A stretch of 64,000 bases of DNA from a virus: positions 1 to 64,000 of IMG/VR virus record IMGVR_UViG_3300045007_000107; one strand, written 5' to 3'. The notes beneath the pieces were generated by a model, which had not been told where the DNA came from, ran no database searches, and saw nothing but the letters and a program-made list of their open reading frames with translations. Positions within the stretch are counted from its first letter, which is position 1, and each line of letters opens with the position of its first letter. This document shows, piece by piece, positions 1 to 64,000 of the stretch. Made by a program: the position numbers and the translations under genes.

Positions 1-1
1 C

Positions 2-376
2 ATCGAATGGGCCGTCAAGAATTGGGAGCTTGTCCGCCGCAAGATATCGAACACCGACAAGCCGATTGGCCCGCCCGTCCCCGACATGCGGTACGTGGTC
101 TATCAGATCAGCCGCATCCACACCGCCTACCGACAGAACCGAGACGCCGCAACCCTCGATCTCTCGAAACGCCGACAGTCCGTGCAGCCGGCTGCAAGCG
201 AACCGCCCGCCTCCCCGGCCCCTAAGCTCCCCGCTCGCACCGCACTAGCCCACAAGCCCGCCACAACGCCCCGCAAGCCTCTCCCCAAACGTCCCCCGCC
301 CTCCCCCCAGCAAACCGACGCCGTTCGCGAACGCTACGGCCTCCCCCGGTTTGAGGACATCAGGAAGTCCCGCTAA
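2..376 (+). CDS. hypothetical protein, 5'-truncated (possible replication initiator by position)
   Basis: Frame open from base 2; stop overlaps next start (TAATG); upstream of loader-like gene and DnaB. Confidence 0.6.
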   Translation: MEWAVKNWELVRRKISNTDKPIGPPVPDMRYVVYQISRIHTAYRQNRDAATLDLSKRRQSVQPAASEPPASPAPKLPARTALAHKPATTPRKPLPKRPPPSPQQTDAVRERYGLPRFEDIRKSR

Positions 377-918
377 TGGAACCCGAAGAACTTCACGGCT
401 TGCTCAACGCCGCCAAGGTCCCCTACCGGTTCTGGAACTCGCAACTCTCGGCAGACCCGGACTTGGATCGGCTCCGCGCTTACTTCCTCCCCGAGGCCGG
501 TCCCTTCGATGGCGACTTCGAAGCCGGTATGGGCGCGGTGTTCAACGGACGCAGCAACCTCCTGAACCGGGCTGTGCCGCTCGCGGCGCGGTCGATGGTC
601 CTCTATCGCAAAGAGATCGTGTACGCCGAACTCAACGATATCATCGAGGATCGTGACGAACCGGACAGCGAACGCCTGCTGTACACGGCGGCCTACGAGG
701 TCCAAGGTCTGGTTATCGATCAGTTCTACCAGAACGGGATCGAGTGCCCCTACGATGCTCGCCAGCGCCGCATCATCGAGAGCCTGATCCGCACGAGGAT
801 CAATGCGAAGATGCCGACGTACTTCGGCTCGTCCGCCTCGATCCAGATGGCGCACCCCTGGTGGAGCCCTGCCATTCTCTGGTTGATCTCGGAGCATACC
901 AGGGAGATCACCCTCTAA
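376..918 (+). CDS. DnaC/IstB-like helicase loader, degenerate AAA+
   Basis: AKVPYRF N-terminal motif, LVIDQF Walker-B-like, LIRTRINAKMPTYFGS sensor-like segment; no Walker A; coupled to DnaB. Confidence 0.55.
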   Translation: MEPEELHGLLNAAKVPYRFWNSQLSADPDLDRLRAYFLPEAGPFDGDFEAGMGAVFNGRSNLLNRAVPLAARSMVLYRKEIVYAELNDIIEDRDEPDSERLLYTAAYEVQGLVIDQFYQNGIECPYDARQRRIIESLIRTRINAKMPTYFGSSASIQMAHPWWSPAILWLISEHTREITL

Positions 919-2297
919 TGCCCGAGGCATCGCTTGGCGTCCAACTGATATCCAGCCTGCGGCGGACAGGCTCGACATCGGCTCTGCGTGAGATCGACCC
1001 CGAGAAGTTTTTCAGCGATCCTGTCGAGCGCGCCGCGTTCAACTGGCTGCGCGACTATGTGCTACAGTACCGGGCCTTCCCCACCCCGGCGCTGGTACGC
1101 CAGCACACAACGATCACGACTGTGCAGACGACGCAGCCTGTGCAGTTCTATCTCGATCAAGCCCGAGAGCGGGCCTTGTACTATACCTTTGTCCCGATCT
1201 ACGGGCAGTTGCGGGAGGCGATGGAAGCCGCCAACCCGAATGCCGTCCTAGAGGCGGCCAAGGAAATGTCGCGCGCTGCCTCTGGCTTGCAGCGGTCTGC
1301 AACCGACTACGTGACTCTCGACACGGCGCTCGACGCGGTGCGGGAGGACTACAACATCGCGCGGCTGTCCTCGACCCTGCGCGGCATTCCGACGTACTGG
1401 CCCTACGTGGACGAGATCACCTCGGGTTGGCAGAACGACGACCTGATCTCTATCGTCGGCCGCCCCGGCGTCGGCAAGACCTATATCCTGCTGCTACTCG
1501 CCTATGCAGCGTGGCTGAACGGGTATTCCGTCCTGTTCGGTTCCATGGAGCTAGGTATGCTCCAATTGGCGCGGAGGTTGTTTGGTCTCCATGCCCGTCT
1601 TAATCCCGATCTCATCCGTAAGGGACGCCTGTCTACCCAGGTCACCCATACCCTCGATGAGCAGATGTCAGGTATGCGTAACGGAGTACCGTTCAATATC
1701 ATCGTGGGCGGATTTCGAAAGTCAGTTGACACCTTCCGCGCTGTTGCGGAAGCAACTTCTCCCGATATCATCATCGTGGATGCGTCCTACCTGCTTAAGC
1801 CGACTAAGACACGAGCCGGTAGTCAGGGTCGCCGCGAACAGGTCTCTGACACCATCGAGGAACTTAAGACGCTTGCTCTCGACTTGCGCCGTCCCGTGCT
1901 ACAATCCGTCCAGTTCAACCGAAACGCGGTACCGCACGTTCGTCGTGGAGCAGGGGGTCGTGGAGGAGAAAACGGTCCGGGTGCGGGATCACAACGGGAG
2001 AGCCCTGATCAGGATCGGAACAACCCGGTGGCTCACCTTAGTCTTGAGAAAATCGGCGAGACCGATGTCATCGGACAGGCGTCGTCCATCGTACTTGGCA
2101 TTGCCAAACCGCCAGCACCGTACAGCGAGGTTCAGCGGTGGATTGCCTTCCTCAAGGGTCGCGAAGGAGAGCAGGGCGTTATCAAAGTCAACTACCGTTT
2201 TCAGCCGGTAAACTTTGATATGATACAGGTCGGTCACGACCCCGACACGAACGAGCGGGTGAACGCCGAGAACGAACACATCACCGGAATGCTGTGA
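918..2297 (+). CDS. dnaB: DnaB-like replicative helicase
   Basis: GIPT..VDEITSGW, Walker A GRPGVGKT, SMEL, IIVDASYL, VQFNR, KGREG; ATG 918 in TAATG overlap. Confidence 0.95.
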   Translation: MPEASLGVQLISSLRRTGSTSALREIDPEKFFSDPVERAAFNWLRDYVLQYRAFPTPALVRQHTTITTVQTTQPVQFYLDQARERALYYTFVPIYGQLREAMEAANPNAVLEAAKEMSRAASGLQRSATDYVTLDTALDAVREDYNIARLSSTLRGIPTYWPYVDEITSGWQNDDLISIVGRPGVGKTYILLLLAYAAWLNGYSVLFGSMELGMLQLARRLFGLHARLNPDLIRKGRLSTQVTHTLDEQMSGMRNGVPFNIIVGGFRKSVDTFRAVAEATSPDIIIVDASYLLKPTKTRAGSQGRREQVSDTIEELKTLALDLRRPVLQSVQFNRNAVPHVRRGAGGRGGENGPGAGSQRESPDQDRNNPVAHLSLEKIGETDVIGQASSIVLGIAKPPAPYSEVQRWIAFLKGREGEQGVIKVNYRFQPVNFDMIQVGHDPDTNERVNAENEHITGML

Positions 2298-2303
2298 GGA
2301 ACG

Positions 2304-2510
2304 ATGGCCCGAGACCCCAAGCCCTTCATGGTCCCCTGTCCGACGTGCAACGGCACACGCTTCGCTACACATGAGGACAGGCACATCGACACCCGTGCAG
2401 ACATCTGCAAGACTTGTGGCGGCGAGGGCGAGATCCCTGCCGCCACTGGCACGACCGAGGAAAGCTCGTTCAATCACCGGATCGGCAAGGCTGGCGACAA
2501 GAGGGTCTAA
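2304..2510 (+). CDS. small zinc-finger protein (two CxxCxG motifs)
   Basis: CPTCNG and CKTCGGEG; RBS GAGGA. Confidence 0.7.
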   Translation: MARDPKPFMVPCPTCNGTRFATHEDRHIDTRADICKTCGGEGEIPAATGTTEESSFNHRIGKAGDKRV

Positions 2511-2512
2511 TC

Positions 2513-2770
2513 ATGGCGGATATGGTGAACCACCCCAAACACTACGGCGGTAAAGACAACCCGTACGAGACCATCAAAGTGATGCGTGCTCGCCTCACCC
2601 CCGAAGAATATCGGGGCGCCCTCAAGTTCCTCATCTACAAGTACAACGACCGAGCCCCGCACAAGGGTACGGAATTGGAGGACTACGAAAAGGCCCTCTT
2701 CTACCAGACCGAGCTTGCGCGGTTTACCCGTGAGCAGCACGACAAAGCGATGCAGCAAGAACACGCCTAA
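2513..2770 (+). CDS. DUF3310-family phage protein
   Basis: DMVNHPKHY...YKY..R..HKG..LEDYEKA.FY signature. Confidence 0.85.
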   Translation: MADMVNHPKHYGGKDNPYETIKVMRARLTPEEYRGALKFLIYKYNDRAPHKGTELEDYEKALFYQTELARFTREQHDKAMQQEHA

Positions 2771-2784
2771 GACGGAACCCTGTA

Positions 2785-5586
2785 ATGCCCCTGCGTCAGT
2801 TCAAGAAGCCAAGCTCTAGCCTTGCATCCGTCTGCAAGCTGCCGTGGATGGGCAACGAGCGCGGGTCGATCATGGTCGTGGTCGATCCCGTTATCGTGGC
2901 CGAAGAGGATCAGATCGAGCGCGTTCGCAAGCCCCTGAATTCCCACTTCCTCGACACCCTGGCTCCCCACATGCGAGAGGCGGGCATCAAGGGGCAGGAC
3001 TGCGTCTTCATCTCCGCTTGCCGTCCCATGACGAAGGACACCTTCGACCGCGACAGCAAGCTCGGCAACATCATCAAGGAAGACCACGACCTGTTTCTCT
3101 CGGCGTGGTCCGCCGTCAAGCCGAAGCTGATCATCACCCTCGGCAAGGCCGCAGCGCGACAGGTTATGAACCGCGCGGTCAAGGTCACGAAGGTTCGGGG
3201 CGTTGCATTCGACAGCCCGGCCCTCGGGTGCCCTGTCATGCCGTGCCTCGGTCTCGCTCACATCCTGCGAGTGCCTGAGCACATCGAGACGTTCGCCGCT
3301 GACATCAAGGAAGCCGGCCGTATCGTTCGTGACAAGTTCACGATCAAGGAAATCGAAACGGTCAAGGACTACCGGTGGACGACCGACCTGTCCGAACTTA
3401 TCGAGACGGTGAAGCAGTATCGTCGCGAGGGCAAGCGGCTGGTGCTCGGGCTCGACACCGAGTCCTCTAGTTTCGGCGCGTCTGAGTTCCCGCACTGGTA
3501 CGTCACCGAGACCAAGGTGCTGACGGTGCAGCTTACGCCGCGCGAGGGCTTGAGCTACGTCGTCCCGCTCAACTATCCCGGCTATCCCGTCTCGGACGTG
3601 ACGCGCCGAAAACTGATCTTTCAGCTTAAGGAAATACTAGAGGACCCCATCGTCGGGTGCGTGGGCCAGAACATCAAGCATGACTGGCTACAGTGCAAGG
3701 TAAAGCTCGGCATCAAGTTCCACATCGAGGATGACACCATCATGCTCGTTCACATGCTGAACGAGAACATGATCAGCAAAACGCTGGAAGACATCTCTCG
3801 TATCTACATTCCTCAAATGGCAGGGTACAAAGATGCGTTCGAACGAAAAGGCTACGACAAGTCGCGCATGGACCTTGTTCCTGCTGACGACATTCTTGCT
3901 TATTCCGGCGCTGATAGTGACGTTGTTCTGCGTCTTCGCGATATTCTCCTTCCTAAACTTAAGGCCGACGCCAAGCTTTGGAATTGCTATAGCCGGGTTG
4001 TGTTGCCTGCAATACGCGCTTTTTGCAACGTGGAACAGGAAGGTTTTCGGATTAACCGAAAAGCGCTTGGAGAGCTATATCAGAAGGTCGCGGCGCATCA
4101 GGCCGAGCAATACAAGAAACTGATCGACGCGATCCCGCAGACGATTAAGGATCAGTTCAAGGATACCGGTGTTGGCGTGAAGCCGACCCGTAAGGCGCTA
4201 CAGATCGCATGGCTGTTCGAGCATCCAGACGGTATGCGTCTCAAGCCTCGCACGTTCACCAAGACGGGCGAGATCTCCGCATCCAGTAAGCTGCACTTCC
4301 CGTACTTCGTGAACGCTCAGCCAATCGTCAAGACGCTGATCGATTACGTCAAGAACCAGAAGATGCTCGAAACCTTCATCGGGAAGGACGGACACTATGA
4401 CAGCGAAACCGGCCAGTGGATTGCGCCTACAGGTTTCTGGAAGTACATTTTTAACGAGTATGTCCGGCCTTCTTACCTCCTACATGGCACTGTCACGGGA
4501 CGTTCAAGCTCTCGTGATCCAAACGGACAGAACTTTCCAAAACGAGGCACATTCGCGAAGGCTTATCGAGCAGTTTTCGAAGCGCCACCAGGGTACCTCC
4601 TTGTTGAGGCAGACTATTCACAGCTTGAGCTTCGGATCGCAGGAATACTGTCTAAGGAACCCACATTCCTTAGTATCTACGCGTCAGGGGGCGACATTCA
4701 CTGTGCCACTGCGGCAGTGGTTATGGGAATTAGCCTCGAAGCCTTCATGCGACTCAAGGTCGATGACCCTGAGCAATTTGCACTCATGCGTTATCGGGCC
4801 AAGGCTGTAAACTTCGGCTTCATCTACGGCATGGGTTGGCGGAAGTTCATCGTGTACGCCAAGACGGAGTACGACATCGATTACAGCGAGGCAGAGGGCA
4901 AGCGTATCCGTGCGGCGTTCTTCGGCAAGTACAGCGCCATCGAAAGCTGGCACATCAAGGTCAAGGAATTCGTAAGGAAGCACCGCTATGTTCGCGCTAC
5001 TGATGGCCGCATCCGCCACCTGCCTGCTGTCGTGGTGGATGACGACGGAGTTGCATCATCTGCTGAACGTCAGGCGATTAACTCACCCGTCCAGGGCTTC
5101 GGATCAGACCTCGGCCTTGTTGCTATCGCTCTACTCAATGAACGCATTGACCGCTCTAAAATGCGCATCATTGGTTTCGTCCACGACGCTATCATCTGCA
5201 TAGCCAAGATCGGGTATGAGATGGAAGCGGCGCGGCTGATCAAGAAAACGATGGAAACCCTACCCCTCAAGGAATGGTTCGGTTTCGAGCCGCCCATCCC
5301 GTTCAAGTCGGAGGTTGCTATCGGTCACAATCTGGCAAAGACCATCGAACTCAACGACAACTGGATCGAGGACAAGCGGGTGCATAGCTTTGAGCAGATC
5401 AAGGCGCTCGACGCAGCCGGTGCGGCCAAGGGTAAACTCAGGAAGTCGCCAGACAAGCGTCACTTGCAGATAGCTGCAAGCGCGGCGCAGCGAAAGGCGG
5501 ATCGTATGCTGGCGATACCCCCGAAGCACACCCCCGCTCGCCTGCCCCTTCGCAAGGTCACGCTCGGCGCACGGAGGGCCGCATAA
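2785..5586 (+). CDS. polA: family A DNA polymerase with N-terminal UDG-like domain and 3'-5' exonuclease
   Basis: ExoI LDTES, ExoII QNIKHD, ExoIII YSGAD; TVTGRSSS, motif A DYSQLELR, motif B RAKAVNFGFIYG, motif C VHDA; N-term KPKLIITLG..A / TKVRG UDG fold. Confidence 0.97.
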   Translation: MPLRQFKKPSSSLASVCKLPWMGNERGSIMVVVDPVIVAEEDQIERVRKPLNSHFLDTLAPHMREAGIKGQDCVFISACRPMTKDTFDRDSKLGNIIKEDHDLFLSAWSAVKPKLIITLGKAAARQVMNRAVKVTKVRGVAFDSPALGCPVMPCLGLAHILRVPEHIETFAADIKEAGRIVRDKFTIKEIETVKDYRWTTDLSELIETVKQYRREGKRLVLGLDTESSSFGASEFPHWYVTETKVLTVQLTPREGLSYVVPLNYPGYPVSDVTRRKLIFQLKEILEDPIVGCVGQNIKHDWLQCKVKLGIKFHIEDDTIMLVHMLNENMISKTLEDISRIYIPQMAGYKDAFERKGYDKSRMDLVPADDILAYSGADSDVVLRLRDILLPKLKADAKLWNCYSRVVLPAIRAFCNVEQEGFRINRKALGELYQKVAAHQAEQYKKLIDAIPQTIKDQFKDTGVGVKPTRKALQIAWLFEHPDGMRLKPRTFTKTGEISASSKLHFPYFVNAQPIVKTLIDYVKNQKMLETFIGKDGHYDSETGQWIAPTGFWKYIFNEYVRPSYLLHGTVTGRSSSRDPNGQNFPKRGTFAKAYRAVFEAPPGYLLVEADYSQLELRIAGILSKEPTFLSIYASGGDIHCATAAVVMGISLEAFMRLKVDDPEQFALMRYRAKAVNFGFIYGMGWRKFIVYAKTEYDIDYSEAEGKRIRAAFFGKYSAIESWHIKVKEFVRKHRYVRATDGRIRHLPAVVVDDDGVASSAERQAINSPVQGFGSDLGLVAIALLNERIDRSKMRIIGFVHDAIICIAKIGYEMEAARLIKKTMETLPLKEWFGFEPPIPFKSEVAIGHNLAKTIELNDNWIEDKRVHSFEQIKALDAAGAAKGKLRKSPDKRHLQIAASAAQRKADRMLAIPPKHTPARLPLRKVTLGARRAA

Positions 5587-5592
5587 AGCCTA

Positions 5593-5621
5593 TTGCCCCC
5601 CTGCCAGACCTTTGCTATAAT
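5593..5621 (+). promoter_or_regulatory. sigma70-type promoter
   Basis: TTGCCC-N17-TATAAT. Confidence 0.7.
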
Positions 5622-5626
5622 CGAAG

Positions 5627-5752
5627 CATCGGACGGGGCTGGGGAGCCACGGGCGTCCGACAAGCCTCCGGTCAATCCTTACAGGGATCGACCGTCGAGC
5701 AAGGAAAGGGCTGGTAGGAGGGTTAACGCACCTCCCGCCGGCCCTTTCTTTA
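5627..5752 (+). ncRNA. candidate small structured RNA (~125 nt)
   Basis: Between promoter and terminator; stems TCGGACG/CGTCCGA, CGGTC/GACCG, GAAAGGGCTGGT/GCCGGCCCTTTC followed by TTTAT. Confidence 0.55.
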
Positions 5753-5822
5753 TGGACTGTACAATCCCATGGACAAAGAATATCGTATAGCCTATACTTA
5801 GCCTTGCAGCGGAGCTTTAACT

Positions 5823-6389
5823 ATGGCGACACACAAAACCCAAAAGTTCACGGAGCTTCGTGCGCGCGTCAACGCGTGGGTCGCGGCAAAGGCGAAAGCA
5901 CGGGAAGCTACGAATGCCCTCAACAAAGAAAGCACAAAACTCAAGAACACATTCAAAGCATGGCTCGAAGAAGCGAAGCTCCCGCCTGCAACCAAGCTGG
6001 AACTCGAAGACGGACGCTATTCTTACACCGCTTCCGTCACAGAGACGGTCGATCCGCGCGGTTGGTACAAGCTCTGGCAGGACGGAGAGATCACCGAAGA
6101 ACAGTTCTTCGACTGCCTCAAGGTTGGAAAGGCTCCTGCTGAGGCGGCTGCGGGCGCAGATCAACTTGCGACCATCACAACTTCGATCCCTGGTAAAAAG
6201 CGCGATATCCGGTTTGAGGAACTAGACCGGGTCGAGGGTCGGGAACTCGTTATCCTCCCCGAGACCGCCGCCAAGACGGGCGTCGCTCGTCGCTCCCCTC
6301 CCACCGTGCAGCCGTCTGCAAGCCCGGTCCCCAAGGTATCCCCTGCGGGCGGTCTGCGTAAACTGAGGATACCCACACATGGCCGATGA
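5823..6389 (+). CDS. hypothetical protein (coiled-coil N-terminus)
   Basis: ORF with RBS CGGAG. Confidence 0.8.
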   Translation: MATHKTQKFTELRARVNAWVAAKAKAREATNALNKESTKLKNTFKAWLEEAKLPPATKLELEDGRYSYTASVTETVDPRGWYKLWQDGEITEEQFFDCLKVGKAPAEAAAGADQLATITTSIPGKKRDIRFEELDRVEGRELVILPETAAKTGVARRSPPTVQPSASPVPKVSPAGGLRKLRIPTHGR

Positions 6390-6879
6390 CAACATCATCG
6401 CGTTCAACAAGGAAACCATCGAGGACCTCCGCACCAAGAAGGTTCTGCGCGAAACCGAGGAAACCATCGACCTGTCTCCGGTCGCTATCGGCGAAAAGGT
6501 CGTTGGTACTCTCAACGACTTCGAGCGTCCGCTGTTCGTGGAATGCGTGTTGCTCGACGCGGAGCTACGCGAACTAAGCCGGGAGCTACAGGCCCGGTCC
6601 CACGAACAGCTTGCTGATGCGGTACGTCGGTCGGCCGATCCAAGCAAGCTGATCGACAACCTCAACAAGGATATCCTCTTCCCGACCGCCGAGGATGCGG
6701 AAGAGTATTATTCCATCCTGACCCGAGTGGAATTGCTGCGGGCGCTGTTCAACGCCAGCCTGCGCGAACGCTTCGGTCACTCCGTCATCCTAGGCGTACG
6801 TCTAGGTTTCCAAGTCGCTCGTGTTCGGCTAAAGTACGACACGGCGGCCAACCTCAAGGCCGCGCACGGCCTCTCGTGA
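6379..6879 (+). CDS. hypothetical protein
   Basis: ORF with RBS GAGGA, GC3-rich codons. Confidence 0.8.
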   Translation: MADDNIIAFNKETIEDLRTKKVLRETEETIDLSPVAIGEKVVGTLNDFERPLFVECVLLDAELRELSRELQARSHEQLADAVRRSADPSKLIDNLNKDILFPTAEDAEEYYSILTRVELLRALFNASLRERFGHSVILGVRLGFQVARVRLKYDTAANLKAAHGLS

Positions 6880-6890
6880 AAGGTAGCACT

Positions 6891-7214
6891 ATGCTCGTCA
6901 AGCTCGGAGACATTTCCTTCCTGCGCTTCACCACCCGCACCGATGGCGTGCGCCTGGAACCGGTGACGAACATCCGCAACATCTCGGTGCGTCGCGTGTT
7001 CAAGGACCCGTCCGTCATCCCGACCGAGGCGCAGAAGGCCAACCCCGACAACTGGATCTCCGGCGCCGTGGTCGTCACGTGCGGCTCGTCGGTCATGCCC
7101 GGCACCGCGACCAATGGTCCGACCGTCGATTACGAGATCACCGAGACCCTCGAAGATCTCGACAAGGCGACCGGCTATACCTCCACCGCCTCGGCCGCCA
7201 AGAAGACGGCGTAA
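6891..7214 (+). CDS. hypothetical protein
   Basis: Strong codon bias, followed by terminator. Confidence 0.75.
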   Translation: MLVKLGDISFLRFTTRTDGVRLEPVTNIRNISVRRVFKDPSVIPTEAQKANPDNWISGAVVVTCGSSVMPGTATNGPTVDYEITETLEDLDKATGYTSTASAAKKTA

Positions 7215-7238
7215 CGGGGCACGTCCCGACTAAGCTTG

Positions 7239-7266
7239 CGGCCCAGGGAGACTTGGGCCGTTTTTC
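7239..7266 (+). terminator. intrinsic terminator
   Basis: CGGCCCAGG-GAGA-CTTGGGCCG then T-run. Confidence 0.8.
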
Positions 7267-7281
7267 GTTAGGGAGCCTGTA

Positions 7282-7584
7282 ATGTTGTATGAAATCGATG
7301 GCGTCAAGTTCCTCAAGCTCGATACCTACGACGGTATCCGCTTGTTTCGGATACGGGATATCGTGTCGATAGGTATAGGGCGTCGGCGTGTGCGCGGACC
7401 CCACGCTCAGTGGGTTAACATGCCGCAGGAAGAGATCGACCGTGACAAGCGCGAGAATTTTGAGGAATGCACAATTGTCGTGCTGGATAAGCACTTCAAC
7501 CCAGGGATAAACGGAGGAGGTTACCCGCAGGTTTATGTCAGGGATACCCTCGACAGCATCCTCAAGGTCAGGATCGCCTACTGA
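7282..7584 (+). CDS. hypothetical protein
   Basis: RBS GGGAG; stop overlaps primase start. Confidence 0.7.
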   Translation: MLYEIDGVKFLKLDTYDGIRLFRIRDIVSIGIGRRRVRGPHAQWVNMPQEEIDRDKRENFEECTIVVLDKHFNPGINGGGYPQVYVRDTLDSILKVRIAY

Positions 7585-8672
7585 TGAACCGCAAGGCAGT
7601 TCAAGACTTCGCGGTTCAGCTTCGGCTAGGACCGCCCTCTAATGAGTATCGCCCCAAGTGGGTGAACTATAGCTGTCCTTTCGCGCCGTGGACCCATCAA
7701 TCGAAGCGAGATCGGTCCAAGGGTTTCGGTATTACGTGCGACGAGGGCAAGCACTCGACGTTCTTCTGCATGACGTGTCATGCACGCGGCCCCTTCTCCC
7801 TGCTCCCCCACTCCCTAGGTCGCCGCCGTGGCGAGGACCTAGGGGCTATCGCCCAAGAGATCCAGCGCGCGGAGGTCTTAGGGCCTCGCGAAGTCTTGCC
7901 TTCTTGGGAGGATATCCACCTCAGAACGGACCCGTCTAATGAAGCGCTTGATCAGAACCCCGATGACGGAGGACTCCCACCCGCATCCGCTGAACTTGAT
8001 TACTTCTCGGCTGTGGGCCACCCGTACCTCCGAGAAAGAAAGATCACCGCCTTCACCACCGCCGCGCTCGGCCTTAGATATGACCGAGTCCTCCAACGCA
8101 TCCTTTTTCCTGTGCGCGATTACCGAGGACGGTTTGCAGGTTTTTCCGGCCGGAGCGTTATCGGTCCTGCCTACTTCGGAGAAGACGATAAACCCTACGA
8201 CCGGCACGGCGACAAATACCTCAAGGTTAAGGATTACTGTGGACTGCGAAAGCTGGAATTTCTCCTGGGGGAAGACACCGTATTACGATTGGGATCGCGA
8301 TATCCGAAGCCAGCGCCTATTATTGTCTGCGAGGGGCTTTTTGACTTCGCATGGCTTCGCCAGTTGGGCTACTGGTCTACTGTCGCTACTATGGGGACGT
8401 GGCTCACAGAGCCCAAGATCAGACGACTACGATCCTACAATCGTCCTATAATCCCGTTCATGGATAACGACGAGGCAGGGCGCAACGCACGTGATGAAAT
8501 CGTGCGCGCCTTTTGGGGACACGCCCCTGTTCTCGACGTTACTTACCCCGAAGAAATGGAGGATGCCGACCCGCACGCATTACCGCCAGTAGTAGTCCAC
8601 AATATGCTCCGCAATACTCGCCTAGTTACTACAGCACCGTTGACAAACAATGTCGCAACTGCTAGTTTCTAG
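7584..8672 (+). CDS. dnaG: DNA primase (Zn finger + TOPRIM)
   Basis: CPF..H...CMTC zinc finger, RILFPV..GFSGR, VCEGLFD, MDNDEAG. Confidence 0.92.
   Translation: MNRKAVQDFAVQLRLGPPSNEYRPKWVNYSCPFAPWTHQSKRDRSKGFGITCDEGKHSTFFCMTCHARGPFSLLPHSLGRRRGEDLGAIAQEIQRAEVLGPREVLPSWEDIHLRTDPSNEALDQNPDDGGLPPASAELDYFSAVGHPYLRERKITAFTTAALGLRYDRVLQRILFPVRDYRGRFAGFSGRSVIGPAYFGEDDKPYDRHGDKYLKVKDYCGLRKLEFLLGEDTVLRLGSRYPKPAPIIVCEGLFDFAWLRQLGYWSTVATMGTWLTEPKIRRLRSYNRPIIPFMDNDEAGRNARDEIVRAFWGHAPVLDVTYPEEMEDADPHALPPVVVHNMLRNTRLVTTAPLTNNVATASF
8640..8668 (+). promoter_or_regulatory. sigma70-type promoter for ssb
   Basis: TTGACA-N17-TAGTTT. Confidence 0.7.
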
Positions 8673-8742
8673 GGGCTGACTTCGGTCCAGCACGCAAGCA
8701 CAAGCTGACAAGCAAAACCCACAACTCACCCGAGGGTGTACT

Positions 8743-9603
8743 ATGCCGTTACCACGTCGTCCCATGCGCCCGCCCGTGCAGCCGTCTGCAAGCAAGCCGG
8801 CCCTTACCAAACGCCCTCTCGGAGGTGCCAAGCCTCCCGGCGCCAAAGCCGCTCCCCCGTCGATTGGCAAGGATGATCCCTTCGCCAAGGCGCGCAAGCT
8901 CAAGATGGAGGAAGACCGTCAGGCCGAAATCCGCCGCAACCAGCCGCGTGAATTCCGCATGAAGGTCGGCGAAGGCGGCGAGAAGGGCGTCGAGATCCTG
9001 CTGCTCGACACGGCTCGTCTCCCTGATATGCCGTTCTTCCACTACATGCACCGCTGGGGTTACGTCGAAGGCCAGCCCGGTTCCGGTAAGACCGAGGTCT
9101 GCATCCAAGACGGCCCCGATGGGTGCCCGCTGTGCGAGAGCCTCGGTCGTCAGGGCAAGTGGGAGATGGCGCTCTCCTGCATCGACAATCGTCCCTACAC
9201 CCCGAACAGCGGCCCCAACGCTGGCAAGACCGTGCAGCGCTCCAAGAAGCTCGTCACGGTCAAGAGCAAGATGATCCCGAAGTTCGAACGGCTCTACAAA
9301 GAGCACAAGACCTTCCGGGGCATGGTCGTGCGTCTCTTCCGAGACAACAAGCAGGACGAGTCCATCGGCTCCGATGTGCAGTTCGTCCGCTTCCTCAACG
9401 AGACGCAACTCGCCAAGTACGCCGACATGGCGAAGCCGGTCGATTACGAGAAGGCGTTCCCGCGCCCGACCTACGATCAACTCGCCTCGCAGCATGGCGG
9501 CGGCAACTCCGGGGGCGGCAACCGTAGCAGCGGCGGCAATTCTCGTGGTGGGGCTGGAAGCGCGGACTTCGATGGGTCCGATGACGACTCGATCCCCTTC
9601 TAG
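8743..9603 (+). CDS. ssb: single-stranded DNA-binding protein (gp32-like)
   Basis: H..C..CPLC zinc site, Gly-rich linker, acidic C-terminus DDDSIPF. Confidence 0.8.
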   Translation: MPLPRRPMRPPVQPSASKPALTKRPLGGAKPPGAKAAPPSIGKDDPFAKARKLKMEEDRQAEIRRNQPREFRMKVGEGGEKGVEILLLDTARLPDMPFFHYMHRWGYVEGQPGSGKTEVCIQDGPDGCPLCESLGRQGKWEMALSCIDNRPYTPNSGPNAGKTVQRSKKLVTVKSKMIPKFERLYKEHKTFRGMVVRLFRDNKQDESIGSDVQFVRFLNETQLAKYADMAKPVDYEKAFPRPTYDQLASQHGGGNSGGGNRSSGGNSRGGAGSADFDGSDDDSIPF

Positions 9604-9616
9604 CCCAGTGTGACCC

Positions 9617-11176
9617 GTGCCCGAACTTGTCCCCTACCTCGATGCCCTGTTCTATGTGCCTCTCACGAAAGCCGGTAACCTGCCGGCTCTCATGAAGAGG
9701 CTTCGTATCCGTCTTGAGCGGGACGACAGGAAAGATGTGGTTACGGACGAGTTCGGGGAAGAGAAAGACGAAACGGCCGAGGCAGACGAGATCCACTGTT
9801 ACGATCTGTCTCGGCCGGGCTACATCGGCGTCCCGCGTGCCTTCGGTCTCGACAAGTTCGGGCACCTCGGCTTCGTGGATCGGACAGCCAAACCGCTTCG
9901 GCGGTTCTATAAGTTTCCGAGAGTGCTCCGTCCGCGCGACCCGGTACAGGCCGACTTCTGGCATCACCTTGCAGCCGTCTGCAACGGACCACGACCAGTC
10001 GATGTCGTGTTCAATGCGGTTACTGGCGCGGGTAAGACCGAAACTGCCCTGTACATCATTGCGCACGAGTTACAGATCCCGACCCTGATCACCGTGCCAA
10101 CGAACAAGCTGCGGCGTCAGTGGTACCAGCGCATCGAGAGATACTTCGGTCGCGAGTGGTGCGAGCGGTACGTGGGCCACATCCAGCAAAACAAGATGGA
10201 CTACAAGGGACGGCTGATTGTGCTCGGTCTCGCGCCCAGCCTCGCCTTCCGCACCTATCCGCCAGAGTTGTGTCGTTATTTCGGGTGCCTGTGGGGCGAC
10301 GAGTTCCACAAGATCGGTGCCCCAAGAATGTCACAAATCTTCTTTAAGTATCCTGCCGCGATACGAGTAGGCGGGACGGCCACGAACCGGCGTGATGCGC
10401 TCAGGAAAATGTGCGACCTGCACATGGGAGTGCCGCGTGTCAAATCCCGACAGGAGGTTATGAAGCCACTCGTTCACGTGGTGTCGCACAGAACGGACCT
10501 GCCTGCTGGCTTTGAGATATCTTCGCCCTTCACGGTGAGATCGTTTCTAGCCCGCAGTAAGGAACGTAATCAGTTACTCGCACGACTGATTTATGAGCGC
10601 GGGTTCTTACGGGGACGTAACGTACTGTTCCTATCTGATGACACGAGACAACTGCAACGCTTGCAGGAAATACTCGTGCATACCCACGGCGTGCCGCCCG
10701 AGGCGGTAGGACTGATCGTGGGCGAGTATTACACGGGCCGTTGGCGCACGACGCGTACGGGGAACCGTGTAAAAGAAAAGCTCAAGATGACCGAAAAGGA
10801 GCAAGATCGTGTCGCGGCAGAATGTCAGATTGTGGGCGCCACTTATGGCATATTTGATACTGGCGCTGACGTTGCTCGGCTTGATATGGGCGTTGAGTGT
10901 ACCCCGCGTTCGAACGTACGTCAGGCAATGGGGCGAGTACAGCGCCTTATGGACGGGAAGCCCACCGTCGAGTGGTACAGCATCTTCGACCAAGTATTCT
11001 GGTACGACCCGGATGCCCTGGCACAGTCACGCGCTAATGGTAGCTTCGCCGCTCCCGTAGCCCCGCAACTAGAAAAGCTCAAAGACCCGGAAGCTCAGAA
11101 CCGACAAAGGATGGCATCCTTCAATGATCAGGGCGGCCGGGTCGTTGTATTCAAGGGGTTCGACAATGCCAATTGA
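9617..11176 (+). CDS. SF2 DExH helicase (UvsW-like)
   Basis: AVTGAGKT, DEFH, TAT, TGADV, QAMGRVQR. Confidence 0.92.
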   Translation: MPELVPYLDALFYVPLTKAGNLPALMKRLRIRLERDDRKDVVTDEFGEEKDETAEADEIHCYDLSRPGYIGVPRAFGLDKFGHLGFVDRTAKPLRRFYKFPRVLRPRDPVQADFWHHLAAVCNGPRPVDVVFNAVTGAGKTETALYIIAHELQIPTLITVPTNKLRRQWYQRIERYFGREWCERYVGHIQQNKMDYKGRLIVLGLAPSLAFRTYPPELCRYFGCLWGDEFHKIGAPRMSQIFFKYPAAIRVGGTATNRRDALRKMCDLHMGVPRVKSRQEVMKPLVHVVSHRTDLPAGFEISSPFTVRSFLARSKERNQLLARLIYERGFLRGRNVLFLSDDTRQLQRLQEILVHTHGVPPEAVGLIVGEYYTGRWRTTRTGNRVKEKLKMTEKEQDRVAAECQIVGATYGIFDTGADVARLDMGVECTPRSNVRQAMGRVQRLMDGKPTVEWYSIFDQVFWYDPDALAQSRANGSFAAPVAPQLEKLKDPEAQNRQRMASFNDQGGRVVVFKGFDNAN

Positions 11177-11678
11177 GCGCTTCAACCGCACGGTCCATAC
11201 CGTCTCCGACTTGCGGAGGCAGCGCTACAAGACCGAAGCGTCTTACCGGGAGTCCGCGAAAGCGATGTCCCGTCGCACGTATCGGCGCAAGGCGGGTGTT
11301 GAGCTATCCACCTGTTTGCATTCTTTGGAATTTATCTCTAGCATTGCAGAAGACCATCGGGTAAAATACCCGGACGGTTCGGAACACGTAATACCGGCGA
11401 TCACTACTCCGAACCTCGCGAAACTGTTGCAGAAGCTTTATCAAACGGTGTGGCGGTGGATTAAAAGCGAAATGATCCCTGCCCCCATCATTACTTCCTT
11501 GGCGTGGCCCTCAAAGCCGTTCTTTGTTTTCCACGTCGAAGAGGCCCGTGCCCTCGTTGAGATCATCGGGGAGCACGAAAAGACAACCCGGTACTTCCGC
11601 AAGGACCATCGGGACGTTGTGATGCGTATCGAGCAACGTATTACAGAGATCCGTCAATCGCTCGGCATACAGAGGTAA
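11166..11678 (+). CDS. HTH DNA-binding protein (MerR/excisionase-like)
   Basis: LAKLLQKLYQTVWRWIKSEMIPAP. Confidence 0.6.
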   Translation: MPIERFNRTVHTVSDLRRQRYKTEASYRESAKAMSRRTYRRKAGVELSTCLHSLEFISSIAEDHRVKYPDGSEHVIPAITTPNLAKLLQKLYQTVWRWIKSEMIPAPIITSLAWPSKPFFVFHVEEARALVEIIGEHEKTTRYFRKDHRDVVMRIEQRITEIRQSLGIQR

Positions 11679-11684
11679 GTTCTA

Positions 11685-12596
11685 ATGGCTCTCGCTCCCC
11701 GTTCCGGCGCTGCCGCTCCGAAGGCCGCCGCTCCTGCCAAGGCCGCTCCCGCCAAGGCCGCCGCCCCCGCCGCCAAGGCTTCCGTGCAGCCGGCTGCAAG
11801 CACCAAGACCGAACTCAAGGCGACTACGACCACGGTCACCAAGACCCTACTGGAAAACGGCAAGATCAAGGGCGAGCCCGTCGTCGCCGAGAGCATCGAG
11901 ATCAACCCGTTCGTCACCGCGACCGCCTCCACCTCCATCGGCCTCAAGTTCCGCAAGAACATGGGCAACTTCGAAGGTGCCGAGATCTCGGTCCACGTCT
12001 CGATGCCGCACTACGTCGAGGAAGCCGAGGGCGCGGCGGCTCAGGTCTCCGAGCGGGCTCGCGAGCTTCTCGAAACGCAGTTCGCTGAATTCGACTTCGA
12101 TCAATTCAAGGGCGAGATCGTCGGCGGCGCGGACTTCGCGGCCGATCCCGAGGGCGACGCGGCCGTGATCGAGGAAGAAACCTCCGGGGAGGCCGCCGAG
12201 GAAGAGGGCGGCGAGATGACGGCCGATTGGGTCATGGAGCAGGAACGCGACATGCTGGTCGAGGTCATCACGACCAACGAACTCGAAATCGATCCCGACG
12301 ACTACCCGGATGACGACGACCTCAAGTCCATGATCGTCGCCAGCCTGTTCCCCGACGAAGAGGGCGCCGCCGAGGAAGGCGCTGCTGCCGATGGCGACGC
12401 TGCTGCCGAGGAAGCCTCTCAGGGCTACACCGAGGAAGAACTGAACGCGGCGACCATCGACGAACTCAAGGAAGTCTACGCCGACTGGAACATCGGCACC
12501 TTCCCGGCCTACAACTCGAAGAACCAGGCCGTCGTCAAGAAAACCGTCATCAAGAAGATCCTCGCCCACCAAGAGACGATGCTCGCGGCCTCCTAA
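11685..12596 (+). CDS. acidic hypothetical protein with Ala/Lys/Pro N-tail
   Basis: Strong codon bias; NMGNFE..ISV motif; E/D-rich. Confidence 0.8.
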   Translation: MALAPRSGAAAPKAAAPAKAAPAKAAAPAAKASVQPAASTKTELKATTTTVTKTLLENGKIKGEPVVAESIEINPFVTATASTSIGLKFRKNMGNFEGAEISVHVSMPHYVEEAEGAAAQVSERARELLETQFAEFDFDQFKGEIVGGADFAADPEGDAAVIEEETSGEAAEEEGGEMTADWVMEQERDMLVEVITTNELEIDPDDYPDDDDLKSMIVASLFPDEEGAAEEGAAADGDAAAEEASQGYTEEELNAATIDELKEVYADWNIGTFPAYNSKNQAVVKKTVIKKILAHQETMLAAS

Positions 12597-12674
12597 GCTG
12601 CGACACGAGTAGAGTACCTTCCACGGGGGGCGGGGCACATGCCTCGTCCCCCTTTCCGTAGCGGAGACACCCTA

Positions 12675-13904
12675 ATGCCCCTGGCTCGTCGTGGCCCTCC
12701 CGCGTCGTCCCCTGCCGCTCCCCCCGTGCAGCCGTCTGCAAGCCCCCGTGGCGGTATCGCTCGCCGTCCCTCGCAAGTAGAAAGCGAGCATGTAGTTACC
12801 GGTGAACTCGCCGCAGTCATCAATCAAATCCGTGAAGTACACGCCCCGTCCGTCATCATCAAGGGCAGCACAGCGAAGAAGAACTTCGGGCGTGTCGCGT
12901 CCGGTATCCTCTCGCTGGATCTCTGCCTCGCGGGCGGCCTGATGCTCTCGCGCGGTAACATGATCTACGGCAACCGGTCGGCGGGTAAGTCCACCGCCTC
13001 CTGTCGGTTCATCGCTGGCGTGCAGCGCATGTTCCCCGATAAGTACGCTGTCGTCATGGATTTCGAAGGAACGTTCGATACCGCATGGGCCGCGCTCAAC
13101 GGGTGCGACCTAGACCGCCTCTTTATCGTGGAGCCGCCAACCGGCGAGGCGGGTATCGACATGGCGCATGGTCTCTTCTGCGCGGAAGAGGTTTCCATGG
13201 TCGTGACGGACTCCATCGCGATGATTACGCCGATGAAGGAAATCGCCAACTCGGCGGAGGACATGCTTCCGGGTATTCACGCCCGTGTCATCGGCAACTA
13301 TATTCGACGCCTCAACAATGCGATGCTTTCGGAACGCCAGCGGAACCACCACCCCTTGCTATTGCACCTCAACCAATGGCGTATGTCTATCGGCGTCACC
13401 TTCGGCGACCCTCGCGTTCTGCCGGGCGGTCGTGCCTTGGAATTCTCGACCTCTCAACAGATCGAGATGTACAACACCGAACACTTCTCGACCGACAAGG
13501 ACAAGAGCAGCGGGGCACCGAAGCTCTCCAAGGAAGAGAAGGCCGCGCTCAAAGAGCAGGGCGTTACCGCCAACGGCGAAAAGCTCGTCATGTTCAACGA
13601 GCACTCGTTCAAGATCACGAAGGATAAGACGGGAGGTCGTATCAAGGATGGGCGCTTCAAGCTCATTCGCGACGAGTCCATGGGCCTACCCGTGGGCTAC
13701 ATCGATCAGTCCCGTAGCATCGTGCAGCATGGCCTCAAGCGCGGCGTGCTGTCCGGTGCTCCTAATTCGTTCAGCCATGACGACTATCGCAAGTGGGGCG
13801 GTGCCGGCGATTTCGTTAAGTGGCTGGTCGAAAACCCGGAGGCCGAGCGGGCAATCGTCGGCCAAATCGTTGAAACCTACCGTCAAGCATGGGGTGTAAT
13901 GTAA
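12675..13904 (+). CDS. recA: RecA-family recombinase
   Basis: SGILSLDLCLAGG, GNRSAGKST, DFEG, VTDSIA, NQWR..IGVTFGDP..PGG.AL.F. Confidence 0.95.
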   Translation: MPLARRGPPASSPAAPPVQPSASPRGGIARRPSQVESEHVVTGELAAVINQIREVHAPSVIIKGSTAKKNFGRVASGILSLDLCLAGGLMLSRGNMIYGNRSAGKSTASCRFIAGVQRMFPDKYAVVMDFEGTFDTAWAALNGCDLDRLFIVEPPTGEAGIDMAHGLFCAEEVSMVVTDSIAMITPMKEIANSAEDMLPGIHARVIGNYIRRLNNAMLSERQRNHHPLLLHLNQWRMSIGVTFGDPRVLPGGRALEFSTSQQIEMYNTEHFSTDKDKSSGAPKLSKEEKAALKEQGVTANGEKLVMFNEHSFKITKDKTGGRIKDGRFKLIRDESMGLPVGYIDQSRSIVQHGLKRGVLSGAPNSFSHDDYRKWGGAGDFVKWLVENPEAERAIVGQIVETYRQAWGVM

Positions 13905-14320
13905 TGGCTATCGAAAAGCGTCCCCCTCCGGGGAAGCCCGCCATCGACCGTACGGCCGACGAGGCGGAAGTGGTGCCCGGTCACGCGGCTACCCCGGCCG
14001 CCCCGGTTGGCCCCGGTCCCGGCCCTTCCCCCTCCCCGCAGGGCGGTCCTGTCGAGATGGGCGACCCCGAATACGGCGGGGAGGAGCAACCCGCTCCCTC
14101 CACCGTCGAGATTCCCGAACTCAAGCCCAGCGTGTACGTCGCCTACAAGGTGTTCTACCCGAACAAGAGTCCGCGCGAGGATGCGACGGTTCTCGAAGGG
14201 ATCTACGATCTCGACACGCGGGCGCACCTCGACGCAGTCATCACCCGCTGCAAGGCGTACCCGAGTAACGAGGGGTGTACGCGTCTCGTCATCCTCTTCT
14301 GGCGCTCACTGAGAGCCTAG
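13904..14320 (+). CDS. hypothetical protein (Pro-rich N-terminus)
   Basis: Translationally coupled (TAATG). Confidence 0.7.
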   Translation: MAIEKRPPPGKPAIDRTADEAEVVPGHAATPAAPVGPGPGPSPSPQGGPVEMGDPEYGGEEQPAPSTVEIPELKPSVYVAYKVFYPNKSPREDATVLEGIYDLDTRAHLDAVITRCKAYPSNEGCTRLVILFWRSLRA

Positions 14321-14324
14321 CCCT

Positions 14325-14831
14325 ATGACGGACCGGTGGGTGTGCCTCTCGCGGAAACACGACATATGGACGGTTATTGACGAAGAGTTATGGCCGTTCA
14401 TAAGTCGCTGGAACTGGAACTACGCACGGTCTGGTACTTCTCCACAGAAGGTCTATGCCAAGCGTAACGAGGGTAAGGCACGCACACCGGTCCTAATGCA
14501 CCGAGCGATCCTGTTTCACGTCAACCCACTACCGACGTGTATGCAGGGTCGCAACGGTAACGGTAGACAAAAGTTCGTTTGCGATCATGAGGACGGCGAC
14601 AGCCTCAACAATCGATTAAGTAATCTCCGCTGGCTTACAAAGGCGGAGGATATTGTGAATAGCTGGAACAATCGGTTTAACTCCGAAGGGCAGTTGCTTA
14701 AAGCCAGCCTTCGCGAGCAAGCTCTACAGCAACTCGGGCTCGACGTTTCGATGTTCCTGCCCGAGAACAACGATAATCAACTGATCTTACCGGAACATAC
14801 CTATGCCAAATCCGTTCTTGGACCGGGCTAA
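14325..14831 (+). CDS. free-standing HNH endonuclease
   Basis: MHRAI...DHEDGDSLNNRLSNLR. Confidence 0.85.
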   Translation: MTDRWVCLSRKHDIWTVIDEELWPFISRWNWNYARSGTSPQKVYAKRNEGKARTPVLMHRAILFHVNPLPTCMQGRNGNGRQKFVCDHEDGDSLNNRLSNLRWLTKAEDIVNSWNNRFNSEGQLLKASLREQALQQLGLDVSMFLPENNDNQLILPEHTYAKSVLGPG

Positions 14832-15180
14832 GAAAGATGGTAAAACTTCGGTGGCGTACCGACACGCCCCGAAACAGGAGAAGTCGCTTGCAAAACGGTT
14901 TGGTGGCATCAAAACCCCGGCCAGTGGAGCAAAGGTTAAAAAGGGTGACGTGCAGGTTAAAGACCTTGTACGCATCGAGGCAAAGACGACTAGCGCCGAC
15001 TCTTTCCGCGTTACGAAGGAAATGCTTCGGAAGATACAGAATGCGGGTCTAGGGTCGAGCGAACTACCTGTAATGGTCATAGAGTTCTTGGGTCCACGCG
15101 GTAAGTCTGAGGGCGAGCTTGCCGTACTATCCATCACCGACTTGGAAATGCTGATCCATGCCGCTAAGGAAAATCGCTAA
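14803..15180 (+). CDS. Hjc-like PD-(D/E)XK Holliday junction resolvase
   Basis: QEK..AK..G..TPASGA..KGDV...IEAKTT. Confidence 0.75.
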   Translation: MPNPFLDRAKKDGKTSVAYRHAPKQEKSLAKRFGGIKTPASGAKVKKGDVQVKDLVRIEAKTTSADSFRVTKEMLRKIQNAGLGSSELPVMVIEFLGPRGKSEGELAVLSITDLEMLIHAAKENR

Positions 15181-16132
15181 GGCGCCCCCTCGTTTGCAGC
15201 CGTCTGCAAGCCCCGCCCTTCCGGCCGAACCGCCGGAGGGGCTTATTGCTGGGGTACTCAACCACACAATAGTGTCGGCCCAGCGCGTCAAGAACTATAG
15301 CCTCGCGAACCACTGGATACACGTCTCCGATCTGTGCAAGACGAAAGCACAGTACGCGTTCTGTCCGCGCGAGCGGGTACTGACGTACCTAAGCCCCGAC
15401 CAGACGCTCCCCATGACCGTCTCCCCCGGAATGAGCCTTCTGTTCAAGCTCGGGCACACGACGCAGGACCACATCACCGAGAGCTTCATCCAGCGCAGCC
15501 CCTACGGCCACCTCGTGTGGGGCGATTGGCAGTGCCACTGCGCGAAGCGGACGGGCTCGATGCAGGGCCTCACGATCCGTCACAGCTACAAGCCTGCGCG
15601 TGGACAGTTTCGCTGCAACGAATGCGGTGGCGAACCGGAGCACTACAAAGAGATCGACCTTGTCCTAGAGAACCGGCGTCTCGTCGCGCACCCGGATATC
15701 CTGATCCTATGGGGTGACACGCTCTATATCTATGAGGTCAAGACTATCGACCGGGAGGCCGTAGACTTCGACACACTCGATACACCCCTGGGCGAGCACA
15801 CGCTACAGGCCAGCTTTTATTATTGGATCATCCGCGATATGATCAAGCGGGGTGTCTTCAAGTTTAGCGTATCGCCCCACATTCGCTATATTTACGTTGA
15901 CCGAGGAAACAAGCGCGTTCGCGCTGGTAAGGTCTACAAGGAATTCGTGAAGGTCACCTCGCAGGCCAAGCGTATCGAAGACCGCCTCGCGCTCAGCGAT
16001 CAAGTCATCAAGGGTATCGAGACCAATGCTCTCCCGGCACGAATTTGTAAAACCACAAACGATGCCCGCGCAAAGAATTGTCCAAAGTGCGTTGCCTGCT
16101 TTAGTCGCAAAAGACCCACGTTCCGTGTGTGA
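15158..16132 (+). CDS. Cas4-like PD-(D/E)XK exonuclease
   Basis: CPR near N-terminus, HPD..EVKT, Q..FY, C-terminal Cys cluster. Confidence 0.8.
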   Translation: MPLRKIAKAPPRLQPSASPALPAEPPEGLIAGVLNHTIVSAQRVKNYSLANHWIHVSDLCKTKAQYAFCPRERVLTYLSPDQTLPMTVSPGMSLLFKLGHTTQDHITESFIQRSPYGHLVWGDWQCHCAKRTGSMQGLTIRHSYKPARGQFRCNECGGEPEHYKEIDLVLENRRLVAHPDILILWGDTLYIYEVKTIDREAVDFDTLDTPLGEHTLQASFYYWIIRDMIKRGVFKFSVSPHIRYIYVDRGNKRVRAGKVYKEFVKVTSQAKRIEDRLALSDQVIKGIETNALPARICKTTNDARAKNCPKCVACFSRKRPTFRV

Positions 16133-16778
16133 GTGCATCGTGGGGATCGATATCTCCCTCACCAACACGGGCCTGTTGGTGTTCCGGTGCGAGGGCGACG
16201 ACGGCTTCGTGAGCGAGCGGGCCAACATTCTCACAGAGCCGACCTTCCCTATCGAAGTGCGACAGCTTCATGTTGTCCACAACATCGTGCGGCTTGTTCT
16301 GCGCTACGTTGAGAAGTACGGGGAAATCGGAGTAATCATTGAGGGGTATAGTACCTCGCGCTTTGCAGGTAAGCTCTTTGAGCGTGTCGAAATTACTGCA
16401 ATGGTCAAATATATTCTCTCGTCCATTCATGGCGTTCGGCTCTATACTGCACGGGCGAAAAGCGTCAAAGCTTTCATGGGTAAAGGCAACTACGACAAAG
16501 CTCAGATGGCAAAAGCTGCACTCAATCGCTATGGCTTTGTTGCCGACAACGAGCACGTCGTGGACGCCTACTGCCTCGCGCGTTACCTGCACGCCTACAT
16601 CCACGGAAAGGATTTAAGCATTGAATTCGTGCAATACCCCTTCGTAGACGCTGCACTCTTGCAGCCGTCTGCACGCCCCGAAAATAAGGATTGCGCTTCT
16701 CCGTTGACAAAAAAATTACGGCGCATTACCTTACCAACTCGGTCGCACCCAGCCACCGCCCGCGCATTCAGCGCTTAA
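16125..16778 (+). CDS. ruvC: RuvC-like resolvase
   Basis: IVGIDISLTNTG, IIEG, VKAF.GKGN.DK..M, DNEHVVDAY; GTG start inferred. Confidence 0.88.
   Translation: MCECIVGIDISLTNTGLLVFRCEGDDGFVSERANILTEPTFPIEVRQLHVVHNIVRLVLRYVEKYGEIGVIIEGYSTSRFAGKLFERVEITAMVKYILSSIHGVRLYTARAKSVKAFMGKGNYDKAQMAKAALNRYGFVADNEHVVDAYCLARYLHAYIHGKDLSIEFVQYPFVDAALLQPSARPENKDCASPLTKKLRRITLPTRSHPATARAFSA
16704..16732 (+). promoter_or_regulatory. sigma70-type promoter
   Basis: TTGACA-N17-TACCTT. Confidence 0.7.
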
Positions 16779-16795
16779 TGGAAAGCGAACACATC

Positions 16796-18130
16796 ATGGC
16801 CGCCGTCAACCTCAAGAAGCCCGCCGCGAAGCCCGCTACCTCGATCAAGAAGCCGGGCGGCAAAGCAGCAGCCGCCAAGAAGCCGGCCGCCGAGAAGGCC
16901 CCCAAGCCCCCGAAGGAAATCAAGCCGTTCGAGCAGGGCCAGATCGTCATCTTCAAGGCGTACGCCCAGGAACTCGCCGAGGGCCAGGAAGCGCTCTTCC
17001 AGCCGGATCAGGAACTCGCCGTCGTCGGCCAGCAGGAAACGGACGGTCAGGTCTACGTCGCCTGCGTCGCGCTCGGCGACTACCACAACTACCTCAAGGA
17101 CCCGGAGAGCGTCGCCGGCCAGGAGGTCGTCCCGCTCGAAATCAAGCGCACGAACCGCGTGGTCGAGCCCGAGTACCACATGGCCTCGATCGGCGAACTC
17201 GTCACCCTCCAAGAGGAAATCCCGGACCCGCTGGAACTCGGCCTCAAGCTGTACGGCAACGCGCAGCAGGCGTTCTTCTATCTCGGCGGCGTCTTCGGCA
17301 AGCTCTGGAAGGAGCGCGACGAGAACGGCACCCTCATCTTCGCGACTTACGGCCGCGACGAGAACATGCCGACCGAGAACGCGGACGGTTCGGCGCTCGC
17401 CGGCCTCACCGAAGAGAACACCTACACCCAGGACAGCGACGGCTTCGCGCTGTTCCTCGCGGACAACTTCCCCGACGTGGGCGGCATCCGTAAGGTCAAG
17501 GAACTCATCGGCATCTACGACACGTTCTCGGTCCTGCCGAACGCCGAGGAAGTCATCGGCCGTCTCGCCGAGGTCGGCTGGTGGAAGGCCGGCATGATCC
17601 GGTCCTACCTCACCGAGGACAATGCCAGCGAGCTGGTCGAAGCGGCGGCGACCCTCACCAAGAAGGAACTCGAAACCCACCTCAAGACCTCGTACACCAC
17701 CGAGGGTTCGGACGGCGGCACCACGACGGCCTCCGGCAAGAACACCCAGCGGGCGGTCATCAAGAAGATCACGTTCACCTACGCGCTCTTCGAAGACCAA
17801 GCCGAGGGCGCCAAGCTGATCCTCAGCCTCGCCAAGAAGTCCACCGGCATCACCGACGACAACGCCCTCTTCGAGCACATCATGCAGGAGTGGGCCGGCG
17901 ATCATCTCGGTGCCGAGGGCGTCGCCAAGGCCGAGCAGGCGGCGGCGAAGGAAACCGCCCGCCTCAAGAAGCAAGGCGTCAAGTTCCCCGAGGGCCACAA
18001 GGAATACCAGCCCCCGGCGCCGAAGGCCGCCAAGGAAGCCAAGGCCGACGCCAAGCCGGCCGCCAAGGCTCCGGTCCGTCCGGCCGCCAAGCCGGCCGCC
18101 AAGCCCGCCGCTGCGGAAGCCGCCGCGTAA
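16796..18130 (+). CDS. probably abundant hypothetical protein with histone H1-like KPAA tails at both ends
   Basis: Very strong C/G-ending codon bias; own promoter and terminator. Confidence 0.85.
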   Translation: MAAVNLKKPAAKPATSIKKPGGKAAAAKKPAAEKAPKPPKEIKPFEQGQIVIFKAYAQELAEGQEALFQPDQELAVVGQQETDGQVYVACVALGDYHNYLKDPESVAGQEVVPLEIKRTNRVVEPEYHMASIGELVTLQEEIPDPLELGLKLYGNAQQAFFYLGGVFGKLWKERDENGTLIFATYGRDENMPTENADGSALAGLTEENTYTQDSDGFALFLADNFPDVGGIRKVKELIGIYDTFSVLPNAEEVIGRLAEVGWWKAGMIRSYLTEDNASELVEAAATLTKKELETHLKTSYTTEGSDGGTTTASGKNTQRAVIKKITFTYALFEDQAEGAKLILSLAKKSTGITDDNALFEHIMQEWAGDHLGAEGVAKAEQAAAKETARLKKQGVKFPEGHKEYQPPAPKAAKEAKADAKPAAKAPVRPAAKPAAKPAAAEAAA

Positions 18131-18153
18131 CCGCTTGCAGCCGTCTGCACGAC

Positions 18154-18188
18154 AAGAGGCCCCGCCATTCGGCGGGGTCTTTTCTTTA
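18154..18188 (+). terminator. intrinsic terminator
   Basis: AGGCCCCGCC-ATTC-GGCGGGGTCT then TTTCTTT. Confidence 0.85.
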
Positions 18189-18199
18189 GGAGCCTCCCC

Positions 18200-18511
18200 A
18201 TGCCTCTGCTGCGCCGTCCCCGCCCGCGCAAGCTTATCCCCTGGATCGCGCCCACGCCCGAAAGCGTCGCGGCAAAGCTCCGATGCGACGACCCCGACAA
18301 CATCTCTGAGGTCCGCTGCCCCATGTGTCTCGGCCGGGGCGCGTGGGATTGGAACAGTAAGGTTCCCTGCCCGACATGTGGTGGCCTACGCAAGGTATCT
18401 CGGCTACAATATGAGCGGTTCGGGAAGACACTCGCGGACCCGGCAAAGGTACGAACCTTGTCGGCACGAGTGGCCTTCCTCGTTAAGGCACGTATACCTG
18501 CGAGACTGTAA
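18200..18511 (+). CDS. zinc-finger protein
   Basis: CPMCLGRG, CPTCGG; RBS AGGAG. Confidence 0.7.
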   Translation: MPLLRRPRPRKLIPWIAPTPESVAAKLRCDDPDNISEVRCPMCLGRGAWDWNSKVPCPTCGGLRKVSRLQYERFGKTLADPAKVRTLSARVAFLVKARIPARL

Positions 18512-19122
18512 TGCTGCGTCGGATCGCCCTGCCCTCCCCTCCCCGTGCTGAACTCGTACGCCGAGCGCGTAAGCAAGAACTGTCGCCCGACGACATCGAG
18601 ATCTATCCGAACAAGCGCGTCCATAACTCAACAGACTCGCGCGGCAACAGCGTGTCCCGCGCCTACAACGCTCTCGGCATCACGCAGTCGCAGCGCTTCA
18701 CCCTGTTCAAGTACGCCAAAGCGTTCGTGTACCAGGGCTACAAGACCCGTGCCTACGATCACAAGGCGATGGGCGAACTGTTCGGCGTCAGCCGCGATAC
18801 GATCAACAGTTGGGTCGAGCGGGGACACCTCGGCGCACCGATGGTTCACGTTCACCAGGGCGGGCGCAAGCGGTACCTGTGGCTGTATCACCAAGTGCAG
18901 CCGATGTACATCTTCTACTGTCACGAGCGCAATCGCGGCACGACCAAGACCGGTCTGCGGTTCAGCGCGGAAGGGCTCAAGCGTCTCCACGTCGAGACCG
19001 AGCGCCTGGAAGCTGCCTTCCGACGCGCGGCCGGTTTGCCCCCGAAGACACGCACCATCCGCGACGCCTACCGCGAGGCGGCTGGCCTGTATGGCGTTAT
19101 CTGGTTGAGCGTTGACGTGTAA
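18511..19122 (+). CDS. HTH DNA-binding protein
   Basis: MGELFGVSRDTINSWVERG. Confidence 0.7.
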   Translation: MLRRIALPSPPRAELVRRARKQELSPDDIEIYPNKRVHNSTDSRGNSVSRAYNALGITQSQRFTLFKYAKAFVYQGYKTRAYDHKAMGELFGVSRDTINSWVERGHLGAPMVHVHQGGRKRYLWLYHQVQPMYIFYCHERNRGTTKTGLRFSAEGLKRLHVETERLEAAFRRAAGLPPKTRTIRDAYREAAGLYGVIWLSVDV

Positions 19123-19190
19123 TGTAATCTCGGCTATGTCGGATTGTTCGTCGGTGCTATACTATCCGCGCGGCAAACTACGGAGCTACA

Positions 19191-20474
19191 ATGCCCGACA
19201 CCGACGATGACAAACCGACGTTCGAACCGTTGCACCCGGCATTCGTGGGCGAAGCGGACGTGCTCGCCTACTCGGCGCACGCCAAGCGCGACCTAGACGG
19301 CAAGCGGTATCGCGTCAACCTCACCCACAACACCTGCGCCTGCCCGAAGGGTCAAGCCTGGGAGTGGCACAACACGCAGGAGCGGTGGGTTCCCTTCCAA
19401 TACTGCTCGCACAAGCTGCGTGCCATGGCTGAGATTGTCGATCTCAACGAGCGGCCCATGGACATGCTGTGGGCCTACATCAAAGCACTCGCTTCGCGCT
19501 ACAACAAGTACGAGGTCGTCAGCGCCTTCCACAAGGAGCTTCGGCGCGGGGCGGTCGAGCAAGCGGTCTTTTGGGGTTCCGTGCTCATGACGAGCCGGGG
19601 CCAAAAGGGCGTCTACAAGTACCTGCTCAATATCCTCTACGAGGAAACGCGCGACCATACGCTCGGCGCCCACATCCTCGAAAGGTGCATCGACAAGGAC
19701 AAGCAGAGCTACGAGGACTTGTGCCGCTGCATCGCTCTCTTCTGCCGCAGCAAAAAGAAATGGGAGCTTCCGCACCGCATCACCTATCTCGAAGGCGAGA
19801 TGCGCGGCTACGCCAAGCTTGTCAATGAGTTTGGTCGCGACGTTGCCAAGGGCGGCGACATCGTCTCGGAACGCTTCCGTAACAAGCTCGACGCGTCGAT
19901 GTTCAAGGGTATGGCGGACGGTGACCTCACCCTCTTCCAGTACGGCCTCAAGGGTCTGCAAAAGTCCAAGACGGCCAACATCGACAAGCTGCGTGCAGAC
20001 ATCTGCAACCGGCTGCTCATCCAGGCACGCAAGAGCGATCCACAAATCGGCATCGCGATGGAGGCGTTTCTCGCAAGGCGCGCGTCCCACGGTTTCGGTC
20101 TCGGCTACCACGAGCTAAACGCCCTCGGGGATCTTCTCACGGGCGAACCCTATGCGCCGGGCTGCACGACTGCGGAAGCGATACAGCGGGCCTATACGGA
20201 CCCCGCCCCGCCCCTACGTCTCGGGGTTACGCCGGTTATTCCGGTATACGCCCAGGACAATCACACTTGGGCCGGCAAAGCCCTCATTCGCCGGTACCCT
20301 ACGGAATGGCTCCCCAAGGCCGATCAGCAGCATTTCGACCTGCGGCTTTGCGGTGCCTACATCGGTGTCGTTTGGCGACACCTCGCACAAAAGCAGTTCG
20401 AGGACATCACCTGCGAGTGGCGTTCCCCGGATTGGCCTAAATGGGCTCTCGTCGTTCAGCAACTCTGGTATTGA
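19191..20474 (+). CDS. SWIM zinc finger + RarA/MgsA C-terminal-like protein
   Basis: CACP..YCSH SWIM; YEVVSAFHKELRRG..A.FW; IPVYAQDNHT..GK; promoter TTGACG-N17-TATGTC at 19112. Confidence 0.65.
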   Translation: MPDTDDDKPTFEPLHPAFVGEADVLAYSAHAKRDLDGKRYRVNLTHNTCACPKGQAWEWHNTQERWVPFQYCSHKLRAMAEIVDLNERPMDMLWAYIKALASRYNKYEVVSAFHKELRRGAVEQAVFWGSVLMTSRGQKGVYKYLLNILYEETRDHTLGAHILERCIDKDKQSYEDLCRCIALFCRSKKKWELPHRITYLEGEMRGYAKLVNEFGRDVAKGGDIVSERFRNKLDASMFKGMADGDLTLFQYGLKGLQKSKTANIDKLRADICNRLLIQARKSDPQIGIAMEAFLARRASHGFGLGYHELNALGDLLTGEPYAPGCTTAEAIQRAYTDPAPPLRLGVTPVIPVYAQDNHTWAGKALIRRYPTEWLPKADQQHFDLRLCGAYIGVVWRHLAQKQFEDITCEWRSPDWPKWALVVQQLWY

Positions 20475-20476
20475 TC

Positions 20477-20872
20477 ATGGCCGCACCCTCTCGGATCTAC
20501 TATGACCAGCAGCTTCGGCGCAATGCCGACGAACACATCGAGGTGCCCTTCGCTCATATAGCGACAGGCAACATCTCACAGGACGACCAAGCTGCGATCC
20601 CGAAGCTCGTGGACCCTTATGGTCTGCTCGCCGTAGGGGACGGGTACGTCAGCATCACCGATGGTCTTTGCAGCCGTCTGCACGCGAAACGGTGGGCTCG
20701 TCAATTCGGGTTTCTCATCGTCTCACGCGGGCGCGGGCAATACCGGGCACGGATCAACGGGCACTCATACGTTTACGCCCCCACGGAGCGCGAAGCGGCC
20801 CTTTTAGCCGGTTTGCAAGTCCTGCGGGAAGCCAGCATCGCCGTTCTTAACCAAGCGGGAACCATGCACTAA
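20477..20872 (+). CDS. hypothetical protein
   Basis: ORF fills gap in + strand operon. Confidence 0.65.
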   Translation: MAAPSRIYYDQQLRRNADEHIEVPFAHIATGNISQDDQAAIPKLVDPYGLLAVGDGYVSITDGLCSRLHAKRWARQFGFLIVSRGRGQYRARINGHSYVYAPTEREAALLAGLQVLREASIAVLNQAGTMH

Positions 20873-20887
20873 ACACGGAGCGAGGAA

Positions 20888-21298
20888 ATGCCGATAACAT
20901 CAAGGTTCAACGGCAATGGCGTAGCGGACGTGCGGGGCCGCTACCTCTTGCCGGGACCGATCTATGGGTTATTCGACAAGGCGCCGCCCATAGGTAACGT
21001 GTACACGCGTCGCGATTGGCGGCTAGAGTACGCCCGGTCCTACTACCGGCGCCAGGAGCTAGACGATCTTTGGTATTGGGTGCTCCCCGCCTTTACCAAC
21101 TACTACAGTGACCCACGAACGCGCGTTATCGTGATCGGCCACATTCTGCTCTGTGGCCTATCGGAGGAAACCCCCCTGGAAGTGGCGCGCTCGCGCCGTC
21201 TCTTCTCAGCCTCCCCCGAAGAACGCGTTAACCGTTACCACGAACTCCACAGGGTCATGTCCCGATGCCCGTCAGGCTCATCCGCCGTATCGGCGTAA
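20888..21298 (+). CDS. hypothetical protein
   Basis: RBS GAGGA. Confidence 0.65.
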   Translation: MPITSRFNGNGVADVRGRYLLPGPIYGLFDKAPPIGNVYTRRDWRLEYARSYYRRQELDDLWYWVLPAFTNYYSDPRTRVIVIGHILLCGLSEETPLEVARSRRLFSASPEERVNRYHELHRVMSRCPSGSSAVSA

Positions 21299-21888
21299 TC
21301 CAGCCCACCCCTCCCCAAGAACAGGAGCCGGCAGTCCCCGCTGCCGCTCCCCCTCCTCCCGTACTGGCTGGCGTTGGAACGCTCGGGCACGCCTTTCAGT
21401 CTCTCGGCGAAGCCGCCGCTCGCCTGATGGTTTCACCCGAGTTTCGTCGTCTAGCTTTCGCCTCGGCGTATGGTATGTCGAGCCTTCGTGCCAATCAGAT
21501 GGTGCAGAGGGCGGCCCCCGTTTTGCCGGACTCTTTACGTCCATACGTTGATCTTGAAGCTTCTTCATTTAGCCTCGACTCCCTCGTCCATGTAGGGATC
21601 GACTATGCCGGGGTCGAAGCCCGTGCGATGTTCTTCGATGAGATCACCCCGCGAGGACTGTTCTATCGTTCGCCACCTCCACCGCGCAGGGACGCTCGAC
21701 TAGAGGCCAAGCTGGCAGAGGTTCCGGTTCGTTGCACCAGCGGGCTCGATGATGACGTGTTTCGGTTCAAGCCTGTCGTCCTGCCGGAACAGAAAGTGAG
21801 CGATGCCGTTGAGCGCGTGGCACACCGCGAGCGAGCCCGCATCATGCGAGTAGGCGCCGATGCGTTACCGTTCCAGCGGCTCAGGTAG
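21265..21888 (+). CDS. RRIG-tag protein
   Basis: Starts MPVRLIRRIG + Pro-rich linker. Confidence 0.7.
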   Translation: MPVRLIRRIGVIQPTPPQEQEPAVPAAAPPPPVLAGVGTLGHAFQSLGEAAARLMVSPEFRRLAFASAYGMSSLRANQMVQRAAPVLPDSLRPYVDLEASSFSLDSLVHVGIDYAGVEARAMFFDEITPRGLFYRSPPPPRRDARLEAKLAEVPVRCTSGLDDDVFRFKPVVLPEQKVSDAVERVAHRERARIMRVGADALPFQRLR

Positions 21889-22120
21889 AAGGCGAATAGT
21901 AAATGGAAAACTGGCGCTTACAGTTGGAATAGTAAATGGATTAGGCCCTGGGTAGGTGGGGTAAGAGCCTCGCGTAGACCCTGTACGTGTACAACTGGAA
22001 TGGGTGTTCTGTTCCGGTGTATGGGAGTCCTTGGAGTAAGACTGACGTAATCAGCTTGTGCCGTAGCAGGGTTTACGATTTACTCGATAACGGGCCGTGC
22101 GGGCCTAGCGGAGCTTTGCA

Positions 22121-22378
22121 ATGTCTGTTACCATCACTCGTGCGAACGTCAACGAACTGCTCGACAAGCGTGTCATCGAAGTGGCGATGCGGTCGGGCAA
22201 ATGGTGGGAGATCCGGCGTAACGGGAAAACCAAAACGTGGAAGAAGGATGCCTCGCGCATCTGCATCCCGTTCAAGTACGGGTTCCGGGGGTGTTCTCAG
22301 ATCACGGAGACGGACTTCCGCGAGGACGGGACGCTCGACCCGACGCAGTACAGGGTCCGAGAGAGCTACAAGGGCTAG
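22121..22378 (+). CDS. early hypothetical protein
   Basis: GUGCG leader hairpin + CGGAG RBS; followed by terminator-like stem 22383-22413. Confidence 0.8.
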   Translation: MSVTITRANVNELLDKRVIEVAMRSGKWWEIRRNGKTKTWKKDASRICIPFKYGFRGCSQITETDFREDGTLDPTQYRVRESYKG

Positions 22379-22442
22379 GACTAAGGGGCGGGCCAGTAAC
22401 CCGCCCTTCTTCTTGCAGACGGCTGCACGCGGGGTTACGATA

Positions 22443-22691
22443 ATGGCAGCAGACCATAGCACGCACACGGTGCTGTTCGAAGACGGCGGTAAGATCGTAT
22501 TCATTCCGCGCGGTAAGTACGTTCACATGGAAGTGACGGACAAGACCGGCAAAACCATCCTCGTACGTGCAAGTGAGAAAGAGGCGCGCAGATGCGTAAC
22601 CCCGATCAAAAAGACAGCGTTCGCGGTGGAAACGAACAAGCACCGATTGGCAAGGGAGTCAATCTCGCCAATCTCCGACCGATCGAGTTAG
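22443..22691 (+). CDS. hypothetical protein
   Basis: 3' part of ORF 21987..22691. Confidence 0.55.
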   Translation: MAADHSTHTVLFEDGGKIVFIPRGKYVHMEVTDKTGKTILVRASEKEARRCVTPIKKTAFAVETNKHRLARESISPISDRSS

Positions 22692-23179
22692 GGGTCGCGG
22701 TCAACCTCTGCCTGTTCACGATGAAGGACCTCCCCACCTTCACGCAGAGCGAGGGCGGCAAAAAGATCCAGGGACTTTACGCGGGTCTCGCGCGCGAACT
22801 GTTGCAAGGCTATACCAACCCGGCCTCAGCCCGCCTTGTGCGTGACCGGATCGCGACGGAGTGCAAGCATCTGCTCACCCTCGTCTCGCCCGAGGAGTAC
22901 AACCCCACCCAGCGGTTCAACATCACCGCCAAGTTCTTCGATGATGCGGCCAAGGCCCTCGGCTGGCACGACAGCTTCTCGCGGTCTGTGCGCGCGGTGC
23001 TATTGGTTAATCGCACCTTTACGCAGGAGCAAAAATCGGTCTTGCAACTTGCAGGGTCGCCCAATATAAACGACCTAGCCATCGACGCGGGCGCGGTAAC
23101 GCTCATGGTTGGGGCCAAGGCACGCGGGTTGTTTTCGTCGGTTGACAAGCTCCCCGTTTTGTCTCAGGCTTCTCGTTAG
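22592..23179 (+). CDS. hypothetical protein (start uncertain)
   Basis: ORF with phage-like codon bias. Confidence 0.65.
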   Translation: MRNPDQKDSVRGGNEQAPIGKGVNLANLRPIELGVAVNLCLFTMKDLPTFTQSEGGKKIQGLYAGLARELLQGYTNPASARLVRDRIATECKHLLTLVSPEEYNPTQRFNITAKFFDDAAKALGWHDSFSRSVRAVLLVNRTFTQEQKSVLQLAGSPNINDLAIDAGAVTLMVGAKARGLFSSVDKLPVLSQASR

Positions 23180-23737
23180 GAATTCGGTTTGCGGTGGCTG
23201 GTTTGCTCCGATTACCAGTCATCGCCGCCGGGGGTAGCGAAGGTGGGGACCGCACTCCCTTCCCGTCGCCAAGACCCCCGGCGCAACTATCCCTAGGTTG
23301 GTCGGAGCCTAGGGTGACCCGGCCGGCATCCCGCCGGTCAACGCGAGGGTAGTCGTCAATGAACATTCTGCGGAATGTTAATCCACCGTTCTTCTGACGA
23401 TCAGGGCCTATGCGGCGGCCCCTAGGGGTTGCCTAGATACTGGATAGGAAGAGGCGACAGTCGTTAGACGACGGCCCATCTCATAGCTAGAGAGGCGCAC
23501 TAGCCCGCCTACCGGGAACGGCACGAGGCATTGACGGTGATACAACCCGAGCCTATGACTGCCCCCGACAATAGGATAGCTTCTGGCCCGGAGGAAGTTA
23601 CGTCTGTATGTGCTGAACCTTAGCAGAGTTATCCTTTGCGGTTCGTCGTTGAGCGGTTCGGCTAACACCCTGCGGAGAGTGGGCTCCGGCAAGACTGTAA
23701 CTTCCTCCCCCGCCGGCCTCTAGGCCGGTTTTATTTT
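23180..23737 (+). ncRNA. candidate large structured non-coding RNA (~550 nt)
   Basis: No + strand ORF; TTGACA-N17-CAGGCT at 23142; many G-U-containing stems, c(UGCG)g tetraloop, 12-bp long-range helix; terminator at 3' end. Confidence 0.75.
23713..23737 (+). terminator. intrinsic terminator
   Basis: CCGGCC-TCTA-GGCCGG-TTTTATTTT. Confidence 0.85.
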
Positions 23738-23740
23738 GCC

Positions 23741-23768
23741 TTGCATTACAAAGAAACTCGTATATAAT
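23741..23768 (+). promoter_or_regulatory. sigma70-type promoter with the palindromic site over its predicted start
   Basis: TTGCAT-N16-TATAAT; TGCAGCCGTCTGCA at 23776. Confidence 0.7.
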
Positions 23769-23802
23769 ACCCTCTTGCAGCCGTCTGCACGGGGTACCTC
23801 TA

Positions 23803-23874
23803 ATGAAGAATTTTGTCGCCTTTGTCTTCTGGTCTATGATCGCGGTTACTGCGGTAATACTGGTGTTCTCATGA
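23803..23874 (+). CDS. 23-aa membrane peptide
   Basis: MKNFVAFVFWSMIAVTAVILVFS; ATGA overlap with next gene. Confidence 0.5.
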   Translation: MKNFVAFVFWSMIAVTAVILVFS

Positions 23875-24401
23875 GACGACTGATACGCACACCCGGCCAG
23901 CGCCTCCCGCCTGACAAGCGGGCGGAACGCAAGGCAAGCATCCTAGGAGATCGCCCCACCGAACCCCCGCAGTACATGGCGGATGTTCGGTGGGGCGAAG
24001 CCGTTGCGGAGGTCGGTCAGGTCAACACCGGCTGCATGTCCAACGGCCTGCATTATGTAGTGCTCAACGATGCGTTGCTTCGCAAGTTCCACCTGTCGAA
24101 GCCCTCGCAGTGCCAACTCATGCTGATGGTACAAGGCGCCGGTCTACACGCCTGCGAGAACACGCAAGAGATGGTTCACCGGTTCACGGTGTTCAACGAC
24201 AGTCGGCACCACCAGCGCGACGGCTACCTCTGGTACCCCGACATGATCGACATGCCGGCGGCCATCGGCGGCGAGATAGGCAGTCGCTATACCGCCGTCG
24301 CATCCGTAAGGTATGAACGATGCTCGTTCACTCCATGGGGCGAGCGGGTATATTTCCAGCCACGCCACGGCGTCATCTATCTAGGGTATGCCTACCGATG
24401 A
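23871..24401 (+). CDS. RRIG-tag-like protein
   Basis: MRRLIRTPG start. Confidence 0.7.
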   Translation: MRRLIRTPGQRLPPDKRAERKASILGDRPTEPPQYMADVRWGEAVAEVGQVNTGCMSNGLHYVVLNDALLRKFHLSKPSQCQLMLMVQGAGLHACENTQEMVHRFTVFNDSRHHQRDGYLWYPDMIDMPAAIGGEIGSRYTAVASVRYERCSFTPWGERVYFQPRHGVIYLGYAYR

Positions 24402-24829
24402 GACGGATGATCAAGCGCATAGGTACGGAAGCGGTTAGCTACGACACGGCGGTCTATGAGTGCCGTGTCTGTGGCGACACCCGCACGATGCTTGGCCTGT
24501 CAAAGGACGCGGTGCATCTCAAGACGCCCCGCTGCGACGGCCTGCCTATGGAGCAAGTCGCGTACAACGCGGACAAGCCGGCCGAACGAGTTCCGCTAGA
24601 GTATAAGCAGAGGCTCGCCTCGGGTACACGGCTCTGGTGCTTGATCCACCGCGAAAAGGGCGACCCGACGAAGCATGATCACGCCGGGCGTAGCCCCAAG
24701 CTCGCTGACAAGGGGTACAAGTATAAGCCTAGCCCCCACGTCGCGGGTAACGAGGACTTCGAGGATCTCTACCTGATGTATGTGGCGGCCAACCCCGGCA
24801 CCGAGCAAGAAGACAAGGAAGCCCCATGA
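24398..24829 (+). CDS. RRIG-tag protein with zinc ribbon
   Basis: MRRMIKRIG; YECRVCG. Confidence 0.7.
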   Translation: MRRMIKRIGTEAVSYDTAVYECRVCGDTRTMLGLSKDAVHLKTPRCDGLPMEQVAYNADKPAERVPLEYKQRLASGTRLWCLIHREKGDPTKHDHAGRSPKLADKGYKYKPSPHVAGNEDFEDLYLMYVAANPGTEQEDKEAP

Positions 24830-25161
24830 GCCAGATCGACATCAAGACCCTCGCCGAGTTCAAGCGGTTCCTCGCCCTCCCCGGCGCGACAGTGCAGATC
24901 GTGCAGCACGACAGTATGCTGCCTATCAATAGGGACGATCCCGAGGCTGTCGCCAAGCGCGAGGCGTTCTTGAAACCTCGTACCGTGGCAAAGGTGCGGA
25001 GCAACACTGTGCAGTTCATCAACGGGTCGTGGCTCCGCCACAAGGCGGCCAGCCATTACCGGTTTCACGGCAACCGGGTGACGATCGATCTCAAGGAAGA
25101 TGGGTCGTTTAGCAAGGTCATGGTCTATGAATGCAGCATCATGGAAGGCGCAAATAACTAG
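24826..25161 (+). CDS. hypothetical protein
   Basis: RBS AAGGA, ATGA overlap. Confidence 0.75.
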   Translation: MSQIDIKTLAEFKRFLALPGATVQIVQHDSMLPINRDDPEAVAKREAFLKPRTVAKVRSNTVQFINGSWLRHKAASHYRFHGNRVTIDLKEDGSFSKVMVYECSIMEGANN

Positions 25162-25223
25162 CCTTGCAGACGGCTGCACGCTATCGTCGCTCTCGGACCC
25201 GTGCGGGGTCCGGGAGCTTTTTA

Positions 25224-25526
25224 ATGGCTAAACGCACCGTCTTTGACGACATCGCCCGGCTCAAGCTCAAGCATGGGCGGGATCGTTCACTAGCCCGGTC
25301 CTTCCCCGACCTGTCCTGCAAGCCCGGTGCACCTTCGCTAAGCGACGGTTTCGCCCCCATCACGGATAACCGGGCTAAAACCTTAGCCGACCGGTTCCGC
25401 AACGAGGAAAAGCGGGTAGCGGATGAGATCGCGGCCAAAGCCTCGCGCATTCGTCCTCACTACAACAAGGGTGCGTATCAGTACGCCACCGATGACGTAA
25501 GCCCTATCGGGATCTATAGGAAATAA
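25224..25526 (+). CDS. early hypothetical protein
   Basis: GUGCG leader hairpin; C-terminal YNKGAYQY. Confidence 0.75.
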   Translation: MAKRTVFDDIARLKLKHGRDRSLARSFPDLSCKPGAPSLSDGFAPITDNRAKTLADRFRNEEKRVADEIAAKASRIRPHYNKGAYQYATDDVSPIGIYRK

Positions 25527-25697
25527 CATGAATACGCTTAGACTTTACGGCCCGTTCACCATCGACCACGGCCCCGTGGACCATGATCGAGGCGACTATG
25601 AGTCCGGCACGTACGTTGTGGTATACTATCACGAGGACTCGGGCGCTGGTACGCGAAACGAGTCCGTTCGCATGTGGTGGTTCCCGTAGGAGAGAAC

Positions 25698-25952
25698 ATG
25701 GCTAAGCAAGACAGAGTACCGCTCGCTCCCGTTATCGACAGCTACGAGGCGCGGGATCGTAAGGGCAAACCCGTTGTCATCGGCTCCACTGGTTACGCGG
25801 ATAACGCGACTGATATTAGGTTCGTGGTCAGCGCGATCATCTTCCGCACCAGCGGAGTCCTGTTCGAGTGCAACTACTTCCACCAGGGCATCCACTACAC
25901 GCTTAACGTTGAGTCGTGGCGCTTCACTGGCAACGGTTACGAACGCGACTAG
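25698..25952 (+). CDS. hypothetical protein
   Basis: RBS AGGAGA. Confidence 0.7.
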   Translation: MAKQDRVPLAPVIDSYEARDRKGKPVVIGSTGYADNATDIRFVVSAIIFRTSGVLFECNYFHQGIHYTLNVESWRFTGNGYERD

Positions 25953-26045
25953 CCTTGCAGACGGATGCAATATGCTTGCGTCGGGGGAGACCCCGGCGCA
26001 TTCTGCGTCTACGGCCCGTGCGGGGTCGCAACCGGAGCAACAGTT

Positions 26046-26393
26046 ATGGGTCTCATCGCGTACATCATGAAACACAAGGGTACGGATTGCTCCAACGGGG
26101 GCCTGTCTTCGCGACACGATGAAGTGACCATCGTGAACGCCGATGGGCCGTTCGATCCGACCGAGGACCGCCCGGCTGTCATTCTCGTGGCCCGTGCGCC
26201 TGTCGGTACGCGCCAGATCCTCACCGCCTATCCTGCGGTGCATCAGGGTGGCAAGTGGGTCAAAGACCCGCGCTGGCTCATGATGGGAGGCACCTACATC
26301 TCGTGCTCGGACAGCCGCTTCGGTGAGTTGTGCAACCGGCTTGGCGTGCCGTTCTATGGCGCCGTTGCCCTCCACGACCGGTACGAGGGTTGA
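26046..26393 (+). CDS. early hypothetical protein
   Basis: GUGCG leader hairpin; DCSNGGLSS...MMGG..DSRF..LHDRYE. Confidence 0.8.
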   Translation: MGLIAYIMKHKGTDCSNGGLSSRHDEVTIVNADGPFDPTEDRPAVILVARAPVGTRQILTAYPAVHQGGKWVKDPRWLMMGGTYISCSDSRFGELCNRLGVPFYGAVALHDRYEG

Positions 26394-26396
26394 TCC

Positions 26397-26705
26397 ATGG
26401 CACGACGGGTAACGACCAAAGAGATCGAAGCTGTCTTCGGTCTTGTCTGCCGCGAGATGGGGTGGTCTCGCGAAGTTCTCCGCCCGGCTACTGCGGGCGG
26501 CCACGATTGGATTGTTGGGTCGGTGCTTATCGACAACAATCCCACCTATGGCGGTCGTCAAGTCGAGATGGTCACCAGCGACACGGGCTCCACCCGCGCG
26601 CTCACCCCCTACCGCCTCAAGCCGGCTGAATTCGAGATATGGTGCCGAGGCGTCCTCTTAGCGAAGGAATACTCCCGTGGTAAAGACAACTCGCGAGCAG
26701 CGTGA
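26397..26705 (+). CDS. hypothetical protein
   Basis: Operonic ORF. Confidence 0.7.
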   Translation: MARRVTTKEIEAVFGLVCREMGWSREVLRPATAGGHDWIVGSVLIDNNPTYGGRQVEMVTSDTGSTRALTPYRLKPAEFEIWCRGVLLAKEYSRGKDNSRAA

Positions 26706-26862
26706 AGCGATCAAACGTGCCTATGATTGCGCCAGGGGCGACATGACCTATCGCGAGTTCCGCAAGAAGGTCACGCCTACCTTCGGGTGCGATGGCGCGG
26801 TCACTGTCCCCTGGTGCGGCTTTTGGCTCTGTATCGAGCGCGACGGCTATACCCATTCCTGA
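26677..26862 (+). CDS. small hypothetical protein
   Basis: RBS AAGGA; ends WLCIERDGYTHS; terminator-like stem 26871-26898. Confidence 0.7.
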   Translation: MVKTTREQREAIKRAYDCARGDMTYREFRKKVTPTFGCDGAVTVPWCGFWLCIERDGYTHS

Positions 26863-26916
26863 TAGAGTTCGCCGGGGGCACTTCGTCCCCGGCATTTTCG
26901 CGAGAAAGGTAATGCG

Positions 26917-27372
26917 ATGATCACCGACGACCAGAAACAGGCCATGCTCGGCCACATGCTCAAACTCAACAGTCCAGACCGTGACGAGGCCAACGCGGCT
27001 GTCGATGGTATTCGTGAGATCCTCGATGAAATCGATTTGCGGCAACCGCCCATCGCCAAGCAGAAGGCCGATGCACGAGCGCAGCGTACGGTCTGGATCG
27101 ATAGCTGCGGAGAGAAGTACGCGGCCTACGACGACGAGGGTAAGGTTATACCCGATACCCTTGCAGCCAGTGTGGGGGACGTTGACCGTATAGTCAGCGT
27201 TATGTCGATCCCTGATGGTCACTTGGAGCACGTCCAAGCTATCGCTATAATGGCTCCCGCCGGTTGGGCGGGCCTGCGTATGAAAGGTCGTCCTCAGACA
27301 GATACTTCCGCCGTGCAGCCGTCTGCAAGACCCAAGCGTAGAATGCGCGCGGGTAACAACGAGGAAAGCTAA
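26917..27372 (+). CDS. hypothetical protein
   Basis: RBS GAAAGG. Confidence 0.7.
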   Translation: MITDDQKQAMLGHMLKLNSPDRDEANAAVDGIREILDEIDLRQPPIAKQKADARAQRTVWIDSCGEKYAAYDDEGKVIPDTLAASVGDVDRIVSVMSIPDGHLEHVQAIAIMAPAGWAGLRMKGRPQTDTSAVQPSARPKRRMRAGNNEES

Positions 27373-27698
27373 TGATCGCCTCCGAAATGCAATCTATCCT
27401 GGCGGTGCTCTACGAGTATAAGGGCACCTGTCTGACTATCGCCGCGTTACTTCTCGCACGGTACTACATCAAGTGGTCATAGCCCAATGAGCGGCGTCGA
27501 AAATCTAGCGCGGTGGTACACCAGGGCCGATGACACGGACAAGCGTGAGGGCGCCCTGGCCTATCCCCGATATCACCGCGTGATGCAGGGCCTCGCCGAC
27601 TTGTGGAAGACAATGGTCGATCCCGAGAGCATTAAACCTTACCCGTTGATAGCTAAACGTGATACAGTTGAGGCAGCACCTCAATAAGGCACGCCCAC

Positions 27699-28241
27699 AT
27701 GCCCCGATTTCTTCGAAGAATTGGACGCCTCTACAGCAAAGAAGCGTCGGCGCAAGAGCCCGACCCACAGACCCAACGCATGATCGCTGACCCGTCTGCG
27801 CCGGGGTGTGATACGTGTCGGTTCATGTCGAGCATGACCCACCGTTGCCTCAATCGCAACAGCCCCTACTATAGGCGACCCGTAGGGGTGGACGATGCTA
27901 TGACGTGCCGCTTCCACTTGAGCGGAGACCGTGATCGGCGCACACAGCAGTTCGTGGATCAGTTTGCAGAGTCCTTGGTCGCGCAGACCCCCGCATTTCC
28001 CGCCGGTGAGACGCCCGTCGATCACTTACGCAGTATGCGAGCGATGGACGCGCTGTTGACGCCGGGCGCGGTACAGGGTGGTCATAATGGCTGTTTCTCT
28101 TGTGCCTACAACACGCGGCGATCCGAAGGTGTCGGCTACCAGGGATGTCACTATCCCGGCAGTCAAATGGACCTCGATCCACTGGACGACGGGCTGCGCT
28201 GTCCCGAATGGACACGTGCGCCCGACGCTGAACCTAGGTAG
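27699..28241 (+). CDS. RRIG-tag protein, two 4-Cys domains
   Basis: MPRFLRRIG; CDTC..C..C and CFSC..C..CPEW. Confidence 0.75.
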   Translation: MPRFLRRIGRLYSKEASAQEPDPQTQRMIADPSAPGCDTCRFMSSMTHRCLNRNSPYYRRPVGVDDAMTCRFHLSGDRDRRTQQFVDQFAESLVAQTPAFPAGETPVDHLRSMRAMDALLTPGAVQGGHNGCFSCAYNTRRSEGVGYQGCHYPGSQMDLDPLDDGLRCPEWTRAPDAEPR

Positions 28242-28324
28242 CGGAAAATAGCTTGTGCGCGTGACGGCTTCTGCTACCTTGCAACCGGGCGACCGTGCGG
28301 CGCCCTATACGGAGCAAAGGGACA

Positions 28325-29011
28325 ATGGCTAAGGATCACATCATCGTTATGGTCGAGAGCCTGCCGGCTCGCCCGCAATTCGAGGCGGCGAAGAACGCCC
28401 CCAAGGGTCGGGTTTTCGGCAGCTACACCCACACTCTGCGCGAGGACGGTGAGCACGACGAGATCGACAACCCCGAAGTCTGTACGATGCCGGAACTCTG
28501 TGCGCGTCTGCTCAACGAGGGCGGCAAGGGTATTATTTTCGTGCCCTATACCCACCATACCGAGGGTGATGTTCACTTCTGCATCGTCGTAGCGGGCATC
28601 ACGCGCGAGCAGGAGGCGCAAGCCCGTATCGAGGAAGAGATCCACCGCCTCACCCGCAAGAGTATGCTGATCGGCGGCCTCTTCGGCGCCTTATTCGGCA
28701 GCGACCGAGCCGAGGACGGCGACGGTACCCTTTCCGGCCGTGCGGCCATCAAGAAACACACCGAGGCGCTGACGCCGGGGAGCAAGATCGTAGTCATGCC
28801 GGCCAACTATCGCGGCAACGATCCCGAGCAACGTGTAGAAGTTCCGTACGCGACCTACAACCGCCTCATGGAACTCGAAATGATCGACCCCTGCCCGGTT
28901 TGCACCCTGCGCGAGGATCGGCTTGTCTGCCATACCGAAGACGACTATACTATGGAGGATGTCCTGCGCATCGTCCGCGAGCCGATCCCGAACGCCTCGC
29001 CGAAGCTGTAG
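28325..29011 (+). CDS. early hypothetical protein
   Basis: Promoter TTGTGC-N16-TACCTT, leader hairpin, RBS. Confidence 0.8.
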   Translation: MAKDHIIVMVESLPARPQFEAAKNAPKGRVFGSYTHTLREDGEHDEIDNPEVCTMPELCARLLNEGGKGIIFVPYTHHTEGDVHFCIVVAGITREQEAQARIEEEIHRLTRKSMLIGGLFGALFGSDRAEDGDGTLSGRAAIKKHTEALTPGSKIVVMPANYRGNDPEQRVEVPYATYNRLMELEMIDPCPVCTLREDRLVCHTEDDYTMEDVLRIVREPIPNASPKL

Positions 29012-29036
29012 TACGTTTTCCTCCCTAGACTATTAA

Positions 29037-29077
29037 GCCCCGCTTGCAGCCGACTGCAATGCGGGGCATTCTTTTTT
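29037..29077 (+). terminator. intrinsic terminator whose upper stem is the palindromic site
   Basis: GCCCCGC-TTGCAG-CCGA-CTGCAA-T-GCGGGGC-ATTCTTTTTT. Confidence 0.7.
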
Positions 29078-29107
29078 CGGGACGTGCGGTCCCACGGAGC
29101 AACGACC

Positions 29108-29383
29108 ATGAAACAGATCCTTTCCCGCAAGCAGCGTCGCGCCATTGCCTGGGAGAACATGAGCGAAACGCACTACAATCGCCACTGTCAGGGCGCAGTG
29201 CGCCGTATCACCAACGCGGACTTCCACTGGTACTTGGCGATGGCGAACAGCTACCTGTTCACCTACCGCGATATCGCCTCTCGGCTCGACATGACGTACG
29301 CCGAGGCCAAGGTTCATGCGCGTAATGTTATCGGGGCTGCACGCGCGGCACGTCTCGATGTCGGTTGCGTCATCCCCGGTTAA
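29108..29383 (+). CDS. early hypothetical protein
   Basis: GUGCG leader hairpin + CGGAG. Confidence 0.75.
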   Translation: MKQILSRKQRRAIAWENMSETHYNRHCQGAVRRITNADFHWYLAMANSYLFTYRDIASRLDMTYAEAKVHARNVIGAARAARLDVGCVIPG

Positions 29384-29395
29384 GGAGCTACCACA

Positions 29396-29644
29396 ATGCA
29401 AGGAAGATTTGAGAACCTGACCGTCGATGAACTCGACTTATTGATGCGTTGTCTAGCAGGGCGGATCGAGAGCTATGGGCTCAACACTGAGAACACGGAT
29501 CACCGTATGCTACTGGCGCTGTTCGTGGAACTTGACTGCCCCTACTGTGCGCCTCACGATCTCGAAGAAAAGCTGCTGAACTACATTAGCGAGCACAATC
29601 GCGATCAAGTGCGAGACGCGGTCAAGGACTTGGGTCTGATCTAA
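29396..29644 (+). CDS. hypothetical protein
   Basis: RBS TAAGGAG. Confidence 0.75.
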   Translation: MQGRFENLTVDELDLLMRCLAGRIESYGLNTENTDHRMLLALFVELDCPYCAPHDLEEKLLNYISEHNRDQVRDAVKDLGLI

Positions 29645-29710
29645 CGCTTGCAGCCGTCTGCACGTCGCGTATTATCGATCTTGCGCCGTGCGGGCGCATC
29701 GGAGCCAGCC

Positions 29711-30046
29711 ATGTACACCACTGAGCAGCGCAAGAGCCTTCTTCGCCTTTTCCGTACCTTTCGTAACCAGTACCGTGATGACGCCCTCGCCGAGCGCCAG
29801 CGCGTCGCCCAAGCCATCACCGAGCGCGCCACCAACGGCGAGGTGCTGACTGTGAGCGGCGGCACGGACTGCGATGGTTACCGCCACGGCCCCCACTTCG
29901 GCTACGTACAGGCGAGCGTAGTAGCATTCGAGTACGCCCGCAGCAAAGCCTATGAGTGGGCGGACGGCCCCCACTACTTCCGTCTCGCGACCCCGCGCGA
30001 GATCGAAGAGTACAACGAGCGCTGCGACGAGATGGAGGTCGCGTAA
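29711..30046 (+). CDS. early hypothetical protein
   Basis: GUGCG leader hairpin + CGGAG. Confidence 0.8.
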   Translation: MYTTEQRKSLLRLFRTFRNQYRDDALAERQRVAQAITERATNGEVLTVSGGTDCDGYRHGPHFGYVQASVVAFEYARSKAYEWADGPHYFRLATPREIEEYNERCDEMEVA

Positions 30047-30277
30047 TGGCGATCAACGAACAGATCAAGTTTCGACTGATACAGATGCCGTGCTGCGGTA
30101 CGCTCTCGTGTTGGGTCAATCCCCGCCTTCCCACCTATTGCGCGGAATGCGGTCAGAATGTCTACCTCCGGCTCAAGTCGGGGGGGGTATACGCGCATGG
30201 AGTCGGACGGTTGGCTCAAGGTCAACGATCCTACCATGCACCGCCTGCCTTCCGACCCCGAGTAAGGAAACCGTTCC

Positions 30278-30496
30278 ATGGCATCGCATCTCGCCCACAA
30301 GGACTATCGCGACCTCACCCCGGAGGAACAGGACTACATCGACCGTGAGGGCGGACCCTTCTATGTCATCCACCCTCGTGCCCTATGCGTCTTTGATTAT
30401 TGGTCCGAGGCGTGGGAGTTTGCTCTCGACCTACAAGAGACCTACGACGGTAACAAGTCTCGCGCCACGGTCTACCATTCAGGACAGTATACATAG
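30278..30496 (+). CDS. hypothetical protein
   Basis: RBS TAAGGA. Confidence 0.65.
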   Translation: MASHLAHKDYRDLTPEEQDYIDREGGPFYVIHPRALCVFDYWSEAWEFALDLQETYDGNKSRATVYHSGQYT

Positions 30497-30583
30497 GAAA
30501 TTCTTTGCAGCCATCTGCAAGCAACTGTTGCCGGGGGAGTGATCCTCCGGTATACTTGTTTTAGGACCTATGGATCGGAGCCT

Positions 30584-31054
30584 ATGTCCAAGTTTCTACT
30601 CTTCCTACAACTCGTGATCCTGGTACAGCTTGGTACCCTCTGGCACGATTACGGCTTCAAGCTGTTTGCAGTCGTGCTCGCCATTCTGCTGTTCGGTACC
30701 CTGCGCGGTGCGCTCAAGGCTGAGCAGCAGATGAACGAGCGGATGCATACCTGTGAGCGGTGCCAGCGCAAGTTTCACGGAGCGATGGTCGAGAGGTGCC
30801 AGTTTGAGGGGTGCGTCCACGATGCCGGCGCCCTGAACAGGTTATCCGAGCAACTTACCGTCGCCCTACGTCTCGCTAACGAACGGGCAACGGCCCCTCG
30901 CCCTACAGCGGCGCAATTGCGCGCCACACGCCCGCGCCGCGTTATTCGCGGACTATCCCCCTCCCCTACCGTCGAGCCAGCCCATGCGTCGCCTAATACG
31001 GATAAAGCCCCGACAACAGAAGATCTCCCCCGCGCCTTCTACGACGGGTCTTGA
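30584..31054 (+). CDS. membrane protein with small zinc motif
   Basis: Two N-terminal hydrophobic helices; CERC..C..C; RBS CGGAG. Confidence 0.65.
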   Translation: MSKFLLFLQLVILVQLGTLWHDYGFKLFAVVLAILLFGTLRGALKAEQQMNERMHTCERCQRKFHGAMVERCQFEGCVHDAGALNRLSEQLTVALRLANERATAPRPTAAQLRATRPRRVIRGLSPSPTVEPAHASPNTDKAPTTEDLPRAFYDGS

Positions 31055-31370
31055 GCAACTGTTCTCGCACGGTGCCAACGACCTTCCGCGCGCAGTAACT
31101 GCTATCCGCAGAGATAAGCCGATCACCGCTGTCGTGACATACGTTCGGGTCGAGCACAACAAGTTCAAGAACTGCCCGCAGGTTACCCTCAAGGGTGCCG
31201 ACGACGGCGCGGGGTGGAACTGGTATAGCGTGTACGAGCCGAGCGGCAAGCTGTCCCACAATGTAGGAACGTACTCGGGTCCGTACATCGTTGACTTTAG
31301 CTTTATTAAAGAAATGATCGATAGGTTTTACGAAAAGCCGGTCAACGAGCTAAGTGCGGAGGACTTCTAA
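30984..31370 (+). CDS. RRIG-tag-like protein
   Basis: MRRLIRIKP; stop coupled to next start. Confidence 0.6.
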   Translation: MRRLIRIKPRQQKISPAPSTTGLEQLFSHGANDLPRAVTAIRRDKPITAVVTYVRVEHNKFKNCPQVTLKGADDGAGWNWYSVYEPSGKLSHNVGTYSGPYIVDFSFIKEMIDRFYEKPVNELSAEDF

Positions 31371-32143
31371 TGCCGAGACTGATCAGACGCATAGGGCACG
31401 CTCCCGCACTCCCACCCCCGCCCGAGAATGTTTGGCCGGGGTTTCGCATTCTGTCGGGGTACAAAGTCTATTGCGGCGACAGGGACTTGCGCGAGGTCTA
31501 TGTTCTGCACGGGATCAACTGTGACGCCGCAGGATCACCCCACGAGGATGCGGACACCTTGCGGGAGCAGTTTTTCTCGTCGCCTTATGACGCGCGAACA
31601 GGACAAATGCAGGTAGGTTACGGAGAGATCGATAACTGTTTCAGTGGCCGGTATCCCGAACGCCTGCCCGATAAGGTGCGCGAGGCGTGCTACGATATTC
31701 TTCATGATGCGCAGGAATACGTCACTTGTCAGATCCTATTTCCGCCCATGACCGGCGACTTGCAGCCGTCTGCACGTGTTGATGTACGCAGACCTATCGA
31801 TCCTCCCGCACTAGGTCGTATCGAGGATCACCCCGATGTGAGCGCCCTGCCGCCGAACACGGTGATTTGCGAGGGTTGCGGTCGGCTGAGCTATGAGCAC
31901 GTACGACACCCGCGCTGCTGTCCTGATAACAGTTTCCATCGCCTCGATACACAGCGGGGTCGCATTGCTGTGCGTCAGTTTCGTCGCCACCAACAGATAC
32001 GTAGTGACGTATGCGTGGCGTGCGATGCCCTAGAGACAAACGACTTTGGGCGGAGTTGTCGCTTCGGGATGAGTAGTCCGCGCAACCGCACCTCGTGTAC
32101 CATGCACACGTCGTTAGCTTATCGCCGAGAGAGGAGGAGCTAG
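31370..32143 (+). CDS. RRIG-tag protein, C-terminal 4-Cys domain
   Basis: MPRLIRRIG; CVAC..C..CTMH. Confidence 0.75.
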   Translation: MPRLIRRIGHAPALPPPPENVWPGFRILSGYKVYCGDRDLREVYVLHGINCDAAGSPHEDADTLREQFFSSPYDARTGQMQVGYGEIDNCFSGRYPERLPDKVREACYDILHDAQEYVTCQILFPPMTGDLQPSARVDVRRPIDPPALGRIEDHPDVSALPPNTVICEGCGRLSYEHVRHPRCCPDNSFHRLDTQRGRIAVRQFRRHQQIRSDVCVACDALETNDFGRSCRFGMSSPRNRTSCTMHTSLAYRRERRS

Positions 32144-32898
32144 TGCCAGCCCGCGTTCTTCGCAAGATTGGTATACCGCTACCGCCTCCGGTTAAGGAAC
32201 CCCTGCCGCGCATACCGGACAGCGATAGCTCACGCCCACAGTATGGTTTGTGCGGTAGCTGCCGGTATAAAGGTAGTATGGAGCCGGACCGGGGCGGTGA
32301 ATGGTTATGTGGTGTCTCGCGCCTGTATGTCAGCAATAGTCATTTCATTGATGGTGGCGAGTGTTCTCACTACGAGGATGTATCCGTCCCTGGAACGATT
32401 ACCATAGACGCTAGTCAGATAGTCGTAGGGTCGATAATGGCAGACCAGATAGTTGCGGGCTCTATCGGTGTCGATAGAATAATGGTCGCTGATAATGTGG
32501 CCGAGCAATTAATACAAGATGTGCGAGAGGCGCAGTTAGTTGGCGCGCTTACCTCCGAACAGATAGAGCAGATAAACAGCCATACCCTAGTAGGTGGGCT
32601 CAGGGTCACGAACGAACCAGTACCTATCGCGCCACGCATCACGGCCGCACATAGGCTCACAGGAGTGCGTAGAATAAGGGACAGGGCGCGCGTGTTGTTT
32701 CTGGTCTATATGGAGTTGGACATACAGCAACAGGGTATGGCGACCGAGGTGATGCCTGTTGAGGTCATGTACGACCATCACGGAAACCTCAATGATCAGC
32801 GCCTCTATTATGTGCCGCAAAGCTTAGGTGTTGGCGAGGTATATCGCATTACCCGAGCTACAAGAGAGCGACTTGACGGGGAGTTTGTCGAGCTATGA
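32143..32898 (+). CDS. RRIG-tag protein, 4-Cys domain + tail-fibre-like repeats
   Basis: GTG after AGGAGGAG; PARVLRKIG; CGSC..C..CSHY; IDASQIVVGSIMADQIVAGSI. Confidence 0.75.
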   Translation: MPARVLRKIGIPLPPPVKEPLPRIPDSDSSRPQYGLCGSCRYKGSMEPDRGGEWLCGVSRLYVSNSHFIDGGECSHYEDVSVPGTITIDASQIVVGSIMADQIVAGSIGVDRIMVADNVAEQLIQDVREAQLVGALTSEQIEQINSHTLVGGLRVTNEPVPIAPRITAAHRLTGVRRIRDRARVLFLVYMELDIQQQGMATEVMPVEVMYDHHGNLNDQRLYYVPQSLGVGEVYRITRATRERLDGEFVEL

Positions 32899-33137
32899 GA
32901 AGATCTTTACGCAAGATCGGCCCGGCCGAGGAAGCACCTGTCAAGGTTACGCCTTTGATGCGGGCTAACGCTACTATGAAGGTGAGGCCCAACCGGGCAA
33001 GCCTCTGTAAGATGTGTACGCTCCGCGACCGTCTCGCGTACAACGCGCGGGGTCTTATCGTGTGCTCGTGGTCTATGATCGAAACACCCGAGGACACGCC
33101 AATCACAAAGTGCCCCTACTATGAGTGCGTGATATGA
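32895..33137 (+). CDS. RRIG-tag protein, one 4-Cys domain
   Basis: MRRSLRKIG; CKMC..C..CPYY. Confidence 0.75.
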   Translation: MRRSLRKIGPAEEAPVKVTPLMRANATMKVRPNRASLCKMCTLRDRLAYNARGLIVCSWSMIETPEDTPITKCPYYECVI

Positions 33138-33637
33138 AGCGCCAATTACGCCGCATAGGCTTGCAGCCATCTGCACCCGCGCCTCCACCCCCACCAGAAC
33201 CTAGCGATGCGCGATCCTGCGATACGTGCCGGTTCAACAGGAAGGCAAGCATTTACTCTACGCCGCCGCATGAGCTGATTATTCATTGCTCGGGCAGGAT
33301 CGGGGTCGGGTATACTACCCTACGAACCAACTGCCACGGATGGGAGGCAACCGTACCTCACCACGTCGGATCTCTCTGCAATAGGTGCGTACACGGTACA
33401 GTACACTACGATCATCCTGTTCATGGGATAGCGGTTAATTGTACGAGGTTTACCACGCAACGGATCGCATACGCCACTGAATGTCGTGATTATCGCGATG
33501 AAGAGATGCAGGCACACTTTCGCCGAGCCGCTGAGGAAGAGGCTATGTACGCGGCTACGCTACCCGATCCGCCTGCCCCTTGGTACGCGCGCTTGCGGGA
33601 TCGTCTGATGTGGTGGTGGGGAGGTTACAATGCATAG
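33134..33637 (+). CDS. RRIG-tag protein, two 4-Cys domains
   Basis: MKRQLRRIG; CDTC..CHGW; CNRC..CRDY. Confidence 0.75.
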   Translation: MKRQLRRIGLQPSAPAPPPPPEPSDARSCDTCRFNRKASIYSTPPHELIIHCSGRIGVGYTTLRTNCHGWEATVPHHVGSLCNRCVHGTVHYDHPVHGIAVNCTRFTTQRIAYATECRDYRDEEMQAHFRRAAEEEAMYAATLPDPPAPWYARLRDRLMWWWGGYNA

Positions 33638-34007
33638 GCTCTTACGCAGGATCGGGCGTATACCGCCCACCATCGTCACCCGAGAGCAGACTGCTCACAT
33701 CACCCGCGCAGGCCGTGTCCACGAGACTATCGTTCACCTCTCGCCGGCCTCCCTAGGGGACGAGATCAATGCAGGCGAGCGCGTTATCTCTATAACCGAG
33801 GAAAGCCGCTATCAGGAGAGGGAAATGGACGGGGAACGTATCCTCTATCCTGTAGCGCCCACGGGTACCCGCAAGGTCGAGACTATACGCATCGAGTCCA
33901 ATTGGGATGGTAGCAGCCGTATCCGTAAGCGCACCTACCGAGAATTCATGGACCAAAGCGGTGACGTGCAACGCATGATTATCGAACAAAGCTGGGAGTA
34001 TCAGTGA
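33630..34007 (+). CDS. RRIG-tag protein without Cys domain
   Basis: MHRLLRRIG; RBS GGAGG. Confidence 0.75.
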   Translation: MHRLLRRIGRIPPTIVTREQTAHITRAGRVHETIVHLSPASLGDEINAGERVISITEESRYQEREMDGERILYPVAPTGTRKVETIRIESNWDGSSRIRKRTYREFMDQSGDVQRMIIEQSWEYQ

Positions 34008-34297
34008 TGCTACGTCGCATCAAAGGCATCGGTAGACCGAGACCTGTGCAGCCGTCTGCAACCGAGCAACCCTCCGTGGAGCCCCCACGGAGGGTTGAAC
34101 TACTTAAAGCGGTACCTGTAGGGCGGAAGTGCCATAGTTGCGTCTACCGTACGGAACTTCTGCCCCTGTACCACCGGGACACGAGAACCAACGACCCGCC
34201 GCAGGTAAAGGGCTATACCTGTCCCATCGTCTCGCGGCACTACCCTCTGGACGATGGTCCGCGCATCTGCAACCGACATGAGCCCACGGGGATCTAA
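34004..34297 (+). CDS. RRIG-tag protein, one 4-Cys domain
   Basis: MLRRIKGIG; CHSC..C..CNRH. Confidence 0.75.
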   Translation: MMLRRIKGIGRPRPVQPSATEQPSVEPPRRVELLKAVPVGRKCHSCVYRTELLPLYHRDTRTNDPPQVKGYTCPIVSRHYPLDDGPRICNRHEPTGI

Positions 34298-34299
34298 TC

Positions 34300-34893
34300 A
34301 TGCCTCGCAAGATCAGACGCATTGGGCGTGAGACTCCACCGCGACCGGCACCCGCCCCTGAGCCTCCGCGCGGGAACTACAAGCGCAACTCTAACACAGG
34401 GCACTCATGTAACTACTGTATCTACCGGGAGCATCACGTCTATAACAAGTGGAGCCCCGACTTCCCTGAGCGCGCGTGGTGCCCGGTCGCTAACACAACC
34501 TACGTGACCGACAGCAGCAGGGATCAGGTTACGGTGTGCGGCACCTTCCGCGCGGGCGATCACGTTGTGGTAGCAGTGGAACCTACCATCGATACGCTCC
34601 TTGAGATGGTGGGCGCCACAAGTCAGGAGGAAGCGCGGCGTCGTGGTCGGCATACTATTGCTGGTACGGTAACCGGACGTGCGAGTTCCACGCGCGGTCT
34701 CACTGATTTCCCCCTAGAAGTCATGCCCGAGGACTCCATCTGCCGTACCTGTCGCCATCGTGATCATATACGCGCTAGGCTTCGTCGGTCGGAAGCGGGT
34801 ACTGACGTGCGTTCGTGGGCGTGTAACCACGCATTGCGCCAGCGTATATATGGTGCCGGGGTTCGGACATGCCAGTCATGGGAACAGGACTAA
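34300..34893 (+). CDS. RRIG-tag protein, two 4-Cys domains
   Basis: MPRKIRRIG; CNYC..CGTF; CRTC..CQSW. Confidence 0.75.
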   Translation: MPRKIRRIGRETPPRPAPAPEPPRGNYKRNSNTGHSCNYCIYREHHVYNKWSPDFPERAWCPVANTTYVTDSSRDQVTVCGTFRAGDHVVVAVEPTIDTLLEMVGATSQEEARRRGRHTIAGTVTGRASSTRGLTDFPLEVMPEDSICRTCRHRDHIRARLRRSEAGTDVRSWACNHALRQRIYGAGVRTCQSWEQD

Positions 34894-35321
34894 TGGCTAA
34901 GGAACCAACCCCCAAAGCTCTCGCCCGCCGTCGTGAGCGCGAGCGTATGACGGAGGAACAGAAAGAGCGGGAGCGCGAACGTAAACGCGCTTCGGCCAAG
35001 CGGCATCGGGAAAGCGAGAATGCTCGACAGCGTAAATATATCGCCGCGCATCCCGAACTAAGAGCCTACTATCGGCGGCGCTACAGCCTGCGCAAGATGA
35101 AACCCCACAACGCGAAAAAGCGTACAATAGAGATCATGGCCGAACTACAGGCCAAGGCACCCAGGCATCACGGTCGCGAAGAGATCATCGCGGCGGCGAC
35201 AATGTTCGTACTAGAGGGCGATACCGTCGAAGTGGCGCTCGCCAAAGCCTCGAAACAGCACAACGCCGAGACACGTATCCAGCGGTCGAGCACCAACTTC
35301 GAAGAAGCGTATTGGCTATGA
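34893..35321 (+). CDS. Arg/Glu-rich basic protein
   Basis: Coupled start; RERER repeats. Confidence 0.7.
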   Translation: MAKEPTPKALARRRERERMTEEQKERERERKRASAKRHRESENARQRKYIAAHPELRAYYRRRYSLRKMKPHNAKKRTIEIMAELQAKAPRHHGREEIIAAATMFVLEGDTVEVALAKASKQHNAETRIQRSSTNFEEAYWL

Positions 35322-35836
35322 AGCGCATTATCCGAAACATAGGCAGCATCGCGCCCTTGCAGCCGTCTGCAATCCCCGAGTTTACCGCCACGATTACCGG
35401 GCGGCCTCCGTTCGATGAGCACGGCAATCCGCACGTGCGGGGCGTCTGCGCGCGTTGCACCTCTCGCAGACGCTTTACCTTCGACGCCCAGCGACAGGAG
35501 TATACCTGCCCTCGGATAGATCGCGTGATTACACCTGGCGGCGGGCGTACCGAATGTGCATCCTATGACCTCGACATGCCCGAGCATGATCGCCGCCGTA
35601 CAATCCAGCAGTCATTCAACGGTCCTGCCGCTCGTCCTCCGAACCTAGACATCGTGGGTCGAACCTCCGACTGTCATACCTGTAATGCGGCGTGGAGTAT
35701 CGACCGCGTCTCTCCCTCTCACTGGCGGTGTCCTCGTATTGCTCGCACTCTCGCCAGCGCGGTCGGTATCGTTAACTGTTCCGGCTATGAGCATGATCTC
35801 GAACTCTACCGTACTGCCCCATGGGAGCCTGACTGA
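35318..35836 (+). CDS. RRIG-tag protein, two 4-Cys domains
   Basis: MKRIIRNIG; CARC..CPRI..CASY; CHTC..CPRI..CSGY. Confidence 0.75.
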   Translation: MKRIIRNIGSIAPLQPSAIPEFTATITGRPPFDEHGNPHVRGVCARCTSRRRFTFDAQRQEYTCPRIDRVITPGGGRTECASYDLDMPEHDRRRTIQQSFNGPAARPPNLDIVGRTSDCHTCNAAWSIDRVSPSHWRCPRIARTLASAVGIVNCSGYEHDLELYRTAPWEPD

Positions 35837-36096
35837 TGCTTACTCTCGATACTGTTCGCGCTAACATCTTCGCAGGAGATCCGTTAGCTAAATCACCAGA
35901 TGAGGTGACCGATACAGGTACAGCAATCGAAATTGCCGGTATCGATGACGGTACAGAGTTCCGTGAAGACCTACGTTTCGTTTCCGAGGGCGATGGCGTA
36001 GAGCTACTTGTGCGCGATCCCGGTACGGTTTCGTGGAACTCGCACGGCGTCTTTCGTGATTGGCGCGAGCTTCATATATGGATTTACGAACTATGA
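35836..36096 (+). CDS. hypothetical protein
   Basis: Coupled start TGATG. Confidence 0.65.
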   Translation: MLTLDTVRANIFAGDPLAKSPDEVTDTGTAIEIAGIDDGTEFREDLRFVSEGDGVELLVRDPGTVSWNSHGVFRDWRELHIWIYEL

Positions 36097-36184
36097 ACCA
36101 GCGGGCTCGTCTTACCCTGGCCGTTATGCTAATCGGTACGGCGGTTCTCATCACTGCTTGCATTCGCGGGATATGGTCGCTGAT

Positions 36185-36886
36185 ATGAAACGCTTGATCA
36201 GAGGGATCGGCCGCCAAGAGCTACGTACCGAGGCAACCACTCAGCGCATCTTGGATAAGTGCGACAGCATCATCGGCGTATTACAAGAAGGTATTGCTGC
36301 AAGCCCCAGCCCGATAGCATCTCAACTTCATGCGGACAGTCTGTGTCGGCGGTGCCCCCACCAGAACCGGATTAGGCAGAACCCGAACGTTCCTCGTAAC
36401 CCGGCCGAGGTCTACTGTCCTGCGCACGACTACTACTTCAATGCTCATGTGCCGGTCGAGTCCTGCGCGCGGTATCATCGCGATGTAATACAGCCTAACC
36501 CTCCCTGGGAGCGCCCAGCGCGGTCTATCACCGAAGTGGGCCTACCGCCTATCCCCGAGGGTAGTATCTGCGAGTCGTGCCCTCACCGTGCTACAAGACA
36601 TTATGCGCGCGGCGAGAGTTATGTCCATTGTAATTCGCCCGAGCAACTCCACACTGTAGCGATAGGTGCGACCATATACTCGTGTACCAGCTACCCTCCC
36701 GAACGTGTCCAACGCGCGGTCGTATACGATACACCTCGTGAAAGTCAATGCAGGACATGCTTACACGGGACTCGCCTAGTCCGCTCTAGTGTCAATCCTG
36801 AACGCGGTGCTGTATGTCGTCAGGCAGATCGTCGGTTCACTACAGACGCTGTAATACAACAGTGTCACGATTATAGGGCTTTCTGA
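36185..36886 (+). CDS. RRIG-tag protein, three 4-Cys domains
   Basis: MKRLIRGIG; CRRC, CESC, CRTC units each ending CxxY. Confidence 0.75.
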   Translation: MKRLIRGIGRQELRTEATTQRILDKCDSIIGVLQEGIAASPSPIASQLHADSLCRRCPHQNRIRQNPNVPRNPAEVYCPAHDYYFNAHVPVESCARYHRDVIQPNPPWERPARSITEVGLPPIPEGSICESCPHRATRHYARGESYVHCNSPEQLHTVAIGATIYSCTSYPPERVQRAVVYDTPRESQCRTCLHGTRLVRSSVNPERGAVCRQADRRFTTDAVIQQCHDYRAF

Positions 36887-36887
36887 T

Positions 36888-37532
36888 ATGCGTCGGCTCA
36901 TTCGCGGGATCGGTATTACACCTGTATTACAAACGGTTGCAGAGCCGTCACGCTATCAGGACGCGGTCGTATCCCGTACCCATGAAGAAAACATCTGTAG
37001 GCACTGCCAGCACTCCGACTGCCTGAGCTACGCGTCCGGAGAGCCGGGCCAACTTGCGGACGTTCGATGCGCCCATGCCGGTCATAGCTATCCAGGCGAC
37101 GTCGGTCTGTCGGACTGTATCGACTACCAGCGTATTACAGGTCCAAGCGTAACGTCGAACTCCCAGCGCGCGGTCGTTGATCTATTACCCCAAGACAGTC
37201 TATGTCGTCAGTGTAGCTTCTCTCCCCGTCTATACGCCCACTCCGAGGAGGACGGTATACCGGGAACAGTTACCTGTCGGTATACGGGTTACACCACAGA
37301 CATCAACGTACCGGTGCGCGAGTGCTCGGCGTATTACACGTACTCGACACCACATTCCCAACGCGCGGTCGTTGATACCTTACACCCTAATACCCTATGT
37401 AGACAGTGCAGGCACGGAACGTCTATCCGACCATACAATAGATCACCCGAGTGGTATGCCTGCCCTGTAGCCGACCGCTATTTCAGACCCTACAACTTCA
37501 TCCTCTCATGCCGGTCTCTGGTACGTCTCTAG
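36888..37532 (+). CDS. RRIG-tag protein, three 4-Cys domains
   Basis: MRRLIRGIG; CRHC, CRQC, CRQC units with SQRAVVD linkers. Confidence 0.75.
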   Translation: MRRLIRGIGITPVLQTVAEPSRYQDAVVSRTHEENICRHCQHSDCLSYASGEPGQLADVRCAHAGHSYPGDVGLSDCIDYQRITGPSVTSNSQRAVVDLLPQDSLCRQCSFSPRLYAHSEEDGIPGTVTCRYTGYTTDINVPVRECSAYYTYSTPHSQRAVVDTLHPNTLCRQCRHGTSIRPYNRSPEWYACPVADRYFRPYNFILSCRSLVRL

Positions 37533-37927
37533 GGAACTCTCCCGCGTATCCAGCAGCCGTCTGCAAGCTCCTGTGTAATACGTATCTCGGATGTAATACG
37601 GAAAACCCTCGATCCCTCAACATCCCTAAACCCCTGGCGCGGCGTTTTCCTGAAAAAACTACCAGCGCGGGGTCTTTAATTTAATGCGTAATGAATAAGA
37701 ACACATAGAAGCATCAGTAGAACCCCTAGTAAACACTATAGGCCCTTCCCGTAGTTCTCAACAACTCTCAACACATCCACACACAAGCAAGTTAGTAATG
37801 GCTGGCGAAATTTCCGAATAGTAAATGGGGAGGCTCCCTGATGGAGTAGGAATAGTAAAAGATCAACGTATTCAAGGAGTTGTAGGAATAGTAAAAGAGC
37901 ATGGTCCCGTAGAAGGAGGAGGAAATC

Positions 37928-37996
37928 ATGGTGATCTTGGGCCTCGTGGTGGTGTTGGTCGTGTGCGTCCTGATCCTGGCGACCGGCCTGGACTAG
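37928..37996 (+). CDS. 22-aa membrane peptide
   Basis: RBS AGGAGGAGG; MVILGLVVVLVVCVLILATGLD. Confidence 0.5.
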   Translation: MVILGLVVVLVVCVLILATGLD

Positions 37997-38065
37997 AGAT
38001 TGGACCCGGAGTAGTCTGTATAGACTATGTGGTATAGAAGTACCACATAAAGGAGATAGACGAGT

Positions 38066-38260
38066 ATGTCGAGGATCAATGGAGTAGGTAGAAGTCGTGG
38101 ATATCACCCGATAGAAGGAGGTGGGTTTGTCTACGTCCATATGTACAAAAAGCAATGGTGGTGGAGGGCTACTGACGAGAACAAGACCCCCGTGGGGCAG
38201 CGTATGGGACCGTTCACTGATAGTGACGCCGCCGCTGCCGACGCCAATAGGAACGTGTAA
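38066..38260 (+). CDS. small hypothetical protein
   Basis: RBS AAGGAG; WWW..GPF....A. Confidence 0.65.
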   Translation: MSRINGVGRSRGYHPIEGGGFVYVHMYKKQWWWRATDENKTPVGQRMGPFTDSDAAAADANRNV

Positions 38261-38331
38261 TACACGCTTGCATCCGTCTGCACGATCCGGTACGTATTAC
38301 ATCGGGTCGTGCGGACCCACGGAGATATGTT

Positions 38332-38499
38332 ATGTTCAAAGTACAGACGAAAGAGTATTCGCTCGGGCGGCGTTGGCAGGACCTTAAGTCCTTTCACCGC
38401 AATCGCTTCGTGACCGAAGAAGATGCATGGGCCTACGTCGAGAGCCTGGATCAGGACGGTGTTCGTGACACGGGGAATTTTCGGGTAGTGCCCGCGTAA
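38332..38499 (+). CDS. early small protein (55 aa, below ORF-track cutoff)
   Basis: Promoter, GUGCG hairpin, CGGAG, MFKVQTKEY...VVPA. Confidence 0.7.
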   Translation: MFKVQTKEYSLGRRWQDLKSFHRNRFVTEEDAWAYVESLDQDGVRDTGNFRVVPA

Positions 38500-38567
38500 C
38501 CCCTTGCAGCCATCTGCACGCTCGCGTATTACAGCTACGGGGCGTGCGGCCCCACGGAGCAAAGACC

Positions 38568-38876
38568 ATGCGTCTCGCGATTGGTGAAAAGATCATTAAG
38601 TCCTCGCGACCCAACCGCCACTTCGTGGCCCTGATCGAGGGCGGCGAGGGGGACAACCGTTACTACTACGTGCATACGAGTATGGCGGTCGTCCATGACG
38701 AGCCCATGGAGGACGACTACGACTGCGAGGATATCGTGGAGGCCGCCCGCGTTTACGAGCGCGAGGTCAAGGACCTGTCCAGTACTGGCAACCCACAGGC
38801 CCAGGCTGAATATGACGATGCACATGGTACCGTCAACGGTTACGCGCCGTGGCAGTACTCGGCCAGCGAATACTGA
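38568..38876 (+). CDS. early acidic protein
   Basis: Promoter, GUGCG hairpin, CGGAG. Confidence 0.8.
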   Translation: MRLAIGEKIIKSSRPNRHFVALIEGGEGDNRYYYVHTSMAVVHDEPMEDDYDCEDIVEAARVYEREVKDLSSTGNPQAQAEYDDAHGTVNGYAPWQYSASEY

Positions 38877-38892
38877 GGGGGAGTGTAATACA

Positions 38893-39168
38893 ATGTCTGG
38901 CAAGCCTTCCGCTCTCGGCTATAAGTTCCTGCGCGAGAACTTCCCCGAGTTCCCCCGCAGCCACTACGCTCGTACGCGGGCGTTCACTGGTAAGGACAAT
39001 GGCCCGATCCCCAAGGATCAGCAGGGTGTGACCACCATGGGCGGGATCATCGTCCGCCTGTTCAAGGCTGATGGAGGCCGGCATCGCATCCACGCCGAGT
39101 GCCCCAAGTGCAGGAAGGACATCCCTGCGGGCCGTCTTCACCAGCATGTAGGGGTGTGCGAAGGCTAA
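38893..39168 (+). CDS. small zinc-finger protein
   Basis: CPKC...H.H..C; RBS GGGGAG. Confidence 0.75.
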   Translation: MSGKPSALGYKFLRENFPEFPRSHYARTRAFTGKDNGPIPKDQQGVTTMGGIIVRLFKADGGRHRIHAECPKCRKDIPAGRLHQHVGVCEG

Positions 39169-39242
39169 CCCTTGCAGCCGTCTGCACACGTGCTACCTTA
39201 GCCCCTGCCCCGTGCGGGGTTTCTTTTTGCGGAGCTACTGTT

Positions 39243-39566
39243 ATGACCCTTAAGGCTTACACCCACCTCTTCACTGATGGTCCGCAGCTTCCTTCTCTCC
39301 GCATCCCTATCCAGGATGAGATGGGCACCGCTTTCTTGGATGTCTGTGGTATCTCACTCTCGGACGCGGCGGATCAAATGGAGGATGGTACGACCATTCA
39401 ACACGCTATTGATATCGAGGATGGCACGGCCTCGGATACGTACGACGATCCGGCCTCGCTCGTGCGAGACATAGTAGGTAGGTCTTTCTCTAACCAAGCG
39501 GCGGGCGTCGTACTTAGCCGTGATGATCAGACGTACCTGCTCACGGTATACTATCTCGTCCCCTGA
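39243..39566 (+). CDS. early acidic protein
   Basis: Promoter, hairpin, CGGAG; terminator follows. Confidence 0.75.
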   Translation: MTLKAYTHLFTDGPQLPSLRIPIQDEMGTAFLDVCGISLSDAADQMEDGTTIQHAIDIEDGTASDTYDDPASLVRDIVGRSFSNQAAGVVLSRDDQTYLLTVYYLVP

Positions 39567-39571
39567 TGATT

Positions 39572-39595
39572 AGGCCCTTCGGGGCCTTTTCTTTT
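39572..39595 (+). terminator. intrinsic terminator
   Basis: AGGCCC-TTCG-GGGCCT-TTTCTTTT. Confidence 0.9.
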
Positions 39596-39763
39596 GTCTA
39601 AATAGTAAATGACTATGTGATGAATGTAGTAGGAGGAGTTGTTCGAACAGTAAATGGCTATGTGCGCGCGTGGAGTAGGGGAAGAAGGAATAGTAATAGT
39701 AAAAGTGTATGTGCAAGTCAAAGATGGTGGAGAAGGATAAGAAGTAGATCCAGTTGTTGTTCA

Positions 39764-40012
39764 GGAGTAACATGTTGTAAGACAGTCACGTGTAGTCGAG
39801 GAGTAACATGTAGTATGGCTGTCACATGTAGTATTGGAGTAACATGTTGTCGCCGAGTACCACTGTTGTCGTGGAGTAACGTTGTTCCCGTGTCACATGT
39901 GGCTCAGGAGTAACGTGTTGTAATACGAGTACATGTTGTAGGGAAAGTACACCGAGGTGGTGGAGTAACATGTGGCCGAGGAGTAACGTGTTGCGCCCGA
40001 GACACTAGGTGG
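39764..40012. repeat. degenerate ~18-bp tandem repeat array (~14 units, consensus GGAGTAACATGTTGTnnn)
   Basis: GGAGTAAC at 39764, 39800, 39836, 39873, 39907, 39962, 39980 with degenerate units in between. Confidence 0.9.
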
Positions 40013-40328
40013 AGCGGCAGTTCCCCCGGCGTCACCTCCCCGTCCTGCGGGCGAGCGTTGCCACTCCGCCCCGGCGTCGTCTCGGCCGCGCCCTAGCGCG
40101 CCACTCGGTTAAGCCGTTATGCCTCGGTCCCTCTCCTGCTCCGGTCCTTACGTATTACAGCCCCTTGCAGCCGGCTGCAAGCGGAAAAACGCGTCAACCC
40201 CTAAAAATCGTACGCCCCTCGTTTCGCCTCATCCGTTGCCGTATTACATCTTGCCTTCGCCTGCGGCGTTAACTACTCGTTTACTTGCGACTGCTACAAC
40301 TCTACTTGCCTACAACGGAGCTTTACCA

Positions 40329-40670
40329 ATGCGCGTCCATCCTACCGCCGATCTCGCCCAGCTTATCGGTCCCGCCCCCTTCGATATCGAGCCGACCGCT
40401 CCCGCCTTCGCCGATTTCACCCCGGCCCCTAGCGCGCCCGCGCGTATCTATACCGGCATCGTCGCCGATGCGCCGGTCTACAGCGGTATTACAGCCCCGT
40501 ACACGGCAACCACGGGCCGCGCGGCCCTAGCCTTCATCCTCGCCTTTGCGGGCCTCCTCGCCTTCGCTGCAATCGTCTTTGCGGCCTTCGCCTCGACCGA
40601 TCCGACCCCGGTCAAGCGCGCCGACCGTCTCCCTCAGCATCACACTTTTTTCGCCCTCACCCAAAAATAA
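40329..40670 (+). CDS. membrane-anchored Ala/Pro-rich protein
   Basis: RBS CGGAG; one TM helix. Confidence 0.7.
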   Translation: MRVHPTADLAQLIGPAPFDIEPTAPAFADFTPAPSAPARIYTGIVADAPVYSGITAPYTATTGRAALAFILAFAGLLAFAAIVFAAFASTDPTPVKRADRLPQHHTFFALTQK

Positions 40671-40750
40671 CCCCTTGCAGCCATCTGCAAGCCGTGCAAT
40701 AACCCTCTTACCGGCAGCGGTGCCGGACTAACCCATACGGAGCTTTACCA

Positions 40751-41296
40751 ATGCGCGCCATCTCCCTCGCCTCGACCGTCGCCTTCTCCGCCCCGGACCT
40801 GCTCTCCGGCACCACGGCCCCGGCCCCGGCTGCCACAGCCCCGGCCACCCCGGCCCCGACCGACGCGAAGCCTGCCAAGCCTGCCAAGCCCCGCAAGCCG
40901 GTCGCAGCTAAGCCGACCACGGAAGCCAAGCCTGCTCCGGTCGCCAAGCCCGCCCCGGCCGCCGACGCGGAACCCGCCGTCCGCGTCATCGGGACCGCCC
41001 GGACCGCCGCCACCATTGCCAACGGCGCGGCCTCGTTCGGCGGGGTCCTCTCGGATCGGGATCAAGCCTACCTCGCTTTCTTCGCGTCCTTCGCGGGCGC
41101 CAAGCGGGACAAGCGGGTTACCGTCTCCGATATCGCGAACTCGGGTCGCCGCCCCGCCTACAACGGCAGCAACAAGCCGCACGATGCGGGCGTCGTCACC
41201 CGTCTAGCGAAAGCCGGTATCCTCACGGTCGAAGCGGACGGCGCGGCCTTCACGTTCACGAAGCGGGGTCGCGAAACCAAGCTCATCGGGGCCTAA
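40751..41296 (+). CDS. Ala/Lys/Pro-tailed protein with winged-helix-like C-terminus
   Basis: PAKPAK tail; VVTRLAKAGIL...FTFTKRG. Confidence 0.75.
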   Translation: MRAISLASTVAFSAPDLLSGTTAPAPAATAPATPAPTDAKPAKPAKPRKPVAAKPTTEAKPAPVAKPAPAADAEPAVRVIGTARTAATIANGAASFGGVLSDRDQAYLAFFASFAGAKRDKRVTVSDIANSGRRPAYNGSNKPHDAGVVTRLAKAGILTVEADGAAFTFTKRGRETKLIGA

Positions 41297-41646
41297 TCCA
41301 ACGGGGGGGCCACGCGCCCCCCAACTTTCCCCTCCCTGCGACATATCTGCCACTGCGACCTCGGAGCAACACTCCGGGGTTTTTCGCGTTTGCTGTAAAA
41401 CGGCAACACTGCACACACCCCCTCCCTATCTCTAGGTGGACGAAAATTTCTACCAAATGGTGGGAGACTTTCGTTCGTGTTCCTGAACCCCGTGACCTCT
41501 CGTCGTAAAATTTTTCCGGTAAAATGAGGAACACTGAAAGAAACACTCTTGTAATACGTCGGTATTACACTGGAAGACAGGCACAATTTATTTGCGGGCA
41601 CTGGTAATCGCGGCTACCCTACACTTCCACGGAGCATCGACTATTC

Positions 41647-41802
41647 ATGTATTACATCATCCTGCTTGTTACCGGTTTCTTCGCCGGGATCAACCTGTCT
41701 CGCACCTACATAGATGCACGAACTAGAGACCACGACGCGTTCGAGGCAGACATGCGGAACTTCCTGCTCTGCGTGCTCATCCTCACTGTCCTCGCTAAGT
41801 AA
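41647..41802 (+). CDS. small membrane protein
   Basis: RBS CGGAG; two hydrophobic stretches. Confidence 0.55.
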   Translation: MYYIILLVTGFFAGINLSRTYIDARTRDHDAFEADMRNFLLCVLILTVLAK

Positions 41803-41814
41803 GCGGATACTCTT

Positions 41815-42225
41815 ATGCAAGTCGGTCCCTACCTTCGCGTCATCCCTCGCGATCTCTTCAATGAGGCTAATCTGCTCAAGTGCCTTGGGCTTCTCACCCT
41901 GGCCCTAGAACAGCATCAGGGTCATTGGGCGAGCTTTGCGATCCAAGACGACAGCGTCTCGCACTTCGAGATCGGGCAAGACCCGTCTGACGGATCGATC
42001 GAGGTTACGAACATGCCGTTCATGATCGGCGGGTTTCGCTATCGCCTGTATCGGCCACTCAACTCGCGGATGGACTTCCCTCTCTACTGTCTGCGGATGG
42101 GCGACATGCATTCTGATCAGCATGACTGTCTTACAGATCCCGTCCATGTCTTCAATCGCGAGGGCAAGCTCAGTCGAGCCATGAAGGGTTTGCTCGGACT
42201 TCCTCAGAGGGAGAACGAGCGATGA
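41815..42225 (+). CDS. hypothetical phage protein
   Basis: YLRVIPRDLFNEANLLKCLG...PLNSR..FPLY. Confidence 0.8.
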   Translation: MQVGPYLRVIPRDLFNEANLLKCLGLLTLALEQHQGHWASFAIQDDSVSHFEIGQDPSDGSIEVTNMPFMIGGFRYRLYRPLNSRMDFPLYCLRMGDMHSDQHDCLTDPVHVFNREGKLSRAMKGLLGLPQRENER

Positions 42226-42593
42226 GTACACGCAAAGGGATCCGACACGTCGGTATCAAGCGCATCCTCGAAAGGCTCGCTGGACGGTACCGGGGGTTCA
42301 TGAGCGAGCAAGAGTGCCAGATCCAGGCAAAGTGTGAGCTTGGCTCGATGCTCATGCAGGCCAGGGAAGCGGGAGCCAAGATCGAGGACATCTCCCGCAT
42401 CCTTGGTCACACCAATACCGCTACCACTCGGATGCTGATCCACAAGGCGTACGAGCGGCAGGGCCGGATCGAACCGGTTCAACGCTACTGTGATCCTCTC
42501 AACGAGTACGAACTGAACGAGCTTGCAGACGGCTGCAATCGTTCTCTCGACATGATAAGATTGTCGGAGGCTCAGGGTTATCACGGGGCCTAG
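42222..42593 (+). CDS. HTH-like protein
   Basis: GAKIEDISRILG..TATTRMLI. Confidence 0.6.
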   Translation: MSTRKGIRHVGIKRILERLAGRYRGFMSEQECQIQAKCELGSMLMQAREAGAKIEDISRILGHTNTATTRMLIHKAYERQGRIEPVQRYCDPLNEYELNELADGCNRSLDMIRLSEAQGYHGA

Positions 42594-42647
42594 TTCGGCA
42601 CATGTAATAAAAAATTCGCGCGGCCTGTGGCAGAGAGGACGAAGCAC

Positions 42648-42845
42648 ATGGATAAATATGATCGCGCGTTGGCGGTTTTTCTACTGCTCGTTGGTGCGGG
42701 GAATGCGGCAGTCTTGATCCGCCTTTACCATCTCGGCATTCCGGTAAACACGACCAAGGTCGCCATCCACCTGTTCTTCGTCGGTATGTCGGTCTGTGCC
42801 CTCGTCGCGCTGTGGCTGGATCGCGACTTGCGGGGTGACCGGTGA
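42648..42845 (+). CDS. small 2-TM membrane protein
   Basis: Two hydrophobic helices; RBS GAGGA. Confidence 0.7.
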   Translation: MDKYDRALAVFLLLVGAGNAAVLIRLYHLGIPVNTTKVAIHLFFVGMSVCALVALWLDRDLRGDR

Positions 42846-43048
42846 TGAACTGGCGGATGTTTGCCTTTTACTTCGGTGCGCGCTTTGGGGCAATTGGTTA
42901 CGGCTGGTTGCTCGCGTACGCGCTCGCTCAGGGCGGGGCGCTCAAGGCGTCGGTCTTGTTCGGTACCCTCATGGGGCTCATGCTCGCCTTCTTTATTTGG
43001 GGCGTGTGGGAGTACCGGCGTAGTCTGCGGGAAGAGGACGACGAATGA
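42842..43048 (+). CDS. small 2-TM membrane protein
   Basis: Two hydrophobic helices; coupled. Confidence 0.7.
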   Translation: MMNWRMFAFYFGARFGAIGYGWLLAYALAQGGALKASVLFGTLMGLMLAFFIWGVWEYRRSLREEDDE

Positions 43049-43224
43049 TGATTTGGGCTTGGATCTTAATGCTTGCAGCCGGCTGCACGGCGATCAGTAA
43101 CCTCGTGGCCTCCGGCGGCTACAGCGTCGATAGGGACGATAGGCCACTGAGCGGGTTCTTATTCTGGAACGGGATCTTGCTGGGCTTTATCACGATCCTG
43201 CTCGTTGTTATTATCGTTAAGTGA
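43045..43224 (+). CDS. small 2-TM membrane protein (not in ORF track)
   Basis: MMIWAWILMLAAGC...LLVVIIVK; ATGA overlap. Confidence 0.65.
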   Translation: MMIWAWILMLAAGCTAISNLVASGGYSVDRDDRPLSGFLFWNGILLGFITILLVVIIVK

Positions 43225-43230
43225 GGCGCT

Positions 43231-43401
43231 ATGTCGGATCTCGCAACAATCGGTTATCTGCTAAGTCACCTGGGATGCCTGCTCGTTGGTCTCGGTGCCG
43301 GTGACTACGCTGTCACGTCACAGGGTGACCGCGCCCTACCCGCCTTTCTCGTCGGGGCTGCGTCCCTCTTGCTAGGGTGCTACCTCTTCGGGTGGCACTG
43401 A
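43231..43401 (+). CDS. small 2-TM membrane protein (not in ORF track)
   Basis: MSDLATIGYLL...CYLFGWH; RBS GAGG. Confidence 0.65.
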   Translation: MSDLATIGYLLSHLGCLLVGLGAGDYAVTSQGDRALPAFLVGAASLLLGCYLFGWH

Positions 43402-43634
43402 TGCCGATATTTCCCGAAGACATTCAACAGCTTAGTTACCAAGTAGAGTACGGGTTAACCGTAGCAGCGATCCTCGGTAACTCTGCCCTTATCCTGTTCA
43501 TCTTGGGCGGGGTAAGTGACCTGTACCGTGTCAAAATAGGGGGCTGGTCGATGCGGTACACACTGGTGGGCATACTGCTGGTTTGGGTGGTTCTCGGGAT
43601 CATCGGCTGGCTGGTTCTGACCAATCAACTGTAG
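43401..43634 (+). CDS. small 2-TM membrane protein
   Basis: Coupled TGATG; two hydrophobic helices. Confidence 0.7.
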   Translation: MPIFPEDIQQLSYQVEYGLTVAAILGNSALILFILGGVSDLYRVKIGGWSMRYTLVGILLVWVVLGIIGWLVLTNQL

Positions 43635-43696
43635 TCAAAAGAAACGCAATAGGGTATAATCCTTCGTCGGAAATACCCCCTAATGAGGTAATACGT

Positions 43697-44365
43697 ATGT
43701 CTAAGGTGATCGTTCGTGCTAAATATGCTGAGGCAAAGACGCTCGGAGAGCTGTACGAACTGCTCGGAATGTTGATTACCGATGACGTAATGGGGACTAT
43801 GCCTGTCCGTTTGGCTGGCGATGACGAGAATAATAAGGGCGTCAAGGTCTCGATTTTGTTCACGGACGAGGACGCGGAAGGGCAAACTATCGCCCCGGCA
43901 GTGACGCTTTCAGACGTTTACATTGATCCCGAAGACATTTTAGCGCCCGCATTTGTTGACGTGGGAGGGCTAAAACCCTTCGAAAAGACCATCGAAGATG
44001 CCATGCTGCGGGTTATCGAGAGGCAAATGCGGCCCGGTGGTCTGCTCAATGACTTCTTCGCCAAGCGCGTGACCATCGAGGTTCTGCCCGAGTTCATCGA
44101 GGCCGAGAACTTCGGCGATGGCGGTAAGCCGTACGAGGCCGAGGCACGCTACCCGACCCACGCGCAAGTACAGGGCTCGGGCGAGTACCAGGGGGCTATC
44201 GTCCCTGGCGAATTCACCATTCCCGCAGGCGCCGGTCCTGGCGCGCGTGTTCGGGTAGGGACGACGCCCCTCGGCGAGAGCTACATCGAGTTCTGCGACG
44301 GCAGCGGCAATGGCCTGTCGAAGCATGTGCTCAACACCTATGTGGTGCCACGCGCCAAGGACTAA
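43697..44365 (+). CDS. hypothetical protein
   Basis: TATAAT upstream, RBS GAGGT. Confidence 0.75.
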   Translation: MSKVIVRAKYAEAKTLGELYELLGMLITDDVMGTMPVRLAGDDENNKGVKVSILFTDEDAEGQTIAPAVTLSDVYIDPEDILAPAFVDVGGLKPFEKTIEDAMLRVIERQMRPGGLLNDFFAKRVTIEVLPEFIEAENFGDGGKPYEAEARYPTHAQVQGSGEYQGAIVPGEFTIPAGAGPGARVRVGTTPLGESYIEFCDGSGNGLSKHVLNTYVVPRAKD

Positions 44366-44423
44366 GCGTGCAGCCGTCTGCAAGGGAGTCTCGTGCTCCC
44401 TTTTTCTATGGGATCGATCATCT

Positions 44424-44807
44424 ATGTCCTGTATTGTCTATCGCTGGACGCGCGAGCGTAACGAGGAACTAGCGGCGCTGTACGCAAAAGCCGACACCGT
44501 ACACGAAGTCGTTGAGCGGCTTAAGGAATTGCATCCCGGTGAGCGGTTCAACTACGGCCTTGTTCGCAAACAGGCCAACCTCATAGGGTCACGACTTGAG
44601 CGGCGCTACAAGACGCGGAATAAAGAGGAGCGGGGTGTGCATATCAGGATACCTCACGACTCTTACGCCCGTATCAAAGACGAGGCAAAGCGCAGGAGGT
44701 TGAGCATAAGCAATCTGGTAACGACCATCTTGCAGAACGTTGAGCGCGACAGCTTATTCAACGCTGTCCTAGAAGAGGAAGCCGACCATGGACATGCAGA
44801 AGCCTGA
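44424..44807 (+). CDS. GcrA-like HTH + ribbon-helix-helix protein
   Basis: WTRERNEELAALY; VHIRIP..Y.RIK.EA.RR.LSISNLV. Confidence 0.55.
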   Translation: MSCIVYRWTRERNEELAALYAKADTVHEVVERLKELHPGERFNYGLVRKQANLIGSRLERRYKTRNKEERGVHIRIPHDSYARIKDEAKRRRLSISNLVTTILQNVERDSLFNAVLEEEADHGHAEA

Positions 44808-45063
44808 GACCGAACTAGGCGACCCGAAAAACCCCGATGGGTTCTGTCCTCACTGCGGATCGCCCGTGTACACACGCGTGACCCCCGAGAACCAAGCGTT
44901 CGAGTTCGCGGATAAGATGCACGACGAGCACAGTCTCGTGGTACCGGACGAGGTGATCCTCCGGCCCGAAACCATGTATGACTGTTGCGACGGCTGCATG
45001 GACGACCTGATCAAGGAACGCCTGCCGCAGTATCGGCAGAGGTGGCCGGCGAACCAAGACTGA
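44788..45063 (+). CDS. small zinc-binding protein
   Basis: CPHC...CDGC. Confidence 0.65.
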   Translation: MDMQKPETELGDPKNPDGFCPHCGSPVYTRVTPENQAFEFADKMHDEHSLVVPDEVILRPETMYDCCDGCMDDLIKERLPQYRQRWPANQD

Positions 45064-45132
45064 CGGAACGAGCGTGCAACCCTGGGGGCGGGGCGCTACA
45101 CTCTCCCCGTCATCCTGCTAACGGAGCAGCCT

Positions 45133-45414
45133 ATGTTCAGCCTTAGAGATCCGCTCGTGCGGCGGCGTATCTTCATCTGCGCGTTCACCACGACAGACAC
45201 CGTGGATGGGTCCATGCTTCACTTAAAAACTGTTCGGGCCGACAACCCGGCACAGGCCACCGGCATCATCATGTCGTGGGTGTGGAGCCACAACGGCCAC
45301 CACAACATGTTTCGCCTAATCGAGTGGCGGGAACAGTCGAACATGTCCATCGATCAGAACGCGTATTACGGTGATCCCGCAATCGTGGAGCCGAAAAGTG
45401 CCGAAGCAAATTAG
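45133..45414 (+). CDS. hypothetical protein
   Basis: RBS CGGAG. Confidence 0.7.
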   Translation: MFSLRDPLVRRRIFICAFTTTDTVDGSMLHLKTVRADNPAQATGIIMSWVWSHNGHHNMFRLIEWREQSNMSIDQNAYYGDPAIVEPKSAEAN

Positions 45415-46504
45415 GACCAAGTGGCACGACTTTCTGGACTGTTACCGCAAGGGGCAGATCCAGCTAAATATCGGCGGCGGCAAGTTCCGCTCCCCCTCCC
45501 GGTTCAAGAACTGGAACCAGAGTCCGCTCGACACCGTTCTTGCCGAGATCACCCTGCATCCCGAGGTGGTTCAGCACTTCGTCTTCGAGGATGATGCGCG
45601 CCCGTTCATCGTCTCGAAGCAAGCGATTGACACCATCGAGGTGCTCAAGCGGTTCAACAAATACCGTCTGCCGGCACCGATCTGTCTGGCCGAATTCCAG
45701 ACAACCGATAGGTTCATGCGGGCGTTTGTTCTCTGCTACGAGAACGACTACGTGTCGAAGCATCGGCCACTTCAACCAGCGAGGTCGCAGTACCCGTTCA
45801 GTGTTGTATGCTTTGGGCTGTTAGACATCGCGGCGGCCTACGAAAAATCCAGCCTCAAGGAAAAGCTGGCGGACGATGGCACGCCGATGCGCCCGATTTA
45901 CGACCAGTGTGCAGTGATCTACCCCGTACGCGCGCACATGGAGAATGTGCCCGGTACCTACGAGTTCGATGACGCGCTCGACCGCTTCGGCAATGCCGAC
46001 GAGATCACCTACGAGAAGCGGGAGATTGGCGGGGTCACGTACTCGATGGAACCGGTGCCCTGGATCGACATGAGCCGTGCCGAGTACGAGCGCGAAGAGG
46101 TCAACATCAACCACGTACACGGCACCTTCGTGAGCATTGGCGGATACGCGATCCGCGCGCTGACCGTCATGCTCAACACCAAGGGTATCGGGCGCGAGCG
46201 GATCGCGGATGCAGACATCTGCAAGCTCAACAAGCGGCGCAATGCCAAGCGCATCCCGACAATCCCGGCCCATGTCTACATCCATATCGCCTCGTACACG
46301 AACAGGAAGGGGGCACAGGTCCTGGTGGGGGATCGAGGGAAGACCGGGCGCAAGCAACGGTTCCACATGCGCAGCGCGCACGTCAAGCAACAGCCCTATG
46401 GGCCGGGCAAGTCGTTGCGCAAGGAAATCATGGTCGATAGCTATCTCGTCAACGAGGACGAGGGCGGCGATCTCTACAACCCCGTAAGAGTGGTGACAGC
46501 CTGA
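45398..46504 (+). CDS. hypothetical phage protein
   Basis: Long ORF; C-terminal HMRSAH..Q.YGPG.SLRK basic motif. Confidence 0.8.
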   Translation: MPKQIRTKWHDFLDCYRKGQIQLNIGGGKFRSPSRFKNWNQSPLDTVLAEITLHPEVVQHFVFEDDARPFIVSKQAIDTIEVLKRFNKYRLPAPICLAEFQTTDRFMRAFVLCYENDYVSKHRPLQPARSQYPFSVVCFGLLDIAAAYEKSSLKEKLADDGTPMRPIYDQCAVIYPVRAHMENVPGTYEFDDALDRFGNADEITYEKREIGGVTYSMEPVPWIDMSRAEYEREEVNINHVHGTFVSIGGYAIRALTVMLNTKGIGRERIADADICKLNKRRNAKRIPTIPAHVYIHIASYTNRKGAQVLVGDRGKTGRKQRFHMRSAHVKQQPYGPGKSLRKEIMVDSYLVNEDEGGDLYNPVRVVTA

Positions 46505-46719
46505 TGGGTGTACACAGCAAAGTCGGCTTCAAGCGGTTCCCCAAGCAAGGGGATATGCTAGGTCGCGAGGTTCGTGTCTGTTTCAACTACGACACGTCAC
46601 GGACAATACCAGGGAAAGTCGTGCGTAACGACCACGAAGACCCTCACCTCATGCTCATTCAACTCGAAGACGGTCGTATCGTTCGCGATGTTGAGTGCCA
46701 GTATACATTCAAGGATTAG
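46504..46719 (+). CDS. small SH3-like protein
   Basis: FPKQG..G..V.VCF.YD..G.VVR.D...LEDGR. Confidence 0.75.
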   Translation: MGVHSKVGFKRFPKQGDMLGREVRVCFNYDTSRTIPGKVVRNDHEDPHLMLIQLEDGRIVRDVECQYTFKD

Positions 46720-46721
46720 CC

Positions 46722-47075
46722 ATGAGCGTCAAGCATCGCAACTACGTCATGTTCGGCGTGATCCGTCGGCACAAGTTCAAGGATCGTTCCGAGGTTTACG
46801 AGGCCCTGGAAGGGCTTACGGACGAGGGCAACGGACTGCCAGACCCGCGCGAACTTTGCATCCTGTGGGACGGCATGGGTGCGGGGTACGTCGCGATGGG
46901 CTTTATCTATGCAAAAAGCCGAGAATTCGAGGGGTTTTCCGACATCGTAACGATCCCCGAGACTACCCCGGAACTGGTCGCTGCCTGTGTCGAGAAGGTT
47001 CTTCTCGCTCTACCGCAGCAAGACGGCGAACCGCCGCTCGAATTCAAGTGGCACGTGATCTCGCACTACTATTGA
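46722..47075 (+). CDS. hypothetical protein
   Basis: RBS AAGGA. Confidence 0.7.
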   Translation: MSVKHRNYVMFGVIRRHKFKDRSEVYEALEGLTDEGNGLPDPRELCILWDGMGAGYVAMGFIYAKSREFEGFSDIVTIPETTPELVAACVEKVLLALPQQDGEPPLEFKWHVISHYY

Positions 47076-47081
47076 GAGCCC

Positions 47082-47573
47082 ATGCACGACAAGTGGTTTA
47101 GGTGGTCGTCCGAAGATTTCGCCGAGGTTGAGCGTCTGCGCGCAAAGAACAAGACGTGGCAGGAAATTGGCGAAGTCTTCGGGGTTACGAAATACGCTAT
47201 GTGCATGGCGTATGGGCACTATAAGAAGAAGGGCTATAAGGCAAAACTCGAAGAACGACAGCAGTTAAGGGAAAGCGTTATCGCCTCTGTCGAAGGAGGG
47301 TGCAGCAGCGTCGCACAGATCGCCAGGGATCACGGCATACTGCCCCGCTCCGCACACTGGATACTGGAACACGCCGGCATAGACCGCGAGATGCGCGAGT
47401 TCTACGCTAAACAACCGATAAGGGAACCGAATGTCCGACCATACAAAGCTCGAAGAACCGAACCTCTGGATACCGGAGCAGAACCAAGTCCATCTAGCTC
47501 TACTCGGGAAGCTGGCCGAGGAAGCGAACGAACTCGGGGGCCGGGCGGCGCGATGCATCATCCAGGGGCTTGA
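47082..47573 (+). CDS. double-HTH protein (GcrA-like N-terminus)
   Basis: WSSED...TWQEIGEVFGVT; SVAQIARDHGI. Confidence 0.65.
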   Translation: MHDKWFRWSSEDFAEVERLRAKNKTWQEIGEVFGVTKYAMCMAYGHYKKKGYKAKLEERQQLRESVIASVEGGCSSVAQIARDHGILPRSAHWILEHAGIDREMREFYAKQPIREPNVRPYKARRTEPLDTGAEPSPSSSTREAGRGSERTRGPGGAMHHPGA

Positions 47574-47778
47574 CGGGATCGATCCCGAGGACGGCCGCTT
47601 GAACCGGGAGCATCTGGCCGACGAGATAGCGGACGTGCGCGCCCTGTGCGACCTTGCGTCGAACATGTTCTTCCCCGAGAAGGCGCAGCACATCCACGAG
47701 CGCAAGCTCGCCAAGTACGACCACAAGCAACGGTGGTTCGACAAGCTCGCCCGCTGGGTCATGGAACGCGTCCAGTAG
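47431..47778 (+). CDS. MazG-like NTP pyrophosphohydrolase
   Basis: KLAEEANEL...LADEIADV (ExxE..ExxD). Confidence 0.75.
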   Translation: MSDHTKLEEPNLWIPEQNQVHLALLGKLAEEANELGGRAARCIIQGLDGIDPEDGRLNREHLADEIADVRALCDLASNMFFPEKAQHIHERKLAKYDHKQRWFDKLARWVMERVQ

Positions 47779-47840
47779 CGCGTTATCTGCTTGCAGCCGT
47801 CTGCACGTCTGCTACTCTCACTCAACGGAGCAAACGTGCG

Positions 47841-48662
47841 ATGATAAGCCTGCTAAACGCCGACTGTCGGGCGGTCCTGCCAAAGCTGCCCGATCAGTCC
47901 TTCGATATGATCTTTCTCGACCCTCCCTGGGGCGAAAGCAACCACGAATGGGACGTTCCCGTGGTAGGCTGGGGGCGGGAAATCCGCCGCCTACTCAAGC
48001 CCTCTGGCACGATATGGGTCATGACCAGCATGGGTCATTTCCTCCGGCACATGCACGCCGAGATCAATGCGGGCCTGTTTCGCTACGTGCAGGACGTAGT
48101 GATCGAACACCCGAACGGTAATGGCCCGACCCTGCGGCCCGAGTTTCGCAAGGTGCATCATCACGCGATCCAGTTTCGGATGAACGGCCACTCACGCAAC
48201 CTGCTCACGCAGAACCGCCCGAAGGACGGCGCGCGCATGGTGCGCAGTGTCCTTCCCAACCAAGACCCAAAGCGGCGCTGGCACCCCGCGCAGCAGCCTA
48301 TCAACGTCGTGTCTGAGCTTATCGCGCAGAGCACGAACCCCGGAGATTGTATCCTCGACCCGTTCGCTGGCAGCGCCACGTCCGCTATCGCCGCGTTCAT
48401 CTTGGATCGTGATTGCGTGTGTATCGAAAAAAACTACCCGATATACACACAAGCCGAGGCTCGCCTTATCGAGGCGGGCGTCCCGTATAACACTCCCCTA
48501 GTCGTAGGATTGAACCGTGTCGAAGATCAAGCGCAGCGACCTCAACGAAATCCAGAGCCTCAACCAACAACTGGCGGACCTAGAGGCGCAATACCTGACC
48601 CTCCGCGAGTACAAAGAAACCGTGGCATTCGCGGTAGACTACGGTCCCAGCCTAAAGCCTGA
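47841..48662 (+). CDS. orphan amino-DNA methyltransferase (N6A/N4C, beta class)
   Basis: DPPW motif IV before HPAQQP and LDPFAGS motif I. Confidence 0.88.
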   Translation: MISLLNADCRAVLPKLPDQSFDMIFLDPPWGESNHEWDVPVVGWGREIRRLLKPSGTIWVMTSMGHFLRHMHAEINAGLFRYVQDVVIEHPNGNGPTLRPEFRKVHHHAIQFRMNGHSRNLLTQNRPKDGARMVRSVLPNQDPKRRWHPAQQPINVVSELIAQSTNPGDCILDPFAGSATSAIAAFILDRDCVCIEKNYPIYTQAEARLIEAGVPYNTPLVVGLNRVEDQAQRPQRNPEPQPTTGGPRGAIPDPPRVQRNRGIRGRLRSQPKA

Positions 48663-48870
48663 CCACGTAAAGAAGCCCCATTTTCCCCTGGAAATTCCGC
48701 AGGGATCGGTGGCGTACGGACTCGTCGTGCAGGGCTTCTGTGAGGCGGTTGCCGTGCGTATCAGCACCGTCGTGTACGCTCTGCAAAAGCTCAATGTCGA
48801 TATCGATTACGATGCGCTCATGCGCGGGTTGAAGTCGGACATCGCGCCGCCCACTTCCGCCGACGACTAA
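48517..48870 (+). CDS. hypothetical protein
   Basis: RBS AGGA; overlaps disordered MTase tail. Confidence 0.6.
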   Translation: MSKIKRSDLNEIQSLNQQLADLEAQYLTLREYKETVAFAVDYGPSLKPDHVKKPHFPLEIPQGSVAYGLVVQGFCEAVAVRISTVVYALQKLNVDIDYDALMRGLKSDIAPPTSADD

Positions 48871-48918
48871 TACATGGTAGGCTCTTGCTTGCAGCCATCT
48901 GCAAACCAGGGGCCTACC

Positions 48919-49086
48919 ATGAACGACATCAAGACCAACTCCTGCGTTCGCCTCAAGGACTCCGAACGCAACATGCTGGTGCAGCGTGTGAGCGGGGATC
49001 GCGCCATCTGCTTCTGGTTCGAAGAGGGTGGCGACAATTTCCGCTCGGGCATCTTCCCGCTCAAAGAACTCACTGTGGTGGGGTAG
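48919..49086 (+). CDS. YodC/DUF2158-like small protein
   Basis: VRLKD...M.V.......C.WF...F....L. Confidence 0.6.
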   Translation: MNDIKTNSCVRLKDSERNMLVQRVSGDRAICFWFEEGGDNFRSGIFPLKELTVVG

Positions 49087-49090
49087 CGTC

Positions 49091-49324
49091 ATGGCGCAGC
49101 TTATCCAGCAGAGCGAAGAAGACGAAAACATGTACATCGCCGTGGAGCCCGGTCCTGACGTGACCGTGGGGATCGGCACCATCAAGGACATGGAGGGGCG
49201 CGAGCGCCCGTGCGTGACCATCGGCGATAACACCCTCGTCTTCGATCCGCAGGACGTGAAAGACTTCCTCCCCATCCTCATGCAGGCCCGTAGTGACGAC
49301 ATGGGCTGCGAGGGCCAAGCCTAG
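49091..49324 (+). CDS. hypothetical protein
   Basis: Codon bias, operonic. Confidence 0.6.
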   Translation: MAQLIQQSEEDENMYIAVEPGPDVTVGIGTIKDMEGRERPCVTIGDNTLVFDPQDVKDFLPILMQARSDDMGCEGQA

Positions 49325-49652
49325 GAGCGTTCTAGTGCCTAATCGCGAGACGCGAAACCCCACAGCCGTGTTGCAGGGTATCGTATCGGGTCGAATACCG
49401 GAGGGCGAGGAACGGCAGCGGGCGAAACTGGAACAGGCCATCCAGATTATCGAGGTTCTGACCTCCAACAATCGTAAGGTCACGATCTCCCCGGAAGATG
49501 CTGCCGATCTCATGAACTACCTGGGCGATCCCGACGCCTGGAAGCAGACCCTCCTTGTCGCGTTCAATATAGACTGACGCTTTATCGTAGCGGGTGCTGG
49601 CACCATCCGCTACGATCTTAATGCTATACCTCTTGCAGACGGCTGCACGCAC

Positions 49653-49868
49653 ATGCCTATCCAGCGACGCTCAGCCTTCGTGGTCAAGCCTGCTCCCCGG
49701 TGGACCCATCGCGTCACCGCCAAACACTTCACCGCCCACTTCCAAGTCAGCGGCGGGGATAAGGTGATCGCCTCGGAGCCTGTGATCCACTGGACGATGG
49801 GGCAGCGCCTCGACCACATCCGCGAACTGTGCAATCAACGCGGCTATACCTTGGAGAAGGTCAACTAA
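49653..49868 (+). CDS. hypothetical protein
   Basis: Coupled to next gene. Confidence 0.65.
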   Translation: MPIQRRSAFVVKPAPRWTHRVTAKHFTAHFQVSGGDKVIASEPVIHWTMGQRLDHIRELCNQRGYTLEKVN

Positions 49869-50098
49869 TGGATCGAGTGGAATTCCACCGAAGCCTGCGG
49901 GCACTCGGCTGGTCGCAGCGCGAGCTAGGTCGCAAACTCGGGGCTTGCGAGAAACGCATAACGGGATGGGCGAACAACAGGCAGCCGATCCCGAGAGATG
50001 TAGCCGATTGGCTACGTGGTCTTGTGGCAGCCCATGCGGCGTTGCCGCCCCCGGATACGTATCAAGTAAAGCCGGTTACTCGGAAGGCCGCAGCATGA
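49868..50098 (+). CDS. Cro/XRE-type HTH protein
   Basis: LGWSQRELGRKLG...ITGW...IP..VA.WL. Confidence 0.8.
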   Translation: MDRVEFHRSLRALGWSQRELGRKLGACEKRITGWANNRQPIPRDVADWLRGLVAAHAALPPPDTYQVKPVTRKAAA

Positions 50099-50538
50099 AC
50101 GTCGTCGGCGCGGGCGCACGTGACTACACGAAAGAGGTAGTCGTCTACACCGTCCTCAACTGGCTCGATGTAGCCTACGGCATCGACCGGATATCGGAGG
50201 GCAAGCAACACGGGGCGGATGCGCTGATCCGCCAGTGGCGTGAGCACCACGAGCGTCCCGGTCAGAGCTATGAAGCGTTTTGGACTCGGCTCAAGCGCGG
50301 GGCTGGTCCCGAACGCAATGCGCGGATGGTCAAGGCAGAGCAACCGGATCTATGGATCGGTTTCGAGGGCGGGAGCGGTACCGGCAACTGTATGTCGGAG
50401 GCTCTTAAGCTACCTCACTGCCGCTGTATCCACGTCGCGTCGGCCGAGATACTGCGTGACAGGATCGATCTCACCGTCACGTTCAGCCGACATGGGATGC
50501 TGCCCAAGATCACGGCTCTATCTCTGCTTCTGGTATAA
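50095..50538 (+). CDS. SLOG-family (DUF2493-like) protein
   Basis: GARDY, G..HGAD, AGPERNARM, FEGGSGT. Confidence 0.8.
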   Translation: MNVVGAGARDYTKEVVVYTVLNWLDVAYGIDRISEGKQHGADALIRQWREHHERPGQSYEAFWTRLKRGAGPERNARMVKAEQPDLWIGFEGGSGTGNCMSEALKLPHCRCIHVASAEILRDRIDLTVTFSRHGMLPKITALSLLLV

Positions 50539-50539
50539 G

Positions 50540-50565
50540 AAAAGGGGGCCTCGCGGCCCCCTCTC
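50540..50565. terminator. terminator between convergent genes
   Basis: AAAAGGGGGCC-TCGC-GGCCCCCTCT. Confidence 0.75.
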
Positions 50566-50589
50566 CGTTCTTGCAGCCGTCTGCACGTA

Positions 50590-51339
50590 TCAGCCGTAGA
50601 GGCTCTCGTCGTGAACGTCGCCCGCACCTTCCAGCAGCTTGTAGCCGTTCGCGGTGCGCTCGGCCTTCGGCGCCCGATCCGCCGAATGGTTCTGCCAGTA
50701 TTCCTTCGACAGGCCCCGGCGGACCATCGTGCCGTCCACGAGGGACTTGAGATGGGTGCGGCGGTAATACTTGTCGTCGGTGTTCGGGTTGTGCAGGAAG
50801 CCGGCGAGGAACTGGTCGCCGACCTTCACCGCCTTCACGCCGTCGCGGCTCTCGACCAGCAGAAGGCCCTCGGTCGGGCCGGTGCGGGGATCGACCTCGT
50901 GACCCTCGCCGATGGCGGCCTGGACGCCTCGCTTGTGAAGTTCCTGGGTCGCCGCCGCGTCATCGAGGTTCACGGCGTTCTTGCCGCCGTTGGTCGGATC
51001 GGTCGTCGTGTTCAGGATGTACTCGTTGTTGAGCGACGCCTTGTCCGCGTTCTCCACCTCGTCGCCGGTCTCGCGGGTCTCGTGGGAAACCGAACGACCG
51101 GTGTGGGGGTCGCCTTCGAGGTGCGTGCCGGCCGAGTCCTCGACCTTCTTCGTGTCGCCCTCGGCGGACTCGCCCTGGGAGTTGCGCTGCTCGGTCTCGG
51201 AGGTCTGCGCCTCTTGCGCCTGCTTGTTCTCCTCGGTACGGTCGGGAGCGTCGGCCGGCTTCTCGGTCGTGGGCGCCGGGGCAGTCGCGGTGGTGGTCGC
51301 ACCCGGCTTCGGGCCGGGGATCGTGGGTGTGCGGGCCAT
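50590..51339 (-). CDS. acidic hypothetical protein; only convincing minus-strand gene
   Basis: RBS AGGAGA, strong minus-strand codon bias, terminator after stop. Confidence 0.8.
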   Translation of the reverse strand: MARTPTIPGPKPGATTTATAPAPTTEKPADAPDRTEENKQAQEAQTSETEQRNSQGESAEGDTKKVEDSAGTHLEGDPHTGRSVSHETRETGDEVENADKASLNNEYILNTTTDPTNGGKNAVNLDDAAATQELHKRGVQAAIGEGHEVDPRTGPTEGLLLVESRDGVKAVKVGDQFLAGFLHNPNTDDKYYRRTHLKSLVDGTMVRRGLSKEYWQNHSADRAPKAERTANGYKLLEGAGDVHDESLYG

Positions 51340-51782
51340 GCTTGTGTCTCCTGACATCGCGGATGCGAGGCCAGTATGATAGTCCTGCCTACATGCGTAC
51401 GCAATGGGTTCTATTTTTTAGCAGGAGTGTATGCCGTGTCGAGAGCTAAGTCGAAGCCTGCCAAGCCCCAGGTCTGCACCGATGTGCGCGAATGCGCCGA
51501 GGAAGTGTTCCGTCAACTCAGTACACCGGGCTACGGGATCGACAGTATCCGCTACCCGGACGCCCTTCGCTCTAAGGCTAAAGCCTTACTGGTACACGAG
51601 GGACGCATCCGCTATTGCTTTGCCAGAGGGCACCACGTTCCGTACGATGCGCCGCATTATGGGGCACAAAGTAGTGCCGGATCGGCCCCGAGAGGACGCA
51701 GATCATTCGGACAAAGAGCTTGATCCGACAAACAATCTCGCATATACTATGTCAGCCTTGCAGCCGTCTGCATGTTCAAAGG

Positions 51783-51895
51783 TTGACAGATGCATTACTC
51801 GACCATATCTTATTCTGACCGCGAGCGACGCGCGGTTTCATCGGCCATGGTGATAGAGCAGGCTGGTTGGGTTAGTAGCCCGGCCAGCCTGTTTG
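51783..51895 (+). promoter_or_regulatory. promoter followed by structured leader/attenuator
   Basis: TTGACA-N17-TATCTT; stem GACCGCG/CGCGGTT and 15-bp GCAGGCTGGTTGGGT/GCCCGGCCAGCCTGT. Confidence 0.55.
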
Positions 51896-51907
51896 CGTGA
51901 GGTGACC

Positions 51908-52150
51908 ATGCTCGACATCGGAACCTATAGACGCTACCGTGCCGTGGCAGAAAACGGCGTCGCGCACGCCCTGAGCCTGGACATCCTGAGCGAGAACGAA
52001 GAGACGTTCCTGCACAGTATGCAAACGAAATTCCAGCAGTATCGCCGCAACACCTTTCTGTCCCCGAAACAGATCGAGTGGCTCGACCAGATCGAGAGCA
52101 AGTTGCAGGACGAACTCGGCAGCGTCTACGAAGAGTATCAGGGGGAGTAG
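51908..52150 (+). CDS. hypothetical protein
   Basis: RBS GAGGTG; E..FL.SM...LSPKQ..WL..I. Confidence 0.75.
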   Translation: MLDIGTYRRYRAVAENGVAHALSLDILSENEETFLHSMQTKFQQYRRNTFLSPKQIEWLDQIESKLQDELGSVYEEYQGE

Positions 52151-52151
52151 C

Positions 52152-52409
52152 ATGAGCATTCTACGCCGCGTTCCCGAGGTGGACCGAGAGATCGCCAACC
52201 ATCTCAAGCAGATCGACATCAACGGCTGGCCCAAGAACTACGAGACGGCCAAGCGCTTTGAGCGCTACATCAACTACGGTTGGGTGTCGAAGGGCGGCAC
52301 GCTCACGCAGTTGGGCGAGCAAGCCATGAACTCCTACTTCGATCAGGCCGCCAAGGATCGTATGGACGACAGTCCGTACAATCGCGTGCAGCCGTCTGCA
52401 CGGGGCTGA
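52152..52409 (+). CDS. hypothetical protein
   Basis: RBS GGGAG. Confidence 0.7.
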   Translation: MSILRRVPEVDREIANHLKQIDINGWPKNYETAKRFERYINYGWVSKGGTLTQLGEQAMNSYFDQAAKDRMDDSPYNRVQPSARG

Positions 52410-52410
52410 C

Positions 52411-52794
52411 ATGCCTATCCGGTACGAGAAGCACTATACTCGCGGCTTGTGCCGGCGCTACCCCACACACCTGTTTGTGTTCGGTGACAACCTCGCCGGA
52501 TGGGGGCGCAAGGGACAAGCCTGTATACGTGACGAACCGAACGCTGTAGGCATACCGACCAAGAAGCGCCCGAGCATGGACGATGACGCGTTCTTCGCCA
52601 ACGGCGATGCGCAAATGTTCGTCAATGCAGTCAACCCGCCGCTGCGGCGGCTGCGGGCGCACCTTAAAAAGGGCGGCTTTGTCGTTCTACCGACTGACGG
52701 CATCGGTACGGGTCTCGCGGAGTTGAACGTCCGCGCGCCGGTCATTCGTCGGCTTATCGATCTAGTCGTAGAGGATCTCTCTGCTACCGGGTAG
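52411..52794 (+). CDS. hypothetical phage protein, possibly macro-domain-like
   Basis: FVFGDN..G.GRKGQA.IR.EPNAVGIPTK...GIGTGLA. Confidence 0.6.
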   Translation: MPIRYEKHYTRGLCRRYPTHLFVFGDNLAGWGRKGQACIRDEPNAVGIPTKKRPSMDDDAFFANGDAQMFVNAVNPPLRRLRAHLKKGGFVVLPTDGIGTGLAELNVRAPVIRRLIDLVVEDLSATG

Positions 52795-52862
52795 GTAATC
52801 CGTTTGCGCATACACCCCGTTGGTTTTCCGTGCTATCAACGGGGGATCAACGGGGTTTTCTT

Positions 52863-53423
52863 ATGCCTAAAGCCAAGACCACCACCACGCGCAATCCTCG
52901 CATCGCCAAGGGCCGGCACCCGATGCTCAAGGATGGGTCGCTCGCCCATCGCATCTTTGTGCAACTCAAGATGATAGACGAGCCGGTGCAGACCCCGGAG
53001 CTTGCGCGCGTGCTGATCGAGCCGCACGGCACAGTCGCGTCGATGCTCGGCAAGATGCGACAAGAGGGTCTCGTCCGACTGGCGCAGATCGTGCGAGACT
53101 ATCCCGATGGCCCCGAGATCGAGTCGGGCTGGGTGGCGAATAAGCCGGCCGAACAGGGCGTGCGTCGTGACCGTATCGAGGTTGAAACCATCGTTTACGT
53201 CAACGAGGATGGTGAGTACAGTGTTCGATCACGTGTCGTCGGCGGCCTCCCCACCATGCATGATGGTCACCCTCTCCCGGTGCATGTCGTACGGCAGATA
53301 GTGTCGGTTCCAAAGCATGAGGAAATGGGCCGCAAGCGGGTCAATCCACTCGTGCTCGCAGGCACTAAAAAACTCGATCCAATTGTCATCGACGGTGAAT
53401 TAGCCGACACTACGCCGAGGTAG
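52863..53423 (+). CDS. winged-helix DNA-binding protein
   Basis: TPELARVL...TVASMLGKMRQEGLV. Confidence 0.65.
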   Translation: MPKAKTTTTRNPRIAKGRHPMLKDGSLAHRIFVQLKMIDEPVQTPELARVLIEPHGTVASMLGKMRQEGLVRLAQIVRDYPDGPEIESGWVANKPAEQGVRRDRIEVETIVYVNEDGEYSVRSRVVGGLPTMHDGHPLPVHVVRQIVSVPKHEEMGRKRVNPLVLAGTKKLDPIVIDGELADTTPR

Positions 53424-53441
53424 GCCACCGGCGAGAGTGAG

Positions 53442-53810
53442 ATGCGTTACGCGGTTTTCGGGCCGTCGTTCGTGCAAGACAAACTGTATGATCGCTACGA
53501 CCACGTAGCTGCTTCCCTGTCTCTGCTGCCGAACGTCGAGGAACTTGTGCTAGGCGGCGGTAAGGGCGTGGAAACCCTTGCCGACACCTGGGCGAAAGAG
53601 AACAACATCCCCGTCCACCACATCCCGCCGCTCAACCGAGATTGGCGCAACAGGATCGGACAGGAGCAGGTATTCATCCTCCGCAACAACAAGATCATCG
53701 AGCGCATGGACGCCATGGTTCTTTTTTGGGATGGGTACTTCGCGGAACACCTCCACTTGCAGATGTCTGCAATCAATAAGCGGAAAATGTGCGTAGTCTT
53801 TCCGCTCTAG
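53442..53810 (+). CDS. SLOG-family (DUF2493-like) protein, divergent
   Basis: GGGKGVETLA..WAKENNIP...RNNKII...VLFWDG. Confidence 0.75.
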   Translation: MRYAVFGPSFVQDKLYDRYDHVAASLSLLPNVEELVLGGGKGVETLADTWAKENNIPVHHIPPLNRDWRNRIGQEQVFILRNNKIIERMDAMVLFWDGYFAEHLHLQMSAINKRKMCVVFPL

Positions 53811-53852
53811 CTCGGGTACACTGGCGCCACCTAATGTCTTACGGTGAAGTCT

Positions 53853-55475
53853 ATGCCCGAGCAGTACCGGCCCCGTCTCCGCATTCTGATTGACCCCGTC
53901 TACGTGCAGATCAGCAATCTGTCGGGGTCGTCCACCTACCGCAAGTACGTCACTCTTGTCCGTGAGCTAGTCGCTCGCGGTCATTATTGTTTTTGGTGTG
54001 TCCCCGACGCCGAAGGTTACGTGCCCGATGAGATCGAGAACCATCCTAACGTTGGCATTATTCGCACTGGCGTTATCCAAGACCAGTTCGTGGTCGATGG
54101 ACTCGTCACGGATGACTTCTTCAACCTCTTCAACCGGGTCGCGGGCAAGTACCACATCGACGTTCTTTGCACATCCAGAAACAGCCTTGCAGCCTATTAT
54201 AAACGACTGTTGGAGCCGCCCCGGTTCCACGACAATCGTGGTGACTATACCGACAAGGGATACGGCGTCCCGACTGTTCTCATCGAAGAGTTTCCTCAGA
54301 CCCGAGAGCGACAGAATTCGGGTGAGGCTTACTGGCTTATGCAAACTCTAGGGTACATCGCCAGCGACAAGACGGTGTTCCTGTCCGGCCACAACCGTTC
54401 GGAAGTGGTCAAAGAGATGGCGGACTATATCGTCACCTCCAAGGTCAAGAGGTTCATCGATGAGCAAGCGCGTGTCATCCCCGCCGGCATCGAATGTGAT
54501 CAGCTTGACACGATCTACGACCCGAACCGCTGGCAGCACGAAGAAGGCTTTCGGGTGGTCTCTATTGGCCGCATTTTTGGCGTCTCTTATTCTGAATACG
54601 TGCCTTGGTTTGATTATCTGTTCAAGAGTGGACTGTCTGACGCGCAGCTTACCGTCTCGCTCTCTGGCGCCCTTGGTGGCCCCATGCGGAACAAGCTCAA
54701 GAAACTAGGGTTCGACTTCGGCAACGTGGGCCGGCAGTACCGCATCCTCGAAAATAACAACCGGGCAAACTTCATCCGACAGCTTCGGGGGTATCACGCC
54801 TTCGTCTGCCCGCTAAGTCACCTCGACCATCCTACGGGGCTTTTCGAAGCCATTTACATGGGCCTCCCCGGCGTCATGCCGGTCTCGGACTATCAGCGTA
54901 CGTTCTTCCATGACTGGCCCTGGGTTATCGAGCCCAAGGATAAGGCGCGTTTGCTCGCGCATCTTCGCTGGATCAGGGAGAACAAAGCCGAAGCGCGCGA
55001 GATGGTCCTACCGTGGCGCCAGCGTATCCGTGAGCAGTACAACGCGAAAGATCGGATTGGCGAACTCTGCGACGTGATCGAGGGGGCGGGTCGTGCTCAC
55101 ATCAACCGCTTTAAGACTTCTTCCGCTGTTCTTAAATTCTGCCGCGAACTTAAGGGCGTTAGTTACAGCTTTGCGGACGTTGTCGCGTTCCTCAAGGAAC
55201 AGGGCTACATGGGGATCAGTATCGGCGATATGTCGATACGCACGACGTTCACCTACGCACGCGGGGCTGTGCATCACGCCATGGGTATGGCTGGATACGT
55301 TGATGCTTGTAACGGCCCTGATGATCTGTTCGTGCGCCGAGACGTGTTCGACCGGGATTACCTCCCTGCGCCGATTGCTCCGCTCCCGCTAACGCAGGAA
55401 GAGAAAATCGATATCCCCTTGCAGACGGCTGCAAAGCCCGGTCTGCGCCGCTTCACCCCCACGAGGAAAGCCTAA
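53853..55475 (+). CDS. GT-B glycosyltransferase (putative DNA-modifying)
   Basis: VIPAGIE, VVSIGRI, AFVCP..D..TGLFEAIYMGLP (GT4-like acid-x7-E). Confidence 0.75.
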   Translation: MPEQYRPRLRILIDPVYVQISNLSGSSTYRKYVTLVRELVARGHYCFWCVPDAEGYVPDEIENHPNVGIIRTGVIQDQFVVDGLVTDDFFNLFNRVAGKYHIDVLCTSRNSLAAYYKRLLEPPRFHDNRGDYTDKGYGVPTVLIEEFPQTRERQNSGEAYWLMQTLGYIASDKTVFLSGHNRSEVVKEMADYIVTSKVKRFIDEQARVIPAGIECDQLDTIYDPNRWQHEEGFRVVSIGRIFGVSYSEYVPWFDYLFKSGLSDAQLTVSLSGALGGPMRNKLKKLGFDFGNVGRQYRILENNNRANFIRQLRGYHAFVCPLSHLDHPTGLFEAIYMGLPGVMPVSDYQRTFFHDWPWVIEPKDKARLLAHLRWIRENKAEAREMVLPWRQRIREQYNAKDRIGELCDVIEGAGRAHINRFKTSSAVLKFCRELKGVSYSFADVVAFLKEQGYMGISIGDMSIRTTFTYARGAVHHAMGMAGYVDACNGPDDLFVRRDVFDRDYLPAPIAPLPLTQEEKIDIPLQTAAKPGLRRFTPTRKA

Positions 55476-55617
55476 TGTCCCCTGACGATCTCAACGACGT
55501 ACTGTCGGCCTACCGCGAAGCCCTGCTAGAGCACGGGCCGGACATGGGGATCAAGCCGAAGTACGTTGAAACCCTCGTGGCGCAACTCGGCGCCCGCATC
55601 CTGGGAGCACTCAAGTA

Positions 55618-56481
55618 ATGGCCCTCGCTAAGAAGCTTCCTCCGAAGGTCGCGCCGAAGAAGCCGGCTCCGCTCAAGCGTTCGACCCTGGAAATTTTCGA
55701 CATTCCGGTCGATGATCTGGTCGGCCACGAGGACAACCCGAACGAGCAGGACGAAGCAACCTTCGACCAGCTTGTCGAGGGCATCCGCGCGGACGGGTTC
55801 GATGAGCCGATCCAAGTCGTTCCTATCGAGGGCGGCACGCACGCCGGCAAGTGGCAGATCTTCTCGGGTCACCACCGCGCCAAGGCTGCGAAAGTCCTCG
55901 GCCTCAAGGTCATCCCCGCTGTCGTCAAGAAGGGCTGGAACGAGGACAAGGTCAAGATCGAACTCGTGCGCCGGAACCGGCTGCGCGGCAACCTCAATTC
56001 CGAGAAGTTCACGAAGCTCTACAACGAACTCAAGACGCGTGGCTGGGACGAGTCCATGCTCAAGTTGCAGATGGGCTTCACAAAAGAGGACGCGTTCAAG
56101 AAGGTCTACAAGTCCATCGAAAAGGCGATGACGCCCTCGCAAAAGAAAAAGCTCGAAGAGAGCAAGGAGAGCATCAAGTCGGTGGACGGCCTTTCGTCCG
56201 TGCTCAACGACATCTTCAAGAACCATGGCTCCGACCTCGACCACGGCTTTGTCGTGTTCAACTTCGGGGGCAAGGAGATCCACTACATCGAGACCGACAC
56301 CTCGCTCAACAAGCAGGTCAAAGCGCTCGAAGAGGAGTGCCGCAACAAGGGCATCACCCTGGCGGACGCCTTCAAGCACCTGCTGAACCGCCCGAACTTG
56401 AGCGGCGTGAAGAAGTCCGGTACAGTCCAAGCTCCCGCGAAGGTGAAGCCCAATGCTAAGACATCGTCGGCCGCTGCGTAA
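55618..56481 (+). CDS. ParB/Srx N-terminal-domain protein
   Basis: NPN..D..FDQL..GI..GF.EPI.V, IFSGHHRAKAA, N..RG. Confidence 0.88.
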   Translation: MALAKKLPPKVAPKKPAPLKRSTLEIFDIPVDDLVGHEDNPNEQDEATFDQLVEGIRADGFDEPIQVVPIEGGTHAGKWQIFSGHHRAKAAKVLGLKVIPAVVKKGWNEDKVKIELVRRNRLRGNLNSEKFTKLYNELKTRGWDESMLKLQMGFTKEDAFKKVYKSIEKAMTPSQKKKLEESKESIKSVDGLSSVLNDIFKNHGSDLDHGFVVFNFGGKEIHYIETDTSLNKQVKALEEECRNKGITLADAFKHLLNRPNLSGVKKSGTVQAPAKVKPNAKTSSAAA

Positions 56482-57088
56482 GCTCAGCATCTCCAAGGAC
56501 ATTCGCTCCCCCTCCGAACGGCAGCGGGACGCGCAAGAACGGTACATGGTGAAGCTCGTTGTCGAGAACCCCAAGTACCAGCTTGCGCTCGCGACGCTCA
56601 AGGAGGGGGTGCCGATCATCCAGATTGCCTCCCACTTCGCGGACAATGCCTGGATCACAGTCAACGAGCGCACGTTCGCGGAGGCCCTGCGGACGTATCG
56701 TCGCCTGCACCAAGACCACATCGACAACTTCCAGCCTGACAGCATCGACAAGTACGTGGATGCGAACAGCCCGAACATCGATGTCGAGAGCGCCCTCTCT
56801 CAGATGCTCCGTCTACAGAAGGAGCGCATCGCCATCGACTACCGTCACGAAAAAGAGATGGGAAAGCTGTTCGACACCACGCACCGCGAGATCAAGACGT
56901 TCGGCGAGATCGCAGAACTCATGCTCAAGACGCAGGGCAAGGTCAGCGGGACCGGCGGACCTGTGCGGCGTTCGGGCGAGGCAACTCCGCAGGACGTGAA
57001 CGACAACCTCGCCCTGATCAAGAAGGATCAGAACACGCAGGATCGTCTTCACGGCCTCACGCGACAATTGGTTGAGGCCAAGTCATGA
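56453..57088 (+). CDS. putative terminase small subunit
   Basis: Position directly before terL (ATGA overlap); helical with HTH-like N-part; no diagnostic motif. Confidence 0.5.
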   Translation: MLRHRRPLRKLSISKDIRSPSERQRDAQERYMVKLVVENPKYQLALATLKEGVPIIQIASHFADNAWITVNERTFAEALRTYRRLHQDHIDNFQPDSIDKYVDANSPNIDVESALSQMLRLQKERIAIDYRHEKEMGKLFDTTHREIKTFGEIAELMLKTQGKVSGTGGPVRRSGEATPQDVNDNLALIKKDQNTQDRLHGLTRQLVEAKS

Positions 57089-59211
57089 TCATCATCTCCG
57101 ACAAGCCCCCGACCAAACCGCCGCTCCGTAAAGTGCCCCCGCCCAAAAGGCGGGGTCCTGTCGTTGAGGCGACCGGTCTCAGCTTGCAGCCGTCTGCACG
57201 CCCGAAGGTCAGCCCGGCCGATACCGGGTTCTCTCTGGACGAGCGCACGCAAATGGTGCTCGATCAAATCCGCGAGGAAGCGGAATTCCTAGAGGATCGG
57301 GAGACGCGCGACCTCTGGCTCGACGGCTGCAACACCTTCGAACAGACCGGTGATATCGCCTCGCTCATCCAGCTTACAGCCTACCGTCGCAGGATCGTCC
57401 CCATTGACGAGTTCATGTACGGGCGGACCTATCTCGGGCTCAAGCGCGATGAGATCTATCCCGGCGTGATCGAAGCCTGCGAGGCTATCGACACCGACCA
57501 GTTTACCGAAGTCATCCTCAAGGGCGCGTTGGGCGGCGGTAAGACGACCATCGGCAACTTCATGCTGGCGCGCAGCCTTTACAAGATCTCCTGTATGCGG
57601 CACCCGCAGTCGAGCTTCGGCATCAAGTCGGGATCGTCGCTGATCTTCACCATCCAATCGATCCGCAAGTCTACCGCGCAGAAGGCGGTGTTCGAAGAGT
57701 TCGGCGGCGTCATCAACAAGTCGCCCTACTTCAAGCGGACCTACCCGTACGATCCGCTGATCACGTCGAGCATGATCTTCCGTGAGCAGAACGTGACAAT
57801 CATGCCGGTCGCAACCTCGACCACGGGCGCCATTTCGATGAACGTCATCGGCGGCATCTTGGACGAGGTGAACTTCATGCAGAAGATCCTCAAGTCCACG
57901 TCGCAGCACGCCGACGACCAGGGCGCGTTCGATCAGGCGAAACAGATCTACCAGAACATCGCCCGCCGCCGTAAGTCCCGCTTCGCCAAGCACGGCAAGC
58001 TGCCGGGCATCCTGTTCCTGATCTCGTCCTCGCGCTTCCCCGACGACTTCACCGAGAAGAAAGCGGCCGAAGCTGCAATGTGCGGCGGCACCGACCCGAC
58101 CATCTATGTTTATTCGAAGGCGGTGTGGGAGTCCAAGGGTCGCGACAACTTCCTGCCTGAGAACTTCCGGGTGCAGGTTGGTAACGCCTCGCTGCGGTCC
58201 AAGATCCTCGAAGAGGGCGAAGCCTGCGATCCCGAGTGCCAGGAGCTTCACGTTCCGCTCGACTTCCTCGATGAGTTTAAGGACGATCTGGACGGGTGTA
58301 TTCGCGACTTCGCGGGCGTGTCTACGCTGTCTACCAATCCGTTCTTTACGAACCGCGACCGCATCAACGAGTGCATGAAGCTGGGAGCCGAGCATGGGTA
58401 CCAGAGCCCCTTCGACCTGGAAACATACGACTTCTCCCTTGGGATACCGCACCCCAATGTACACCGACTGCGAGCAGACATTGATGCTCCTCGCACAGTT
58501 CACATCGATCTCGGCCTTAAGCGGGATGCTTGTGGGATCACTATTGCTCACCTTGCCGGCCAGAAGCTTGTTAAGAGAGTGGACCCCGTAAACGGCTACG
58601 AGGAGAGCCACCTGCTGCCGGTCATCGGCGTGGATTGCTCTCTTCGTGTTGTGCCGCCGAAGGGCGGGGAGATCCAGTTCGCGCATATCCGCAGCTTCAT
58701 CCTCATGATGCGGGATCGTTACAAGATACCGATCAAGTGGGTCACGACGGACGGCTTCCAGAGCGTGGACACCCGCCAGATCCTCAAGACACAGGGGTTC
58801 CTTACCGACTACCGATCGGTCGAAGACTTGGAGTCCTATCGCAGCCTGCGCGACACGATCTATGAGCAACGGCTGTTGCTGCCGAACAATGAATTCCTCA
58901 AGCAGGAGTTGGCCGGTCTTGAGTACAAGCGAACTCCCACTAAAGATAAGATCGATCACCGTGCTAATGGCACTAAGGATATGGCTGACGGCCTCTGCGG
59001 CGCTGTTGCATTTCTGCTGGAAAGGAAAGCTGCCTGGATCGGGCTAGGTCCGGTGCCGCAGCGACACCCGATGCAGGGGCACAACAATCCGCCCTCAGAC
59101 ACCGAGGTCGCACGCGACAACGCCCATCTCGCCGGCACCCAAGCCCAGGGGACTGTACGGCGTGCAACCATGCGAAAATCGGTATTTAGGCGACGTTCCG
59201 TGCGCAAATAG
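57085..59211 (+). CDS. terL: terminase large subunit
   Basis: GALGGGKT, ILDEVNF, ISS, HIDLG..D, DGFQS, KIDH...KDMADG. Confidence 0.93.
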   Translation: MIIISDKPPTKPPLRKVPPPKRRGPVVEATGLSLQPSARPKVSPADTGFSLDERTQMVLDQIREEAEFLEDRETRDLWLDGCNTFEQTGDIASLIQLTAYRRRIVPIDEFMYGRTYLGLKRDEIYPGVIEACEAIDTDQFTEVILKGALGGGKTTIGNFMLARSLYKISCMRHPQSSFGIKSGSSLIFTIQSIRKSTAQKAVFEEFGGVINKSPYFKRTYPYDPLITSSMIFREQNVTIMPVATSTTGAISMNVIGGILDEVNFMQKILKSTSQHADDQGAFDQAKQIYQNIARRRKSRFAKHGKLPGILFLISSSRFPDDFTEKKAAEAAMCGGTDPTIYVYSKAVWESKGRDNFLPENFRVQVGNASLRSKILEEGEACDPECQELHVPLDFLDEFKDDLDGCIRDFAGVSTLSTNPFFTNRDRINECMKLGAEHGYQSPFDLETYDFSLGIPHPNVHRLRADIDAPRTVHIDLGLKRDACGITIAHLAGQKLVKRVDPVNGYEESHLLPVIGVDCSLRVVPPKGGEIQFAHIRSFILMMRDRYKIPIKWVTTDGFQSVDTRQILKTQGFLTDYRSVEDLESYRSLRDTIYEQRLLLPNNEFLKQELAGLEYKRTPTKDKIDHRANGTKDMADGLCGAVAFLLERKAAWIGLGPVPQRHPMQGHNNPPSDTEVARDNAHLAGTQAQGTVRRATMRKSVFRRRSVRK

Positions 59212-59242
59212 CTTGTACAAATAAAGTCCTCTATGCTATAAT

Positions 59243-59280
59243 AGCCCCTGCCAGCAACAGCTTGCGGGGGCTTCTTTTAT
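59243..59280 (+). terminator. terminator overlapping a promoter (TTGTAC-N18-TATAAT, 59213-59242)
   Basis: GCCCCTGC...GCGGGGGC-TTCTTTTAT. Confidence 0.65.
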
Positions 59281-59310
59281 CGCCTCGCGAGTGACTTAGG
59301 GGCCGGTCTA

Positions 59311-59958
59311 ATGGTTCTACGCAAACTACCCGTGCAGCCGTCTGCACGACTTACGGAGTTCGAACTTTGCCCCACCCCTTACATGATCGGTTCGGACGAT
59401 CCGAGCGTTATCTGGCGGGAGGCCGTCCACGGTCTCTTCGCTCACCTCTGCCGCTACTTCGAACCTGACAAAACCTACGGTGAATTCGAGGTCGCTCAAC
59501 GTCTCGACGTTCACCGCATCATCGCCGACGAATGGCTTACGGCGATGGTTCGGCTCGAATTGATCGAACCTATACCGGTCAAGCATCGCGTCGATCCGTT
59601 CATGCAGTGCCTCGCCTTCCGTATCCCCAAGGCGCAGCATGTCGGCAAGAAAATCAGGGTCGAGATCGAATACGGGGACCTACGCGAGTACGACCCGTGG
59701 ACGGATCGGCAGTACGACGATCAGCTAGTCGAGGCACACTGGCCGGAGCGCTACTGCGACAAGTATTTCAACGCACACCATCATGAGTATTACCTGATCA
59801 CAGGGCGGTCGCGTAAACGCCCTGACGGAACCATCTTCGTGCCTTTGCCGGCGGATAGGGCGGGGCTTCCTCCCCTCCGTACGCGCAAGGACCCCGTTAA
59901 ACCCGAAGAGAGACAGGTCTATGCCAAAGCAAACAGCCTCGACCTCTCGGAATACTAG
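59311..59958 (+). CDS. hypothetical protein (winged-helix-like N-part)
   Basis: EVAQRLDV....EWL..M..LELI. Confidence 0.65.
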   Translation: MVLRKLPVQPSARLTEFELCPTPYMIGSDDPSVIWREAVHGLFAHLCRYFEPDKTYGEFEVAQRLDVHRIIADEWLTAMVRLELIEPIPVKHRVDPFMQCLAFRIPKAQHVGKKIRVEIEYGDLREYDPWTDRQYDDQLVEAHWPERYCDKYFNAHHHEYYLITGRSRKRPDGTIFVPLPADRAGLPPLRTRKDPVKPEERQVYAKANSLDLSEY

Positions 59959-60072
59959 GTTTCCGTTGTTGCGTACGATCCTCCTGGGTCTGCTATGCGC
60001 TGCTCTGGTAATCGGTGCGTTCTGGATTGGTACGAGTATCTATCTCTGGTACTTGCTGTCGTTGGTCGTGCC

Positions 60073-60648
60073 ATGATGGAAGCCCTACAATCCATCATCG
60101 ATCCTGCCACGGGCTACAGTTTGGTGATATGGGCTGTCGCCTCTGCGCTGATAGTTATTCATGCAATCTGGAAGTTCGTCCGTAACTGTATGCTCGCGCG
60201 GCGGGAGCGGGCAAGGGAGGAAGAGGAGGTCCGCGTCCGCACCCGAAACCGGATGCGTCGGCAGCTAGAGGTAGAAAGCCTTGAGCGTGCGCTCGCTTCG
60301 GGGCCTTCGTCTGTGCATACAGGGATCGAACCTCCGCTAGACCCACCGTTAGGGACAAGTTGGGTCGATCCACGGACGGGCTACCTGTTCGTACACGTGC
60401 GTCCTCGCTTCTGGCGGTCTGTTTCGGGCCAAACCGAGGACTTCTACGACCGGCGCCCACCCGAAGGGTTCCCGAGAGTGAGCGTAGCCTCCGAACTAGC
60501 GCGCATCACCACAAGGCCCAAGCCCTTGCAGCCGGCTGCAAGCAAAGTCGAGGAACCGTTCTCGCTCAAGCGGCGAGTACGCATCAAAGCACCTACAACG
60601 CTGAAACGCAATGCGATACCCTTACGGAAACTTCGGATGCCCGACTAA
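60073..60648 (+). CDS. membrane-anchored protein
   Basis: N-terminal TM helix; PP.DPPLG.SW.D motif. Confidence 0.65.
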   Translation: MMEALQSIIDPATGYSLVIWAVASALIVIHAIWKFVRNCMLARRERAREEEEVRVRTRNRMRRQLEVESLERALASGPSSVHTGIEPPLDPPLGTSWVDPRTGYLFVHVRPRFWRSVSGQTEDFYDRRPPEGFPRVSVASELARITTRPKPLQPAASKVEEPFSLKRRVRIKAPTTLKRNAIPLRKLRMPD

Positions 60649-60953
60649 TGGCGATAGCCCAGCGCAAGCGACTTCCCGACGTGCGAGAGTACGTCAAAGC
60701 CGGCGTCAAGCCGCACCAGCTACCGGGGCTCCTCGCCGAGTATTCGATGGATGAGTACCTCAACTTCTGCCAGCGGTTCCGGCTCTGGTTTCCCGACAAT
60801 CTGGAATACTACATCCGGTCCACGTACGGACTAATGGAATACCTCAAGAAGCACGACCGTCTCGACGCCGAAGAGAAAACCTACTGGCTCGGGCGGATCG
60901 TGTCATACAAGCGGATGCTTTGGAGAGTACGTAATGGCCTTGACCCATACTGA
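60648..60953 (+). CDS. hypothetical protein
   Basis: Coupled TAATG. Confidence 0.7.
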   Translation: MAIAQRKRLPDVREYVKAGVKPHQLPGLLAEYSMDEYLNFCQRFRLWFPDNLEYYIRSTYGLMEYLKKHDRLDAEEKTYWLGRIVSYKRMLWRVRNGLDPY

Positions 60954-61482
60954 CCTACGGTCGGATGCCTTGCTCAAGGAACAGGGCTTTACCGCCGAAG
61001 ACATCGAGTTTATGCACGAACTGGCACAAGCCTACTGGACCTATCTTGTCGAGTACGACGAAGCCGAACAAAAGCGGGATTGGGACGCGCACAACCGGCT
61101 TGAGGGCGTCATCCAAGTGACCGAGTTCCAGCTTCTTTATCGCGGGCTCCACCCTCGCGAGATTCCCTTCGACGCACTTGTCGCGATCACCCGTGCTCCC
61201 CTGGACGGTCGCGGCGACGTAGCGGACCAGATCACCGCCAAGTACAAAGAACGCATCCACAACCCCGCGACCGCGATGCGGGCGAACTGCGTGGTTTGCA
61301 TGGGCGGCTCAACCGCTGAAATTCGACGCTGTGGCGCGGTCAACTGCCCGCAGTGGCCTTTCCGCCTCGGAACTAACCCTCTCCGTAATGCCATACTGCC
61401 GCCTGTAGCACTCACGGTCATTGAGGACGACGACGTTCTCGATATCGATGAGTCCACGGACAGCGGCGACGCAAGCGAGTAA
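60934..61482 (+). CDS. Cys4 protein (CxxC..C..CP.W.FR.GTNP)
   Basis: AMRANCVVCMGG..EIRRC...NCPQWPFRLGTNP. Confidence 0.75.
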   Translation: MALTHTDLRSDALLKEQGFTAEDIEFMHELAQAYWTYLVEYDEAEQKRDWDAHNRLEGVIQVTEFQLLYRGLHPREIPFDALVAITRAPLDGRGDVADQITAKYKERIHNPATAMRANCVVCMGGSTAEIRRCGAVNCPQWPFRLGTNPLRNAILPPVALTVIEDDDVLDIDESTDSGDASE

Positions 61483-61875
61483 GTGATGCCTATTCAACGT
61501 CGCACCGTCGATCCGAACGCTATACCTGTCGTCGTCGCCAAGAAGGAATACACCCCCGATTCAAAGGCGCGGCTGCGGCATGTGCCGAAGCAGAACCTCC
61601 GTACCGCCGCCTTTGTCGGACTCGGTGCGAACGAGGAACCAAAGCTGATCTCGATTGACGACATCGCGACCTGTCTGCGCCTCGCCAACAACCCCGGCTG
61701 GCACACCGAGGAAGCCACGCGTAATCGGATCAAAGGGCGCTTGAGCGCGATCCGTGCTTTCTGTATCCTTTGTGCTGACGGCCCGAAGGGTGCGCGCATG
61801 TGCCCGCAAGTTACCTGCCCCCTGTGGGCCTTCCGAATGGGGACCAACCCCTTCCATCGCAAAGGCAAGAAGTAA
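61483..61875 (+). CDS. Cys4 protein, paralogue of preceding gene
   Basis: AIRAFCILC..G...MC..TCPLWAFRMGTNP. Confidence 0.75.
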   Translation: MMPIQRRTVDPNAIPVVVAKKEYTPDSKARLRHVPKQNLRTAAFVGLGANEEPKLISIDDIATCLRLANNPGWHTEEATRNRIKGRLSAIRAFCILCADGPKGARMCPQVTCPLWAFRMGTNPFHRKGKK

Positions 61876-62069
61876 TGACGCTCCCCGGCTACAAGCACAC
61901 CGGCATCTGCTCGACCTACGAAAGGCTGATCACGATGTACGGGCACCAGAAGTTCCCGCAAAACCCCGATGATGGCACGCGTGTGGACGACCATCACGGC
62001 GTCTGGATCTACAGCGAGGCCGAGGGGGTGTGGTGGTACTTCGAGCCGAAAACGAAGGAAGCAGCGTAA
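61875..62069 (+). CDS. small hypothetical protein
   Basis: Coupled TAATG at both ends. Confidence 0.6.
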   Translation: MTLPGYKHTGICSTYERLITMYGHQKFPQNPDDGTRVDDHHGVWIYSEAEGVWWYFEPKTKEAA

Positions 62070-62359
62070 TGGCGCAATACGAAGACGATATCGAGTTCTG
62101 GCGGGAGCACGCCATCCCGCAATTCGCCGTAGCTCAAGAGATGTGTCGGCAAGGCTCGTGGAAAATCGAGCACGATACGGGCAAGCTCCAATACGACCTG
62201 CTCTATGGCGGTGATTTGATCTATCCTGGCTACATGGTTATGATCATCGAGAGGGGCGGGATCACCCGTACCGGTATGATCGTCAAGCGGCAACACCTGG
62301 GCGGGGACGTGTGGCGGTTCTACGTGGACTTGCCTCCGCTGGATAATAAAGACGGATAG
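62069..62359 (+). CDS. hypothetical protein
   Basis: RBS AAGGA, coupled. Confidence 0.65.
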   Translation: MAQYEDDIEFWREHAIPQFAVAQEMCRQGSWKIEHDTGKLQYDLLYGGDLIYPGYMVMIIERGGITRTGMIVKRQHLGGDVWRFYVDLPPLDNKDG

Positions 62360-62415
62360 GTTCACTTGCAGCCGTCTGCAAACTACGATGGTTCCCGGAT
62401 TTCCTGGGGATCATC

Positions 62416-64000
62416 ATGCCGCTCCGCAAACTGCATCCAACCAAGCAAGTAAAGGCTGCACGCCGCGCCGGTCGCGTGAGCAATGCCCGCCTTATCGAGG
62501 TCGAGCGCAAGGGCGTTACCGCCCCGTTCGATGAGTTCATCGAGAAGGCCGCCGACCTGAATTCGCAACAGGTCTCCGACCCCTTCACAAGCTGGTACGG
62601 CCACAACACGGCCGGTCTCAACCTGAACCCGGTACAGCCGGTGTTCTCGTTCGACCGCCTCGCGTTCATGGTCACGCAGTCGAACATCCTGCGTCAGTGC
62701 ATCGAGGCGTACGTCGTTAACATCGAGTCCTACGGTCATACGCTCGAATATATCGGGCCGGAGGGCCAAGAGGACAGCGAGGACGCCAAGAGCGAGAAGG
62801 CGCGGCTCGAAGCGTTCCTGTCCTCGTGCTCGGCCACCTCCTCCCTACGCGAGATGCGCGAGCGCGCCCGCTGGGATCAAGAGACCCTAGGCAACAAAGC
62901 ATTCGAGATCGGCCGCAACCTCACCGACGAGGTTGTGATGATGGAGCACGTGCCGTTCAACACCCTGCGGCGTACCAAGCAGGAAGAGGACGCTATCGAA
63001 GTCGTCGTCTCGGTGCCGAACCCGGCCGATCCTTCCGAGATGGTCACGCGCATCGTGCGTCGTCGCTTCTGCCGCTGGGTGCAGACGAAGAACGGCGGAA
63101 CCGAAAAGGTCTACTTCAAGGAATTCGGCGACCCGCGCCCCATCGATCCGAAGACCGGCCTCGTGAACCCCGGCCTCCCCTTCGAGCGGCAGGCGACGGA
63201 GATCCTCGCGTTCTCGCTCTACACGCCGGGATCGTTCTACGGTCTCCCGCGCTGGATCGGACAGATCAAGTCGATCATGGGTTCGTCCGAGAGCGAGTTG
63301 GTCAACCTCAACTTCTTCAAGGACAACGCGATCCCCGCGATGGCTGTGCTCGTTTCGGGCGGCGCGCTCACGCAGGAAAGCTTCGACGTGATCGAGAGCT
63401 ACCTTACCGCCGTGACCGGCGTGAAGGCGATGCAGCGCATCATGGTGCTTGAGGCGACGGCCGACGAGAGTAGCGGATCGGTGGATCACGCGACTGCCGC
63501 CCCGAAGATCGACATGAAGCCGATGATCAGTGAGCGGCAGCAGGACGGTCTCTTTCAGGACTACGACCAGAAGAACCAGGGCAAGGTCCGTTCGGCCTTC
63601 CGTCTGCCGCCGATCTATACCGGACGCGCCGAGGACTACACCCGCGCGTCCGCGTACGCATCGATGTTGACTGCGGAGAACCAGATCTTCATCCCTGAGC
63701 GTCAAGCGTTCGATGACATCATGAACACGCGCATCCTGCGCACCTACAATCCGAGGTTCTGGCGCTACAAGTCCAACGGCGCCCCGATCACCGACAGCGA
63801 CAGCCTGTCGAAGATGATGTCTTCGTTCGAAGCCTCGGGCGCTCTCACCCCGAATGTGGCGATCAAGATCGCGAACAAGGTGCTCGGCGTGGACATCAAG
63901 CCCGTGGTCGAGTCGTGGGGCGACTACCCCTTCGCGATCATCGAAGGCTACATCCAGCAGGGTCGCGAGATCGACGGTCTCAACGAATTCCTTGTCGAGA
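62416..64000 (+). CDS. portal protein (PBSX/P2-like), 3'-truncated by window
   Basis: Hand translation MPLRKLHP...TLGNKAFEI...YGLPRWIG...NLNFFKDNAIP...FRLPPI; downstream of terL; absent from ORF track because no stop in window. Confidence 0.9.
   Translation, partial: MPLRKLHPTKQVKAARRAGRVSNARLIEVERKGVTAPFDEFIEKAADLNSQQVSDPFTSWYGHNTAGLNLNPVQPVFSFDRLAFMVTQSNILRQCIEAYVVNIESYGHTLEYIGPEGQEDSEDAKSEKARLEAFLSSCSATSSLREMRERARWDQETLGNKAFEIGRNLTDEVVMMEHVPFNTLRRTKQEEDAIEVVVSVPNPADPSEMVTRIVRRRFCRWVQTKNGGTEKVYFKEFGDPRPIDPKTGLVNPGLPFERQATEILAFSLYTPGSFYGLPRWIGQIKSIMGSSESELVNLNFFKDNAIPAMAVLVSGGALTQESFDVIESYLTAVTGVKAMQRIMVLEATADESSGSVDHATAAPKIDMKPMISERQQDGLFQDYDQKNQGKVRSAFRLPPIYTGRAEDYTRASAYASMLTAENQIFIPERQAFDDIMNTRILRTYNPRFWRYKSNGAPITDSDSLSKMMSSFEASGALTPNVAIKIANKVLGVDIKPVVESWGDYPFAIIEGYIQQGREIDGLNEFLVE

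Follow-up and report, generated by a model that had tools for sequence, protein, structure and literature searches.

A 558-nt stretch in the genome of an uncultured phage (positions 23180–23737), which holds no gene on the plus strand, is tentatively read as the untranslated 3′ tail of the transcription unit of the gene immediately upstream, P0001, carrying two autonomous stable RNA modules. The stretch is non-coding, contains two folded modules and a terminator, has no convincing promoter of its own and matches no known RNA family. Structure is confined to two independently folding modules, one of ~160 nt after the P0001 stop codon and one of ~120 nt before the terminator, with ~245 nt of ordinary sequence between them. 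An earlier sequence-only reading had described one integrated RNA of ~550 nt; the present analysis is mainly corrective, in that the "large ornate RNA" is unsupported and the structure signal is local. The features discussed below are as follows.

22592–23179, plus strand: gene P0001, 195 aa, an all-helical orphan with a positive codon signal; TAG stop at 23177–23179
23142–23170, plus strand: promoter candidate of the sequence-only reading, TTGACA-N17-CAGGCT, inside the 3′ end of P0001; −10 matches at 2/6 positions
23186–23345, plus strand: 5′ module, four consecutive hairpins (A–D); z −4.65 on the plus and −2.15 on the minus strand; genome rank 3/5079
23346–23589, plus strand: middle spacer, 245 nt; z −1.1 on the plus and −0.2 on the minus strand; 29/200 shuffles fold as well
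23590–23711, plus strand: 3′ module, a multi-branch domain with a perfect 12-bp closing helix and a 4-bp helix; z −4.75 on the plus and −2.67 on the minus strand; genome rank 136/5079
23712–23737, plus strand: intrinsic terminator, 7-bp G+C-rich stem, 4-nt loop and TTTTATTTT; p 0.93
23741–23768, plus strand: promoter of the next unit, TTGCAT-N16-TATAAT, strong; marks the end of the unit that holds the non-coding stretch

Genome setting and the non-coding stretch

The DNA analysed (the window) covers the first 64 kb of a linear IMG/VR virus record of 101.7 kb that is estimated to be 79% complete. The window starts with a replication module (DnaB-like helicase, family A DNA polymerase, primase, second helicase and UvsX-like recombinase), and a crude codon-based gene call places 124 of 130 genes on the plus strand. 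Hosts of the GenBank phages closest by DNA polymerase, at only ~39% identity, are Agrobacterium, Rhodobacter and Rhizobium; closer polymerases (54–60% identity) occur in the protein collection, one of them from an unclassified Bradyrhizobium. Because the nearest polymerases come from these phages and from an unclassified Bradyrhizobium, the host is probably an alphaproteobacterium of the Bradyrhizobium kind. The 60%-identical relative of the polymerase (window 2785–5586), found on a contig of 296 kb, carries the annotation unclassified Bradyrhizobium and points to the likely host clade.

A DNA-polymerase alignment identifies two records as the closest relatives: G001, of 94 kb and 95% complete, and G002, a provirus of 101 kb that is 93% complete. 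Their polymerases are 58–60% identical to that of this phage. Gene order is common to the phage, G001 and G002 (L072–L075) from the helicase to the ORF at 20888–21298 and breaks after ~21300; from there to at least 40000 all similarity to G001 and G002 is lost and the DNA is lineage-specific and accessory. Since synteny ends at ~21300, the stretch 23180–23737, downstream of the conserved replication module, sits in a hypervariable accessory region. The TGCAG-N4-CTGCA palindrome of this phage is also found in G001 and G002 (8–11 copies per 20 kb), and neither relative has GTGCG leader-type hairpins. Close to the edge of its record, the provirus G002 has an Rfam match to the suhB/mmgR sRNA (L074:2426–2527; 46.9 bits against a threshold of 41), which fits a Rhizobiales-type host.

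P0001 has a single homologue even by exhaustive HMMER searching: P0002, encoded on a 1.6-kb Logan contig, which is 49% identical over its full length. P0002 is co-linear with P0001 and confirms both its start and its stop. P0001 has no Pfam or PHROG match, its AlphaFold model is of low confidence (pLDDT 41) and finds no useful neighbour in the Atlas, and the gene is missing from G001 and G002. Searches of viral and metagenome collections for related loci with P0001, with the protein downstream of the stretch, with the DNA polymerase alone or with alignment A1 returned nothing, and the sole matches of the downstream protein belong to its own cluster of near-identical sequences. Upstream, an ATG ORF at 22443–22691 overlaps the first 100 nt of P0001 in the −1 frame and has a codon score of +0.25 over 22443–22591. 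In its frame the sequence ATC AAA AAG (C_AAA_AAG, 22607–22613) resembles a dnaX-type −1 slippery site, and the ORF could be an overlapping small gene or part of a programmed frameshift fusion to P0001.

The absence of coding capacity claimed by the sequence-only reading stands. No plus-strand ORF of at least 60 aa is present in 23180–23735, the longest such gap in the whole record. Each plus-strand frame contains 8–10 stops of all three kinds, and so no reassignment or recoding of a stop codon opens a frame. Scored by a codon log-likelihood derived from the long ORFs of the phage, all six frames come out negative (best −0.31, around percentiles 1–5 of the genome's windows), compared with +0.05 to +0.15 and a GC3 of 0.73–0.76 for the flanking genes; GC3 periodicity is absent from the stretch. 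Translation of the minus strand could have explained the region, and it holds two ORFs of 87 and 94 aa. Their codon scores are negative, they have no Pfam match, and they are not called as proteins in a collection of 15 billion proteins that does hold P0001 from the same contigs. A tblastx comparison of the stretch with the remainder of this genome and with related loci totalling 1.4 Mb returned nothing. A protein-coding gene on either strand is thus rejected: there is no open frame with the codon bias of the genome, and these searches find no homologues.

Transcription signals and local RNA folding

The non-coding stretch starts one base past the TAG stop of P0001, and for this reason co-transcription with P0001 as a 3′UTR would be the simplest reading. 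The stop (23177–23179) and the terminator (23712–23737) lie on the same strand, and the next promoter begins at 23741, an arrangement that places the stretch where a 3′UTR is expected. The terminator proposed earlier is borne out: a hairpin at 23712–23729 with 7 bp, six of them G–C, is followed by the T-run TTTTATTTT, the G+C-rich hairpin and U-run of an intrinsic (Rho-independent) terminator. The promoter proposed earlier fares worse. TTGACA-N17-CAGGCT is present, with a perfect −35 and a spacing of 17 nt, but its −10 matches only at A2 and T6. The site is missed by a consensus scan and is unlike the phage's own promoters (TTGCA(G/T)-N16/17-TAnnnT, at 22413, 23741, 29648 and 39172), and neither the consensus scan nor the phage's own pattern yields a convincing promoter belonging to the stretch. 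With a perfect TTGACA lying 37 nt before the stop of P0001, a weak internal promoter is possible. Two small elements lie 3′ of the promoter at 23741: the palindrome TTGCAGCCGTCTGCA (23774–23790), one of the phage's 16-bp palindromes, and a 23-codon hydrophobic ORF, MKNFVAFVFWSMIAVTAVILVFS (23803–23874), whose stop overlaps the ATG of the next gene as ATGA.

Taken whole, the stretch folds well, with a minimum free energy of −247.5 kcal/mol and z-scores against dinucleotide shuffles of −4.20 on the plus and −2.23 on the minus strand. When free energy is regressed on G+C over 363 plus-strand windows of 560 nt, it is the most extreme (−2.4 SD; the next is −2.08). The region had been called densely structured, and this holds for two modules of ~160 and ~120 nt, to which the signal is confined, but not for the middle (23346–23589), which is ordinary by shuffling (z −1.1) and average among genome-calibrated windows. 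Module z-scores are based on 200 dinucleotide shuffles and the genome calibration on 5079 windows of 140 nt. Both modules are more stable than all 200 shuffles; other windows of the genome, several of them coding, fold nearly as well.

The 5′ module consists of hairpin A (12 bp, 11-nt loop), hairpin B (58 nt; nested stems on a base of 10 bp), hairpin C (9 bp) and hairpin D (7 bp). Pair probabilities for A, B and C are 0.96–0.99, and the block has no U-tract and begins 7–12 nt past the P0001 stop codon. The 11-nt loop region of hairpin A (23203–23213) contains GCUCCGA, complementary to UCGGAGC (23302–23308), a segment covering both the loop and the 3′ arm in hairpin C; a loop–loop contact is possible, and such matches are expected by chance ~0.05 times. 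The middle spacer has local hairpins at 23362–23379 (with a UGCG tetraloop) and 23414–23433, and its fold is otherwise ill-defined, most helices having low pair probability. The closing helix of the 3′ module is the inverted repeat I1, which is 100% complementary (p 1.0) and pairs an SD-like arm, GGAGGAAG, with an anti-SD-like arm, CUUCCUCC.

Most of the helices listed by the sequence-only reading are recovered: 23191–202/23214–225 (12 bp, p 0.99), 23226–235/23274–283 (10 bp, p 0.98, with nested stems), 23291–299/23306–314 (p 0.99), the AACATTC-TGCG-GAATGTT hairpin (p 0.94) and the perfect 12-bp helix 23590–601/23697–708 (p 1.0). Two others, 23353–358/23395–400 and 23404–408/23417–421, compete with better alternatives. 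The argument that G–U pairs favor the plus strand is suggestive at best: shuffle z-scores do differ between the strands (−4.2 plus, −2.2 minus), but the calibrated asymmetry is not significant, since the plus–minus asymmetry of the 5′ module is −0.9 on the genome scale and the 5–95% range of the genome runs from −1.5 to +1.6. UGCG had been said to recur in the loops. TGCGG does occur five times, a count within the top 0.2% of windows, but a single copy lies in a hairpin loop, and the scaffold or decoy idea built on such loops comes down to that single loop. Of the seven C-GTGCG-G leader-type hairpins in the phage, none lies in the stretch. The leader hairpin GGGCC-GTGCG-GGCCT at 22092 has upstream of it an intergenic direct repeat, GAATAGTAAATGGA, present twice in 21895–21945.

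Relatives and alternative explanations

The stretch appears to be an orphan, as no relative is found in the collections searched, from which near-identical records were excluded. Rfam 15 gives no match at gathering threshold in the whole 64-kb window, and at E ≤10 the region 23000–23900 shows only two noise matches of 12–13 bits against thresholds of 50 and 70. No family is matched, including GOLLD, ROOL, OLE, HEARO, 6S, riboswitches and ribozymes, and ARAGORN finds no tRNA or tmRNA in the window; the earlier statement that RNase P, tmRNA, tRNA and intron signatures are absent thus agrees with both searches. Searches by sequence have the same outcome, with nothing found by blastn in 50,697 phage records and 72,556 plasmids or by nhmmer in 1.4 Mb of related loci. 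G001 and G002 have no sequence match to the stretch, and neither P0001 nor the RNA stretch occurs in any of the 62 viral and 7 genomic loci of DNA-polymerase alignment A2. Covariance models made from the two modules (R1 and R2) have no match in the relatives G001, G002, G003 and G005 or in 67 further loci (1.25 Mb). A DNA search of 401 genomes of the Bradyrhizobium retamae family gives chance 20-mers only, and R1 finds nothing in 151 of these genomes. The short host matches, clustered at 23311–23349, were considered as an attB core or an antisense target and rejected, lying as they do in unrelated coding genes in sense orientation. A 19-mer of the hairpin A loop has no viral match and one metagenome match without flanking similarity (chance), a helix-arm pattern scan has no match, and a palindrome-based scan for clade members gives single chance matches only. 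A MITE or REP-type repeat is also rejected, the stretch being single-copy in the record and absent from the 401 host-family genomes.

No set of homologues could therefore be assembled, whether from phages and plasmids, from IMG/VR and metagenome contigs, or from G001, G002 and the 401 Bradyrhizobium-family genomes. Homologues with compensatory changes, the mark of a conserved structured ncRNA family, are absent from the collections searched. Since both nearest relatives lack P0001 and the RNA, there is no sign of selection maintaining the stretch. An ORF-poor region of G001 (L072:2974–4460, minus strand; 1.5 kb) was considered as an analogue and rejected: it is A+T-rich, laden with repeats and not unusually folded. 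Its short direct repeats comprise GTTG/GAAG runs, GGTAAATGTRCG and GTTGCGGGTTCCTGCAA (twice), it folds no better than shuffles, and it resembles an origin or control region of the iteron type.

In the 3′-tail reading, RNA polymerase would read through from P0001 into the stretch. The 5′ hairpin block has no U-tract and lies 7–12 nt after the stop codon, which gives it the geometry of 3′-end barriers or of RNase III-type sites such as the intergenic sites of T7. By this analogy, the block may shield the P0001 message, either as a 3′-end barrier or as a processing site of RNase III or RNase E type. The 3′ module and the terminator would form a stable end piece, and the modules may persist as stable processed fragments, as ncRNA1 and ncRNA2 of phage PAK_P3 do.

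The main competitor, which we consider somewhat unlikely, is a non-functional spacer: what decay has left of one or more former accessory genes, or DNA at the join of two cassettes acquired by horizontal transfer. Old terminator-type hairpins would have been kept, and good folding would be a by-product of 59% G+C and leftover palindromes. The position just after the end of synteny with the nearest relatives, the absence of the stretch from those relatives and of a family from every collection searched, a middle of 245 nt that is indistinguishable from shuffles and the coding windows that fold almost as well are all consistent with such a spacer. The modules themselves are harder to accommodate, however: the 5′ module ranks 3/5079 in the genome, both modules beat all 200 shuffles, and, by our estimate, chance would give ~0.01 perfect long-range helices of 12 bp in 558 nt. 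Nor does any residual protein similarity or frame signal point to a lost gene, and such phage genomes are otherwise tightly packed.

Another reading, which we regard as doubtful, has one or both modules released from the P0001 transcript as lineage-specific trans-acting RNAs of no described family. Possible roles would be a ribonucleoprotein partner of P0001 or a decoy for a host RNA-binding factor or defense system; if true, the cassette would be a new phage RNA–protein accessory cassette.

The proposal of the sequence-only reading, an independent structured ncRNA of ~550 nt transcribed from its own promoter at 23142–23170 and serving as a new GOLLD- or ROOL-like ornate RNA in a scaffold or decoy role, is judged improbable. 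Its perfect −35, the 17-nt spacing, a −10 that keeps A2 and T6, the whole-region z of −4.2 and the enrichment of TGCGG speak for it, and an RNA without an Rfam match would indeed be new. A separate promoter-to-terminator unit is nevertheless hard to reconcile with a poor −10 at a site that fails both promoter screens and with a stretch that abuts the P0001 stop codon. GOLLD and ROOL are found in the neighborhood of tRNA genes in phages or prophages; here no tRNAs are nearby, no model matches, and there is neither a family nor covariation. The structure is confined to two modules, a single UGCG lies in a loop, and the stretch has no leader-type GTGCG hairpin.

A translation-coupled attenuator or small gene in the 3′ module is very unlikely. 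A 37-codon ORF with a GTG start (23610–23723) follows an SD-like GGAGGA locked in the 12-bp helix and has its stop in the terminator loop, so that translation would melt the terminator and cause read-through. This geometry is visible in the sequence, and the frame of the ORF is the best of the three plus-strand frames (−0.16 vs −0.77 and −0.38). Its codon score is still negative, however, the start is GTG at a spacing of ~15 nt from the SD, no homologue is known, and the strong promoter directly downstream makes control by read-through unnecessary. Equally improbable is a DNA-level element (replication origin, attP, packaging site or protein-binding palindromes): inverted repeats are strand-symmetric, the calibrated strand asymmetry is not significant and the stretch lies just after the replication module, but it is not A+T-rich (G+C 0.54–0.63), shows no skew shift and no iterons (only weak two-copy repeats), contains none of the phage's 62 TGCAG-N4-CTGCA palindromes and shares no core with a host genome (short host matches being scattered coding 20-mers), and the record encodes no tyrosine integrase, so that both an origin, with its iterons and A+T-rich stretch, and attP are rejected.

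Comparison with known systems

In phage T7, RNase III processing hairpins between genes leave protective 3′ hairpins on the upstream mRNAs. The 5′ module resembles them in its long irregular hairpins placed right after a stop codon and lacking a U-tract, hairpin B having ~21 bp in 58 nt with internal loops. It differs in that four hairpins stand in a row and are followed by ~400 nt of further untranslated RNA, and cleavage here is only predicted by analogy.

With GOLLD, ROOL, OLE and HEARO the stretch shares a phage location, a length of several hundred nucleotides, the lack of ORFs and multiple helices (PMC12286853; Rfam models). Unlike them, it has no Rfam match even at E ≤10, no tRNA neighborhood, no family of homologues and no continuous structure signal. 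As a singleton it is therefore not to be ranked with the conserved large RNAs; the evidence for it does not compare with that for GOLLD or ROOL, and it is probably a 3′UTR rather than a stand-alone gene. In the icaR mRNA of Staphylococcus aureus, the 3′UTR pairs with the 5′UTR through an anti-SD motif (PMC3868564). As a putative long 3′UTR of bacterial type, the stretch likewise has a C-rich anti-SD-like motif, CUUCCUCCCCC at 23701–23711. In the phage, however, this motif is paired in cis with the SD-like GGAGGAAG 95 nt upstream, and its complementarity to the P0001 ribosome-binding site amounts to only ~4 bp (by eye).

The closest known kind, by analogy, would be the processed ncRNAs that virulent phages derive from 3′UTRs, such as ncRNA1 and ncRNA2 of PAK_P3. 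In Pseudomonas phages studied by long-read transcriptomics most 3′UTRs are shorter than 100 nt, and PAK_P3 ncRNA1 (~210 nt) and ncRNA2 (~120 nt) are abundant, have no transcription start site and are processed from a 3′UTR (PMC10914365). A relation in sequence is not expected, and the putative 558-nt tail here far exceeds most phage 3′UTRs (<100 nt; PMC10914365). The likeness lies in the arrangement: structured pieces of 100–200 nt between a stop codon and the terminator of the unit, with no promoter of their own (here by promoter scans) and of similar size (~160 and ~120 nt for the modules here). If the modules are stable processed RNAs, an alphaproteobacterial-type phage would join the few cases in which long phage 3′UTRs yield ncRNAs, and such RNAs would be tied to an orphan accessory gene.
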